Origin: a virus
Taxonomy: Duplodnaviria > Heunggongvirae > Uroviricota > Caudoviricetes
Strand: one strand, 5' to 3'
IMG/VR virus record: IMGVR_UViG_2671180770_000001
Span: 1-7,873 of that record
DNA: 7,873 nt
In this document: positions 1 to 7,873 of the stretch, piece after piece
How the letters are laid out: each line of letters starts with the position of its first letter
How positions within the stretch are numbered: the stretch's first letter is position 1
The notes under the pieces: generated by a model
Databases searched by the model: none
What the model saw: only the letters and a program-made list of their open reading frames with translations
Told to the model about the DNA's origin: nothing
Made by a program: the position numbers and the translations under genes

Positions 1-100
1 CCCCATCCGCCAGCACCGACATGATTCTGCTGGTGAAATCCACCATCACCACCAGAAACAGCAGGAGTGCAGCCACAGCCAGGCGCAGTTTTACCGTCAC
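1..100 (-). CDS. Partial small hydrophobic (predicted membrane) protein; N-terminal 33 codons only, continues beyond the window start
   Basis: GTG at 100..98 overlaps the TGA stop of the upstream TerB-like gene (GTGA), with GGAG about 8 nt upstream. The frame stays open to position 1 and reads MTVKLRLAVAALLLFLVVMVDFTSRIMSVLADG, with a hydrophobic stretch of about 20 residues. Not in the ORF track because it is truncated. Confidence 0.4.
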   Translation of the reverse strand, partial: MTVKLRLAVAALLLFLVVMVDFTSRIMSVLADG

Positions 101-528
101 TGGTGATTCTCCAGACGAAGACCCAGAACACCGGCAATCTCTTCCAGCACCTTGCGCTCTTCCGGCTCAATTTCGCCGTCTGCCTCCGCAATGGCCACCG
201 CCACATCCAGCACATCTTCCGCTTCACGCGTATCGTGTTTCACATCTTCAATTTCACGCAATGCCGCTCGACGACCAATTTTAAAGTTCGTATCCAGCTG
301 ACCGATAATGGTTGCGCTAATCGCATTAATTTCTGACGTAAACGCGGACAACGCAGGCTGGTTACGCAAGACCTGCTCGATCTTCGCTTTCTCTGAAGCC
401 TCACATTCACCATCTGCATAGGCCACCAGATAGGCAGCATTAATAACCGCCTGTGCCAGATCACGTTTCTCAAACTTTTTAATTTCCACTGCCGCTCGGC
501 GGGCTTTTTTACCAAAAATACCAAACAT
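97..528 (-). CDS. TerB-family (tellurite-resistance TerB-like fold) protein, 143 aa
   Basis: The track ORF 97..600 is trimmed to the internal ATG at 528, which has AAAGGAA 8 nt upstream. The protein carries two copies of the acidic ADG-x5-E-x3-(L/I) motif (AYADGECEASEKAKIEQVL and AEADGEIEPEERKVLEEIAGVLGL) that I associate with the TerB / DjlA N-terminal fold. Family assignment is from motif recognition, not a search. Confidence 0.75.
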   Translation of the reverse strand: MFGIFGKKARRAAVEIKKFEKRDLAQAVINAAYLVAYADGECEASEKAKIEQVLRNQPALSAFTSEINAISATIIGQLDTNFKIGRRAALREIEDVKHDTREAEDVLDVAVAIAEADGEIEPEERKVLEEIAGVLGLRLENHQ

Positions 529-658
529 CGTGACGTTCCTTTGGGTGGGTGAGCCAACGCCCGGGAGCGATCTGCCCACAGAGAAAGTCACACTGACCAC
601 TCCGTAAGCTCACCCCCGAAAGGCTCTGTGGTTGATATGCGCCGGGCGTGGCGCAGAT

Positions 659-685
659 ACAAAAAAAGCCCGCCGAAGCGAGCCT
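659..685 (-). terminator. Rho-independent terminator immediately downstream of the tRNA cluster
   Basis: On the minus-sense RNA: GCUCGC-UUCG-GCGGGC hairpin (6 bp including one G.U, UUCG tetraloop) followed by UUUUUUUGU (plus strand 659..667 is acaaaaaaa). Confidence 0.55.
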
Positions 686-696
686 GATAATAAATC

Positions 697-771
697 TGGA
701 GCGGGTAGCGGGAATCGAACCCGCATCATCAGCCTGGAAGGCTGAGGTAATAGCCATTATACGGTACCCGC
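697..771 (-). tRNA. tRNA-Gly, anticodon UCC
   Basis: Reverse complement folds as a cloverleaf: perfect 7-bp acceptor stem GCGGGTA/TACCCGC, anticodon arm TCAGC-CTTCCAG-GCTGA, T arm GCGGG-TTCGATT-CCCGC, encoded CCA. Resembles the E. coli glyT type. Confidence 0.85.
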
Positions 772-774
772 ATA

Positions 775-850
775 TGGTGCCGGCTACCGGAATCGAACTG
801 GCGACCTGATGATTACAAGTCAGTTGCTCTACCATTGGAGCTAAACCAGC
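775..850 (-). tRNA. tRNA-Thr-like, anticodon UGU; degenerate stems, possibly impaired
   Basis: Reverse complement GCTGGTTTAGCTCCAATGGTAGAGCAACTGACTTGTAATCATCAGGTCGCCAGTTCGATTCCGGTAGCCGGCACCA. D arm GCTC/GAGC, anticodon loop CTTGTAA, T loop TTCGATT, discriminator A and CCA fit a thrU-like tRNA. The acceptor stem has two G.U pairs, the anticodon stem two mismatches and the T stem one mismatch. Confidence 0.6.
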
Positions 851-855
851 ATGTT

Positions 856-930
856 TGGCGGGACAGCGTGGACTCGAACCACGATAAGAAGGTTAACAGC
901 CTTCCGTAATGACCTTTATACGACTGACCC
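856..930 (-). tRNA. tRNA-Asn-like, anticodon GUU
   Basis: Reverse complement GGGTCAGTCGTATAAAGGTCATTACGGAAGGCTGTTAACCTTCTTATCGTGGTTCGAGTCCACGCTGTCCCGCCA. Perfect anticodon stem GAAGG/CCTTC with loop CTGTTAA, perfect T arm CGTGG-TTCGAGT-CCACG, encoded CCA. One U.U mismatch in the acceptor stem. Unlike the host-type tRNA-Asn I remember, so probably phage-type. Confidence 0.7.
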
Positions 931-984
931 AAATAAAAAAAGCCACCGTTGCAACTTAAGAGTCACTAACGGCAGCTTACATCT

Positions 985-1497
985 TTAAACGGTATGATAT
1001 TTCATTCTGGCTGCCTCAAAAGCCGCAGCGGCAAGTTCGGCAGTGTCATGGTATCCAAGGTTAATACACTTTCCAGACGCATTAATTCTTGCTCTCCATT
1101 TCCCGTACTTAGCATCCCAAGACACGCCACGGTATCCAGATTTATTATTCTTCTGAATTTTCCTGTTTTGCATATTTTCGGAATGAGTGACAAGACGAAG
1201 ATTTGATATCCGGTTATCTGTTCTTACCCTGTTGATGTGATCAATAAAACCATCTGGCATGGTGCCATAAACAATCAACCATGCCAGTCTGTGAGCAGGG
1301 TATGCTTTACCATTAATCATAATCATTAAATACCCATCAGAATTTATTGATGAGCATTTCTTGAAAGCAAAACGAGAGTTCCATGTCAAAGTGGTCCTCT
1401 CTCTCCCCTGCCTCCACCTCCAGTGAAAGTCGCCTGATGATGGATTGTAATCAACAACAGAAAGCACCATTTCTGGCGTTAATTTTATTTCTTTCAT
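985..1497 (-). CDS. HNH homing endonuclease with C-terminal AP2-like DNA-binding domain, 170 aa
   Basis: ATG at 1497 with AAGG upstream, stop TAA at 985..987. HNH-type motif region GFIDHINRVRTDNRISNLRLVTHSENMQNR; AP2-like segment GYRGVSWDAKYGKWRARINASGKCINLGYHDTAELAAAAFEAARMKYH. Codon usage is visibly AT-richer than the neighbouring genes. Confidence 0.8.
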   Translation of the reverse strand: MKEIKLTPEMVLSVVDYNPSSGDFHWRWRQGRERTTLTWNSRFAFKKCSSINSDGYLMIMINGKAYPAHRLAWLIVYGTMPDGFIDHINRVRTDNRISNLRLVTHSENMQNRKIQKNNKSGYRGVSWDAKYGKWRARINASGKCINLGYHDTAELAAAAFEAARMKYHTV

Positions 1498-1615
1498 CGC
1501 TTTACCTTAGGGATAGAGCCTGTTCGCGTAGATATGACAGCCAAGAGCGGAGCGATGTTTCCACCACCATATCTCAGGCCCATATCACTAAGACTCTTGT
1601 TTTGATTGCACGCGA

Positions 1616-1644
1616 ATGCAAAAAAGCCCACAGGAGGTGGGCTT
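1616..1644 (-). terminator. tR'-like rho-independent terminator of the short late leader transcript
   Basis: Minus-sense AAGCCCAC-CUCCU-GUGGGCUU (8-bp stem) followed by UUUUUGC. It lies about 45 nt downstream of the putative pR' -10 element. Confidence 0.7.
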
Positions 1645-1684
1645 GTGATGGTTGCTGAATGCAAAAGCAGCAGCATATGTGAAT

Positions 1685-1714
1685 ATTATGGCTAAATGGC
1701 TAATTGCATGTCAA
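1685..1714 (-). promoter_or_regulatory. pR'-like late promoter (putative -35 and -10; qut expected to overlap)
   Basis: Minus-sense TTGACA (1714..1709), 18-nt spacer, CATAAT (1690..1685). The -35 lies in the last codons of the Q-like gene and the -10 directly after its stop, the position pR' occupies in lambdoid phages. Confidence 0.45.
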
Positions 1715-2210
1715 GGCTTTTAACAGCAACATGCTTAACTTTCTCAACACGTTTACGCATTTTGAAAGCATTTTGCATTGGTTGGTACAAAACAAATAAT
1801 GACGCTTTCAGGATATCGTCAATTTCGTTTCTACAGGTTGCCAGTGAAGGTTTTCTCCATCCCTCGCCACCGCGTCCACACATCTTGCGTGGCTTTGCAG
1901 TCGCGTGATAGTAGGATGCAATTGCTCTCTTAGATGAACCATGAGCGTAGTAGCTGAGGAGGATGCCAAAGGCTTTCTTGTCAATGTACATGACGGAATC
2001 GACGACCTGAGAAATCAACATTCCATCATCATCATTGCACATTGGTCTTGTCATAACTCTTCCCGGCTCTACGCTCTCCATGAACTTCGCTATTACGCTG
2101 CTCATGCGCTTTTCCAGACGACCTGAATAAACCCATGCGCCCCACAGTTCAAGCCAGCCATTCAGCCAATCGTGCTGTTCTTTGGTGAGGTTTAGTTCTC
2201 TTATGCCCAT
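1692..2210 (-). CDS. Q: Late-gene antitermination protein Q (Q-family, not the lambda Q type), 172 aa
   Basis: ATG at 2210 with AAGGGAG upstream. Sits between ninG and the pR'/tR' pair. N-terminal WLELWGAWV motif resembles the ERWGAWA motif of Q proteins from other lambdoid prophages. Confidence 0.7.
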   Translation of the reverse strand: MGIRELNLTKEQHDWLNGWLELWGAWVYSGRLEKRMSSVIAKFMESVEPGRVMTRPMCNDDDGMLISQVVDSVMYIDKKAFGILLSYYAHGSSKRAIASYYHATAKPRKMCGRGGEGWRKPSLATCRNEIDDILKASLFVLYQPMQNAFKMRKRVEKVKHVAVKSLDMQLAI

Positions 2211-2253
2211 GCGACTTCTCCCTTGTTATCTGGAATGGTTTTTACTGAGAGCG

Positions 2254-2859
2254 TCATGCGGCCTCACTTCTGCTGTTTCGCAGGTCTTTGAGTTTCTGTT
2301 GGTACTCTGCCTTGATGGCCCTGCACTCTTCGACAGTCCAGCGATGGCGGTTATGGTTTGATTCGATTTCGTCTACTGCTTCCTGCCCGATGCGGTTAAT
2401 CAGTTCGACGCGATACGGAACGAGATTTCCGCTTTTGTGCTGGTTGCACACCACGCATTGCTTGTGAATATTGCGTTCATCAAATCGGAGTTGAGGCGCC
2501 GCAGCAGTTGTCCGGTAATGTCCGGCATCCCACTGAGCAGACGTGAGCGTTCCGCACGAGATACATGGTAAGTCGCGGTCTCTTTCTCTGATGAAGGCGT
2601 TTACGGCTTGTTGGGCTTGTTTAATCCAGTAACTGCGGGGCTTTAAGGCGAGTTTTCGAATCTTAATTTTATCTTTCTGTTTCTGCTCCTCTCGTCGTCG
2701 TTTCTTCTCTGCTGTTTTTTCCGCCTTTTCGCGTTCTTTATTTCGTCGTTCGAGCGCTAATTTAGTTCCGTGTTCCGGGCTGCACCACCACTGATTTGAG
2801 AATGCCGGGTGAAACCATTCCTTACAGATTTTGCATTTCCTTCGCGCTGGTTTAGCCAT
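2254..2859 (-). CDS. ninG: NinG (Rap) recombination-associated protein, 201 aa
   Basis: Translation ([39 protein letters not shown]...[30 protein letters not shown]) is nearly identical to lambda NinG as I recall it. GGGGAGG upstream of the ATG; the start overlaps the upstream stop (TAATG). Confidence 0.93.
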
Positions 2860-3587
2860 TAAGCAGCCTCCCCTGTTACTTTAAGCATTCCGTTATCTAG
2901 CAGCTTTCTTGTCAGCCACTGTTGACCACGCCCGGTGATTTTTGTGGTGAACGATATCTGTATTCCGTGATTTGTGTTGACCGCTGTTTCTTTCACTGTG
3001 AAATAGCCACGATCCATATATTCCTGCATTGGCACATTGCGCCGGGAGCCTGAAGCAATAAGGATTTTGTGATCGCGCATCCACGCAAACAGTTTGTTTG
3101 GACCAATACCAACAACCTTTGCAAAGTTTCCAATCAAAATTCTGCTGGACTCGCCAACGCGATCGGCAAACTCAACTTTAGGTGCTGCGAGAGCAAGCTG
3201 TTTCTCCAGTTCAGCCTTCTGGCCTTCAAGGTCGGCCGCAAGGCGCAATGCCTCAGAAAAGGTTTGTGGTATTTTCGCGGTTGCCCCTTCGAGTTCTCGC
3301 CAGCGGTCAACAAGGCGAGCGGTGAATTCCGGCGACAACTGGGCAACGACAATAATGCTGTCGCGCTTACCTTGTTCGCCCTCAAAAACGTAAGCCTCTA
3401 CGCCACGAAGTAATCCTAAGTTATTGATTTTTTCGAAAACCACCATTGGGGGATTTCGGATCACACCTCGAACCGCCAGTCGTTCAATGGATTGTTTCAC
3501 CTTGTCATGACGACTTCCCACCAACTCAGCGATTTCAATGCTTGTCATTTTGATGACGTTGCTATTTATCAGCTCGTTCATTGTCAT
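2859..3587 (-). CDS. Rha-type N-terminal / KilAC (ANT) C-terminal antirepressor-like DNA-binding protein (Roi-like), 242 aa
   Basis: ATG at 3587 with GAGAGGA upstream. N-terminus ...[24 protein letters not shown]... resembles the Rha family; the C-terminal half resembles the phage antirepressor KilAC domain. Translationally coupled to ninG. Confidence 0.7.
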
Positions 3588-3610
3588 GTCCTCTCATATT
3601 GAAAATTCAG

Positions 3611-3638
3611 CAATAAAAAACCCAGCCGAAGCTGGGTT
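3611..3638 (-). terminator. Rho-independent terminator between the ORF6N gene and the Rha-like gene
   Basis: Minus-sense AACCCAGC-UUCG-GCUGGGUU (8-bp stem, UUCG tetraloop) followed by UUUUUUAUUG. Confidence 0.7.
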
Positions 3639-3655
3639 TGTTAAGTTGTCAATTG

Positions 3656-4342
3656 TCAGTAGCGATGCAGTGAAGGCGGCAACTCTTTGTTCTTAAGCCT
3701 TTCCCATGCCAGAAGGTTCGTCGGCCCGTCAGGCTCATAAATATCTATATCCCGCGTGTGATTAATTAAAACGCCCCTCGCCCTCCCGATGATATACGAG
3801 AACTCATAGCCGTAGTCGTGGCATATGCCGGAATAGCCAGACTGAATCAGTTTTAATGCGGGATACAACTCACGGAACAATGCCTGTGAGCGGTTGGCAT
3901 AATCCCATAGCCATACAAGGCTGTCTGTTTCTTTTGCGGAAAGCCCGTTGGGCTTCTTCTCTTGTTTGCCAGTATTTTTCTCGCACTGGCTGAAATAGCA
4001 GTCTTCCAATTTTTCGAACACTTCCCACGCCTGATCGGTTTCTAGCATTTTTGCGTGGCGGGCTGCGCCTCGTTCTGTCCAGAGGATGAGCGAGCGGGTT
4101 TTGGGAGAGATTTTCACCTCATTTTGCGACTCGTTTAAAACTAGTCGCAAATTTCTGAGTTCATCACCAACAGCTTTAAAGAAGTGCTTTCCCTCAATAA
4201 ACCGAGATTTATTTTCATGGTGATTCTGCTGTATACGGATTGTTTCTGTTCCATAAAGGCGGGCAAGCAACTCAGTTGTGATTACCGGAATCTGGTTATA
4301 GGTAACAGGGGAAAGGTTTTTGACAGAGATTTGAACAGTCAT
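3656..4342 (-). CDS. ORF6N (KilA-N-like) domain protein with uncharacterised C-terminal domain, 228 aa
   Basis: ATG at 4342 with GAGG 7 nt upstream. The N-terminal ~120 aa contain [16 protein letters not shown] and [31 protein letters not shown], matching the ORF6N pattern (FxEGKHYF ... LWTExG). The C-terminal ~100 aa are not recognisable to me. Confidence 0.7.
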
Positions 4343-4383
4343 AACGACCTCGCGTTTCGATAATTTTTACCTCACCACCTTTA

Positions 4384-4474
4384 GGTGCTAATCATCGTGG
4401 TGGCGAACTGTGCGGGGTTAGCACTACCGGTCGAAACATCCGGCGAGCCTTTCGGCTCCCCCACACAGCCCGCC
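4384..4474 (-). promoter_or_regulatory. Candidate structured RNA / regulatory element upstream of the ORF6N gene
   Basis: Arms 4402..4417 and 4459..4474 form a 16-bp stem in minus-sense RNA (13 Watson-Crick plus 3 G.U); the same three positions are A.C or C.A mismatches on the plus strand. It encloses a GAGCC-GAAA-GGCUC hairpin (GNRA loop, 4445..4458) and a CCGG/CCGG hairpin (4427..4443). GGTGCTAATC at 4384..4393 recurs at 4549..4558, with an inverted copy of GTGCTAA at 4418..4424. Confidence 0.3.
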
Positions 4475-4503
4475 ATAAATCGCGAATGTGACTGTGCTTA
4501 GCG

Positions 4504-4527
4504 CATAAAAAAACCGCCAGCGCGGTT
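4504..4527 (-). terminator. Candidate rho-independent terminator downstream of ninE (tR3/tR4-like)
   Basis: Minus-sense AACCGC-GCUG-GCGGUU (6-bp stem) followed by UUUUUUUAU. Confidence 0.5.
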
Positions 4528-4617
4528 ATGCACCGTTTCGATATCCGGGGTGCTAATCCCGACGCCAGATTTTGCTGGCGTGCGAGGAATATAGCCCCGA
4601 ATAAATCATCGCGTCAA

Positions 4618-4800
4618 TCACCTTGTTTTCCTCGCACGATGTCTTAGCCACCGGATATCCCACAGATGAGCCGTGTAATTGAAGGTTTTTACGTCAGATT
4701 CTTTTGGGATTGGCTTGCGTTTATTTCTGGAGCGTTTCGTTGGAAGGTATTTGCAGTTTTCGCAGATGATGTCGGTGAAACTTCGTCGCTGTCGCCTCAT
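4618..4800 (-). CDS. ninE: NinE, 60 aa
   Basis: Internal ATG at 4800 of track ORF 4618..4890, overlapping the Dam stop (ATGA). Translation [60 protein letters not shown] matches lambda NinE as I recall it. Confidence 0.85.
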
Positions 4801-5324
4801 GCCGCCCTCCTGACGCCCTGCCCGATCGCCATCAATGCCGCTTTGGATACGGTAGTAAACATCCGTCGAGGACTGATGAACGGTCGCCAAATCAGCAGCA
4901 TGGAGCCTTTACTGTTTCCCTTCTTCTCCAGCCCTGTCGATGGTTCGATAAAATTAATCCGTCCATCAGTGATAATGCGAACTTCGTCGACACTCTCCAG
5001 AGCCTTGCTGAACCATCCGACTGACATATCCTCTGGCACAAGCATAACTACCGTCTGTCGCTGTTGTATGCACTGCTCAGCGGCTTTTTCCACCCACGGC
5101 CTGATATTGCTGTACGGTGGGTTATTCCAGATTGCACCGTGGCTTACCCACTCAGAATTGAGCGCGTCGTCGGCCTCAGTTAGCCAGTGAGCACACAGAG
5201 CATTTTTGTCGCTCGCTGCCGAATCCAGCCAGAATCCAAACTCAATATCCAGTGCATCAAAAAGCCAAAGCGGCGTTTGCCAGCAGTCCTTGTCGTGTGC
5301 TGGCGTATTTGATTTGATAGTCAT
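4797..5324 (-). CDS. Phage orphan DNA N6-adenine methyltransferase (Dam family), 175 aa
   Basis: N-terminal [11 protein letters not shown] and the catalytic NPPY motif ([14 protein letters not shown]). ATG overlaps the ninB stop (ATGA). It occupies the slot held by ninC in lambda. Confidence 0.85.
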
Positions 5325-5767
5325 GCAGCCCTACCTTTTCGTTGTGACCATTCATACTCTCGCCGGGAGTCATCACTCCACCGCACGTTGCGCTCTGAGC
5401 CGAACCAGAACATGATTTCGATAAGCTCAGTCATGCTGGCCTTCCGCATTTTTCTGGTACGCACGCCAAGCATGACAACGCCACCGTCGATACCAGGCAC
5501 ACTTCGTTGCTCCAGTTTTTTGGTCTTAAGCCACAGGGCAGTGAACAGGTCTTTCCAGTCTTCCGGCGCCAGCCGTTGACCATGCCATAGCACCTGACGC
5601 GAAACATCGTTCAGCATCGGCCACATGCGGTCATTCTGCGCTTTGCTGCGCCTGGGTTCTTTAACGTGGACTTCGTGGGGTGACTTGTCGTCGATGGGTA
5701 GTGAGAGAATGGCGTCTATGGCGTTATTTCTGATTGCTTCGTTGCGAAGCAGAAAGGCTTGCTTCAT
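5321..5767 (-). CDS. ninB: NinB (Orf-family recombination mediator), 148 aa
   Basis: Track ORF 5321..5869 trimmed to the ATG at 5767, which has GGAGAG upstream. The segment ...DRMWPMLNDVSRQVLWHGQRL...[19 protein letters not shown] is collinear with lambda NinB. Confidence 0.88.
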   Translation of the reverse strand: MKQAFLLRNEAIRNNAIDAILSLPIDDKSPHEVHVKEPRRSKAQNDRMWPMLNDVSRQVLWHGQRLAPEDWKDLFTALWLKTKKLEQRSVPGIDGGVVMLGVRTRKMRKASMTELIEIMFWFGSERNVRWSDDSRREYEWSQRKGRAA

Positions 5768-5960
5768 CTCCTGCTCTCCGGTTCCATTTTTCAGCCGCCG
5801 CAGCAACTGATGGTGCCCATGCCCCCCTGGCTTCACAGAGGTCACATTCTGCATAGCCCCACACATCAATATTTATTCCGGCCTCAACCCACAGACGAGC
5901 ATTACCGCCGCAAAACGGACATTCTTTTAGCTTTGGCTGGGTTAATGATAGGTCGCTCAT
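5724..5960 (-). CDS. Lar-family restriction-alleviation-like zinc-ribbon protein, 78 aa
   Basis: Internal ATG at 5960 of track ORF 5724..6167, with AGGAG upstream. CPFCGG...C..C zinc-ribbon motif (KLKECPFCGGNARLWVEAGINIDVWGYAECDLCEARGAW). The 3' end overlaps the ninB start by 44 nt in another frame. Confidence 0.55.
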   Translation of the reverse strand: MSDLSLTQPKLKECPFCGGNARLWVEAGINIDVWGYAECDLCEARGAWAPSVAAAAEKWNRRAGDEASLSASQRSNQK

Positions 5961-5970
5961 GCTCGCTCCT

Positions 5971-6186
5971 TCACTTAAAATCCAGACTCCGGATAATTCT
6001 GTTGCGCTGAAACTCATTGTTGAGTTTGAACAACCGTCGAAGAACACGGTCACGCGGATAGCGTCGTGCGGCAGGTGAATGCTCATACAACTCATCAAGC
6101 GGCAAACTGGACGATGAACGATACCGATACCAACGCACCAACTCTTCACGAAAATTAGCCCTGACAAGCTCAGCTATCGTACTCAT
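5971..6186 (-). CDS. Hypothetical small Arg-rich protein, 71 aa
   Basis: ATG at 6186 with GGAGG 9 nt upstream; first gene after the tR2-like terminator, stop 10 nt before the Lar-like start. No family recognised. Confidence 0.5.
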   Translation of the reverse strand: MSTIAELVRANFREELVRWYRYRSSSSLPLDELYEHSPAARRYPRDRVLRRLFKLNNEFQRNRIIRSLDFK

Positions 6187-6212
6187 TTCTTAAAGCCTCC
6201 AATTACTCTTCC

Positions 6213-6246
6213 TCAAATAAAAAGGCCTGCGATTACCAGCAGGCCT
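6213..6246 (-). terminator. tR2-like rho-independent terminator downstream of ren
   Basis: Minus-sense AGGCCUGC-n8-GCAGGCCU (8-bp stem) followed by UUUUAUUUGAGG. Position between ren and the nin genes matches lambda tR2. Confidence 0.7.
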
Positions 6247-6271
6247 GTTACAAGCTCAGTGATGTAGATGG

Positions 6272-6562
6272 TCATCTTTTAACTCCATATACCGCCAATA
6301 CCCGTTTCATCGCGGCACTCTGGCGACACTCCTTAAAAATCAGGTTCGTGCTCACCTTTCCTTCCCGTTCTTCCCTGGTAGCAAACCGGTAATACACCGT
6401 TCGCCAGACCTTACCATCAATGACAAGGATTCCTGCCCGCGCCATTTTAGCCGCAGCCTGATTTATACTGGTTACGGTTGCGCCTGTTAGCGCGGCAACG
6501 TCCGGCGCACAGAAGCTATTATGCGTCCCCAGGTAATGAATAATTGCCTCTTTGCCCGTCAT
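6272..6562 (-). CDS. ren: Ren (Rex-exclusion escape protein), 96 aa
   Basis: Translation MTGKEAIIHYLGTHNSFCAPDVAALTGATVTSINQAAAKMARAGILVIDGKVWRTVYYRFATREEREGK... is near-identical to lambda Ren as I recall it. ATG overlaps the P stop (ATGA). Confidence 0.9.
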   Translation of the reverse strand: MTGKEAIIHYLGTHNSFCAPDVAALTGATVTSINQAAAKMARAGILVIDGKVWRTVYYRFATREEREGKVSTNLIFKECRQSAAMKRVLAVYGVKR

Positions 6563-7260
6563 ACACTTGCTCCTTTCAGTCCGAACTTAGCTTTAATTTC
6601 TGCGATCTTCGCCAGAGCCTGAACATGATTTAGAGGTCTGCCGCCCATGACAGGAAGTTGTTTTACTGGTTCAGGAATCACCTCACCACGGTTAATTCTC
6701 GCAGTCATATGGACAAGCTCATCTGCGGCCTTGCGCCGTAATTCCGCGTCAGTCAGCGCATTGGCCCGCATGTTCTGGTACAGGTTGGTAACCAGCCAGT
6801 AGTGCGCGTTCGATTTCCACGGATAAGACTCTGCATCCGGATACAGGCCTCGCTTCCGGCAATACTCGTAAACCATATCAACCAGCTCGCTGACGTTTGG
6901 CAGTCCGGCGATAACGGATGCTTCTTCCCGGCACCATGCAACAAACTGCCCGGGTGATGGAAGAAATGGTCGATTCTGCCGACGGGCTACGCGCATTCCT
7001 GCGTTAACCTGTTCCATCGAGGTGATCCCGTTTTCCCGGAAAGCCAGAACCCACTGGCGGCGGATTTCATTCAGTTCGTTCTGGTCCCGGTTAGCCAGAC
7101 TCGCCGGGAAAGTTGCCAGTAACTGGCTGAACACACCGTTGATGATCTGCGCTACCTGTTGTACCTGCGGCTTTTCGTCGTACTGTTCCGGCATGTTGTT
7201 GGTGATCCGACGCATCTGCTCACGGTCAAAGTTAACCATCTGTGCGGCGATGTTTTTCAT
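6559..7260 (-). CDS. P: Replication protein P (DnaB helicase loader), 233 aa
   Basis: Translation MKNIAAQMVNFDREQMRRITNNMPEQYDEKPQVQQVAQIINGVFSQLLATFPASLANRDQNE... is near-identical to lambda P. ATG overlaps the O stop (ATGA). Confidence 0.95.
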   Translation of the reverse strand: MKNIAAQMVNFDREQMRRITNNMPEQYDEKPQVQQVAQIINGVFSQLLATFPASLANRDQNELNEIRRQWVLAFRENGITSMEQVNAGMRVARRQNRPFLPSPGQFVAWCREEASVIAGLPNVSELVDMVYEYCRKRGLYPDAESYPWKSNAHYWLVTNLYQNMRANALTDAELRRKAADELVHMTARINRGEVIPEPVKQLPVMGGRPLNHVQALAKIAEIKAKFGLKGASV

Positions 7261-7873
7261 AAATCCACCCCGTAAATCCAGTCAGTGTTTGTCAGGTCGA
7301 GTTTTGGTTTTCCAGCTGTCACGCCAGCCTGTTGCTTGTTACGGTTGATTTCGAGTTGGGTCCACTTGTCGCGGAGTTTGGCCGGACTTAGCACGTTACC
7401 GGACCAGAAGTTGTCCTGGCATGCCCAGCAGAACAGCACGCACATGTCGCGGTGGTTACGTCCGTCACGTTCACGCATCAGGCGGATATCGTTAGCCCAC
7501 CCTGCAAAATTCGGTTTTCTGGCTGATGGTGCGATGGTCTTCACCATGTCAAACATCCACTCTGCGGCGGTCAGGTCTTCTGCTGTTCCCCACTTGCTGC
7601 CGCTCTGAATTGCAGCATCCGGTTTAACCACAGAAAGATCGTTTTCTGGCTGGTCAGAGGATTCGCCAGAATTCTCGGACGAATAATCTTTTCTTTTTTC
7701 TTTTGTAATAGTGTCTTTTGTGTCCCCCTGTTTTGAGGGATAGCAATCCCCTAATTTGAGGGATGTTTTATCCCTCGTTTTAGGGGGGGTTCCCTCGTTT
7801 TGAGGGATGTCCCTCATTTTAGGGGAACCTCCCTCGTTTTGAGGGATGCACCATTCTGAGATGTTTTTATTTG
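7257..7873 (-). CDS. O: Replication initiator O, C-terminal ~205 codons; N-terminus lies beyond the window end
   Basis: The frame is open from 7873 down to the TGA at 7257..7259. Translation ...NKNISEWCIPQNEGGSPKMRDIPQNEGTPPKTRDKTSLKLGDCYPSKQGDTKDTITKEKRKDYSSENSGESSDQPENDLSVVKPD...TNTDWIYGVDL matches lambda O and contains the ori-encoded segment. Confidence 0.93.
   Translation of the reverse strand, partial: NKNISEWCIPQNEGGSPKMRDIPQNEGTPPKTRDKTSLKLGDCYPSKQGDTKDTITKEKRKDYSSENSGESSDQPENDLSVVKPDAAIQSGSKWGTAEDLTAAEWMFDMVKTIAPSARKPNFAGWANDIRLMRERDGRNHRDMCVLFCWACQDNFWSGNVLSPAKLRDKWTQLEINRNKQQAGVTAGKPKLDLTNTDWIYGVDL
7680..7846. repeat. ori-lambda-type replication origin: six iterons plus adjacent AT-rich region, inside the O reading frame
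   Basis: Six copies of the palindromic iteron TCCCTC-n4/5-GAGGGA at 7723..7740, 7747..7763, 7771..7787, 7791..7807, 7810..7826 and 7830..7846, spaced 19 to 24 bp. Flanked by the AT-rich stretch cgaataatcttttcttttttcttttgtaatagtgtcttttg (7680..7720). Confidence 0.85.

Follow-up and report, generated by a model that had tools for sequence, protein, structure and literature searches.

The tciA-tciB accessory module and its conserved leader in the late operon of an Escherichia coli lambdoid prophage

The window analysed here is a stretch of 7,873 nucleotides of tailed-phage DNA (IMG/VR record IMGVR_UViG_2671180770_000001). The following features were located in it, all on the minus strand.

1..100, minus strand: 5' part of tciB (33 of 55 codons), DUF3927, with a GTG start at 100..98
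97..528, minus strand: tciA, encoding a 143-aa TerB-family protein, with its ATG at 528
529..655, minus strand: conserved 5' leader RNA of about 130 nt, structured as judged by covariation and conservation
659..685, minus strand: intrinsic-terminator-like hairpin and U-run, AGGCUCGC-UUCG-GCGGGCUU
697-771, minus strand: tRNA-Gly(UCC), in the tRNA cluster 697..930
778-850, minus strand: tRNA-Thr(UGU), missed by ARAGORN and found with Rfam
856-930, minus strand: tRNA-Asn(GUU), in the tRNA cluster 697..930
931..979, minus strand: homologue, by sequence match, of the tR' terminator/pause element of phage 21
985..1497, minus strand: endonuclease gene with HNH_3 (E=2e-18) and AP2 (E=2e-8) matches in Pfam
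1644..1624, minus strand: first terminator just after Q, from the terminator scan
1714..1685, minus strand: candidate late promoter pR', TTGACA-N18-CATAAT, with 11 of 12 hexamer matches
1692..2210, minus strand: late antiterminator Q, 172 aa (Pfam Phage_antitermQ PF06530, E=1e-25)

The tciA and tciB genes form an accessory module of tailed phages; in this window they belong to the late operon of a lambdoid prophage of E. coli. In relatives the gene order is Q, tRNAs, tciAB, NanS-p esterase, holin, endolysin and Rz; the lysis cassette is located beyond the window and its order was taken from these relatives. This order agrees with the initial annotation, which had placed the pair in the cargo slot between Q and the lysis genes, the position of stx in Stx phages, and had rightly kept it apart from the lambda core functions. 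The candidate pR' and the first terminator, assigned by consensus match only, are placed like pR' and tR' of phage 21. Window positions 773-979/980 are about 91-92% identical to phages 21 and Sf6, and this region covers the annotated terminator and a sigma-dependent pause element. The HNH_3/AP2 gene, an insertion downstream of Q and ahead of the tRNA genes, probably encodes a homing endonuclease; it is absent at this place from phage 21 and JLK-2012.

With ARAGORN and Rfam combined, the upstream tRNA genes number three and not two, and phage JLK-2012 is annotated alike. Genes for tRNAs within 1.5 kb on the same strand were also observed at lambdoid, P1/P7/D6, Erwinia jumbo phage and Pseudomonas ZY21 loci, a linkage that may reflect either a functional link or a shared placement in cargo regions. 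The terminator reported earlier between the tRNAs and the pair was located by the scan as a hairpin at 685..666 with a T-run to 659, and marks the 5' edge of the leader/tciAB module. It is kept in other lineages with compensating sequence changes, and a hairpin and T-run stand directly upstream in 79 of 122 distinct leaders.

Stx phages carry stxAB in the same slot (Q, pR'/tR', tRNAs, cargo, NanS-p esterase, holin, endolysin, Rz), and the Sakai prophage Sp12 has exactly this layout with tciAB replacing stx. The products are unrelated, however, and tciAB brings its own terminator and leader.

In a profile search the 143-aa product of tciA matched Pfam TerB PF05099 (E=4.2e-16, 59.7 bits with a cut-off of 24.4), residues 26-138 aligning with profile positions 2-109 of 118, as well as phrog_632 (E=8e-69). 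Two acidic D-G-x5-E motifs are present, YADGECEASEKAK at residues 37-49 and EADGEIEPEERK at residues 115-126, which we take to be the proposed metal site of the TerB family. Across sets of 10 and 29 homologues, residues D39, G40, E46, D117, G118 and E124 are unchanged or conserved to at least 90%, and the N-terminus carries a conserved basic MFGxFKKK. The solved TerB structure 2JXU gave a full-length match (E=6e-8, residues 15-137). For the AF2 model (pLDDT 86.8) the best Foldseek matches were the TerB-like 2H5N (TM 0.55-0.64, probability 1.00) and 2OU3; as the E-values are weak (0.014 at best), the fold match backs the TerB assignment and is alone not decisive. The TerB-type assignment made at the outset thus stands on the PF05099 score, the homology with 2JXU and both motifs: TciA is a complete stand-alone TerB-fold protein, predicted to be cytoplasmic and all-helical.

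The 33 tciB codons inside the window translate to VTVKLRLAVAALLLFLVVMVDFTSRIMSVLADG. This partial ORF scored 36.7 bits with Pfam DUF3927 (PF13064, cut-off 25) and a full-length relative 58.9 bits, while phrog_1470 was matched with E=2e-28. The frame ends after 55 aa in relatives (L002, 7933-8100; full length also read in L008), and two hydrophobic stretches with K/R flanking both ends can be read off the sequence of the full-length relative. TciB is predicted to be a small inner-membrane protein, which bears out the earlier reading of a hydrophobic frame running past the window edge. No holin family was matched in Pfam, DUF3927 being the only hit at E up to 1. Compared with phage Pollock, TciB is better conserved than TciA (about 53% identity by hand count versus 27%).

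The tciA stop TGA (99..97) overlaps the tciB GTG (100..98) as GTGA, with a GGAG at 112..109; this arrangement, noted before, is read directly from the sequence. A DUF3927 ORF overlapping tciA by 4 nt or 1 nt was found at 166 of 171 loci. An HMM-positive DUF3927 partner accompanies 243 of 276 TciA genes, and among the HMM-negative remainder most overlap with a short hydrophobic ORF or have a DUF3927 called by Pfam. Judged from these overlaps, tciA and tciB appear coupled in translation at some 90% or more of the 276 loci. A membrane partner is the rule for TerB proteins of the TciA type: in Vibrio phage MS02, which lacks TciB, a TciA-like TerB follows TerD and TerC, and in Pseudomonas phage AF an overlapping one-TM ORF takes the place of tciB. 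Against this, L222-L225 have tciA and no tciB. Fusions of TciA and TciB (P0007, P0064, L063) were considered as Rosetta-stone evidence and set aside, as they look like frameshift or assembly products.

The pair was already known as the catalogued and uncharacterised tciA/tciB module. It was named in phage P1 in 2004 and has earlier entries as PHROG 632 and 1470, as Pfam DUF3927 and in the annotation of phage JLK-2012; the literature yielded no functional study of the pair and no experiment with any TciA or TciB protein. The initial annotation had allowed for a conserved, characterised component of the lysis cassette: the pair is conserved and named, but not characterised. It was present in 805 of 5,426 complete E. 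coli genomes (15%), mostly STEC/EHEC, with a median of four copies and up to eight. The module is also carried by strictly lytic phages, the N4-like Pollock and Erwinia jumbo phages, and by Pseudomonas Nickievirus. A scan of viral contigs with the TciA alignment returned near-identical E. coli prophages only, and the diversity came from other queries. Few phage accessory modules without a function are as common as tciAB. When TciA and TciB were scanned with PADLOC and NCBIfam, nothing past TerB/DjlA-like similarity emerged; in PADLOC-DB 2.0, TciA had only a 14.7-bit partial match to PDC-S48 and TciB had no match.

In the tciA-tciB-tciC locus of P1, and also in P7 and D6, a TerB-like gene is likewise followed by an overlapping DUF3927 gene, and tRNA-Asn and tRNA-Thr genes lie upstream on the same strand. 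P1 differs in that its TciA is only 41% identical to that of the window and in that tciC follows tciB, whereas the relatives of the window's pair have no TciC homologue (the only ORF overlapping the tciB stop in L002 is 31 aa long, non-hydrophobic and unlike P1 TciC). In addition, P1 tciAB is located inside the C1-repressed ban operon and not in a Q-dependent late operon as proposed here, and the structured leader is absent (no R1 match in L003).

The resemblance to TerB of the terZABCDE operons for tellurite, phage and colicin resistance (Klebsiella TerB, PDB 2JXU) extends over full-length homology, the same acidic motifs and the helical TerB-like fold, and there too TerB is paired with a membrane protein. 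This partner is the multi-pass TerC in the ter operon and the 55-aa TciB here, and terC, terD/E/Z and terA were found neither in the window nor in the regions flanking the pair in relatives. Only in Vibrio N4-like phages is a TciA-like TerB combined with TerC and TerD.

A scan for sigma-70 consensus sites found no promoter-like site between the terminator and tciA. Of the expression control of its own that had been suggested for the pair, one part held, since the terminator and the conserved leader travel with the module, and the other did not, a sigma-70-like promoter being absent in the scan. Late, Q-dependent expression of tciAB fits best, which makes a use in the lytic cycle likelier than lysogenic conversion. 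Transcripts of P1 tciA/B have been reported in lytic infection. The location and timing of the module vary, being late in lambdoids, in the early/middle region in Pollock and in the ban operon in P1; because of these differences a general function in host physiology fits, and lysis timing specifically does not.

In the model proposed here, tciAB would depend for its transcription on Q-modified polymerase alone, which would read through from pR' as it does for stx in Stx phages, and its products would be made late in lytic growth. The leader would gate the translation of tciA, as its CCUUU is able to pair with the AAAGG ribosome-binding site, and TciB would be made through translational coupling. 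By analogy with TerC partnering TerB in ter operons, TciB may anchor TciA at the inner membrane. The complex might then sense or buffer ion or membrane stress, so that the infected cell stays energised until the holin fires and is protected from premature collapse via superinfecting phages, pore-forming colicins and host suicide systems. The identity and architecture of the module are firm. Its membrane-protecting function is a guess by analogy with the phenotypes of the family, and towards the whole model, with late-operon, leader-gated tciAB, TciB anchoring and membrane protection, we lean only slightly. A role for phage-borne Ter components in competing with superinfecting phages was proposed by Iyer et al. 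(2021). P1 tciA/B/C were non-essential in a CRISPRi screen, so any benefit would be conditional.

A function in the prophage state is considered unlikely. The pair would then be a lysogenic-conversion or defence module for superinfection exclusion, abortive infection or tellurite/colicin resistance, comparable to the IncHI2 ter operon, and the first two of these, together with lysogenic conversion, had been put forward by the initial annotation. Such a role has been speculated on in gene names and literature; the module lies in a cargo hotspot beside methyltransferases, restriction-modification genes and ParE/HTH pairs, EHEC genomes retain up to eight copies, and the gene of Paracoccus phage Pyei1 is on the same strand as a CI-like repressor. 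The presence of the same module in obligately lytic N4-like and jumbo phages disfavours it, as do the C1-repressed ban operon of P1 and the PADLOC scan, in which the 14.7-bit partial match was the only one and is not credible. At the locus itself, the sigma-70 scan gave no promoter-like site and the leader is predicted to sequester the ribosome-binding site. Moreover, TerB in ter operons does not act alone and requires terC/D/E, all of which are absent nearby.

Somewhat less probable again is an accessory role in lysis timing, with TciB an antiholin- or holin-like regulator and TciA a cytoplasmic sensor. Several lambdoid lineages, independent of one another and differing in holin family, have the pair as the last genes before the holin: in L220/L221, 17 nt separate the end of tciB from a Phage_holin_3_1 gene, in phage pPE4 the pair directly precedes two holins, and L202-L207 are placed likewise. 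TciB is moreover of pinholin size. In P1, Pollock and the Erwinia jumbo phages, however, the pair lies away from the lysis genes, and a 1.85-kb esterase gene and an sRNA gene often separate it from the holin. TciB matches no Pfam holin family and a complete S/R/Rz set exists without it. With a separate class II or other holin downstream in all relatives, the suggestion that the partner is itself an unusual holin found no support.

The leader upstream of tciA comprises the following elements.

654-650/643-639, minus strand: hairpin P1
631-624/583-576, minus strand: helix a
617-608/554-544, minus strand: helix b
604-597/570-562, minus strand: helix e
596-594/590-588, minus strand: hairpin c
623-619 with 542-538, minus strand: predicted pairing of the anti-SD CCUUU with the SD AAAGG

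Helix a crosses helices b and e, which implies a pseudoknot or two alternative folds. RNAalifold recovered 8 pairs only from the raw MAFFT alignment, and the single-sequence MFE fold differs from the covariation model and is of modest stability (z=-2.7); for this reason the model was assembled manually and assessed by counting pairs. In three covariation tests the paired cells amounted to 84.5%, 87.9% and 86.4%, compared with 38-51% in slid-partner controls, which retain relatedness, and both-side changes were found in 16, 26 and 26 of 39 pairs. Alignments A4 and A6 were made with a model without helices b, e and the anti-SD. Pairing as high as observed was reached in 0 of 500 shuffles, a control that can be beaten by relatedness alone. 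Helices are also swapped whole, helix b reading GAGCCAAUC/GGUUGGCUC in L222 and helix a CGUAGAG/CUCUACG in a jumbo phage, and in one case (L214) the anti-SD/SD pair shows the compensatory change CCUAU/AUAGG.

The leader is conserved regardless of the upstream sequence, its position is constant relative to the start codon, and it is more conserved than the tciA coding sequence, with 69-82% identity where TciA is down to 39-42% amino-acid identity. A lytic jumbo phage, which stands apart from the lambdoid mosaic, has it as well. Rfam 15 returned tRNAs only for window positions 1-2300 (E up to 0.1), weak terminator-type matches only for 515-700 (E up to 10), and nothing for the leaders of L008, L200, L175 and L006.

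In phage late operons the leader precedes, besides tciA, at least 10 unrelated accessory genes; these include KilA-N, Rha, antirepressor and glycosyltransferase genes and several unknown genes. A TerB-specific element of the metal-riboswitch type was rejected, as 35 of the 80 leaders scanned stand in front of other genes. Identity with a known prophage sRNA was likewise rejected, since STnc100/PasD and PasA/PasC map elsewhere in the region. These Hfq-binding sRNAs of EHEC/EPEC lambdoid prophages are non-coding RNAs of the same Q-to-lysis region; in Sakai, STnc100 immediately follows tciB, and TerB is listed in the Pas preprint among the conserved neighbours of PasA/PasC. They are, however, trans-acting and encoded on both sides of the esterase gene, downstream of tciB, whereas the leader is a cis element upstream of tciA and is unmatched by their Rfam models. 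With fourU and ROSE thermometers and translational riboswitches the leader shares, as predicted here, a U-rich anti-SD pairing with the AAAGG ribosome-binding site in a conserved fold. It differs from them in its much greater size and complexity (five helices, and either a pseudoknot or an alternative fold) and in fronting many unrelated phage cargo genes.

The leader may belong to a class of structured cis-regulatory RNA not described before and serve enterobacterial phages as a portable 'cargo leader', with tciAB as its commonest client, a reading to which we give nearly even chances. It would gate the translation of accessory genes in late operons by switching between the pseudoknotted fold and the helix that sequesters the ribosome-binding site, on a signal that might be temperature, a metabolite or ion, or some factor of the phage or the host. 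It is very improbable that the segment is no functional RNA but a DNA-level 'boundary sequence' kept via mosaic recombination, or simply young sequence: the copies are drawn mostly from enterobacterial prophages of close kinship, shared ancestry alone is enough to outdo the shuffles, and the MFE fold and RNAalifold agree poorly with the model, but the identity of the leader exceeds that of TciA, the paired cells (84-88%) exceed those of the slid controls, whole helices are replaced by other complementary sequences in L222 and the jumbo phage, and the latter lies outside the lambdoid mosaic.

As a catalogued module tciAB is ordinary; the noteworthy part is the conserved leader without an Rfam 15 match, which matters more than the pair itself. 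The pair is common to temperate, N4-like and jumbo phages and sits in the stx slot of toxin phages, and its placement in the lytic programme points experiments to membrane potential, lysis timing and superinfection in late infection. If the leader is real, cargo genes of late operons would carry a common, mobile translational control element, which would give a handle on how morons stay silent or timed and a marker for prophage cargo genes.

The window is from an E. coli lambdoid prophage and covers its early-right and late-control region, with every gene on the minus strand:

7257-7817, minus, replication gene O
6559-7260, minus, replication gene P
minus, NinB and Dam genes
minus, ORF6N/P22AR_C and KilAC antirepressor-like genes
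2254-2859, minus, NinG
1692-2210, minus, Q (PF06530)
1714..1685, minus, promoter-like site TTGACA-N18-CATAAT (promoter scan)
1644..1624, minus, first terminator (terminator scan)
985-1497, minus, HNH_3+AP2 endonuclease gene
856-930, minus, tRNA-Asn
778-850, minus, tRNA-Thr(UGU) (Rfam tRNA model, 49 bits; annotated in related phages)
697-771, minus, tRNA-Gly
685..666, minus, second terminator (terminator scan)
529-685, minus, structured leader RNA of about 130 nt with its upstream terminator hairpin
97..528, minus, tciA

ARAGORN predicted two tRNAs, missing tRNA-Thr, versus three with the Rfam model. At 931-979 the sequence shows homology to phage 21 over its tR' and pause region. The HNH_3+AP2 gene, probably a homing endonuclease, is an insertion that separates the Q/pR' region from this phage-21-like tR'/tRNA block; it is present in strain UTME-3 and absent from the corresponding site in phage 21 and JLK-2012. 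Two late-control segments stand in series, a pR'-like promoter with terminator (1624-1714) just past Q and the phage-21-like terminator/pause segment (931-979) past the HNH gene, which suggests a mosaic junction.

The 143-aa product of tciA had been read as a TerB-family protein, and profile search bore this out (Pfam TerB, 59.7 bits, cut-off 24.4). TciA can be aligned over its full length with the solved Klebsiella TerB (2JXU, E=6e-8). An AlphaFold model built with 29 homologues as input is all-helical (mean pLDDT 86.8), its top PDB matches being the TerB-like structures 2H5N (TM 0.55-0.64) and 2OU3. Both acidic motifs are conserved, with D39, G40, E46, D117, G118 and E124 invariant or nearly so. 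The tciA stop overlaps a GTG start (GTGA, with GGAG just upstream), as initially annotated, and the hydrophobic partner gene running off the window edge is tciB: its 33 codons within the window match DUF3927 (36.7 bits, cut-off 25). In relatives TciB is 55 aa long (MTVKLRLAVAALLLFLVVMVDLTSRIMSVLADGVLVCGIVVLLWPVIKRNSLHNA), with two hydrophobic stretches flanked on both sides by basic residues.

The initial annotation is genuine and reads the sequence correctly, yet what it describes is a known, named and very common module. Window 9-979 matches phage JLK-2012 at 97.4%, where the genes are annotated tciA and tciB, and the proteins form PHROG families 632 (TciA) and 1470 (TciB), class moron/host takeover. 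In a P1 CRISPRi screen tciA, tciB and tciC all scored non-essential. No functional study of tciA or tciB was found in the literature; papers mentioning them merely speculate, and Iyer et al. (2021), describing stand-alone TerB in Erwinia jumbo phages, suggested competition with superinfecting phages.

Of 171 TciA loci, 166 have a DUF3927 ORF that overlaps the stop of tciA, sharing 4 nt or 1 nt with it; the rest are contig ends, a single fusion and one unresolved case. With a small custom HMM, 243 of an enlarged set of 276 loci were positive; among the negatives, most have either a DUF3927 called by Pfam or an overlapping ORF that is small and hydrophobic. TciB is better conserved than TciA, being about 53% identical (manual count) versus 27% in the comparison with the N4-like phage Pollock. 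Pairing of TerB-type proteins with membrane proteins is the rule, and loci lacking TciB usually have another membrane protein as substitute: Vibrio phage MS02 has TerC (with TerD) in its place, Pseudomonas phage AF a one-TM ORF. In the virulent, N4-like MS02 (vB_VpaP-MS02; L198 1-2426) the genes for TerD, a hypothetical protein of 139 aa, TerC and the TciA-like TerB follow one another and amount to a miniature Ter operon. Phage 434 (L005 2606-3593) has TciB without TciA in the same Q-to-esterase slot, between a 247-aa multi-TM protein upstream and another small membrane protein downstream. Pantoea-type loci (L180 3884-8426, L217 1501-2975) continue from a tciA-tciB-like pair into several extra TerB-domain ORFs, forming paralogue arrays. 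L222-L225 (TciA 80% identical) have no tciB; downstream of tciA come toxin-antitoxin genes, CcdA/CcdB or CcdA/PhdYeFM/PIN.

Among 5,426 complete E. coli genomes, 805 have matches to window 1-540, with 2,730 matching places in all (median 4 copies per positive genome, maximum 8), mostly STEC/EHEC, the top match being 99.8% in O145 strains. The Sakai prophage Sp12 runs Q, ileZ-argN-argO, TciA (ECs_2265), TciB (ECs_5733), a NanS-p-type esterase, holin and endolysin, as Stx phages do except that tciAB stands where stx would be, which upholds the proposed cargo slot between Q and lysis. In other E. coli prophages the space from Q to tciAB is taken up by cargo of the methyltransferase, restriction-modification or ParE/HTH kind, and tciAB is followed immediately by the holin. 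An STnc100 sRNA (Rfam RF02076, 101.8 bits; L008 4756-4928, minus strand) lies directly 3' of tciB in Sakai Sp12, before the esterase gene and just past window position 1. According to a 2026 preprint, STnc100 is related to PasD, an Hfq-binding sRNA, and TerB is among the conserved neighbours of PasA/PasC. The pair also lies repeatedly inside or beside same-strand phage tRNA clusters (window 697-930; L003 1616-1769 and 3201-3276; L006 976-4510; L199 1469-1546). tRNA genes occur within 1.5 kb of tciAB in 71 of 91 lambdoid prophage loci; P1, P7 and D6 have tRNA Asn and Thr upstream and Ile(CAU) downstream, and Erwinia jumbo phages as well as Pseudomonas ZY21 show the linkage too. It may reflect function or shared cargo placement.

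About 165 nt from tRNA-Gly to tciA are conserved whichever neighbour lies upstream (tRNA-Gly, tRNA-Arg, methyltransferase or ParE/HTH pair). Leader identity is 69-82% in loci where TciA protein identity is only 39-42%, and even ChrisDB, a lytic jumbo phage of Erwinia, has a recognisable version. Further copies lie at L008 907-1057, L200 3767-3917, L175 7413-7563, L222 2860-2988 (a second copy, preceding a Bro-N gene) and L006 1457-1593. The elements of its proposed fold, with compensatory versions, are:

5' element, terminator-like hairpin with U-run
hairpin P1 and small hairpin c
helix a, CACAGAG/CUCUGUG; CGUAGAG/CUCUACG (jumbo phage), CAGAGAG/CUCUCUG (L180)
helix b, GGGUGAGC/GCUCACCC; GAGCCAAUC/GGUUGGCUC (L222)
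helix e, ACGGAG/CUCC(C)G in the window; CAGAGU/ACUC(C)UG (L174)
anti-SD, CCUUU, complementary to the AAAGG ribosome-binding site and extending helix b; CCUAU/AUAGG (L214)

Pairing in leader alignments; the fold was read from the very sequences tested, which are related
A3, plain MAFFT, 14 distinct rows: 84.5% of cells paired, slid controls 39-50%; 16/39 pairs changed on both sides, slid controls 1-9; 0/500 shuffles reach the observed value
A4, covariance model from P1, a and c only, 47 distinct rows: 87.9%, slid controls 38-51%; 26/39 pairs
A6, A4's model with more loci, 75 distinct rows: 86.4%, slid controls 38-51%; 26/39 pairs

Helices b, e and the anti-SD, outside the A4/A6 training model, were 73-91% paired with both-side changes in 12 of 23 pairs, helix e being weakest. 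Conserved but non-functional DNA is a rival reading of the segment; that a structured leader exists is firm, with helices supported by covariation and a predicted SD-sequestering pairing. Since b and e are both crossed by helix a, the leader would either form a pseudoknot or adopt two alternative folds. The leader matches no Rfam 15 family, and no description of it was found in the literature.

A pattern scan of viral contigs gave 120 stretches, of which 80 loci (L226-L305) were analysed. The leader precedes tciA in 41 and at least ten other gene families in 35, including GT2 glycosyltransferase, Rha, P22-type antirepressor, KilA-N, Bro-N and several unknowns, which rules out a TerB-specific element. 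The non-tciA copies are on the late-operon strand, mostly 0.6-1.2 kb past endolysin/Rz and 2.2-2.9 kb ahead of HNH/terminase genes, and a terminator-like hairpin with T-run lies directly 5' of 79 of 122 distinct leaders. From its clients, positions and hairpins the element acts like a portable leader that serves cargo genes at two late-operon hotspots.

From the 685-666 terminator to tciA, the promoter scan of the minus strand found no sigma-70-like site. The terminator had been taken as a sign of dedicated expression control; this holds in spirit, but control looks post-transcriptional and Q-dependent rather than promoter-based. The pair lies on the late-operon strand downstream of Q and the pR'-like promoter; in P1 it is within the C1-repressed ban operon, and in Pollock its neighbours are early or middle genes. 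A total of 131 phage records have TciA homologues, with obligately lytic carriers among them (Pollock and its relatives, Vibrio N4-like phages, Erwinia jumbo phages, Pseudomonas Nickievirus). Together with the lack of a sigma-70-like site, these contexts point to use in lytic growth rather than in the lysogen. Defence or conversion of the lysogen, for which the stx-like slot could be cited, is a rival reading that sits less easily with them. A regulator of lysis timing, another rival, would suit the holin that comes directly after the pair in some prophages, and has the early or middle position in Pollock to accommodate.

Identity, gene coupling and slot of tciAB are firm. On the lytic reading, the pair would be transcribed late under Q, the leader would gate tciA translation and TciB would anchor TciA to the membrane. 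The ter operon gives resistance to pore-forming colicins and phages; solely from these phenotypes, the TerB-membrane protein pairing and the lytic-phage distribution, TciAB may keep the membrane/ion state of the infected cell intact up to programmed lysis. The interest of the module lies in its being uncharacterised despite being common, and in its leader RNA.

Follow-up and report, generated by a model that had tools for sequence, protein, structure and literature searches.

Counter-defence by phage tRNAs, a topic of the years 2024–2026, is so far known chiefly from virulent phages that carry large tRNA arrays. Among the tRNA-cleaving Toprim nucleases, OLD of phage P2 cuts host thrU at paired CNG motifs (nt 28-30 and 40-42). 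Resistance to OLD is determined by the anticodon arm and requires both a change of the CNG motif and loss of the 27:43 pair; changes in only one of these factors do not protect, overexpressed host thrU does not protect either, and tRNA-Thr of phage 21 rescues from OLD (PMC12445682). OLD also depletes tRNA-Gly(UCC), tRNA-Thr of HK446 acts as a strong counter-defence, and lambda is not rescued from OLD by a single tRNA-Thr (bioRxiv 10.64898/2026.07.10.737580). [quoted passage not shown] The Asn(GUU) species is an AriB target and a slower OLD target (PMC12445682, PMC12409363, bioRxiv 10.64898/2026.07.10.737580).

Here we describe three tRNA genes in a 7,873-nucleotide stretch of tailed-phage DNA (IMG/VR record IMGVR_UViG_2671180770_000001, positions 1 to 7,873), called the window in the following. 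One of the closest described systems is the Asn(GUU)-Thr(UGU) pair in the late leader of phages 21, HK446 and Sf6 ("tRNA-Thr21", the OLD-resistant rescue tRNA), which occupies the same slot after pR' and tR' and has the same anticodons as the first two genes of the window. The thrU/glyT-type Thr-Gly modules of phi467, vB_EcoS-683R6 and other phages resemble the remainder of the cluster. The ileZ-argN-argO set of Stx phages, with other anticodons and sequences, presumably sits in an equivalent slot between Q/pR' and the cargo or lysis genes.

Three tRNA genes

A first-pass annotation had proposed a phage-type cluster with anticodons GUU, UGU and UCC, separated by spacers of 5 and 3 nt. Our reading of the sequence agrees, and the Rfam tRNA model (RF00005, gathering score 29) returned three full-length minus-strand matches at 859-930 (55.3 bits), 778-850 (49.0 bits) and 700-771 (55.4 bits), all of which align to model positions 1-71 of 71. 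ARAGORN recovered only part of the cluster: it called tRNA-Asn(gtt) at 856-930 and tRNA-Gly(tcc) at 697-771 with the expected anticodons and missed the Thr gene between them. The cluster consists of the following elements.

856..930, minus strand: tRNA-Asn(GUU), 75 nt with CCA; G73; U4.U69 mismatch; ARAGORN, Rfam 55.3 bits
851..855, minus strand: spacer AACAT, 5 nt, between Asn and Thr; same in phage 21
775..850, minus strand: tRNA-Thr(UGU), 76 nt including the encoded CCA; Rfam 49.0 bits
825..850, minus strand: tRNA-Thr nt 1-26 (5' side of the acceptor stem, D arm), phage 21/HK446 type
775..824, minus strand: tRNA-Thr nt 27-76, host thrU type, with anticodon UGU, A73 and CCA
772..774, minus strand: spacer TAT, 3 nt, between Thr and Gly; same in thrU-type Thr-Gly prophage modules
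697..771, minus strand: tRNA-Gly(UCC), derived from host glyT; ARAGORN, Rfam 55.4 bits

Genes for tRNA-Asn, -Thr and -Gly are annotated at this location in Escherichia phage JLK-2012 and in E. coli UTME-3. PGAP annotates the Thr gene in a form with C68 and omits the form with T68 (six O55:H7 genomes). The RefSeq record of HK446 is another case in which such a tRNA gene was missed or dropped.

All mismatches listed by the first-pass annotation are present. In addition to the U.U mismatch of Asn, the acceptor stem of Thr contains U3.G70 and U6.G67, its anticodon stem A27.C43 and C28.U42, and its T stem A52.C62 along with a G49.U65 pair. We also checked the invariant nucleotides (U8, A14, G18G19, U33, G53, U54U55C56, A58, C61) and the open 7-nt anticodon loop. 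Asn is complete in these features. Thr has C14 where A14 is expected, a feature that it inherited from the phage 21 gene. Gly, which had been taken as canonical, is not fully so: C8 replaces U8, and C32 and G38 can form a pair, which in the predicted fold closes the anticodon loop. Compared to host glyT this gene carries C6U/G67A, U8C (window 764) and A38G (window 734).

Asparaginylation depends on GUU and G73, threonylation on G1-C72, C2-G71, G35 and U36, and glycylation on U73, G1-C72, C2-G71, G3-C70, C35 and C36. Read from the sequence, the acceptor ends and these synthetase identity elements are intact in all three genes, and CCA is encoded. The predicted cloverleaf of the window Thr is weaker than that of thrU (-14.3 vs -21.5 kcal/mol), and its Rfam score is the lowest in the series thrU (73.8 bits), phage 21 Thr (61.5 bits) and window Thr (49.0 bits). 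An anticodon stem in a slipped (+3) register with a 10-nt loop, or an alternative RNAfold hairpin, was rejected, as host thrU shows the same non-cloverleaf minimum free energy structure. Examination of the Thr fold gave no hints of a suppressor or frameshift tRNA.

Transcription context

The neighbourhood upstream and downstream of the cluster contains these features.

1692..2210, minus strand: gene for the antiterminator Q (172 aa) of the Sf6/HK629 type, from the phage 21 Q family (PF06530, 1.3e-25; phrog_943, 3.3e-93)
1685..1714, minus strand: late promoter pR' (TTGACA-18-CATAAT; 11/12 consensus positions), which overlaps the Q gene at its end
981..1684, minus strand: inserted HNH endonuclease cassette inside the late leader; segment missing from Sf6 and phage 21
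985..1497, minus strand: HNH_3+AP2 endonuclease coding sequence (Pfam and PHROG matches)
936..980, minus strand: phage-21-type late leader with pause element TAAGCTG, then the tR' hairpin and U7; identical to phage 21
659..685, minus strand: terminator-like hairpin AGGCTCGCTTCGGCGGGCTT (685-666) with T-run, closing the tRNA block
97..528, minus strand: TerB/TciA-like cargo gene, context (Pfam TerB, 9e-16; phrog_632, 1.5e-68)

The Q region is 98% identical to those of HK629 and Sf6, and pR' is 100% identical to the annotated Sf6 pR' as far as window 1685. This promoter is the source of the tRNA-bearing transcript, and Q controls late transcription. The three genes are located on the pR' transcript past the pause element and tR' (hairpin 978-940, -20.2 kcal/mol, z = -5.1), with the HNH cassette interposed. 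The leader at 936-980 corresponds to the phage 21 sequence from its annotated transcription start on; in Sf6 and phage 21 the leader joins window 980 directly, without the HNH segment. The cassette begins with the leader-mimic TATGCTGC at ~1677, followed by a terminator-like hairpin at 1644-1624. It recurs in HK629, where the tRNAs are absent, and after a 21-type pR' in UTME-3.

These results confirm the slot in the Q/late-promoter region, and also the flanks that the first-pass annotation had described, a genuine HNH gene and a terminator-like hairpin. The cargo match (TerB/phrog_632) starts at residue 25 of the 97-600 open reading frame, and the gene is annotated as tciA or TerB family in JLK-2012 and UTME-3. 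The Asn-Thr module occurs after three different Q/pR' types.

Chimeric origin of the tRNA-Thr gene

The window Asn gene is identical to tRNA-Asn of phage 21 (75/75), and the TAT spacer with Gly is of the Thr-Gly module type. The Thr gene between them is a chimera of two phage Thr genes, joined inside the gene at GGTAGAGCA. Nucleotides 1-26 are identical to tRNA-Thr of phage 21 and of HK446. Comparison of the 3' part with K-12 thrU and prophage Thr-Gly modules shows that nt 27-76 are of the thrU type with four changes: G42U/U43C (window 809/808), A49G and U68C (window 783). The crossover block GGTAGAGCA spans Thr nt 18-26 (window 825-833) and is common to both parents.

The acceptor-stem G.U pairs of this gene exist because the two strands of the stem come from recombination between two Thr genes, and the A52.C62 mismatch is native to the functional thrU of E. 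coli. A second chimera, L132, has an unmutated thrU part and is called by ARAGORN. A viral scan with the pattern GGTAGAGCA-N5-CTTGTAA-N5-AGGTC exposed the likeness to host thrU and had unrelated Thr tRNAs among the matches listed. Similarity of the Thr 3' end to DNA upstream of chromosomal glyT, seen by BLAST extension, was too weak for interpretation.

A recurrent anticodon-stem allele

Both anticodon-stem mismatches of Thr belong to one recurrent phage allele, G42U/U43C, in the following called UC. We found it in 28 IMG/VR contigs, with 2 CC variants (G42C/U43C), and in 6 metagenome contigs, the only matches of the metagenome scan; together these represent 12 distinct sequences. The clusters that carry it are Thr-Gly, Met-Arg-Thr-Gly, Met-Lys-Thr-Gly and Met-Arg-Thr-Val. 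The allele was not found in any chromosomal thrU, and among the GTDB representative genomes it matched just once, in a prophage contig. A variant scan returned no G42/non-U43 variants. HK446 was ruled out as a carrier, its Thr gene being of the phage 21 type.

UC is rare: 5,426 complete E. coli genomes contain 13 triplets and ~6 non-chimeric copies, compared to roughly a thousand extra thrU-like places in the same genomes. The catalogued Thr-Gly phages all carry the host allele, as do most prophage thrU-type copies. The non-chimeric UC genes are called tRNA-Thr by ARAGORN, and the allele predates the chimera. Outside positions 42 and 43, 2 of 17 substitution types among UC genes break a pair, versus ~46% expected without constraint. 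One copy of the series, L168, is truly decayed.

Structurally, UC opens the pairs 27:43 and 28:42 and destroys the 3' half of the paired CNG motif (CAG to CAU). It leaves the half-site CUG on the 5' side and the AriB site UAAUC/A in place.

Anticodon arms and tRNA-cleaving nucleases

The anticodons of the trio match host tRNAs depleted by the two nucleases: Thr UGU (OLD and AriB), Gly UCC (OLD) and Asn GUU (both). The Asn anticodon arm (GAAGG/CCUUC) has neither the CNG nor the UAAU motif that host tRNA-Asn carries, with UAAC in place of UAAU. In Thr, the UC allele unites a motif change with a shorter stem. Since in experiments this combination has rendered phage Thr(UGU) tRNAs resistant to OLD, a role in anti-defence is likelier than decay. 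The Gly anticodon stem retains the host CAG/CUG motif and differs only by A38G. Because this gene keeps the host motif and gains damaging changes, the known rule excludes it as a resistant replacement.

On balance we favour, with moderate confidence, the interpretation that the trio is a Q-dependent cassette of replacement tRNAs directed against tRNases, carried in the late leader of a lambdoid prophage. The cluster was formed from a phage-21/Sf6/HK446-type module (pR' leader, tR', Asn and Thr) and a host-derived thrU/glyT-type Thr-Gly module by recombination inside Thr at GGTAGAGCA. The tRNAs would be transcribed only after Q permits RNA polymerase to read through the leader terminators, and processing by RNase P and trimming of the 3' ends would yield three tRNAs with CCA and the expected discriminator bases already in place. 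They would then replace host species destroyed during infection by prophage- and satellite-borne Toprim tRNases. For Thr, the UC allele of thrU would act by removing the 3' half of the CNG motif recognized by OLD and by unpairing 27:43 and 28:42. Asn would likewise act without the host CNG and UAAU motifs, while Gly with its host motif seems to be eroding in this lineage. Both nuclease resistance and charging of the window Thr are properties that we infer from these comparisons.

Several observations count against this interpretation. UC Thr keeps the 5' CUG and UAAUC/A, and the validated OLD-resistant arm of phage 21 and HK446 is precisely the part that the window Thr has lost. The UC allele is rare, and the catalogued Thr-Gly phages are of the host type. 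The weak predicted cloverleaf, the ARAGORN miss and the PGAP omission of the T68 form weigh in the same direction, as does the failure of a single Thr tRNA to rescue lambda from OLD. The failure of single-factor changes to protect, and a Gly gene that combines the host motif with damaging changes, belong on this side too. Late, Q-dependent expression may also come after OLD has been triggered.

Codon demand

The tRNAs could instead raise the decoders of the phage-favoured codons ACA, GGA/GGG and AAU/AAC and so help to translate late or cargo genes, with the stem allele being incidental. Compared to 31 K-12 coding sequences, those of the prophage are indeed enriched for ACA (OR 2.2, p = 3e-4), GGA (OR 3.3, p = 6e-10), GGG (OR 2.2) and AAU (OR 1.9). 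Decoders of rare NNA codons are also found in the clusters of related prophages (Ile/Met-CAU, Arg-UCU, Thr-UGU, Gly-UCC), and the prevalence of the host-identical allele in prophage thrU-type copies fits plain dosage. However, the enrichment peaks in early genes, which are transcribed earlier than these late tRNAs. The first-pass suggestion that the set reflects the demands of the downstream cargo has weak support, as neither ACA (p = 0.08) nor GGA (p = 0.25) is significantly enriched in this cargo. Asn supply is unlikely to be limiting given that the host has four asn genes. Codon supply also leaves unexplained why one stem-opening allele recurs in 12 backgrounds with the rest of the molecule intact, and how the anticodon arms of the phage Asn and Thr come to lack host cleavage motifs; nor does extra host thrU protect from OLD (PMC12445682). 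We consider codon supply unlikely to be the main function of the trio. An added supply of ACA and GGA decoders would be compatible with tRNA replacement as a secondary, weaker benefit.

Conservation across triplet loci

The first-pass annotation had suspected that the Thr gene is decaying, and the gene could indeed be a recombination scar on its way to a pseudogene, made non-functional or nearly so by its chimeric acceptor stem, its open anticodon stem and C14, which persists only since the block is young. Its lowest Rfam score, the omissions by ARAGORN and PGAP (T68 form), the predicted cloverleaf 7 kcal/mol weaker than that of thrU and the existence of the decayed L168 are in line with this idea. 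So are the rarity of the triplet and its shallow divergence, with 6 haplotypes. Among the 19 related loci that we compared, homology breaks at ~979 and ~654, the edges of the tRNA block.

The variation within this set points the other way. Segregating sites number 0/75 in Asn and 1/76 in Thr; the spacer beside them has 8/42 (p = 2e-5). The single Thr polymorphism (C68 vs T68) is compensatory: U68C restores the Watson-Crick pair G5-C68, worth 5.6 kcal/mol, whereas only ~6% of random Thr substitutions would be compensatory in this manner. In the adjoining Gly gene 6 of 75 positions segregate, with a pair broken at four of these sites, and the Rfam score of the gene falls from 64.9 bits in host glyT to 55.4 in the window and down to 45.9 bits. 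Gly and the spacer are 6- to 15-fold more variable than Thr. It is thus Gly, not Thr, that appears to behave as under relaxed constraint, varying like the flanking non-coding DNA.

Decay of Thr is also at odds with the history of its irregularities: the G.U pairs stem from recombination, A52.C62 occurs in host thrU, and C14 is found in the experimentally functional Thr of phages 21 and HK446. The UC allele is recurrent and older than the chimera, ARAGORN accepts it in non-chimeric genes, and the ThrRS identity positions and A73-CCA are intact. We judge decay into a pseudogene to be improbable. Mismatch counts and predictor failures can mislead, as at this locus, where the irregular Thr is conserved and the regular-looking Gly is drifting.

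It is highly improbable that the genes matter mainly as DNA, as conserved islands that serve as recombination joints between mosaic lambdoid modules or as HNH homing targets with no selected RNA function: homology does break at the block edges, at least two crossovers fell within Thr (window type and L132), the Asn-Thr module follows three Q/pR' types and the HNH cassette lies directly upstream, but such a role fails to predict the kept cloverleaf pairing, the compensatory U68C, the identity elements, the CCA and the systematic differences of the anticodon-arm motifs from host targets, HK629 has the cassette without tRNAs, and the Thr RNA of phages 21 and HK446 has a demonstrated function (PMC12445682, bioRxiv 10.64898/2026.07.10.737580).

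Implications and comparison with known systems

If the trio is a replacement cassette, the locus suggests that small sets of tRNAs matched to nuclease targets are put together in the late leaders of temperate lambdoid phages, covering reported targets of OLD and PARIS, and that such sets arise by recombination within tRNA genes. A tentative generalization, about which we are doubtful, is that lambdoid late-leader clusters as a class (Asn-Thr, Thr-Gly, Met-Arg-Thr-Gly, Met-Lys-Thr-Gly, Met-Arg-Thr-Val) might be modular cassettes against Toprim tRNases, reshuffled by crossovers inside tRNA genes, with hybrids repaired by compensatory mutations such as U68C. In such a scheme thrU G42U/U43C could be a minimal two-nucleotide escape from OLD that retains charging and decoding, and A38G (C32-G38) and G39U in Gly could be parallel attempts to reshape the effective anticodon stem of the second main OLD target. 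Host thrU with the two adjacent changes G42U/U43C offers a very simple, testable allele for gauging how small a change could suffice for OLD escape in a working tRNA.

Close in sequence is JLK-2012 (JQ347801), in which the triplet is 99.7-100% identical, annotated as three tRNAs and followed by the same tciA. Unlike in the window, a 162-aa Q lies immediately upstream, and no HNH gene is annotated between Q and the tRNAs. The literature we searched on this triplet contained no description of Thr chimerism or of the significance of the allele.

With phages 21, HK446 and Sf6 the window shares an identical leader, tR', Asn gene, AACAT spacer and Thr nt 1-26. It differs by the appended Gly gene and by the HNH cassette that splits the leader. 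The resistant anticodon arm of phage 21 and HK446 (GUCGC/GCGAA) is replaced in the window by ACUGA/UCAUC, as Thr is of the thrU type from nt 27 on. From there, Thr nt 27-76, TAT and the Gly type are shared with the thrU/glyT-type Thr-Gly modules, and A52.C62 with thrU of the chromosomal thrU-tyrU-glyT-thrT operon. In contrast to the window, with G42U/U43C, A49G, U68C, a foreign 5' third of Thr, and U8C/A38G in Gly, the catalogued Thr-Gly members carry GU, identical to the host allele, and have U8 and A38 in Gly.

A possible functional parallel is found in the T5 tRNA-Lys, -Thr and -Asn (versus PARIS AriB) and in "Thr6" (versus P2 OLD), which share their anticodons with the nuclease targets and where substitutions cluster in the anticodon stem near the cleavage sites and include a lost 27:43 pair, as in the window. 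These T5/T4-type variants come from large arrays of virulent phages and have been tested experimentally, whereas the window Thr is a minimal two-nucleotide host derivative from a temperate phage that keeps the CUG half-site and the AriB site.

Three tRNA Genes in a Q-Dependent Late Leader

The first-pass annotation had described a compact cluster of three tRNA genes, and this description holds. With the gathering score of the Rfam tRNA model (29) as threshold, we found three full-length matches on the minus strand, separated by AACAT (Asn/Thr) and TAT (Thr/Gly). ARAGORN, proposed as a check on positions 690–935, called Asn and Gly and left the middle gene uncalled.

Features of the tRNA region in gene order; every gene lies on the minus strand
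2254–2859, minus: NinG
1692–2210, minus: Q antiterminator, 172 aa (PF06530, phrog_943)
1714–1685, minus: pR', TTGACA-18-CATAAT
1644–1624, minus: terminator-like hairpin of the HNH cassette
985–1497, minus: genuine HNH_3+AP2 endonuclease gene inside this ~0.7 kb cassette
from 980, minus: phage-21-type leader resumes; pause element TAAGCTG, then tR' hairpin (−20.2 kcal/mol, z = −5.1)
856–930, minus: tRNA-Asn(GUU) with encoded CCA; Rfam 859–930, 55.3 bits; ARAGORN gtt 856–930
775–850, minus: tRNA-Thr(UGU) with encoded CCA; Rfam 778–850, 49.0 bits
697–771, minus: tRNA-Gly(UCC) with encoded CCA; Rfam 700–771, 55.4 bits; ARAGORN tcc 697–771
685–666, minus: hairpin terminator 3' of the tRNAs, followed by a TerB/TciA-like gene

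A position-by-position parse confirmed each structural irregularity noted earlier for Asn (U4.U69) and for the acceptor stem (U3.G70, U6.G67), anticodon stem (A27.C43, C28.U42) and T stem (A52.C62) of Thr, which further contains a previously unnoted C14. Describing Gly as canonical overlooked C8 in place of U8 and a G38 able to pair with C32.

Homology between phage 21 and the window begins at the annotated pR' transcription start, and Sf6 carries a matching Q/pR' followed directly by qut, tR', tRNA-Asn and tRNA-Thr. The same HNH cassette occurs in HK629 and in E. coli UTME-3, where it sits behind a 21-type pR'. Because of these homologies and cassette arrangements, we assign the window tRNAs to the Q-dependent late transcript. 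A simple minus-strand scan from pR' to the tRNAs detected no further promoter-like site.

The HNH_3+AP2 cassette (window 981–1684, minus; 8282–9016 and 1735–2441 in the related loci L005 and L157) has been inserted immediately behind the pR' −10/start. It opens with TATGCTGC, which resembles the leader pause element TAAGCTGC, and includes a hairpin terminator of its own. Two different pR' types precede it, and it is also present in HK629, which lacks tRNAs; the cassette looks like a homing element aimed at the conserved late leader. A 60-aa ORF (1494–1676, minus) spanning the hairpin at 1644–1624 has no Pfam or PHROG match and is probably not a gene. Homology among the triplet loci ends abruptly on either side of the tRNA block (window ~654 and ~979), at least three different cargos lie downstream, and some flanks contain the Rfam sRNA genes isrC and STnc100 (L069 8212–8334; L127 2744–2933). 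Elsewhere in the window, Rfam identifies isrK (4507–4581), C4 antisense RNA (4396–4480) and a c4 a1/b1 target element (4542–4594) on the minus strand (4396–4594), directly upstream of an ORF6N/P22AR-type antirepressor gene (3656–4342, minus); together they form a P1/P7-style C4-ant immunity unit within a lambdoid nin region.

A Chimeric Threonine tRNA Gene

In an alignment of the copies, the window and phage 21 are identical over the leader, Asn, the AACAT spacer and nucleotides 1–26 of Thr (GCTGGTTTAGCTCCAATGGTAGAGCA), and from nucleotide 27 on Thr is of the E. coli thrU type. Prophage Thr-Gly modules (L003, phi467, vB_EcoS-683R6) contain host-identical thrU copies, separated by the same TAT spacer from a neighboring glyT-like Gly. 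Judged by sequence, the triplet is a tR'-Asn-Thr21 segment joined to a ThrU-Gly segment inside the Thr gene. Since GGTAGAGCA (nucleotides 18–26) is the only block common to both parents around the switch, it is the likely crossover site. A further chimera, L132, is joined at the same position, but its thrU part is unmutated and its Gly resembles that of the host; recombination at this junction therefore probably occurred more than once, unless L132 has kept an earlier state.

The acceptor-stem pairs U3.G70 and U6.G67 reflect the juxtaposition of a 5' strand of 21 type with a 3' strand of thrU type. One form of the chimera (T68) has a third G.U pair, G5.U68; C68 of the window restores G5-C68 and stabilizes the predicted cloverleaf by 5.6 kcal/mol. 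A52.C62 is also present in K-12 chromosomal thrU and is therefore a native feature of a working tRNA, and C14 is inherited from the experimentally functional phage 21 gene. These origins speak against the earlier suggestion that the mismatches signal decay, and only A27.C43 and C28.U42, the outcome of the adjacent changes G42U and U43C (UC allele), need explaining. A picture of real decay is provided for comparison by a remnant of this triplet type at L168 5042–5200, on the 113-kb metagenome contig OLSJ01000041.1: Thr has 11 further changes, some of them in the T loop, Gly is truncated and no predictor calls a tRNA.

Distribution of the UC Allele

The exact anticodon-arm pattern of the UC allele occurs in 28 IMG/VR contigs (12 of them non-chimeric) and in six metagenome contigs. 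Its sole match among GTDB representative genomes is an E. albertii prophage contig; no chromosomal thrU in that set carries it. The accompanying contig search found G42C/U43C in two additional contigs and G42 with non-U43 in none. The allele resides in 12 distinct sequences, one being thrU with just G42U/U43C (L147, L153), and in the contexts Thr-Gly, Met(CAU)-Arg(UCU)-Thr-Gly, Met-Lys(UUU)-Thr-Gly and Met-Arg-Thr-Val(UAC); ARAGORN calls the non-chimeric genes tRNA-Thr. G42U/U43C is thus recurrent and phage-specific. Prophage clusters of the type Met-(Arg)-???-Thr-Arg(CCG)-Gly, which also hold UC-allele Thr, include a tRNA-like gene to which ARAGORN assigns a two-base anticodon (tRNA-???, cg; L147 10454–10527, L152 3220–3293).

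Outside positions 42/43, this lineage shows 17 substitution types: 10 at unpaired positions, 5 with pairing kept and 2 pair-breaking (both singletons), where about 46% pair-breaking is expected without constraint. With recombination-derived changes left out (2/11, p about 0.06 by our own binomial estimate), the contrast is only suggestive.

Of 5,426 complete E. coli genomes, 13 (O55:H7 plus a few more) contain the full triplet and about six a non-chimeric UC allele. All three genes are annotated in phage JLK-2012; in six O55:H7 genomes with the T68 form (e.g., NC_013941 317640–317873) PGAP lists tRNA-Asn and tRNA-Gly only, omitting Thr. A thrU-type query matched 6,485 places in 5,425 complete-genome records. 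About a thousand of these lie beyond the chromosomal gene; they presumably represent Thr-Gly modules of prophages, almost all of them bearing the host allele, as the catalogued Thr-Gly phages do. In Stx phage phi467 (L161 746–2648), a host-identical thrU/glyT-type pair directly follows stxA/stxB, so here the tRNAs come after the toxin genes, not before. None of the papers searched described the triplet, the chimera or the UC allele.

Apparently Unequal Constraint

We compared 19 triplet-bearing loci (six haplotypes); with so small a sample of related loci, the values are indications rather than proof.

Segregating sites among the triplet loci
Asn: 0/75
Thr: 1/76 (position 68, compensatory)
Gly: 6/75 (U8C, G10A, G39U, G53C, C63U, U66C; four break Watson-Crick pairs)
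Spacer and terminator: 8/42

Across these loci, Gly differs from Asn+Thr (p = 0.006) and not significantly from the spacer (p = 0.13), and Asn+Thr differ from the spacer (p = 2e-5). Rfam scores agree: Asn scores 55.3 bits in all copies, and Gly falls from 64.9 (host glyT) to 55.4 (window) and 53.7, 48.0, 46.9 and 45.9 (sister haplotypes). The Thr series runs thrU 73.8, thrU+UC 63.6, phage 21 61.5, L132 chimera 58.6, window chimera 49.0 and T68 chimera 47.0. Gly looks like a passenger that is drifting, or perhaps a member still in the course of adaptation.

Codon Supply or Replacement of Cleaved tRNAs

The set had been proposed to reflect the codon demands of the downstream cargo. Compared with 31 K-12 genes, prophage genes of UTME-3, the closest full relative, are enriched in ACA (OR 2.2), GGA (3.3), GGG (2.2) and AAU (1.9), most strongly so among early/nin genes. 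The cargo that immediately follows the tRNAs showed no significant enrichment in ACA (p = 0.08) or GGA (p = 0.25). E. coli genomes carry a median of four tRNA-Asn gene copies. For Thr and Gly, codon supply is therefore plausible as a side benefit, but it leaves Asn and the anticodon-arm pattern unexplained.

Toprim nucleases that cleave tRNAs offer another explanation. P2 OLD is the killing agent of P2-lambda interference: it cleaves host tRNA-Thr(UGU) after the C in two paired CNG motifs (anticodon-stem nucleotides 28–30 and 40–42), requires A37 and cuts Asn(GUU), Lys(UUU) and Val(UAC) more slowly; phage Thr(UGU) tRNAs, including that of phage 21, rescue, and resistance is determined by the anticodon arm and requires both CNG alteration and loss of the 27:43 pair (PMC12445682). 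Depletion by OLD affects Thr(UGU), Gly(UCC), fMet, Val(UAC) and Pro(UGG) (bioRxiv 10.64898/2026.07.10.737580). PARIS AriB cleaves Lys(UUU), Thr(UGU) and Asn(GUU) at U36AAUC|A41, and a change of U39 abolishes cleavage (PMC12409363).

Anticodon arms: nucleotides 28–30/40–42; nucleotides 36–41; remarks
Host thrU: CUG/CAG; UAAUCA; five stem pairs
Window Thr: CUG/CAU; UAAUCA; 27:43 and 28:42 open
Phage 21/HK446 Thr: UCG/CGA; UAAGCG; 27:43 open
Host Asn (sequence verified): CGG/CCG; UAAUCC
Window Asn: AAG/CUU; UAACCU
Host glyT: CAG/CUG; CAAGCU; A37 present
Window Gly: CAG/CUG; CAGGCU; sole difference from host here A38G (C32-G38)

Window Asn lacks both the OLD and the AriB motif, and window Gly does not avoid the host motif. 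On the evidence of its arm sequence, window Thr appears to fit the published two-factor recipe for OLD resistance, a motif change plus a shorter stem. The best-supported reading is that the triplet is a recombinant Q-dependent cassette in which Asn and Thr would resist nuclease attack and stand in for the host tRNAs that OLD/PARIS-type Toprim tRNases destroy. The analysis itself shows the three genes with their transcription context, the chimeric Thr, where each mismatch came from, how the allele is distributed and how conservation varies. We infer that the UC allele would be nuclease-resistant and that the chimeric Thr would be processed, charged and used; the timing of late expression relative to nuclease activation is likewise inferred. 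Against this reading stand the rarity of the UC allele, the weak predicted cloverleaf of window Thr (−14.3 vs −21.5 kcal/mol for thrU) and its retention of the 5' CUG half-site and the AriB site.

Window Thr has also lost the experimentally validated anticodon arm of phage 21/HK446. The Thr tRNA of lambdoid phage HK446, reported as a single Thr tRNA in this phage, gives strong counter-defense (bioRxiv 10.64898/2026.07.10.737580). It is identical to phage 21 Thr and lies, unannotated, beside an Asn gene in the HK446 late leader (L162 = NC_019714, 1598–1672 and 1678–1753). For PARIS, T5 variants of Lys, Thr and Asn neutralize the system jointly (PMC12409363).

Follow-up and report, generated by a model that had tools for sequence, protein, structure and literature searches.

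The main new result at this locus is a structured leader RNA, not the HNH endonuclease gene that follows it. We analysed positions 1–7,873 of the Caudoviricetes record IMGVR_UViG_2671180770_000001 (7,873 nt; referred to as the window, to which all coordinates refer). An earlier note on this DNA had described an HNH endonuclease gene beside a tRNA cluster and had overlooked the conserved structured RNA leader directly upstream of it. We lean slightly towards regarding this leader as a previously undescribed class of structured cis-regulatory RNA, composed of a hairpin, a Shine-Dalgarno (SD)-sequestering hairpin, and two pseudoknots, that gates selfish or accessory genes for DNA-binding proteins and nucleases (HNH-AP2, T5orf172/GIY-YIG, KilA-N, Rha, and KilAC) lying downstream of terminators in temperate phages of enterobacteria, Stx-converting phages among them. 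The HNH gene is already known, as phage HK629 has an annotated HNH endonuclease of identical protein sequence. Together, gene and leader probably constitute a free-standing homing endonuclease cassette on a Q-dependent late transcript, with translation gated by the leader RNA.

Organization of the late regulatory region

The HNH cassette comprises ~700 bp, and the order of elements is PR′, leader A with terminator A, the ~130-nt leader RNA, the HNH ORF, leader B, and tRNAs (Table 1). The HNH ORF is thus the first protein-coding gene on what would be the Q-dependent late transcript of a lambdoid prophage. The Q gene shares 98% nucleotide identity with Sf6 gene 59, and PR′, which is identical in sequence to the annotated Sf6 PR′, was the sole good match in a sigma-70 scan of the minus strand between 600 and 2300. 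Two direct 8-mers, AATTAGCC (1698–1705) and ATTTAGCC (1690–1697), lie between the -35 and -10 elements at the position of the curated QBEu/QBEd of phage 21 and form a putative Q-binding element. The same repeats are found in Sf6, whereas those of phage 21 are ATTGAGCA/AATGAGCA. Transcription from PR′ is predicted to start at A1678. The TATGCTG element, which is located 31 nt past the -35 with a spacing equal to that of TAAGCTG in Sf6 and is kept in all ten lineage representatives, may act as the pause element in leader A. Terminator A (mean pairwise identity of 89% across lineages) is also present without the HNH gene in WCHEC115106 and Hafnia phage yong1, where the holin leader follows it directly. 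It is the first terminator past PR′ and therefore the functional tR′ of the prophage.

Table 1. Features of the late regulatory region, the HNH cassette, and the adjacent tRNA genes in the window.
Feature	Position	Strand	Evidence
Q antiterminator gene, 172 aa, Sf6 gene 59/phage 21 Q family	1692..2210	-	Pfam Phage_antitermQ 90.1 bits; PHROG 943 E=3e-93
Late promoter PR′	1685..1714	-	-35 TTGACA 1709–1714; -10 CATAAT 1685–1690; promoter scan 11/12 positions
Leader A candidate pause element TATGCTG, -10-like, sigma-dependent	1671..1677	-	Comparison with Sf6 and phage 21 SDPE annotation
Terminator A	1618..1644	-	AAGCCCAC-CUCCU-GUGGGCUU then U6; terminator scan; hairpin -12.5 kcal/mol
Leader RNA, 5′ UTR of HNH gene	1492..1624	-	Fold and covariance evidence
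HNH(N)-AP2 endonuclease gene, 170 aa, ATG to stop	985..1497	-	Pfam, PHROG, AF2/Foldseek
Leader B, displaced phage-21-type pause element TAAGCTG (973–979) with phage-21-type tR′ hairpin and U-run	931..979	-	
tRNA-Asn (GUU)	856..930	-	ARAGORN; Rfam tRNA 55.3 bits
tRNA-Thr (UGU)-like, mismatches in anticodon and T stems	778..850	-	Rfam tRNA 49 bits; no ARAGORN call
tRNA-Gly (UCC)	697..771	-	ARAGORN; Rfam 55.4 bits

Leader B, 5 nt past the HNH stop codon, has a fold energy of -20.2 kcal/mol and is collinear with the annotated SDPE and terminator of phage 21 and with the tR′ of Sf6. Its tR′ (931–978) separates the HNH stop codon from the tRNAs. The earlier placement of the gene between tR′ and the tRNAs was thus accurate in that Q lies upstream and the tRNAs downstream, but the gene is bracketed by two terminators, terminator A and the tR′ of leader B. 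On the sequence level, the region has the components of a phage 21-type late region, namely a Q-family gene, 8-mer direct repeats, a -10-like pause element at +2 to +8, and an intrinsic terminator within ~60 nt, and leader B is phage 21 sequence itself. The window differs from phage 21 in having two tandem pause-element/terminator modules with the HNH cassette between them.

A structured leader RNA precedes the HNH gene

The untranslated spacer (~120–130 nt within 1492–1624) has 91% nucleotide identity across lineages, compared with 64% for the HNH coding sequence. It is predicted to form a P1 hairpin (1606–1621) and a long irregular hairpin (~1506–1592), whose basal helix (1588–1592 with 1506–1510) pairs the SD region (AAGG, 1505–1508). 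Pseudoknot A would form between the P1 loop UUCGCGU (1610–1616) and the internal loop ACGCGAA (1523–1529), and pseudoknot B between CAAGAG (1594–1599) and the apical CUCUUG (1542–1547). One common fold was recovered in all 14 independent MFE predictions, and the SD is paired in 14/14 and 137/157 predicted MFE folds, i.e., within a stable local structure like that of T4-type sequestered ribosome binding sites. The leader hairpin is hence predicted to sequester the SD sequence, and both pseudoknots are supported by covariation. These results are based on MFE folds and a covariance-model alignment, which we preferred because the MAFFT/RNAalifold alignment offset two classes at the SD helix and understated the structure. 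Single-sequence fold z-scores were modest (-1.4 to -3.9).

The basal helix co-varies (CUUAG/CUAAG versus CUUUC/GAAAG and others), and a covariance model built from the KilA-N class alone scores the HNH leader at 76.1 bits (E=4e-15). Conservation could in principle act on the DNA, with the spacer serving as a nuclease recognition or immunity site, an operator, or a recombination hot spot; the element accompanies the HNH gene in all lineages, and the P1 and pseudoknot strands are partly palindromic, and palindromic operators co-vary as well. We nevertheless consider this very improbable, because 24 of the 36 helix pairs show compensatory changes, many via G-U intermediates that are sensible only in RNA, and because covariation of the two long-range pairings is seen across 12 and at least 6 versions of the sequence. 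Moreover, the element is strand-specific and always ends at an SD sequence and start codon, in front of unrelated genes at unrelated genome positions.

Translation of the spacer does not account for its conservation. A 60-aa ORF (1494–1676) and an upstream ORF of 29 codons overlapping the start of the HNH gene (ATGA) are both interrupted by stops in the lineages L050 and L057 and by frame-shifting indels, and the 199-aa gene calls (P0004 and P0010), which are in-frame fusions with the 29-codon ORF, are restricted to one lineage. In the deposited HK629 annotation, a "pR′" lies within the spacer and the leader RNA goes unrecognised; this promoter is unsupported by our sigma-70 scan, which found no sigma-70-like promoter inside the leader (1498–1684, minus strand).

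The leader element is likewise found ahead of KilA-N, Rha, KilAC, and T5orf172 genes, with occurrences in hundreds of phage contigs and no fewer than 953 E. coli genomes; Shiga-toxin phages are among its carriers. A metagenome scan with a 17-mer returned 87 loci, only 18 of which have the composite motif; the others were treated as probable chance matches. The element is apparently uncatalogued. Rfam 15 returned no match on the leader at E≤1 (window 550–1800, where only tRNAs matched) and none at E≤0.1 for three other classes of the element. Motifs associated with KilA-N, HNH, or Rha are not mentioned in the main texts of a 224-motif survey and a 2026 coevolution-mining preprint, and a literature search on an rha/IHF-related stem-loop of P22 or phi80 yielded nothing relevant among the papers searched.

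RNA structures that occlude the SD are known from HEGs of T-even phages (I-TevI, I-TevII, I-TevIII, segB, and mobE of Aeh1; PMC2988022). The leader in the window is similar to these in its predicted SD occlusion and in preceding an endonuclease gene on a longer phage transcript. However, the T-even hairpins are simple and local, and initiation at a late promoter within the hairpin itself relieves them, whereas the leader described here is ~130 nt long, has two co-varying pseudoknots and invariant loops, and serves several unrelated gene families. An internal promoter that would give a shorter, translatable transcript, as in the T4-type case, was likewise not found in 1498–1684 by the scan, which covers sigma-70-like promoters.

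In the self-cleaving Pistol ribozyme, the loop of a 5′ hairpin pairs over ~6 bp with an internal loop of the following hairpin, giving a pseudoknot. The predicted leader RNA resembles this topology, which is a lead only: the leader exceeds the ribozyme in length more than twofold, contains a second pseudoknot, and takes in the SD. The Pistol assignment was rejected given the lack of an Rfam match, and so was a hammerhead ribozyme, considered for CUGAG/GAA-like motifs, as the hammerhead core is also absent. Models of known ribozymes should be among those in Rfam release 15. With loops that do not vary and a fold of this complexity, the leader RNA may be more than a passive hairpin: it could sense a particular signal of the cell or the phage, in a riboswitch-like manner or by binding a protein, or it could be a site of processing or self-cleavage. 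A role as a regulatory switch would account for the way in which temperate phages restrain DNA-binding and nuclease morons that are potentially toxic, and would establish a new class of RNA found in E. coli prophages and cultured coliphages.

The gene encodes a putative I-HmuI-like HNH-AP2 endonuclease

The earlier call of a 170-aa HNH protein with an AP2 domain was exact in its ORF and confirmed by profile searches: residues 66–110 match the full-length HNH_3 profile (PF13392, positions 1–46; 66.1 bits, cut-off 24.8) and residues 120–167 match AP2 (PF00847; 35.1 bits, cut-off 33.3). The AP2 score barely exceeds the Pfam cut-off. A NUMOD motif, which the earlier note had also proposed to search for, was not found in the 170-aa protein. 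The protein also matches PHROG 99 (HNH endonuclease, E=3e-73). The AF2 model (pLDDT 89.6) has I-HmuI as its top PDB match in Foldseek (1u3e_M, probability 1.00, 107 aligned columns), and the modelled nuclease half shows the beta-beta-alpha-metal fold of the HNH_3/I-HmuI-like family. The AP2 part is modelled as three strands (125–150) and a helix (153–167), superimposes on 1gcc_A (rmsd 1.8 Å) and on TEM1 AP2 (rmsd 1.2–1.7 Å) in Foldseek, and has a phmmer match to the AP2 of WRI1 (E=2e-6).

Catalytic residues, the absence of which would have spoken against an active enzyme, are in place: D86, H87, N99, and N111 are invariant among 30 family members, N108 is found in at least 90% of them, and the D-H...N-L-R...N motif aligns with I-HmuI. 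By analogy with I-HmuI, these presumably comprise the catalytic His that serves as general base, the Asp next to it, an Asn with a structural role, and an Asn that binds the metal. The AP2 core is invariant among the 30 relatives as well. Identity at codon positions 1, 2, and 3 is 0.71, 0.79, and 0.41 across seven lineages, with third positions saturated, and purifying selection evidently acts on the HNH protein. The gene is compositionally foreign, in agreement with the earlier remark that it is AT-richer than its neighbours: its GC and GC3 are 0.409 and 0.392, compared with 0.455–0.543 and 0.48–0.62 for the ten other genes of the window, and it falls within the lowest 0.5% by GC of all 513-nt windows. 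The ORF has its own SD and start codon, is intergenic between Q and the tRNAs, and lies outside any intron or intein. We interpret 985–1497 as a free-standing gene for an I-HmuI-like endonuclease of the HNH(N)-AP2 type with putative nuclease activity.

The protein is 100% identical to HK629_061 of HK629 (AFM76545.1; RefSeq WP_000658765.1), which shares the post-Q position, leader A with terminator A, the leader RNA, and the tR′ of leader B after the stop codon. HK629 differs in that this tR′ joins a lambda-type holin leader directly, without tRNAs, and in having NinH before Q, where the window has NinG. A further copy in an E. coli E2348/69 prophage (WP_000658764.1) has an insert that is 99.3% identical. 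No functional study of the HK629 HNH protein was found among the titles and abstracts of the best matches in a literature search for HK629. Structurally, the nuclease half is matched best by I-HmuI (PDB 1U3E), a nicking HNH homing endonuclease from Bacillus phage SPO1, which is encoded in an intron, has another C-terminal DNA-binding module, and shares only ~20% identity (phmmer E-value 0.2). The same two-domain architecture is found in the free-standing HNN-AP2 or "IPA-HNH" endonucleases of Xanthomonas phages Xp10, Xop411, and OP1, Vibrio phage ICP1, and Felix O1-like phages, which have the motif boxes HRLAWL, WP, DH, DNR, NLR, and EN in common with the window protein. These enzymes are at most ~45% identical to it, are scattered in lytic-phage genomes without a single regulatory slot, and have no reported shared structured leader. 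HNH-AP2 proteins are a recognised HEG family (PMC10448857, PMC2248197), and IPA-HNH-type nuclease genes occur at boundaries of genetic exchange (PMC10448857), as does the HNH gene in the window.

The cassette occupies one regulatory slot and is probably mobile by homing

The cassette was found in 41 of 5,426 E. coli genomes, always with at least 99% identity, while the Q allele occurs at ≥95% identity in ~418 genomes, so that ~10% of the prophages with a matching Q allele have the HNH cassette. This agrees with the earlier statement that the gene is not part of the standard lambdoid late region; the opposing case of universal presence with matching composition was not what we found. The empty-site comparison that had been proposed gave clean alleles with exact junctions, at one flank in Sf6, phage 21, and JLK-2012 and at the other in WCHEC115106 (versus HK629) and Hafnia phage yong1 (versus L050). 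In the comparison of yong1 and L050, a 14-nt direct repeat (GGGCTTTTTGCATT) flanks the cassette, and further short repeats are found at its edges (TATGCTGC/TAAGCTGC and GGCTTTTTT). Such presence/absence polymorphism at one site among close relatives, with definable empty sites, is characteristic of HEGs. Scans of one genome per species, by protein and by a spacer 22-mer, returned no matches, because the cassette is too sporadic for single representative genomes.

The surroundings vary while the cassette is constant: NinG, NinH, or NinI and a Q and QBE of Sf6 or phage 21 type lie upstream, and tRNAs with TerB, tRNAs with a holin, or a holin alone lie downstream. In all eight sampled lineages, which have 62–100% protein identity and differing Q and QBE types, the gene is located directly after Q. 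The diverged relatives (62–76% identity) come from Escherichia and from records labelled Pantoea and Serratia, and all occupy the post-Q slot. Judged by these sequences, the HNH cassette belongs to a lineage that has long been tied to this site and does not represent a single recent insertion. The earlier suggestion of a recent insertion therefore applies only within the ≥99% clade, the spread of which does look recent; the 62–96% relatives in the same slot contradict it for the lineage.

Our preferred explanation, homing, would work as follows. Without Q, transcription from PR′ would halt at terminator A, and the nuclease would therefore be silent in the lysogen; Q-modified RNA polymerase would read through both terminators, and the basal helix of the leader RNA, by sequestering the SD, would hold down or gate translation of the nuclease. 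The enzyme would most likely nick or cut DNA of related phages lacking the cassette near the Q/late-operon junction, with the empty-site junctions as candidate targets, and recombinational repair would copy the cassette in; cleavage of HNH-less relatives, also suggested by the earlier note, is plausible. At a minimum, the enzyme would stimulate exchange at the Q/late-operon module boundary. As the cassette edges coincide with homologous diverged leader alleles and short repeats, ordinary recombination, homologous or illegitimate, among mosaic lambdoid phages could give the same distribution without nuclease activity. Two observations do not favour homing: the empty alleles share little beyond the terminator T-run, with no single obvious target site, and the ≥99% identity of the E. 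coli copies might result from clonal spread in linkage with Q.

The nuclease could instead be an accessory weapon or helper that benefits the phage, for example by damaging co-resident or superinfecting phages or by nicking host DNA late, and keep its post-Q position because expression there is late and tightly controlled. The maintenance of one slot behind several Q types while the protein diverged to 62% under purifying selection fits a retained function better than the gain-and-decay cycle typical of HEGs, and the sharing of the leader RNA with the non-nuclease genes KilA-N, Rha, and KilAC suggests a general accessory-gene expression slot. Yet the ~10% carriage and the deletion derivatives of the cassette in NCTC9112 and PhiR12 phages mark the gene as dispensable, and the HNH-AP2 family is otherwise known as HEGs, which leaves this explanation unlikely, albeit worth bearing in mind. 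Even less probable is that the gene is an inert passenger, once mobile and now moved only by general recombination of lambdoid modules. Classic mosaic junctions at the flanks, cassette boundaries at short homologies, and the near identity of all E. coli copies, which fits simple linkage to one Q clade, would be expected from such a passenger. The invariant D-H...N...N residues and AP2 core, and saturation at codon position 3 (41% identity) with 79% identity at position 2, are not, and in the sequences searched the truncated and frameshifted forms are in minority clusters beside a full-length cluster of 265 members. A role as a DNA-packaging cofactor like HK97 gp74, acting with terminase at cos, is scarcely credible and was rejected on architecture and position: lambdoid and HK97-like phages often encode an HNH protein beside terminase, and the relative LZSFT34 has such a gene further downstream, but the HNH_3-AP2 architecture is unlike the small gp74-type HNH, accessory and lysis genes separate the gene from the terminase-proximal region (related prophages, HK629), and most phages with a matching late region are without it.

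Under the homing explanation, the locus shows a homing-endonuclease-type lineage specialised for one lambdoid regulatory slot, which opens the Q-antiterminated late transcript where the Q module meets the lysis/tRNA modules. By supplying a pause element and a terminator of its own, the cassette would leave the late switch intact. HK629 and the E2348/69 prophage are natural test systems for homing or nuclease-driven mosaicism in temperate phages.

tRNA genes

The region downstream of leader B encodes three tRNAs rather than two, with the tRNA-Thr (UGU)-like gene added by Rfam. The JLK-2012 counterpart of window positions 500–979 is 99.8% identical and has an annotated tRNA-Thr in the matching region.

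The HNH-AP2 gene and its protein

Judged by its sequence, the HNH-AP2 gene is catalytically intact and belongs to a dispensable cassette that occupies a fixed position behind the antiterminator gene Q. Upstream of the gene are a terminator and a leader that is conserved and pseudoknotted and occludes the Shine-Dalgarno (SD) sequence; a second terminator follows the gene. The ORF runs from ATG to stop over 170 codons, and its product matches Pfam HNH_3 (66.1 bits, residues 66-110, cut-off 24.8), Pfam AP2 (35.1 bits, residues 120-167, cut-off 33.3), and PHROG 99 'HNH endonuclease' (E=3e-73), which bears out the assignment in the earlier note. Its claim that the gene is AT-richer than its flanks also holds: GC is 0.409 and GC3 0.392, compared with 0.455-0.543 and 0.48-0.62 in the ten other genes of the window, and the composition falls within the lowest 0.5% among all 513-nt windows.

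In an alignment of 30 relatives, D86, H87, N99, L100, R101, and N111 are invariant, and H69, R70, D94, N95, R96, and N108 nearly so. These residues form the same HRLAWL, DH, DNR, NLR, and EN boxes as in the HNN-AP2 endonucleases of Xanthomonas phages (PMC2248197), and the D-H...N-L-R...N motif of I-HmuI aligns with the protein. An AlphaFold model from the same alignment (pLDDT 89.6) has I-HmuI (1u3e) as its best PDB match (probability 1.00), and its C-terminal part matches plant AP2/ERF domains (1gcc, rmsd 1.8 A; TEM1). By profile, motif, and fold, the protein is a member of the I-HmuI-like HNH_3 and AP2 families, and HNH-AP2 is a recognised HEG architecture (PMC10448857). Identities of 0.71, 0.79, and 0.41 at codon positions 1, 2, and 3 across seven lineages indicate purifying selection on a functional protein. 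In genomic terms, the gene is a candidate for the functional class 'homing endonuclease'. It is identical to the annotated HNH endonuclease of HK629 and is not new in itself.

Features of the late region and its surroundings
Feature	Position	Strand	Description
NinG	2254-2859	-	gene call/Pfam
Q	1692-2210	-	stop codon 1692-1694
PR'	TTGACA 1709-1714; CATAAT 1685-1690	-	near-consensus, 18-nt spacer; overlaps Q stop codon
TATGCTG	1671-1677	-	-10-like element, seven bases past -10
Terminator A	1618-1644	-	strong intrinsic, AAGCCCAC/GUGGGCUU + U6
Leader RNA	1492-1624	-	
HNH ORF	985-1497	-	170 codons
Leader B	931-979	-	TAAGCTG, then phage-21-type tR' hairpin + U-run; five bases past HNH stop
tRNA-Asn	856-930	-	ARAGORN; starts right after leader B, at 930
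tRNA-Thr(UGU)-like	778-850	-	Rfam, 49 bits; missed by ARAGORN
tRNA-Gly	697-771	-	ARAGORN
Terminator	666-685	-	strong intrinsic, AGGCUCGC-UUCG-GCGGGCUU + U7; directly past tRNA-Gly, ahead of TerB/TciA
TerB	97-600	-	gene call/Pfam

The late leader and its terminators

Every gene in the window is on the minus strand, in the order replication O/P-like, NinB, Dam, P22AR/ORF6N antirepressor, KilAC/Rha antirepressor, NinG, Q, HNH, tRNAs, and TerB. The late promoter PR' is identical to the annotated PR' of Sf6, and between its hexamers are two direct 8-mers (AATTAGCC and ATTTAGCC) at the position of the curated Q-binding element (QBE) of phage 21 (ATTGAGCA/AATGAGCA). TATGCTG is the counterpart of the sigma-dependent pause element annotated in phage 21, and Sf6 has TAAGCTG at the same spacing, 31 nt from the -35. 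Terminator A is followed by a 120-nt untranslated spacer, an AAGG SD, and the HNH ORF; leader B is collinear with features of phage 21 and Sf6. The earlier note had placed the gene between tR' and the tRNA genes. A tR'-like terminator does lie upstream and the tRNAs downstream, but the gene is bracketed by two leader/terminator modules, the second of which is missing from the earlier note.

Without Q, transcripts from PR' would end at terminator A, which would make the nuclease a late gene that is silent in the lysogen. Because the cassette carries a predicted pause element of its own, correctly spaced from the QBE, its insertion would leave Q loading intact. Three terminators lie within ~1 kb of the late leader, all to be read through by Q-modified polymerase.

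By analogy with the phage 21 start site, the terminated PR' transcript is predicted to be ~60 nt long (1618-1678, minus strand; AUAUGCUGCUGCUUUUGCAUUCAGC...GUGGGCUUUUUU), and its region is 85-89% conserved across lineages with Q genes that are ~69% identical. In Stx phages, the equivalent short transcript from PR' is a regulatory sRNA (StxS), and the one predicted here could have the same role.

A conserved, pseudoknotted leader RNA

Mean pairwise nucleotide identity among seven divergent lineages is 91% for the 120-nt spacer, 85-89% for leader A and terminator A, 64% for the HNH coding sequence, and 69% for the Q 3' end. Coding is ruled out as the explanation for spacer conservation by frame-breaking indels and stop codons. 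The element starts 1 nt beyond positions 985-1497. All 14 independently folded sequences share one predicted architecture, in which a short 5' hairpin (P1) precedes a single hairpin that is long and irregular. The latter pairs with the SD through its basal helix and also has an internal loop (7 nt, 3' side) and an apical segment that does not vary. MFE folds pair the SD in 137 of 157 copies, and a T-run lies just upstream of 145 of the 157.

A covariance model built from KilA-N-class copies only finds every HNH-class copy (76-93 bits), including that of the window (1492-1624; 76.1 bits, E=4e-15), and also diverged copies upstream of KilA-N and Rha genes. Among 34 distinct sequences, standard pairs fill 94.7% of pair cells, compared with 79% in shuffles, none of 500 of which reaches that level, and 36-45% with slid partners; 24 of 36 pairs show compensatory double changes, versus 5-9 in slid controls. 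Two long-range pairings that are not encoded in the model also co-vary. Pseudoknot A joins the P1 loop to the internal loop, in versions that include UUCGCGU/ACGCGAA, UCUCAC/GUGAGA, CUCGCGU/ACGCGAG, UCGCAC/GUGCGA, UUCACC/GGUGAA, and UCGUAC/GUACGA; there are 12 loop variants among 157 unique copies, and the complement extends over at least 6 nt in 64% of copies versus 1.4% with swapped partners. Pseudoknot B joins the linker to the apical loop (versions include CAAGAG/CUCUUG, CGAGAG/CUCUCG, CCCGAG/CUCGGG, and CCACAGAG/CUCUGUGG). In a formal count, A and B are 92.9% and 93.2% paired, and 5 of the 6 pairs in A show compensatory changes.

Two segments, the internal loop ACGCGAA and the apical CAUCG(C/U)UCCGCUCUUGG (window 1523-1529 and 1541-1557, minus strand), stay invariant in the HNH and Klebsiella KilA-N classes even where the helices next to them change. 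Such conservation exceeds the needs of pairing and may point to a binding site or a tertiary contact.

The leader RNA occurs well beyond this locus. In the tail-gene region of Klebsiella phage Kp4856-1, a terminator is followed by a diverged spacer copy, with a KilA-N gene downstream. Two IMG/VR pattern scans gave at least 120 matches each and, among the matches listed, the downstream genes were KilA-N (by far the commonest), T5orf172/MUG113, KilAC antirepressor, Rha, and the HNH-AP2 lineage. One sequence class alone is present in at least 953 of 5,426 E. coli genomes, as well as in HK620, HK106, Sf101, phiv205-1, g341c, and many Stx1a/Stx2a-converting phages. No Rfam 15 family matched any class checked, and a literature search found no description. 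The leader RNA, widespread, covariation-supported, and apparently uncatalogued, is the more important of two novelties here.

Three phage contigs carry two copies each, of different sequence classes and ahead of different genes: L098 (5850-5986, 8309-8441), L271 (338-462, 12998-13134), and L214 (495-630, 13535-13677). The cassette-bearing locus of plasmid pCDF6_2 likewise has a second copy, this one of another class and ahead of a KilA-N gene (745-609). With two copies per contig ahead of different genes, the leader RNA behaves as a reusable module within a single genome.

We infer that the leader RNA limits or gates translation of the nuclease. In T-even phages, translation of I-TevI, I-TevII, I-TevIII, segB, and mobE is limited by simpler RBS-sequestering hairpins (PMC2988022). 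Since the leader RNA serves unrelated proteins, the encoded protein is unlikely to regulate itself through it.

A site-specific lineage after Q

The second novelty is the site-specific tie of this HNH lineage to the Q late leader, including the tandem-terminator architecture. In the phage collection, the nearest homologues outside the clade are ~45% identical and belong to Xp10-like, Felix O1-like, and Sf11-like virulent phages; a large protein database holds graded homologues at 95, 76, 71, 69, 67, 65, and 62% identity. The gene has the same neighbours in every lineage sampled (8 of 8, among them E. coli and records with the labels Pantoea anthophila and Serratia sp.): a Phage_antitermQ gene immediately upstream and the lysis genes downstream. 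On this comparative evidence, the association with the Q/late-leader slot is therefore old. The recent insertion suggested in the earlier note does not fit this; only the spread of the clade at ≥99% identity looks recent.

Some E. coli prophages (L050/L052) have two HNH_3+AP2 genes flanking Q (2776-3297 and 4001-4513), one between NinH and Q that overlaps the Q start and the other after Q. HNH_3 genes also lie beside NinG in Pantoea-/Serratia-labelled and related loci (L057, L059, L060, and L063). HNH_3 genes seem to have a hot spot in the nin-Q region.

Empty sites and distribution of the cassette

Empty-site alleles, which the earlier note had proposed as a check, are present. Sf6 is identical to the window through CCATAAT and then has only 'tagaag' before GTAAGCTGCCG, where the window has 704 nt (981-1684); phage 21 and JLK-2012 share this B-only arrangement. 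The opposite empty allele is found in E. coli WCHEC115106, in which PR', leader A, and terminator A (65 nt, 100% identical) are joined directly to 'gtttgcacaacaggtaagagcatt', a sequence that comes after tR'-B in HK629. Hafnia phage yong1 is a clean empty site for the 62%-identical sister cassette of L050, which in this comparison is bounded by a 14-nt direct repeat (GGGCTTTTTGCATT).

Of 5,426 complete E. coli genomes, 41 have the 704-bp insert, with ≥99% identity in each, and ~418 have the adjacent Q allele (≥95% identity), giving an occupancy of ~10%. Both junctions are invariant in 38 viral contigs, beyond whose tR'-B lie tRNAs (17 contigs) or a lambda-type holin leader (20); the upstream neighbour of Q varies (NinG, NinH, or NinI). 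Three loci at 95-96% protein identity have a phage-21-type upstream junction, with the cassette behind a true phage-21-type Q and QBE and the junction exactly at the pause element, between ...CACTATTCGCA and TATGCTGCTGC.

Relatives that lack the cassette are probably nicked or cut by the enzyme near the junction, and repair would then copy the cassette in. As the main alternative, the distribution may be explained by ordinary lambdoid recombination at short homologies (TATGCTGC/TAAGCTGC; GGCTTTTTT), in which case the nuclease would have another role or none.

Deletion derivatives, in E. coli NCTC9112 (L008, 2501-2755) and the PhiR12 phages (PhiR12_1: L006, 2501-3371), retain Q, PR', leader A, the complete leader RNA, and the HNH ORF as far as its nucleotide 68; the sequence then switches to DNA from upstream of a SASA-family esterase gene. 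These natural HNH-minus, leader-plus alleles are useful controls. Plasmid pCDF6_2 (L010; 178,896 bp) carries the HNH cassette (2505-3017) with a whole lambdoid late region and may be a phage-plasmid or hold an integrated prophage.

tRNA genes

In the tRNA-Thr-like gene, two pairs at the top of the anticodon stem and one in the T stem are mismatched. The Sf6 copy pairs better, and the gene here may encode an unusual tRNA or be in decay. An otherwise 99.6-100% identical prophage in E. coli LZSFT34 (L004) lacks window positions 722-864, from inside tRNA-Gly to inside tRNA-Asn, and with them the tRNA-Thr-like gene, in what looks like recombination between similar tRNA genes.

Follow-up and report, generated by a model that had tools for sequence, protein, structure and literature searches.

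The ninE–ninG interval

The window, as we call the whole 7,873-nt stretch of viral DNA analysed here, holds two genes between ninE and ninG, all read from the minus strand (Table 1). The first, ant, lies with a set of upstream elements in what we refer to as the cassette, and the second is a Roi-like gene. The preliminary description of this DNA had correctly called the open reading frame of ant and its neighbours, NinE upstream and NinG downstream, but had counted a single gene in the interval, to which the ORF listing and Pfam add the Roi-like gene. It had also pointed to a comparison of the interval with related prophages, and VT2-Sakai indeed carries these genes in the same position, in the order ninE-[isrK/C4]-ant-roi-ninG. 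The Q gene lies further downstream in the window than the cassette.

Table 1. Features of the cassette and its neighbours, in 5' to 3' order of the minus strand
Feature	Position	Strand	Basis or remark
NinE gene	4800..4618	minus	upstream of cassette; Pfam
Sigma-70-type promoter, TTGACG-18 nt-TATATT	4588..4617	minus	10/12 consensus matches
IsrK-like sRNA, 75 nt	4507..4581	minus	Rfam RF01394 isrK, 75.8 bits (gathering score 50)
IsrK hairpin 1	4581..4562	minus	fold; compensatory stem changes across cassettes
IsrK hairpin 2, loop carries a1	4561..4546	minus	fold
Site a1 (UUAGCAC), IsrK hairpin-2 loop	4550..4556	minus	exact reverse complement of C4 a'
Site b1 (UCGAAAC), IsrK	4535..4541	minus	complementary to C4 hairpin-II loop b'
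IsrK intrinsic terminator, AACCGC-GCUG-GCGGUU + U-run	4505..4527	minus	terminator scan, Rfam isrK 3' end
C4-type antisense RNA	4396..4480	minus	Rfam RF01695, 75.1 bits (gathering score 45), full model 1-87
Upstream ORF, 31 codons	4381..4476	minus	AUG at foot of C4 stem; ORF listing
b' (GUUUCGA), C4 hairpin-II loop	4431..4437	minus	unpaired in MFE and Rfam structures; complementary to b1, b2
a' (GUGCUAA), between C4 hairpin II and closing stem	4418..4424	minus	unpaired in MFE and Rfam structures; complementary to a1, a2
Site a2 (UUAGCAC), ant leader	4385..4391	minus	complementary to C4 a'
GGUGGUGA box, between a2 and b2	4372..4379	minus	GGTGG[TC]GA in nearly all cassettes
Site b2 (UCGAAAC), ant leader	4354..4360	minus	complementary to C4 hairpin-II loop
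ant Shine-Dalgarno GAGG	4348..4351	minus	5 nt before AUG at 4342; direct reading
ant	3656..4342	minus	228 aa, ATG start; ORF listing
ORF6N domain of Ant	aa 12-99, nt 4309..4046	minus	Pfam, E 4.8e-21
P22 Ant C-terminal domain of Ant	aa 125-228, nt 3970..3659	minus	Pfam and P22 Ant alignment
Intrinsic terminator 3' of ant	3611..3639	minus	9-bp stem AAACCCAGC-UUCG-GCUGGGUUU then U-run; terminator scan
Rha/KilAC "Roi-like" gene, 242 aa	3587..2859	minus	ORF listing and Pfam
NinG gene	2859..2254	minus	downstream of cassette; Pfam

The gene product is an Ant-type antirepressor

Pfam confirmed the N-terminal ORF6N domain of the preliminary description and assigned the C-terminal region, which had been considered unassignable, to P22_AR_C (PF10548; aa 128-200, E 3.8e-24). 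Over its last 104 residues the protein shares 83% identity with P22 Ant (residues 197-300 there), which carries P22_AR_N (PF10547) at its N-terminus where the window Ant has ORF6N. The PHROG 377 profile "anti-repressor Ant" matches the protein end to end (residues 1-228 against profile positions 1-213, E 7.8e-84) and VT2-Sakai Ant is 83% identical to it. In addition, NCBI holds a 100% identical E. coli protein, and the identical and near-identical E. coli proteins there carry the name "phage antirepressor Ant". The whole protein therefore belongs to a known antirepressor family, a placement that the preliminary description had itself named as grounds for refuting its reading, and is not functionally obscure as had been supposed; judged by its sequence, it is an ordinary phage antirepressor of the Shiga-toxin-phage type.

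Other searches with Ant gave little: no match was found in NCBIfam, and a sequence search of the PDB returned nothing credible (top E-value 0.11, syncytin). AlphaFold2, run on an alignment of 25 close homologues, produced a poor model with a mean pLDDT of 51.5, a pTM of 0.38 and values of ~33-55 in the C-terminal half. All 120 homologues among the matches listed were at least 79% identical to Ant, so that this set is too shallow for an improved alignment.

An IsrK-like sRNA and a C4-type RNA precede ant

The promoter in Table 1 begins one base past the ninE stop codon, with transcription predicted to start at ~4581, and it was the sole promoter-like site found in 3400..4900. Both of its hexamers are conserved in 86 related cassettes, in which the spacer length varies. 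The Rfam isrK match has its first position at 4581 and its 3' end at the terminator that closes the RNA, and the c4-a1b1 family (RF03163; 50.0 bits, gathering score 46.7) matches 4594..4542. All three families, isrK, c4-a1b1 and C4, score above their gathering scores and stand in the correct order and on the correct strand directly 5' of ant. The cassette is thus a self-contained transcription unit with its own promoter.

The preliminary description had bracketed ant between two rho-independent terminators and both are real, each a stem followed by a T-run in the terminator scan (stems 4527..4512 and 3639..3618). However, the upstream one is the terminator of IsrK and lies between the cassette promoter and ant; therefore, it does not insulate ant from the nin operon.

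The leader is structured and repeat-bearing, as had been noticed earlier. C4 folds into a 17-bp closing stem around two hairpins, with b' in the loop of hairpin II and a' in an unpaired stretch of 8 nt, at a minimum free energy (MFE) of −49.1 kcal/mol (z = −5.95; none of 200 shuffles was equally stable). CCA comes directly after the 3' strand of this stem (GCCA-CCA-CG). In P1, C4 is excised from its precursor by RNase P, and by comparison with P1 this end of the stem is compatible with an RNase P substrate.

Two repeats in the leader are complementary to unpaired segments of C4

The a and b sites in Table 1 were labelled by analogy with the P1-type nomenclature. The 10-nt repeat GATTAGCACC, which contains a1 and a2 and is the reverse complement of the GGTGCTAATC given in the preliminary description, occurs exactly twice on the minus strand (4558..4549 and 4393..4384), and a second exact 10-nt repeat, TATCGAAACG, contains b1 and b2 (4543..4534 and 4362..4353). 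For either repeat, two matches were obtained in 0/200 shuffles. In IsrK, a1 and b1 are close together, the latter in the linker, and in the ant leader a2 and b2 are 24 nt apart. In the window b2 ends 2 nt from the Shine-Dalgarno sequence of ant and leaves it uncovered. The preliminary description had proposed a protein-binding assay (EMSA) on the first repeat; C4 is encoded between the two copies, and they are target sites of C4.

We compared these sites among related cassettes. Of 85 unique cassettes, 84 carried a reverse complement of a' both in IsrK and 3' of C4, even though a' itself has six alleles that differ at four positions. The hairpin-II loop has about a dozen alleles, and b2 overlaps the Shine-Dalgarno sequence itself in most of them. 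A match of this loop of 6 nt or longer was seen with the Shine-Dalgarno-proximal site in 80% and with IsrK in 58% of 84 cassettes, compared with 0.5% and 0%, respectively, in mismatched controls. Because the repeats are reverse complements of the unpaired C4 segments and co-vary with them in ~85 cassettes, they point to RNA–RNA pairing and not to a protein operator.

Duplex energies were a weaker guide. With shuffle tests that used the unpaired C4 segment only, the bipartite C4–IsrK duplex was predicted at −23.2 kcal/mol, which 2 of 1000 shuffles equalled, and the duplex of C4 with the ant leader at −16.8 kcal/mol, which 70 of 1000 equalled and which is unremarkable on energy alone. IsrK is thus the better predicted partner of C4. 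An equally good chance duplex with the C4 segment was found at about 6873..6893, and energies of whole-length C4 duplexes, either with the leader or with IsrK, were uninformative. Because the leader duplex is ordinary and an equal one arises by chance elsewhere, the case for pairing rests on covariation and not on energy.

Allowing one G-U pair, the GGUGGUGA box is the complement of CGCCACC (4405..4399), the 3' strand of the C4 closing stem, with which it co-varies (GCCACC with GGTGGCGA), and it may have a role in alternative leader structures. As a second target of C4 it was rejected, the true partner of the hairpin-II loop being the UCGAAAC at 4360..4354.

The upstream ORF stops short of ant

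Only 53 nt separate the end of C4 from the ant AUG. The stop codon of the upstream ORF (UAA, 4383..4381) lies 38 nt 5' of this AUG, and the ORF listing of the window contains no AUGA overlap or icd-type coupled ORF, that is, none that ends at or overlaps the ant start. Length and stop position of the upstream ORF vary widely among cassettes, an approximate result because detection of the ant start failed for some, and it is probably not a conserved protein. For orf45 of Gifsy-1, likewise, the nucleotide sequence is conserved and the protein sequence is not (PMC4825925). Since the upstream ORF ends 38 nt before ant, the Gifsy-1 mechanism is not transferable unchanged to the window.

Comparison with known systems

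The closest relatives of the window ant are those of the Stx-phage group, namely VT2-Sakai ant, Phi24B ant, phage 2851 antB and Min27 Ant. They share the ORF6N plus P22_AR_C architecture, the location in the ninE–roi interval and the leader elements, and Phi24B Ant stands in the same relation to P22 Ant as the window protein does (82% identity over the last 104 residues, PMC3064807). VT2-Sakai differs in a 16-aa indel after residue 74 of Ant and in RNA specificity, with a = UUGGCGU and a hairpin-II loop of UCGGUUU, where the window has a = UUAGCAC and b = UCGAAAC. Moreover, an annotated orf34 overlaps the ant start in VT2-Sakai, whereas the window has no overlapping ORF.

In Gifsy-1, the isrK-orf45(STnc1160)-anrP locus likewise contains an IsrK with its own promoter and a leaky terminator, a C4-like processed RNA and an ORF6N antirepressor (PMC4825925); read-through in the window is putative. 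The ORF6N domain of the window Ant is 79% identical over aa 1-119 to a protein of a Gifsy-1-like Salmonella locus, and 62% identical to that of phage Gifsy-1. The Salmonella locus reads AntQ-isrK-C4-187-aa ORF, with an AnrP-type protein at the matching position. Compensatory mutations proved that the middle of the Gifsy-1 IsrK pairs with the C4 region (PMC4825925). However, the C-terminal domain of AnrP is unrelated to that of the window Ant, the Gifsy-1 cassette lies just downstream of antQ and not between ninE and roi, and orf45 overlaps anrP (AUGA) and is required there (PMC4825925), whereas the upstream ORF of the window stops short.

The immI locus of P1/P7 (c4-icd-ant1/ant2) has the same geometry. 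C4 is co-transcribed with its target, c4 is flanked by complementary sites, a1/b1 on its upstream and a2/b2 on its downstream side, the latter located at a ribosome-binding site, and the antirepressor gene comes next. Allelic differences in the pairing sequences are also found there, and give heteroimmunity. P1 is a plasmid prophage and the window a lambdoid one, in which the upstream target segment, with a terminator of its own, makes up a distinct sRNA (IsrK). The window also lacks an icd-like coupled ORF, so that b2 abuts the ant ribosome-binding site directly. By Pfam, the window protein contains ORF6N and P22_AR_C only.

P22 Ant, encoded at immI (mnt-arc-ant, sar RNA), is similar in its C-terminal domain as described above; it binds to repressors, both c2 and heterologous ones, and inactivates them (PMC3064807). 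The P22 gene is controlled by the Arc and Mnt proteins and the cis-antisense sar RNA, whereas the elements in the window are C4 and IsrK, and it adjoins the tailspike gene, whereas the window ant is in the nin region. Finally, the P4 CI RNA with seqA/seqC is also a processed small RNA co-transcribed with two flanking complementary target sites, and the authors of the Gifsy-1 study regarded IsrK as a structural homologue of the SeqA RNA (PMC4825925). P4 CI works by terminating transcription of replication genes and its system lacks an antirepressor gene, and the top Rfam match of the window RNA is C4.

Discussion

The locus is very probably an antirepressor cassette of the immI type, inserted in an E. 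coli lambdoid prophage between ninE and its roi-like gene. We propose, with a probability of roughly 80%, that its C4/IsrK module silences and releases Ant in the following way. The promoter (4617..4588) would be constitutive and yield the 75-nt IsrK-like sRNA, stopping at its own terminator, while read-through transcripts would run on through C4 (4480..4396) into ant, as N-antiterminated pR transcripts probably also do during induction. C4 would then pair through a' with a2 (4391..4385) and through the hairpin-II loop b' with b2 (4360..4354) in the ant leader, and this pairing beside the Shine-Dalgarno sequence would block translation of ant in the lysogen; it is because b2 abuts the Shine-Dalgarno sequence that we propose ant to be translationally silent there. 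The IsrK-like sRNA, offering the same sites as a1 and b1, would be a decoy that titrates C4 and turns ant on, and Ant would bind and inactivate the CI-type repressor of the prophage, the gene of which is located outside the window, so that induction becomes faster or is triggered.

The present analysis establishes what the RNA and protein elements are, how the sites are arranged, that these sites co-vary among cassettes and that the promoter is conserved. From P1/P7, Gifsy-1, P22 and Phi24B we infer that C4 represses, that IsrK acts as an anti-antisense RNA, that C4 is processed and that Ant binds a repressor. In the summary of Citron & Schuster 1990 given in PMC12197685, the c4 RNA of P1/P7 pairs around the ribosome-binding site and blocks ant expression. 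In Gifsy-1, IsrK supplied in trans raises translation of anrP more than 100-fold and AnrP induces the prophage (PMC4825925), and Gifsy-1 lysogens transcribe the homologous RNAs in every condition tested (PMC7067206). Phi24B without ant shows pR' expression after induction of ~27-56% of wild type, and its Ant affects induction partially and superinfection not at all (PMC3064807).

C4 pairing could instead act mainly on transcription, which is how P4 CI/seqA-seqC works and, in part, P1 as well: transcripts would end prematurely at the IsrK terminator or, through Rho, ahead of ant. A terminator does stand between the promoter and C4, and Biere, Citron and Schuster are said to have found in 1992 that C4 of P1 reduces ant transcription via polarity. 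IsrK in trans also raised a transcriptional fusion of Gifsy-1 8-fold, and the P4 analogy was discussed there (PMC4825925). However, the translational effect in the same system was 139-fold (PMC4825925), b2 is at or on the ant Shine-Dalgarno sequence in nearly all alleles, which points to translation, and the mediator of polarity, an icd-like coupled ORF, is absent in the window. We consider mainly transcriptional control unlikely.

It is equally improbable, in our estimate, that Ant leaves the repressor of its own phage alone and instead targets, in trans, other prophages or satellites in the cell (cross-induction), or inhibits growth like some KilA/Bro proteins. P22 Ant inactivates heterologous repressors and deletion of ant in Phi24B causes a partial induction defect only (both PMC3064807), Gifsy antirepressors work in trans on other prophages (PMC3121763), and some single contigs carry cassettes of different alleles. 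Against this, homologues contribute measurably to the induction of the prophage that carries them (PMC3064807, PMC4825925). Action in trans and action on the own prophage are not mutually exclusive.

A further possibility is control of the Gifsy-1 type, in which Ant would need translation of the upstream ORF starting at 4476 and IsrK would open the ribosome-binding site of that ORF instead of the one of ant. The start codon at 4476 stands where orf45 has its first AUG (transcript nt 107), which is required in Gifsy-1 (PMC4825925), and VT2-Sakai retains an annotated ORF overlapping the ant start. On the other hand, the upstream ORF of the window has no AUGA overlap and the 38-nt gap follows it, its length and end point vary widely among cassettes (approximately determined, as noted), and ant has a good Shine-Dalgarno sequence of its own. 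Processing of C4 of the RNase P type, extrapolated from P1, would also strip the AUG from the mRNA. Such control thus seems rather doubtful for this class. That the cassette is an independently regulated moron encoding an accessory DNA-binding regulator of the ORF6N/KilA-N kind, with the repeats as protein operators, is very improbable: it fits the own promoter, the terminators on both flanks, the place of ORF6N in the KilA-N/Bro-N group of putative DNA-binding domains and the expression of homologous RNAs in lysogens, but both repeats exactly reverse-complement unpaired segments of C4 and co-vary with them in ~85 cassettes, and the whole protein lies in an antirepressor family with experimentally studied members.

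Returning to the C4/IsrK module, the independent regulation suggested by the preliminary description thus holds in that the unit has its own promoter; this unit is a known immunity cassette and not an obscure moron. It serves the phage as a secondary module for immunity and induction and is no moron for lysogenic conversion. Previous work has already described the protein family, the two RNA families and this arrangement of genes, and E. coli genomes carry an annotation for the identical protein; the locus therefore carries little weight as a discovery. For annotators of the nin region, the "structured leader" before ant should be read as an IsrK/C4 antisense module and not as operators. Because antirepressors influence the readiness of Shiga-toxin and other prophages for induction, the diversity of pairing-site alleles and the absence of an AUGA-coupled upstream ORF in this class may merit the attention of specialists.

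On the first point we offer a tentative idea, which we hold to be possible but short of likely. The reassorting C4 alleles, of which a' has at least six and the hairpin-II loop about a dozen, could be an RNA-coded second layer of immunity and cross-induction specificity among co-resident lambdoid/Stx prophages and decide which incoming or resident phage expresses Ant in a polylysogen; with it goes the suggestion that the class of the window may occlude the ant ribosome-binding site directly, without coupling to an upstream ORF, as a mechanistic sub-type. The allele pair of the window, GUGCUAA with GUUUCGA, is a minority among the cassettes.

Gene order and the Ant protein

The window corresponds to the early-right (nin) part of a lambdoid prophage of E. 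coli. Searched as a whole, it is most similar to mosaic E. coli prophages (94–98% identity across 81–90% of the window). Pfam gave no matches for the 186-aa and 96-aa ORFs. The interval between ninE and ninG had been described as holding a single gene, but it actually carries two. The 228-aa ORF named in the preliminary description is present, and directly past its terminator lies a second antirepressor-like gene, whose 242-aa product has a weak Rha match at the N-terminus and a strong KilAC/ANT domain at the C-terminus (1.2e-32), and matches PHROG 63 "anti-repressor Ant" (3.4e-93); its VT2-Sakai counterpart is annotated as roi. Two regulators in tandem therefore occupy the ninF slot.

Features of the window in order of transcription
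Feature	Position	Strand	Remarks
Unassigned ORF, 186 aa	7817..7257	minus	lambda gene O slot, by position only
Replication protein P	7260..6559	minus	
Unassigned ORF, 96 aa	6562..6272	minus	
Lar-like ORF, NinB, Dam methylase		minus	in that order between 96-aa ORF and NinE
NinE	4800..4618	minus	directly before the ant leader
c4-a1b1 motif	4594..4542	minus	Rfam, 50.0 bits; overlaps isrK
isrK	4581..4507	minus	Rfam, 75.8 bits
a1 (UUAGCAC)	4556..4550	minus	loop of IsrK hairpin 2
b1 (UCGAAAC)	4541..4535	minus	within IsrK
C4 antisense RNA	4480..4396	minus	Rfam, 75.1 bits
b' (GUUUCGA)	4437..4431	minus	exact complement of UCGAAAC
a' (GUGCUAA)	4424..4418	minus	exact complement of UUAGCAC
a2 (UUAGCAC)	4391..4385	minus	past C4
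b2 (UCGAAAC)	4360..4354	minus	ends 2 nt before Shine-Dalgarno
ant Shine-Dalgarno (GAGG)	4351..4348	minus	AUG at 4342
ant, 228 aa	4342..3656	minus	
Rha/KilAC protein, 242 aa	3587..2859	minus	after ant
NinG	2859..2254	minus	
Q	2210..1692	minus	
HNH_3/AP2 endonuclease, tRNA genes, TerB-domain ORF		minus	last in order, past Q

The ORF6N domain recognized earlier in Ant was recovered by Pfam (aa 12-99, E 4.8e-21), and the C-terminal region, previously left unassigned, is P22_AR_C (aa 128-200, E 3.8e-24). Over residues 125-228 the protein shares 83% identity with residues 197-300 of the P22 antirepressor, which has a P22_AR_N + P22_AR_C architecture. Conversely, the AnrP-type protein of a Gifsy-1-like Salmonella locus has an ORF6N domain 79% identical to that of the window Ant, whereas its C-terminus is unrelated. 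P22 Ant, as outlined in PMC3064807, binds and inactivates repressors, and AnrP induces Gifsy-1 (PMC4825925); each half of the window protein is thus shared with a protein whose derepressing activity has been shown by experiment. The gene can no longer be called functionally obscure, because its product matches PHROG 377 "anti-repressor Ant" over the full length (E 7.8e-84). This product is 83% identical to the Ant annotated in VT2-Sakai, where the ninE-ant-roi-ninG order is the same. The protein itself was already known, as NCBI contains an E. coli protein 100% identical to it, and the identical and near-identical proteins are named "ORF6N domain-containing", "P22AR C-terminal domain-containing" or "phage antirepressor Ant". 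In the Stx phage Phi24B, whose Ant represents the family closest to the window Ant, deletion of ant reduced late-promoter activity after induction to ~27-56% of wild type and left superinfection unaffected (PMC3064807). A PDB sequence search with Ant found no related solved structure, and its AlphaFold model (mean pLDDT 51.5) was too poor for use.

Sixteen residues of the VT2-Sakai Ant are missing at codons 62-78 (about 4159..4109), within a short imperfect repeat (LRVALNYSQN / LRVTLSNSQN). Lengths in the Ant family range from 224 to 278 aa, so the linker within or following ORF6N varies in length.

Leader RNAs and covarying pairing sites

Three curated Rfam families, all above the gathering score, lie on the coding strand between ninE and ant. 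The feature belongs to a known type of system, the antirepressor cassettes that lambdoid and Stx prophages keep under antisense-RNA control. A single promoter-like site was found in the scanned region (TTGACG-18-TATATT, 4617..4588), and it is placed exactly where the start of the IsrK RNA would need it; both hexamers are kept in 86 related cassettes while the spacer varies freely, as expected of a working promoter. A terminator scan recovered the two terminators reported earlier (4527..4512 and 3639..3618; a T-run follows each), but the one regarded as upstream sits downstream of the cassette's own promoter. The proposal of an independent transcription unit stands in part: in Gifsy-1 lysogens the homologous RNAs, IsrK and STnc1160, are abundant in every condition tested (PMC7067206), which supports pR-independent transcription at least for the RNAs.

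The C4 fold is far more stable than shuffled controls (z = -5.95). Two segments stay unpaired in it: AUGUUUCGA, the loop of hairpin II, where b' lies, and the AGUGCUAA stretch, which holds a'. The repeat noticed earlier, GATTAGCACC, is exact (4558..4549 and 4393..4384; two copies in 0/200 shuffles), and a second exact repeat had been missed, TATCGAAACG (4543..4534 and 4362..4353). We labeled the a and b sites by analogy with P1. The repeat noticed earlier had been treated as a protein-binding site, which we judge to be wrong, since both repeats are complements of the unpaired C4 segments and covary with them across cassettes. In IsrK, a1 and b1 are only 8 nt apart. The bipartite C4-IsrK duplex (-23.2 kcal/mol) was equalled by 2/1000 shuffles and the C4-leader duplex (only -16.8 kcal/mol) by 70/1000; duplex energy by itself is weak evidence for pairing.

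We collected 86 unique cassettes by a pattern scan of viral contigs and from loci encoding relatives of Ant. The reverse complement of a' was found both in IsrK and downstream of C4 in 84/85 scorable cassettes. Because this match is retained across six a' alleles differing at four positions, the changes are three-way compensatory, and comparing the window with VT2-Sakai gives a direct example of such a change in a', a1 and a2. About a dozen alleles of the hairpin-II loop occur. Stretches of 6 nt or more with Watson-Crick complementarity to the loop were present in the SD-proximal region of 80% and in the IsrK of 58% of cassettes, as against 0.5% and 0% when loops were paired with targets of unrelated-loop cassettes. 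For most alleles, b2 and the ant SD overlap (e.g., TACAAAGG, TAAAAGG or TAAGAGGA). The a and b alleles reassort among cassettes. The identities of the elements, their geometry and their covariation are directly observed.

Two C4-ant cassettes are present on some viral contigs. In one (L070) they start at offsets 2170 and 3756 of its minus strand, 1.6 kb apart, and their a' alleles differ (GTGCTAA and ACGCCAA); the two alleles also differ in L133, whereas both cassettes of L052 have the same allele. A conserved GGUGG(U/C)GA box between a2 and b2 (4372..4379, minus strand) is complementary to, and covaries with, the 3' strand of the C4 closing stem (GCCACC with GGTGGCGA), and may form an alternative structure competing with that stem.

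The IsrK/C4 antirepressor cassette is portable. ORF6N genes are immediately preceded by IsrK with C4, or by the related sRNA-Xcc1 model, at 16/20 loci scanned in enterobacterial and other genomes, and the downstream proteins of the collected cassettes join an N-terminal ORF6N, Bro-N or Rha to several different C-terminal domains. At seven loci (L005, L008, L009, L011, L012, L016 and L018) from Serratia, Brenneria, Entomohabitans and Arsenophonus, the C4 slot is matched instead by Rfam sRNA-Xcc1 (RF02221, 58-78 bits), some 40-130 nt ahead of the ORF6N gene. This suggests that the sRNA-Xcc1 family is related to C4 and has the same function.

Proposed control of ant

We infer the regulatory outcomes and the target of Ant from the anatomy of the window, combined with the P1/P7 model and with experiments on Gifsy-1. 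The c4 RNA of P1/P7, which is co-transcribed with its target, blocks ant expression by pairing around the ribosome-binding site (Citron & Schuster 1990, as summarised in PMC12197685), and c4 allele differences lead to heteroimmunity. In Gifsy-1, the operon is driven by the IsrK promoter and the read-through mRNA, from which STnc1160 is processed, is translationally silent; IsrK in trans raises anrP translation >100-fold, and its middle pairs with the C4-like region, as proven by compensatory mutations (PMC4825925). In the window, the promoter would mostly yield a terminated IsrK-like sRNA, with C4 and ant carried on read-through transcripts, and C4 would occlude the ant RBS by pairing with a2 and b2. 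IsrK is proposed to titrate C4, because a1 and b1 are close together and IsrK is the better predicted C4 partner; ant would then be released, and Ant would inactivate a CI-type repressor and promote induction.

Gifsy-1 orf45, which starts at an AUG at the C4 stem foot and shares an AUGA overlap with anrP, must be translated for AnrP to be made (PMC4825925). In contrast, the window equivalent (4476..4381, 31 codons) ends 38 nt ahead of the ant AUG, in the interval from a2 to the GGUGGUGA box; ant has a good SD of its own, and P1 icd has no counterpart in the window. From these sequence features, direct RBS occlusion looks more likely than uORF coupling. It is a tentative idea, which we hold somewhat less probable than its opposite, that the specificity of cross-immunity or cross-induction between prophages sharing a cell is encoded in the reassorting a'/b' alleles, and that the allele class of the window works without uORF coupling.

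Other genes in the window

A Lar-type restriction-alleviation ORF (5724..6167, minus strand; 147 aa as listed, with the domain at aa 79-132) precedes ninB. A 170-aa HNH_3 + AP2-domain endonuclease gene (985..1497, minus strand), located between Q and the tRNA genes, looks like a homing-endonuclease-type insertion. Rfam detected three tRNAs (930..859, 850..778 and 771..700) and ARAGORN only two, tRNA-Asn(GUU) at 930..856 and tRNA-Gly(UCC) at 771..697; the middle one (49 bits, minus strand) may be an atypical or degenerate tRNA. Downstream of the tRNAs is a TerB-domain ORF of 167 aa (97..600, minus strand).

Follow-up and report, generated by a model that had tools for sequence, protein, structure and literature searches.

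In the immI region of phages P1 and P7, represented in Rfam by the families C4 (RF01695) and c4-a1b1 (RF03163), the c4 antisense RNA together with the a1b1 and a2b2 sites controls the icd-ant operon. P1 c4 is described as an RNA that is processed by RNase P, a step cited in PMC5320573, and that blocks the ribosome binding site through its a' and b' sequences (PMC5320573, PMC12197685). In the isrK-orf45-anrP locus of the Salmonella prophage Gifsy-1, compensatory mutations proved the a1:a' pairing; anrP translation rose 139-fold when IsrK was provided in trans, the a1 mutants were inactive, and both IsrK and a downstream processed RNA, STnc1160, are expressed in Gifsy-1 lysogens (PMC4825925). 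The authors of that work (Hershko-Shalev et al. 2016) treat the C4 region of Gifsy-1 as a coding uORF; the text of their paper contains none of the terms "phage P1", Citron, Rfam or RNase P, and leaves the P1 c4 work uncited. In the Rfam scan, Gifsy-1 orf45 is itself a C4-family RNA.

The present analysis concerns a window of 7,873 nucleotides, the whole stretch analysed (positions 1 to 7,873 of the virus record IMGVR_UViG_2671180770_000001), and within it the spacer of about 275 bp between ninE and an ORF6N gene (4343-4617). This spacer holds a known phage RNA switch, composed of a C4-family antisense RNA and a short, putative decoy RNA (IsrK), and the switch most likely keeps the adjoining antirepressor gene untranslated in the prophage. 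The element is not new in kind, having already been described in P1 and in Gifsy-1. Three curated Rfam families, isrK, c4-a1b1 and C4, match the minus strand, each above its gathering score, and the parts follow the order of P1 immI (promoter, a1b1, c4, a2b2, gene), which is also the layout of the Gifsy-1 isrK-orf45-anrP locus. P1 itself matches c4-a1b1 and C4, Gifsy-1 matches all three families, and in 10 related phages isrK and C4 occur as a pair about 25 nt apart. We are highly confident that the window carries an RNA immunity module of the P1 immI type in the nin region of a lambdoid phage, where it lies between ninE and Q, upstream of ninG. The element is real and very likely functional, with a function carried over from its homologues. 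An initial annotation of the spacer had offered a small RNA and a riboregulatory leader of the ORF6N gene as candidate identities, and both turn out to be right as parts of one system; all of its coordinates are correct. Three items were absent from it: the second target repeat (the b sites by the ribosome binding site), the promoter at 4617..4588 and the identity with a described family.

The module opens with a predicted sigma-70 promoter on the minus strand (4588..4617; 10 of 12 matches in a promoter scan), whose −35 box TTGACG (4617..4612) is separated by an 18-nt spacer from the −10 box TATATT (4593..4588). The promoter starts directly after the ninE stop codon. Both hexamers are kept in 12 phages and line up with the promoter annotated as P1c4/P51b in phage P1, and the −10 box ends 7 nt before the start of the isrK model (4581). 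That model (RF01394, a family of Hfq-binding RNA) matches with its positions 1-77 at 4581..4507 (minus strand), scoring 75.8 bits against a gathering threshold of 50, close to the 79.3 bits of Gifsy-1 isrK itself. The c4-a1b1 match (RF03163; 4594..4542, minus strand) lies 62 nt upstream of the C4 match and is marginal at 50.0 bits against 46.7, a value consistent with those of P1 (51 bits) and Gifsy-1 (48.1 bits). Together with a terminator scan, the Rfam matches delimit a putative IsrK-type short RNA, the equivalent of P1 a1b1, at 4505..4581 on the minus strand. Its hairpin 1 (4581..4562), in which 6 of the 7 pairs show compensatory changes, contains the 6-bp hairpin that the initial annotation had placed at 4563-4580; hairpin 2 (4561..4546) presents the a1 site in its loop, b1 falls in a single-stranded stretch, and the terminator-like site already recorded forms the end of this same RNA, with its stem at 4527..4512 and a U run at 4511..4505. 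At the sequence level, the window therefore has what an isrK-type gene would comprise, namely its own promoter and a Rho-independent terminator (U7) bounding an RNA of about 77 nt. Since this terminator is stronger than its P1 counterpart, a discrete IsrK-like RNA is to be expected. HnrS, a 66-nt sRNA of an EHEC prophage, was considered and set aside: its size differs from the expected 75 nt or so, and the paper that describes it draws no link to isrK or to an antirepressor.

The terminator is a good one, and the stretch of the delayed-early operon in which it stands, from ninE to Q, is one that has terminators in lambdoid phages. The spacer might on these grounds be a purely cis-acting leader whose terminator and hairpins serve as a nin-region stop, like lambda tR2-tR4, so that the genes downstream would depend on N antitermination, with no RNA acting in trans. 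However, the terminator accounts for about 20 nt of a conserved module of 275 nt that has its own conserved promoter, and the same module is found outside nin regions, in P1 immI, downstream of Q in Gifsy-1, beside cro in Stx2_95 and in APSE. Nor would a simple terminator give any role to the three-way co-variation of a' and b' with two pairs of target sites (see below). We consider a leader of this sort very unlikely.

Downstream of the terminator lies the C4-family antisense RNA (4396..4480, minus strand), which matches RF01695 over its full length (model positions 1-87; 75.1 bits against a gathering score of 45, E = 9.2e-14). The predicted mature C4 is 76 nt long (4474..4399, minus strand), in register with the annotated 77-nt c4 of P1. 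A closing stem (4474..4459 with 4417..4402), followed by an ACC tail (4401..4399), encloses helix 2 (4445..4458), a GAGCC-GAAA-GGCUC hairpin with a GNRA tetraloop in which all 5 pairs are compensatory among the 12 phages, and helix 3 (4426..4444), where GCCGG and CCGGU flank a 9-nt loop, AUGUUUCGA. These are the elements that the initial annotation had singled out. Its 16-bp stem, joining 4402-4417 (GGCGAACTGTGCGGGG) to 4459-4474 (CCCCACACAGCCCGCC), is the C4 closing helix, and all 16 of its positions do pair when read as minus-sense RNA (13 Watson-Crick and 3 G.U), the three G.U positions being A.C or C.A mismatches on the plus strand; its GNRA hairpin (4458..4445) and second hairpin (4444..4426) are helices 2 and 3. 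The suggestion made there, that the strand asymmetry betrays a functional RNA read in the direction of the genes, is backed by the fact that several closing-stem G.U pairs are kept as G.U in 7 to 11 of the 12 phages.

The minus-sense RNA folds better than its shuffles (z = −5.96, as compared with −4.30 for the plus sense), and the single-sequence fold of 4474..4399, with an energy of −48.6 kcal/mol, is the same structure as that obtained from covariation. The decisive evidence is comparative, however, rather than a matter of statistics within the window. Across 12 phages 98.8% of the cells are paired and compensatory changes affect 14 of the 27 C4 pairs, a level of covariation reached in none of 500 shuffles, while slid controls were 35-49% paired. 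The three-helix fold of a long closing stem and two hairpins is, in short, supported by covariation. The sequence signals for processing by RNase P are likewise present: an invariant AUGG coincides with the annotated start site of mature P1 c4, with the AU/GG junction in register, and the NCC tail reads ACC in 84 of 93 viral loci. Such processing can be predicted for the window C4. A further conserved element, GGUGGUGA (4372..4379, minus strand), can pair with the C4 3' arm and ACC tail (4406..4399), forming a predicted alternative hairpin with the a2 site in its loop. This helix is also maintained: in the 12 phages 97.9% of its cells are paired and 3 of its 8 pairs have compensatory changes, and 88 of the 93 viral loci keep at least 7 of the 8 pairs.

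The same segment contains a 31-codon reading frame (4476..4381) with an invariant start codon, and it could be asked whether this is a small protein gene whose product is analogous to P1 Icd, the more so as a tagged ORF45 was detected in Gifsy-1 (PMC4825925). In the 12 loci neither frame nor length is conserved, and for this reason we reject such a reading as highly improbable. The substitutions track base-pairing rather than codons, and the authors of the Gifsy-1 work likewise describe the nucleotide sequence as conserved but the amino-acid sequence as variable (PMC4825925).

Two segments of C4 are predicted to recognize the targets, all on the minus strand. The a' sequence (GUGCUAA, 4418..4424) sits in the single-stranded junction leading from helix 3 to the 3' arm of the closing stem, and the b' sequence (GUUUCGA, 4437..4431) in the loop of helix 3. 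By complementarity, a' (4424..4418) pairs with a1 in the IsrK-type RNA (UUAGCAC, 4556..4550) and with a2 in the antirepressor leader (4391..4385), and b' (4437..4431) pairs with b1 (UCGAAAC, 4541..4535) and with b2 (UCGAAAC, 4360..4354). The initial annotation had come upon half of this arrangement. The 10-mer that it reported as a direct repeat, GGTGCTAATC, at 4384-4393 and 4549-4558 (there is no further copy in the window), supplies the a2 and a1 targets; the inverted core (TTAGCAC) at 4418-4424 is a', and the pairing proposed between this core and 4385-4391 is that of a' with a2. Another 10-mer, CGTTTCGATA, is repeated at 4353-4362 and 4534-4543 with its core inverted at 4431-4437, and its copies are, as read from their complementarity, the b2 and b1 targets of the C4 hairpin loop. 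A single 10-mer repeat is weak evidence by itself because one turned up in 68 of 2000 dinucleotide shuffles (3.4%, in keeping with the few percent guessed originally); two separate repeats were reached in at most 15 of 2000. Similarly, the a or b duplexes, of 7-8 bp and about −9 to −10.6 kcal/mol, are singly not clearly better than those of shuffled loops, so the argument rests on co-variation.

This co-variation is extensive. The a' heptamer varies between phages, yet its exact complement is present both upstream and downstream in 12 of 12 loci; for b' the exact complement occurs in both flanks in 10 of the 12, the other two having one mismatch or a G.U pair. Among 93 distinct IMG/VR loci, a complement to a' is 7 nt or longer in both flanks in 80, and b2 attains that length in 82. 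The full set of four sites, at 6 nt or more, is found in 62 of the 93 cognate cases, as against 0.08% of 5248 non-cognate pairings of these loci. As many as 73 different a'/b' combinations are represented among the 93 viral loci, and in phages of the Stx type a' is common to several while b' differs.

These data also bear on a proposal at the level of DNA, that of operator sites for a DNA-binding protein, raised in the initial annotation. In such a reading the 10-mers and the palindrome would serve as operators, either for the ORF6N or Rha-like proteins or for the phage repressor. The copies of each 10-mer are in direct orientation, at spacings of about 165 and 181 bp, each core also occurs inverted, and in P1 a C1 operator does overlap the promoter upstream of c4. 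However, the long stem is complete only as minus-sense RNA (3 G.U as opposed to 3 A.C), with the G.U pairs conserved, and the repeat sequences differ from phage to phage, only their complementarity to C4 being kept through the 73 combinations. What is conserved across loci is the complementarity among three sites and not a sequence, which is the signature of RNA-RNA pairing rather than of a protein-binding motif. Given the strand asymmetry and the variability of the target sequences, we reject operators as an exceedingly improbable explanation.

The gene following the module (3656..4342, minus strand) encodes a protein of 228 aa with ORF6N and P22_AR_C domains (Pfam). Its match to PHROG 377, "anti-repressor Ant" (E = 7.8e-84), and its annotation as ant in the closest phage, JLK-2012, identify the regulated gene as that of an antirepressor. 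The b2 site ends (4354) two bases upstream of the Shine-Dalgarno sequence GAGG (4351..4348) and 11 nt before the AUG (4342..4340), so that the downstream target abuts the ribosome binding site of the regulated gene. This geometry recurs elsewhere: in 61 of 84 viral loci b2 ends at 8-11 nt from the first ATG downstream, which is the modal distance, and 47-55 nt separate the end of C4 from the start of the next gene in 12 of 12 loci.

From these features and the homologous systems we infer how the locus would be transcribed, processed and repressed. The promoter just past ninE (4617..4588) would give a minus-strand transcript, most copies of which would end at the intrinsic terminator to yield an IsrK-type RNA of about 75 nt, with a1 in a hairpin loop and b1 single-stranded. 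Read-through transcripts, and N-antiterminated transcripts from PR, would run on through the C4-family RNA. By homology with P1, RNase P would cut 5' of G4474, and C4 would end in a tRNA-like ACC tail. The b' (GUUUCGA) and a' (GUGCUAA) sequences would then base-pair with b2 and a2, which lie in the leader of the gene that follows. With b2 adjoining the Shine-Dalgarno sequence, ribosomes would be kept from binding; the ORF6N/P22_AR_C antirepressor would not be made and the prophage repressor would therefore stay active. The a1 and b1 sites of IsrK being the same target sites, this RNA most likely competes for a' and b', and an excess of it would relieve repression. Neither precedent can be copied entirely. 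The P1 scheme, in which ant transcription is lost when icd is translationally repressed, is not transferable as such because no icd-like gene separates C4 from the antirepressor gene in the window; coupling through a uORF as in Gifsy-1 is not transferable either, because the window uORF ends 38 nt before the ant AUG.

The correspondence between the two literatures can be stated directly in its homology part: P1 a1b1 is the counterpart of Salmonella IsrK, and Gifsy-1 orf45 is a C4 RNA. The base pairs tested in Gifsy-1, G28-C162 and G31-C159, map exactly to a1 (nt 26-32) and a' (nt 158-164). An Rfam scan of Gifsy-1 is enough to reveal the equivalence; in the literature searched, we found no paper that states it. 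It is tempting to go further and to combine these identities, with orf45/STnc1160 taken as C4, into a general scheme, a two-RNA switch, in which the terminated IsrK titrates the processed C4, the frequency of read-through at the IsrK terminator sets whether antirepressor is made, and a' and b' constitute an RNA "immunity code". We offer this scheme tentatively, as a possibility that falls somewhat short of being probable. Were it true, the code would determine which of the lambdoid prophages residing together can repress one another's antirepressors. The decoy role of IsrK is a tentative one: in Gifsy-1 the a1 mutations G28A and G31A in cis raise basal anrP translation (Table 1D, PMC4825925), an effect not foreseen by a simple decoy model. 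The Gifsy-1 authors explain the effect by alternative cis structures and uORF translation (PMC4825925).

Their published model differs from the scheme above. It holds that the read-through transcript folds into an inactive form, in which its IsrK portion pairs in cis with "orf45", and that IsrK opens this structure in trans; ribosomes then translate a small uORF, whose AUG stands in the 5' arm of C4, and translational coupling takes them on to the antirepressor gene, with no separate repressor RNA. The model is founded on direct genetics and biochemistry in the homologous locus (PMC4825925). All 12 phages keep the AUG at the 5' end of C4, from which a 31-codon uORF runs in the window (4476..4381). 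Nevertheless, the uORF varies among the 12 loci: it may have anything from 8 to 64 codons or continue in frame into the downstream gene, and in some phages, P1 and APSE-7 among them, it stops within C4. In the window its stop codon falls 38 nt short of the ant AUG and does not overlap the antirepressor start, as it does in Gifsy-1 (AUGA). The region is, moreover, a C4 RNA whose structure covaries strongly and whose end resembles that of a tRNA, and a stable processed RNA, STnc1160, does exist in Gifsy-1 (PMC4825925). Finally, conservation extends downstream of C4 to the a2 and b2 sites, which change in step with a' and b' and for which the published model has no use. We regard it as an unlikely account of the window locus, albeit one that deserves serious consideration; it and the explanation by C4 are not mutually exclusive.

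Under the reading in which C4 occludes the ribosome binding site, the element probably gates antirepressor synthesis, and through it the induction of the prophage, in a lambdoid member of the Stx-phage group; phages of the E. coli O55/O157 type are the closest relatives. The module is present in 556 of 5426 complete E. coli genomes. Its RNAs are marked in none of the best-matching E. coli genome records and are unmarked in most phage records, and several records annotate short "hypothetical proteins" over the C4 and IsrK RNAs. The practical value of the element lies in annotation.

Other temperate phages offer more distant parallels. [quoted passage not shown] The window antirepressor carries the P22 antirepressor C-terminal domain (P22_AR_C); unlike sar, C4 is encoded on the same strand as its target, upstream of it, and pairs through two short loops. 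The CI RNA of satellite phage P4, going by its description in PMC4825925, is a processed RNA with complementary targets, seqA and seqC, upstream and downstream of it in one transcript; by that same description it acts through premature transcription termination, not through occlusion of a ribosome binding site.

The resemblance to Gifsy-1 is much closer. The three Rfam matches have the same order and spacing, and both loci comprise a promoter, a three-hairpin IsrK, a2, the GGUGGUGA element, b2, a Shine-Dalgarno sequence and an antirepressor-like gene. The loci differ in place, the module lying downstream of the Q-like antQ in Gifsy-1 and upstream of ninG and Q in the window, and in specificity, with a' and b' being ACGCCAA and CGGUGAU in Gifsy-1 as opposed to GUGCUAA and GUUUCGA.

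P1 and the window share the entire order of parts: a sigma-70 promoter, a hairpin, a1, b1, a terminator-like hairpin (weak in P1), C4, a2, an element of the GGUGG type, b2, the Shine-Dalgarno sequence and the AUG. In both, C4 has three helices, with b' in the helix 3 loop and a' in the junction; a G follows the invariant AU at the mature 5' end, annotated in P1 and predicted in the window, the 3' tail is ACC, and the next start codon lies 48 nt (P1) or 54 nt (window) beyond the end of C4. The specificities are distinct (CUGUCAA and CACUAAC in P1 for a' and b'), and the setting is a plasmid prophage in one case and a lambdoid nin region in the other. No operator of the C1 type is evident at the window promoter. 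P1 has icd; the window lacks it, which places b2 right at the ribosome binding site for the antirepressor. In P1 as in the window, the regulated operon has an antirepressor among its products, in the window a protein of the ORF6N/P22_AR_C type that is set beside P1 Ant1/2 by name. On this evidence the P1 c4 and the Salmonella IsrK literatures describe one module, a point that bears on how the IsrK results are read.

An Rfam scan of the window, with matches counted above the curated gathering scores, gives an identity to the folded RNA that the initial annotation had proposed for the spacer at 4343-4617. Three models match on the minus strand: isrK (4581..4507; 75.8 bits, gathering score 50), c4-a1b1 (4594..4542; 50 bits against 46.7) and the C4 antisense RNA (4480..4396; 75.1 bits against 45). 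The original observation is confirmed and its RNA interpretation supported; as a member of described families, the element is already known. It lies in part of a lambdoid phage early-right operon, transcribed from the minus strand in the order O-like and P-like replication genes, ren, a Lar-like gene, ninB, a Dam methylase gene, ninE, the 275-bp spacer, an ORF6N/P22_AR_C antirepressor gene (4342..3656), a Rha/KilAC "roi"-type gene, ninG, Q, an HNH-AP2 gene, tRNA genes and a TerB-like gene. The closest phage record, that of Escherichia phage JLK-2012 (96% identity across 88% of the window), carries an "ant" annotation on the ORF6N gene. At the far end, the HNH_3 and AP2 domain endonuclease gene stands between Q and the tRNAs, and a TerB-like "tellurite resistance" gene follows the latter at the place where Stx phages would have stx (985-1497 and 97-600 for the two genes, minus strand). 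The tRNA cluster (697-930, minus strand), 3' of Q and the HNH-AP2 gene, comprises three tRNAs according to Rfam (700-771, 778-850 and 859-930) and two only, Gly-TCC and Asn-GTT, according to ARAGORN; the middle one (778-850, 49 bits) is perhaps an atypical or degenerate tRNA.

The long stem (4402-4417 with 4459-4474) that had suggested an RNA is the C4 closing helix. All 16 positions pair in the minus-sense RNA, 13 as Watson-Crick and 3 as G.U pairs; on the plus strand each of the latter three becomes an A.C or C.A mismatch. The GNRA hairpin and second small hairpin enclosed by this stem are C4 helices 2 and 3, while in IsrK the first hairpin is the 6-bp one at 4563-4580 and the last is the terminator. 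Each of these was found where it had been placed, and the minus-sense RNA folds with a z score of -5.96 relative to shuffles. A promoter (TTGACG-18-TATATT, 4617..4588, minus strand) sits directly 3' of the ninE stop codon, its -10 box ending 7 nt ahead of the first position of the isrK model. The c4-a1b1 match extends 5' of the likely transcription start to take in this -10 box (extra part 4582-4594), as it does in P1 (-10 at 319-324 of our P1 locus, match from 318, region 318-330); because the box is covered in both, the model seems to score promoter conservation in part, not RNA. Rfam groups c4-a1b1 and C4 in clan CL00128 and leaves isrK without a clan, though isrK overlaps c4-a1b1 on one and the same RNA.

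The 10-mer GGTGCTAATC, reported at 4384 and 4549 with an inverted core at 4418, is present as described, and the few-percent chance assigned to it agrees with the 3.4% of shuffles in which a single 10-mer repeat is expected. A second, independent repeat had been overlooked: CGTTTCGATA occurs at 4353-4362 and 4534-4543, and its inverted core (4431-4437) falls exactly within the loop of the C4 helix-3 hairpin. In P1 terms, and on the minus strand throughout, a' (GUGCUAA, 4424..4418, in the C4 junction) is complementary to a1 (4556..4550, within the loop of IsrK hairpin 2) and a2 (4391..4385), and b' (GUUUCGA, 4437..4431, the helix-3 loop) to b1 (4541..4535) and b2 (4360..4354). The end of b2 lies two bases upstream of the Shine-Dalgarno GAGG of the antirepressor gene (4351..4348).

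Relatives of the spacer occur in 258 phage records and in 556 of 5426 complete E. coli genomes, at no more than three places per genome. Ten diverse relatives (APSE-7; Stx1 and Stx2 phages; Actinobacillus, Yersinia and Klebsiella phages) were compared along with P1 and Gifsy-1. isrK and C4 matches lie about 25 nt apart in 10/10 relatives; P1 matches c4-a1b1 and C4, and Gifsy-1 all three models. The consensus structure of the 12-sequence C4 alignment is the fold originally drawn, with 98.8% of cells paired and compensatory changes in 14 of 27 pairs, values reached in 0/500 shuffles (slid controls, 35-49% paired). At several positions of the closing stem, 7-11 of the 12 sequences have a G.U pair, confirming that it is the minus-sense RNA that is conserved; together with the family matches and the covariation, this supports the claim of a functional RNA read in gene direction. 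IsrK hairpin 1 has compensatory changes in 6/7 pairs, and the hexamers of the promoter line up with the P1 promoter annotated as P1c4 (P51b). The strongest point of this sequence comparison is a three-way co-variation: the a' 7-mer and the b' loop vary between phages, and their complements are found in the same phage's upstream RNA and downstream leader. Operator sites, also put forward initially, are rejected, as only complementarity is conserved, not the sequences, and the G.U pairs are strand-specific. A plain nin-region terminator does not fit a module with its own promoter that is present in other genomic contexts, nor a small protein a variable frame. "Hypothetical protein" CDSs annotated on or through IsrK and C4 in five of the compared records (L003 1998-2240, L005 2140-2427, L006 2098-2295, L008 1844-2506, L010 2074-2241) probably represent over-called ORFs; nothing is annotated at the spacer position in the E. 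coli RefSeq records that match best.

The co-variation of a' and b' with their targets extends to IMG/VR, where a pattern scan gave 109 distinct matches; the 93 whose closing stem is intact are used here. An exact junction complement of at least 7 nt is present on both flanks in 80/93 loci, and a downstream loop complement of at least 7 nt in 82. All four sites reach at least 6 nt in 62/93 cognate combinations versus 0.08% of 5248 non-cognate pairings. ACC forms the three bases 3' of the stem in 84/93, and the distance from the end of b2 to the first ATG is 8-11 nt in 61/84 loci (11 nt in the window). These loci hold 34 junction (a') variants, 59 loop variants and 73 combinations. Among the window, the ten relatives, P1 and Gifsy-1, six of 13 loci (L002, L005, L007, L009, L010 and Gifsy-1) have a' ACGCCAA in common with different b' loops. 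Since a' can be shared while b' differs, and a' variants are fewer than loop variants, specificity may lie mostly in b'; alternatively, co-resident prophages may be capable of some cross-talk. In some viral contigs, two or three isrK-C4-gene cassettes stand in tandem, repeating every ~656 nt (L067 9739-11104; also L044 and L045), each with a different a'/b' pair and upstream of a near-identical ~120-codon gene (MATVPTSP.LKIEVVNGKAV...); annotatable ORFs extend through the RNAs.

Sequence signals and homologues suggest that the promoter (4617..4588) would be active in the lysogen, that the majority of transcripts would terminate to give IsrK, and that read-through transcripts, joined during lytic growth by N-modified PR transcripts, would yield C4 after processing. 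C4 would then pair with a2 and b2 and block 30S binding at the antirepressor start, as P1 work and the position of b2 indicate. IsrK, bearing the same sites, might compete for C4; the shared sites point this way, as does Gifsy-1, where IsrK in trans gives 139-fold higher anrP translation (PMC4825925). This last step is not secure, because Gifsy-1 a1 mutations in cis raised basal expression, an effect that the authors attribute to alternative cis structures and uORF translation (PMC4825925). Translational coupling through such a uORF ranks lower at this locus, since uORF length and frame are not conserved and the uORF in the window stops 38 nt short of the ant AUG. The 31-codon ORF here (4381-4476, minus strand), an analogue of Gifsy-1 "orf45", starts at an invariant AUG in the C4 5' arm; it is unlikely to encode a conserved peptide, because its counterparts in the 12 related loci range from 8 to 64 codons or form a fusion with the gene that follows. 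The C4 3' arm and ACC tail (4399-4406) could also pair with a conserved GGUGGUGA element lying 15-17 nt 3' of C4 (4372-4379, minus strand), a helix that would compete with the closing stem at its base and put a2 into a hairpin loop. The helix has 97.9% of cells paired in 12 phages, with compensatory changes in 3/8 pairs, and at least 7/8 pairs in 88/93 viral loci (for example TCGCCACC:GGTGGCGA and CCATCACC:GGTGATGG), where the contrast with non-cognate controls is weak; it may be related to 3'-end formation or target presentation.

The annotated order of P1 immI (promoter, a1, b1, the 77-nt c4, a2, b2, icd, ant) is that of the window, with very similar spacing: from the C4 end to the next start codon there are 54 nt in the window versus 48 nt in P1, and 47-55 nt over 12 loci. 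Unlike P1, the window is without an icd-like gene between C4 and the antirepressor gene. By register with annotated mature P1 c4, mature C4 should be 4474..4399 (76 nt), a segment that alone folds to the expected structure (-48.6 kcal/mol). Its predicted 5' end is the G after an invariant AU, and its 3' end ACC, a tRNA-like acceptor end. In the literature, P1 c4 is described as cut by RNase P at the corresponding 5' position (PMC5320573) and as occluding the ribosome-binding site via a'/b' (PMC5320573; PMC12197685).

The Gifsy-1 locus (NC_010392) has isrK at 34316..34240, a c4-a1b1 match within 34131-34329 and, in the orf45 region from which the processed RNA STnc1160 comes, a C4 match (69 bits, 34214..34131). 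There, the isrK promoter drives anrP transcription, IsrK a1 mutants are inactive, a' mutants are constitutively high and IsrK promotes prophage induction (PMC4825925); Gifsy-1 lysogens express both RNAs in every condition examined (PMC7067206). Numbered from the IsrK 5' end, a1 is nt 26-32 (UUGGCGU) and a' nt 158-164 (ACGCCAA). The pairs mutated by Hershko-Shalev et al., G28-C162 and G31-C159, are a1:a' pairs, so that the published compensatory changes experimentally prove this pairing in a homologue. The text of PMC4825925 contains none of "phage P1", Citron, Rfam or RNase P, and in a paper on APSE phage the two RNAs are annotated next to each other, with IsrK handled separately. The interest of the present element lies mainly in annotation and in joining the literatures on P1 c4 and Salmonella IsrK.
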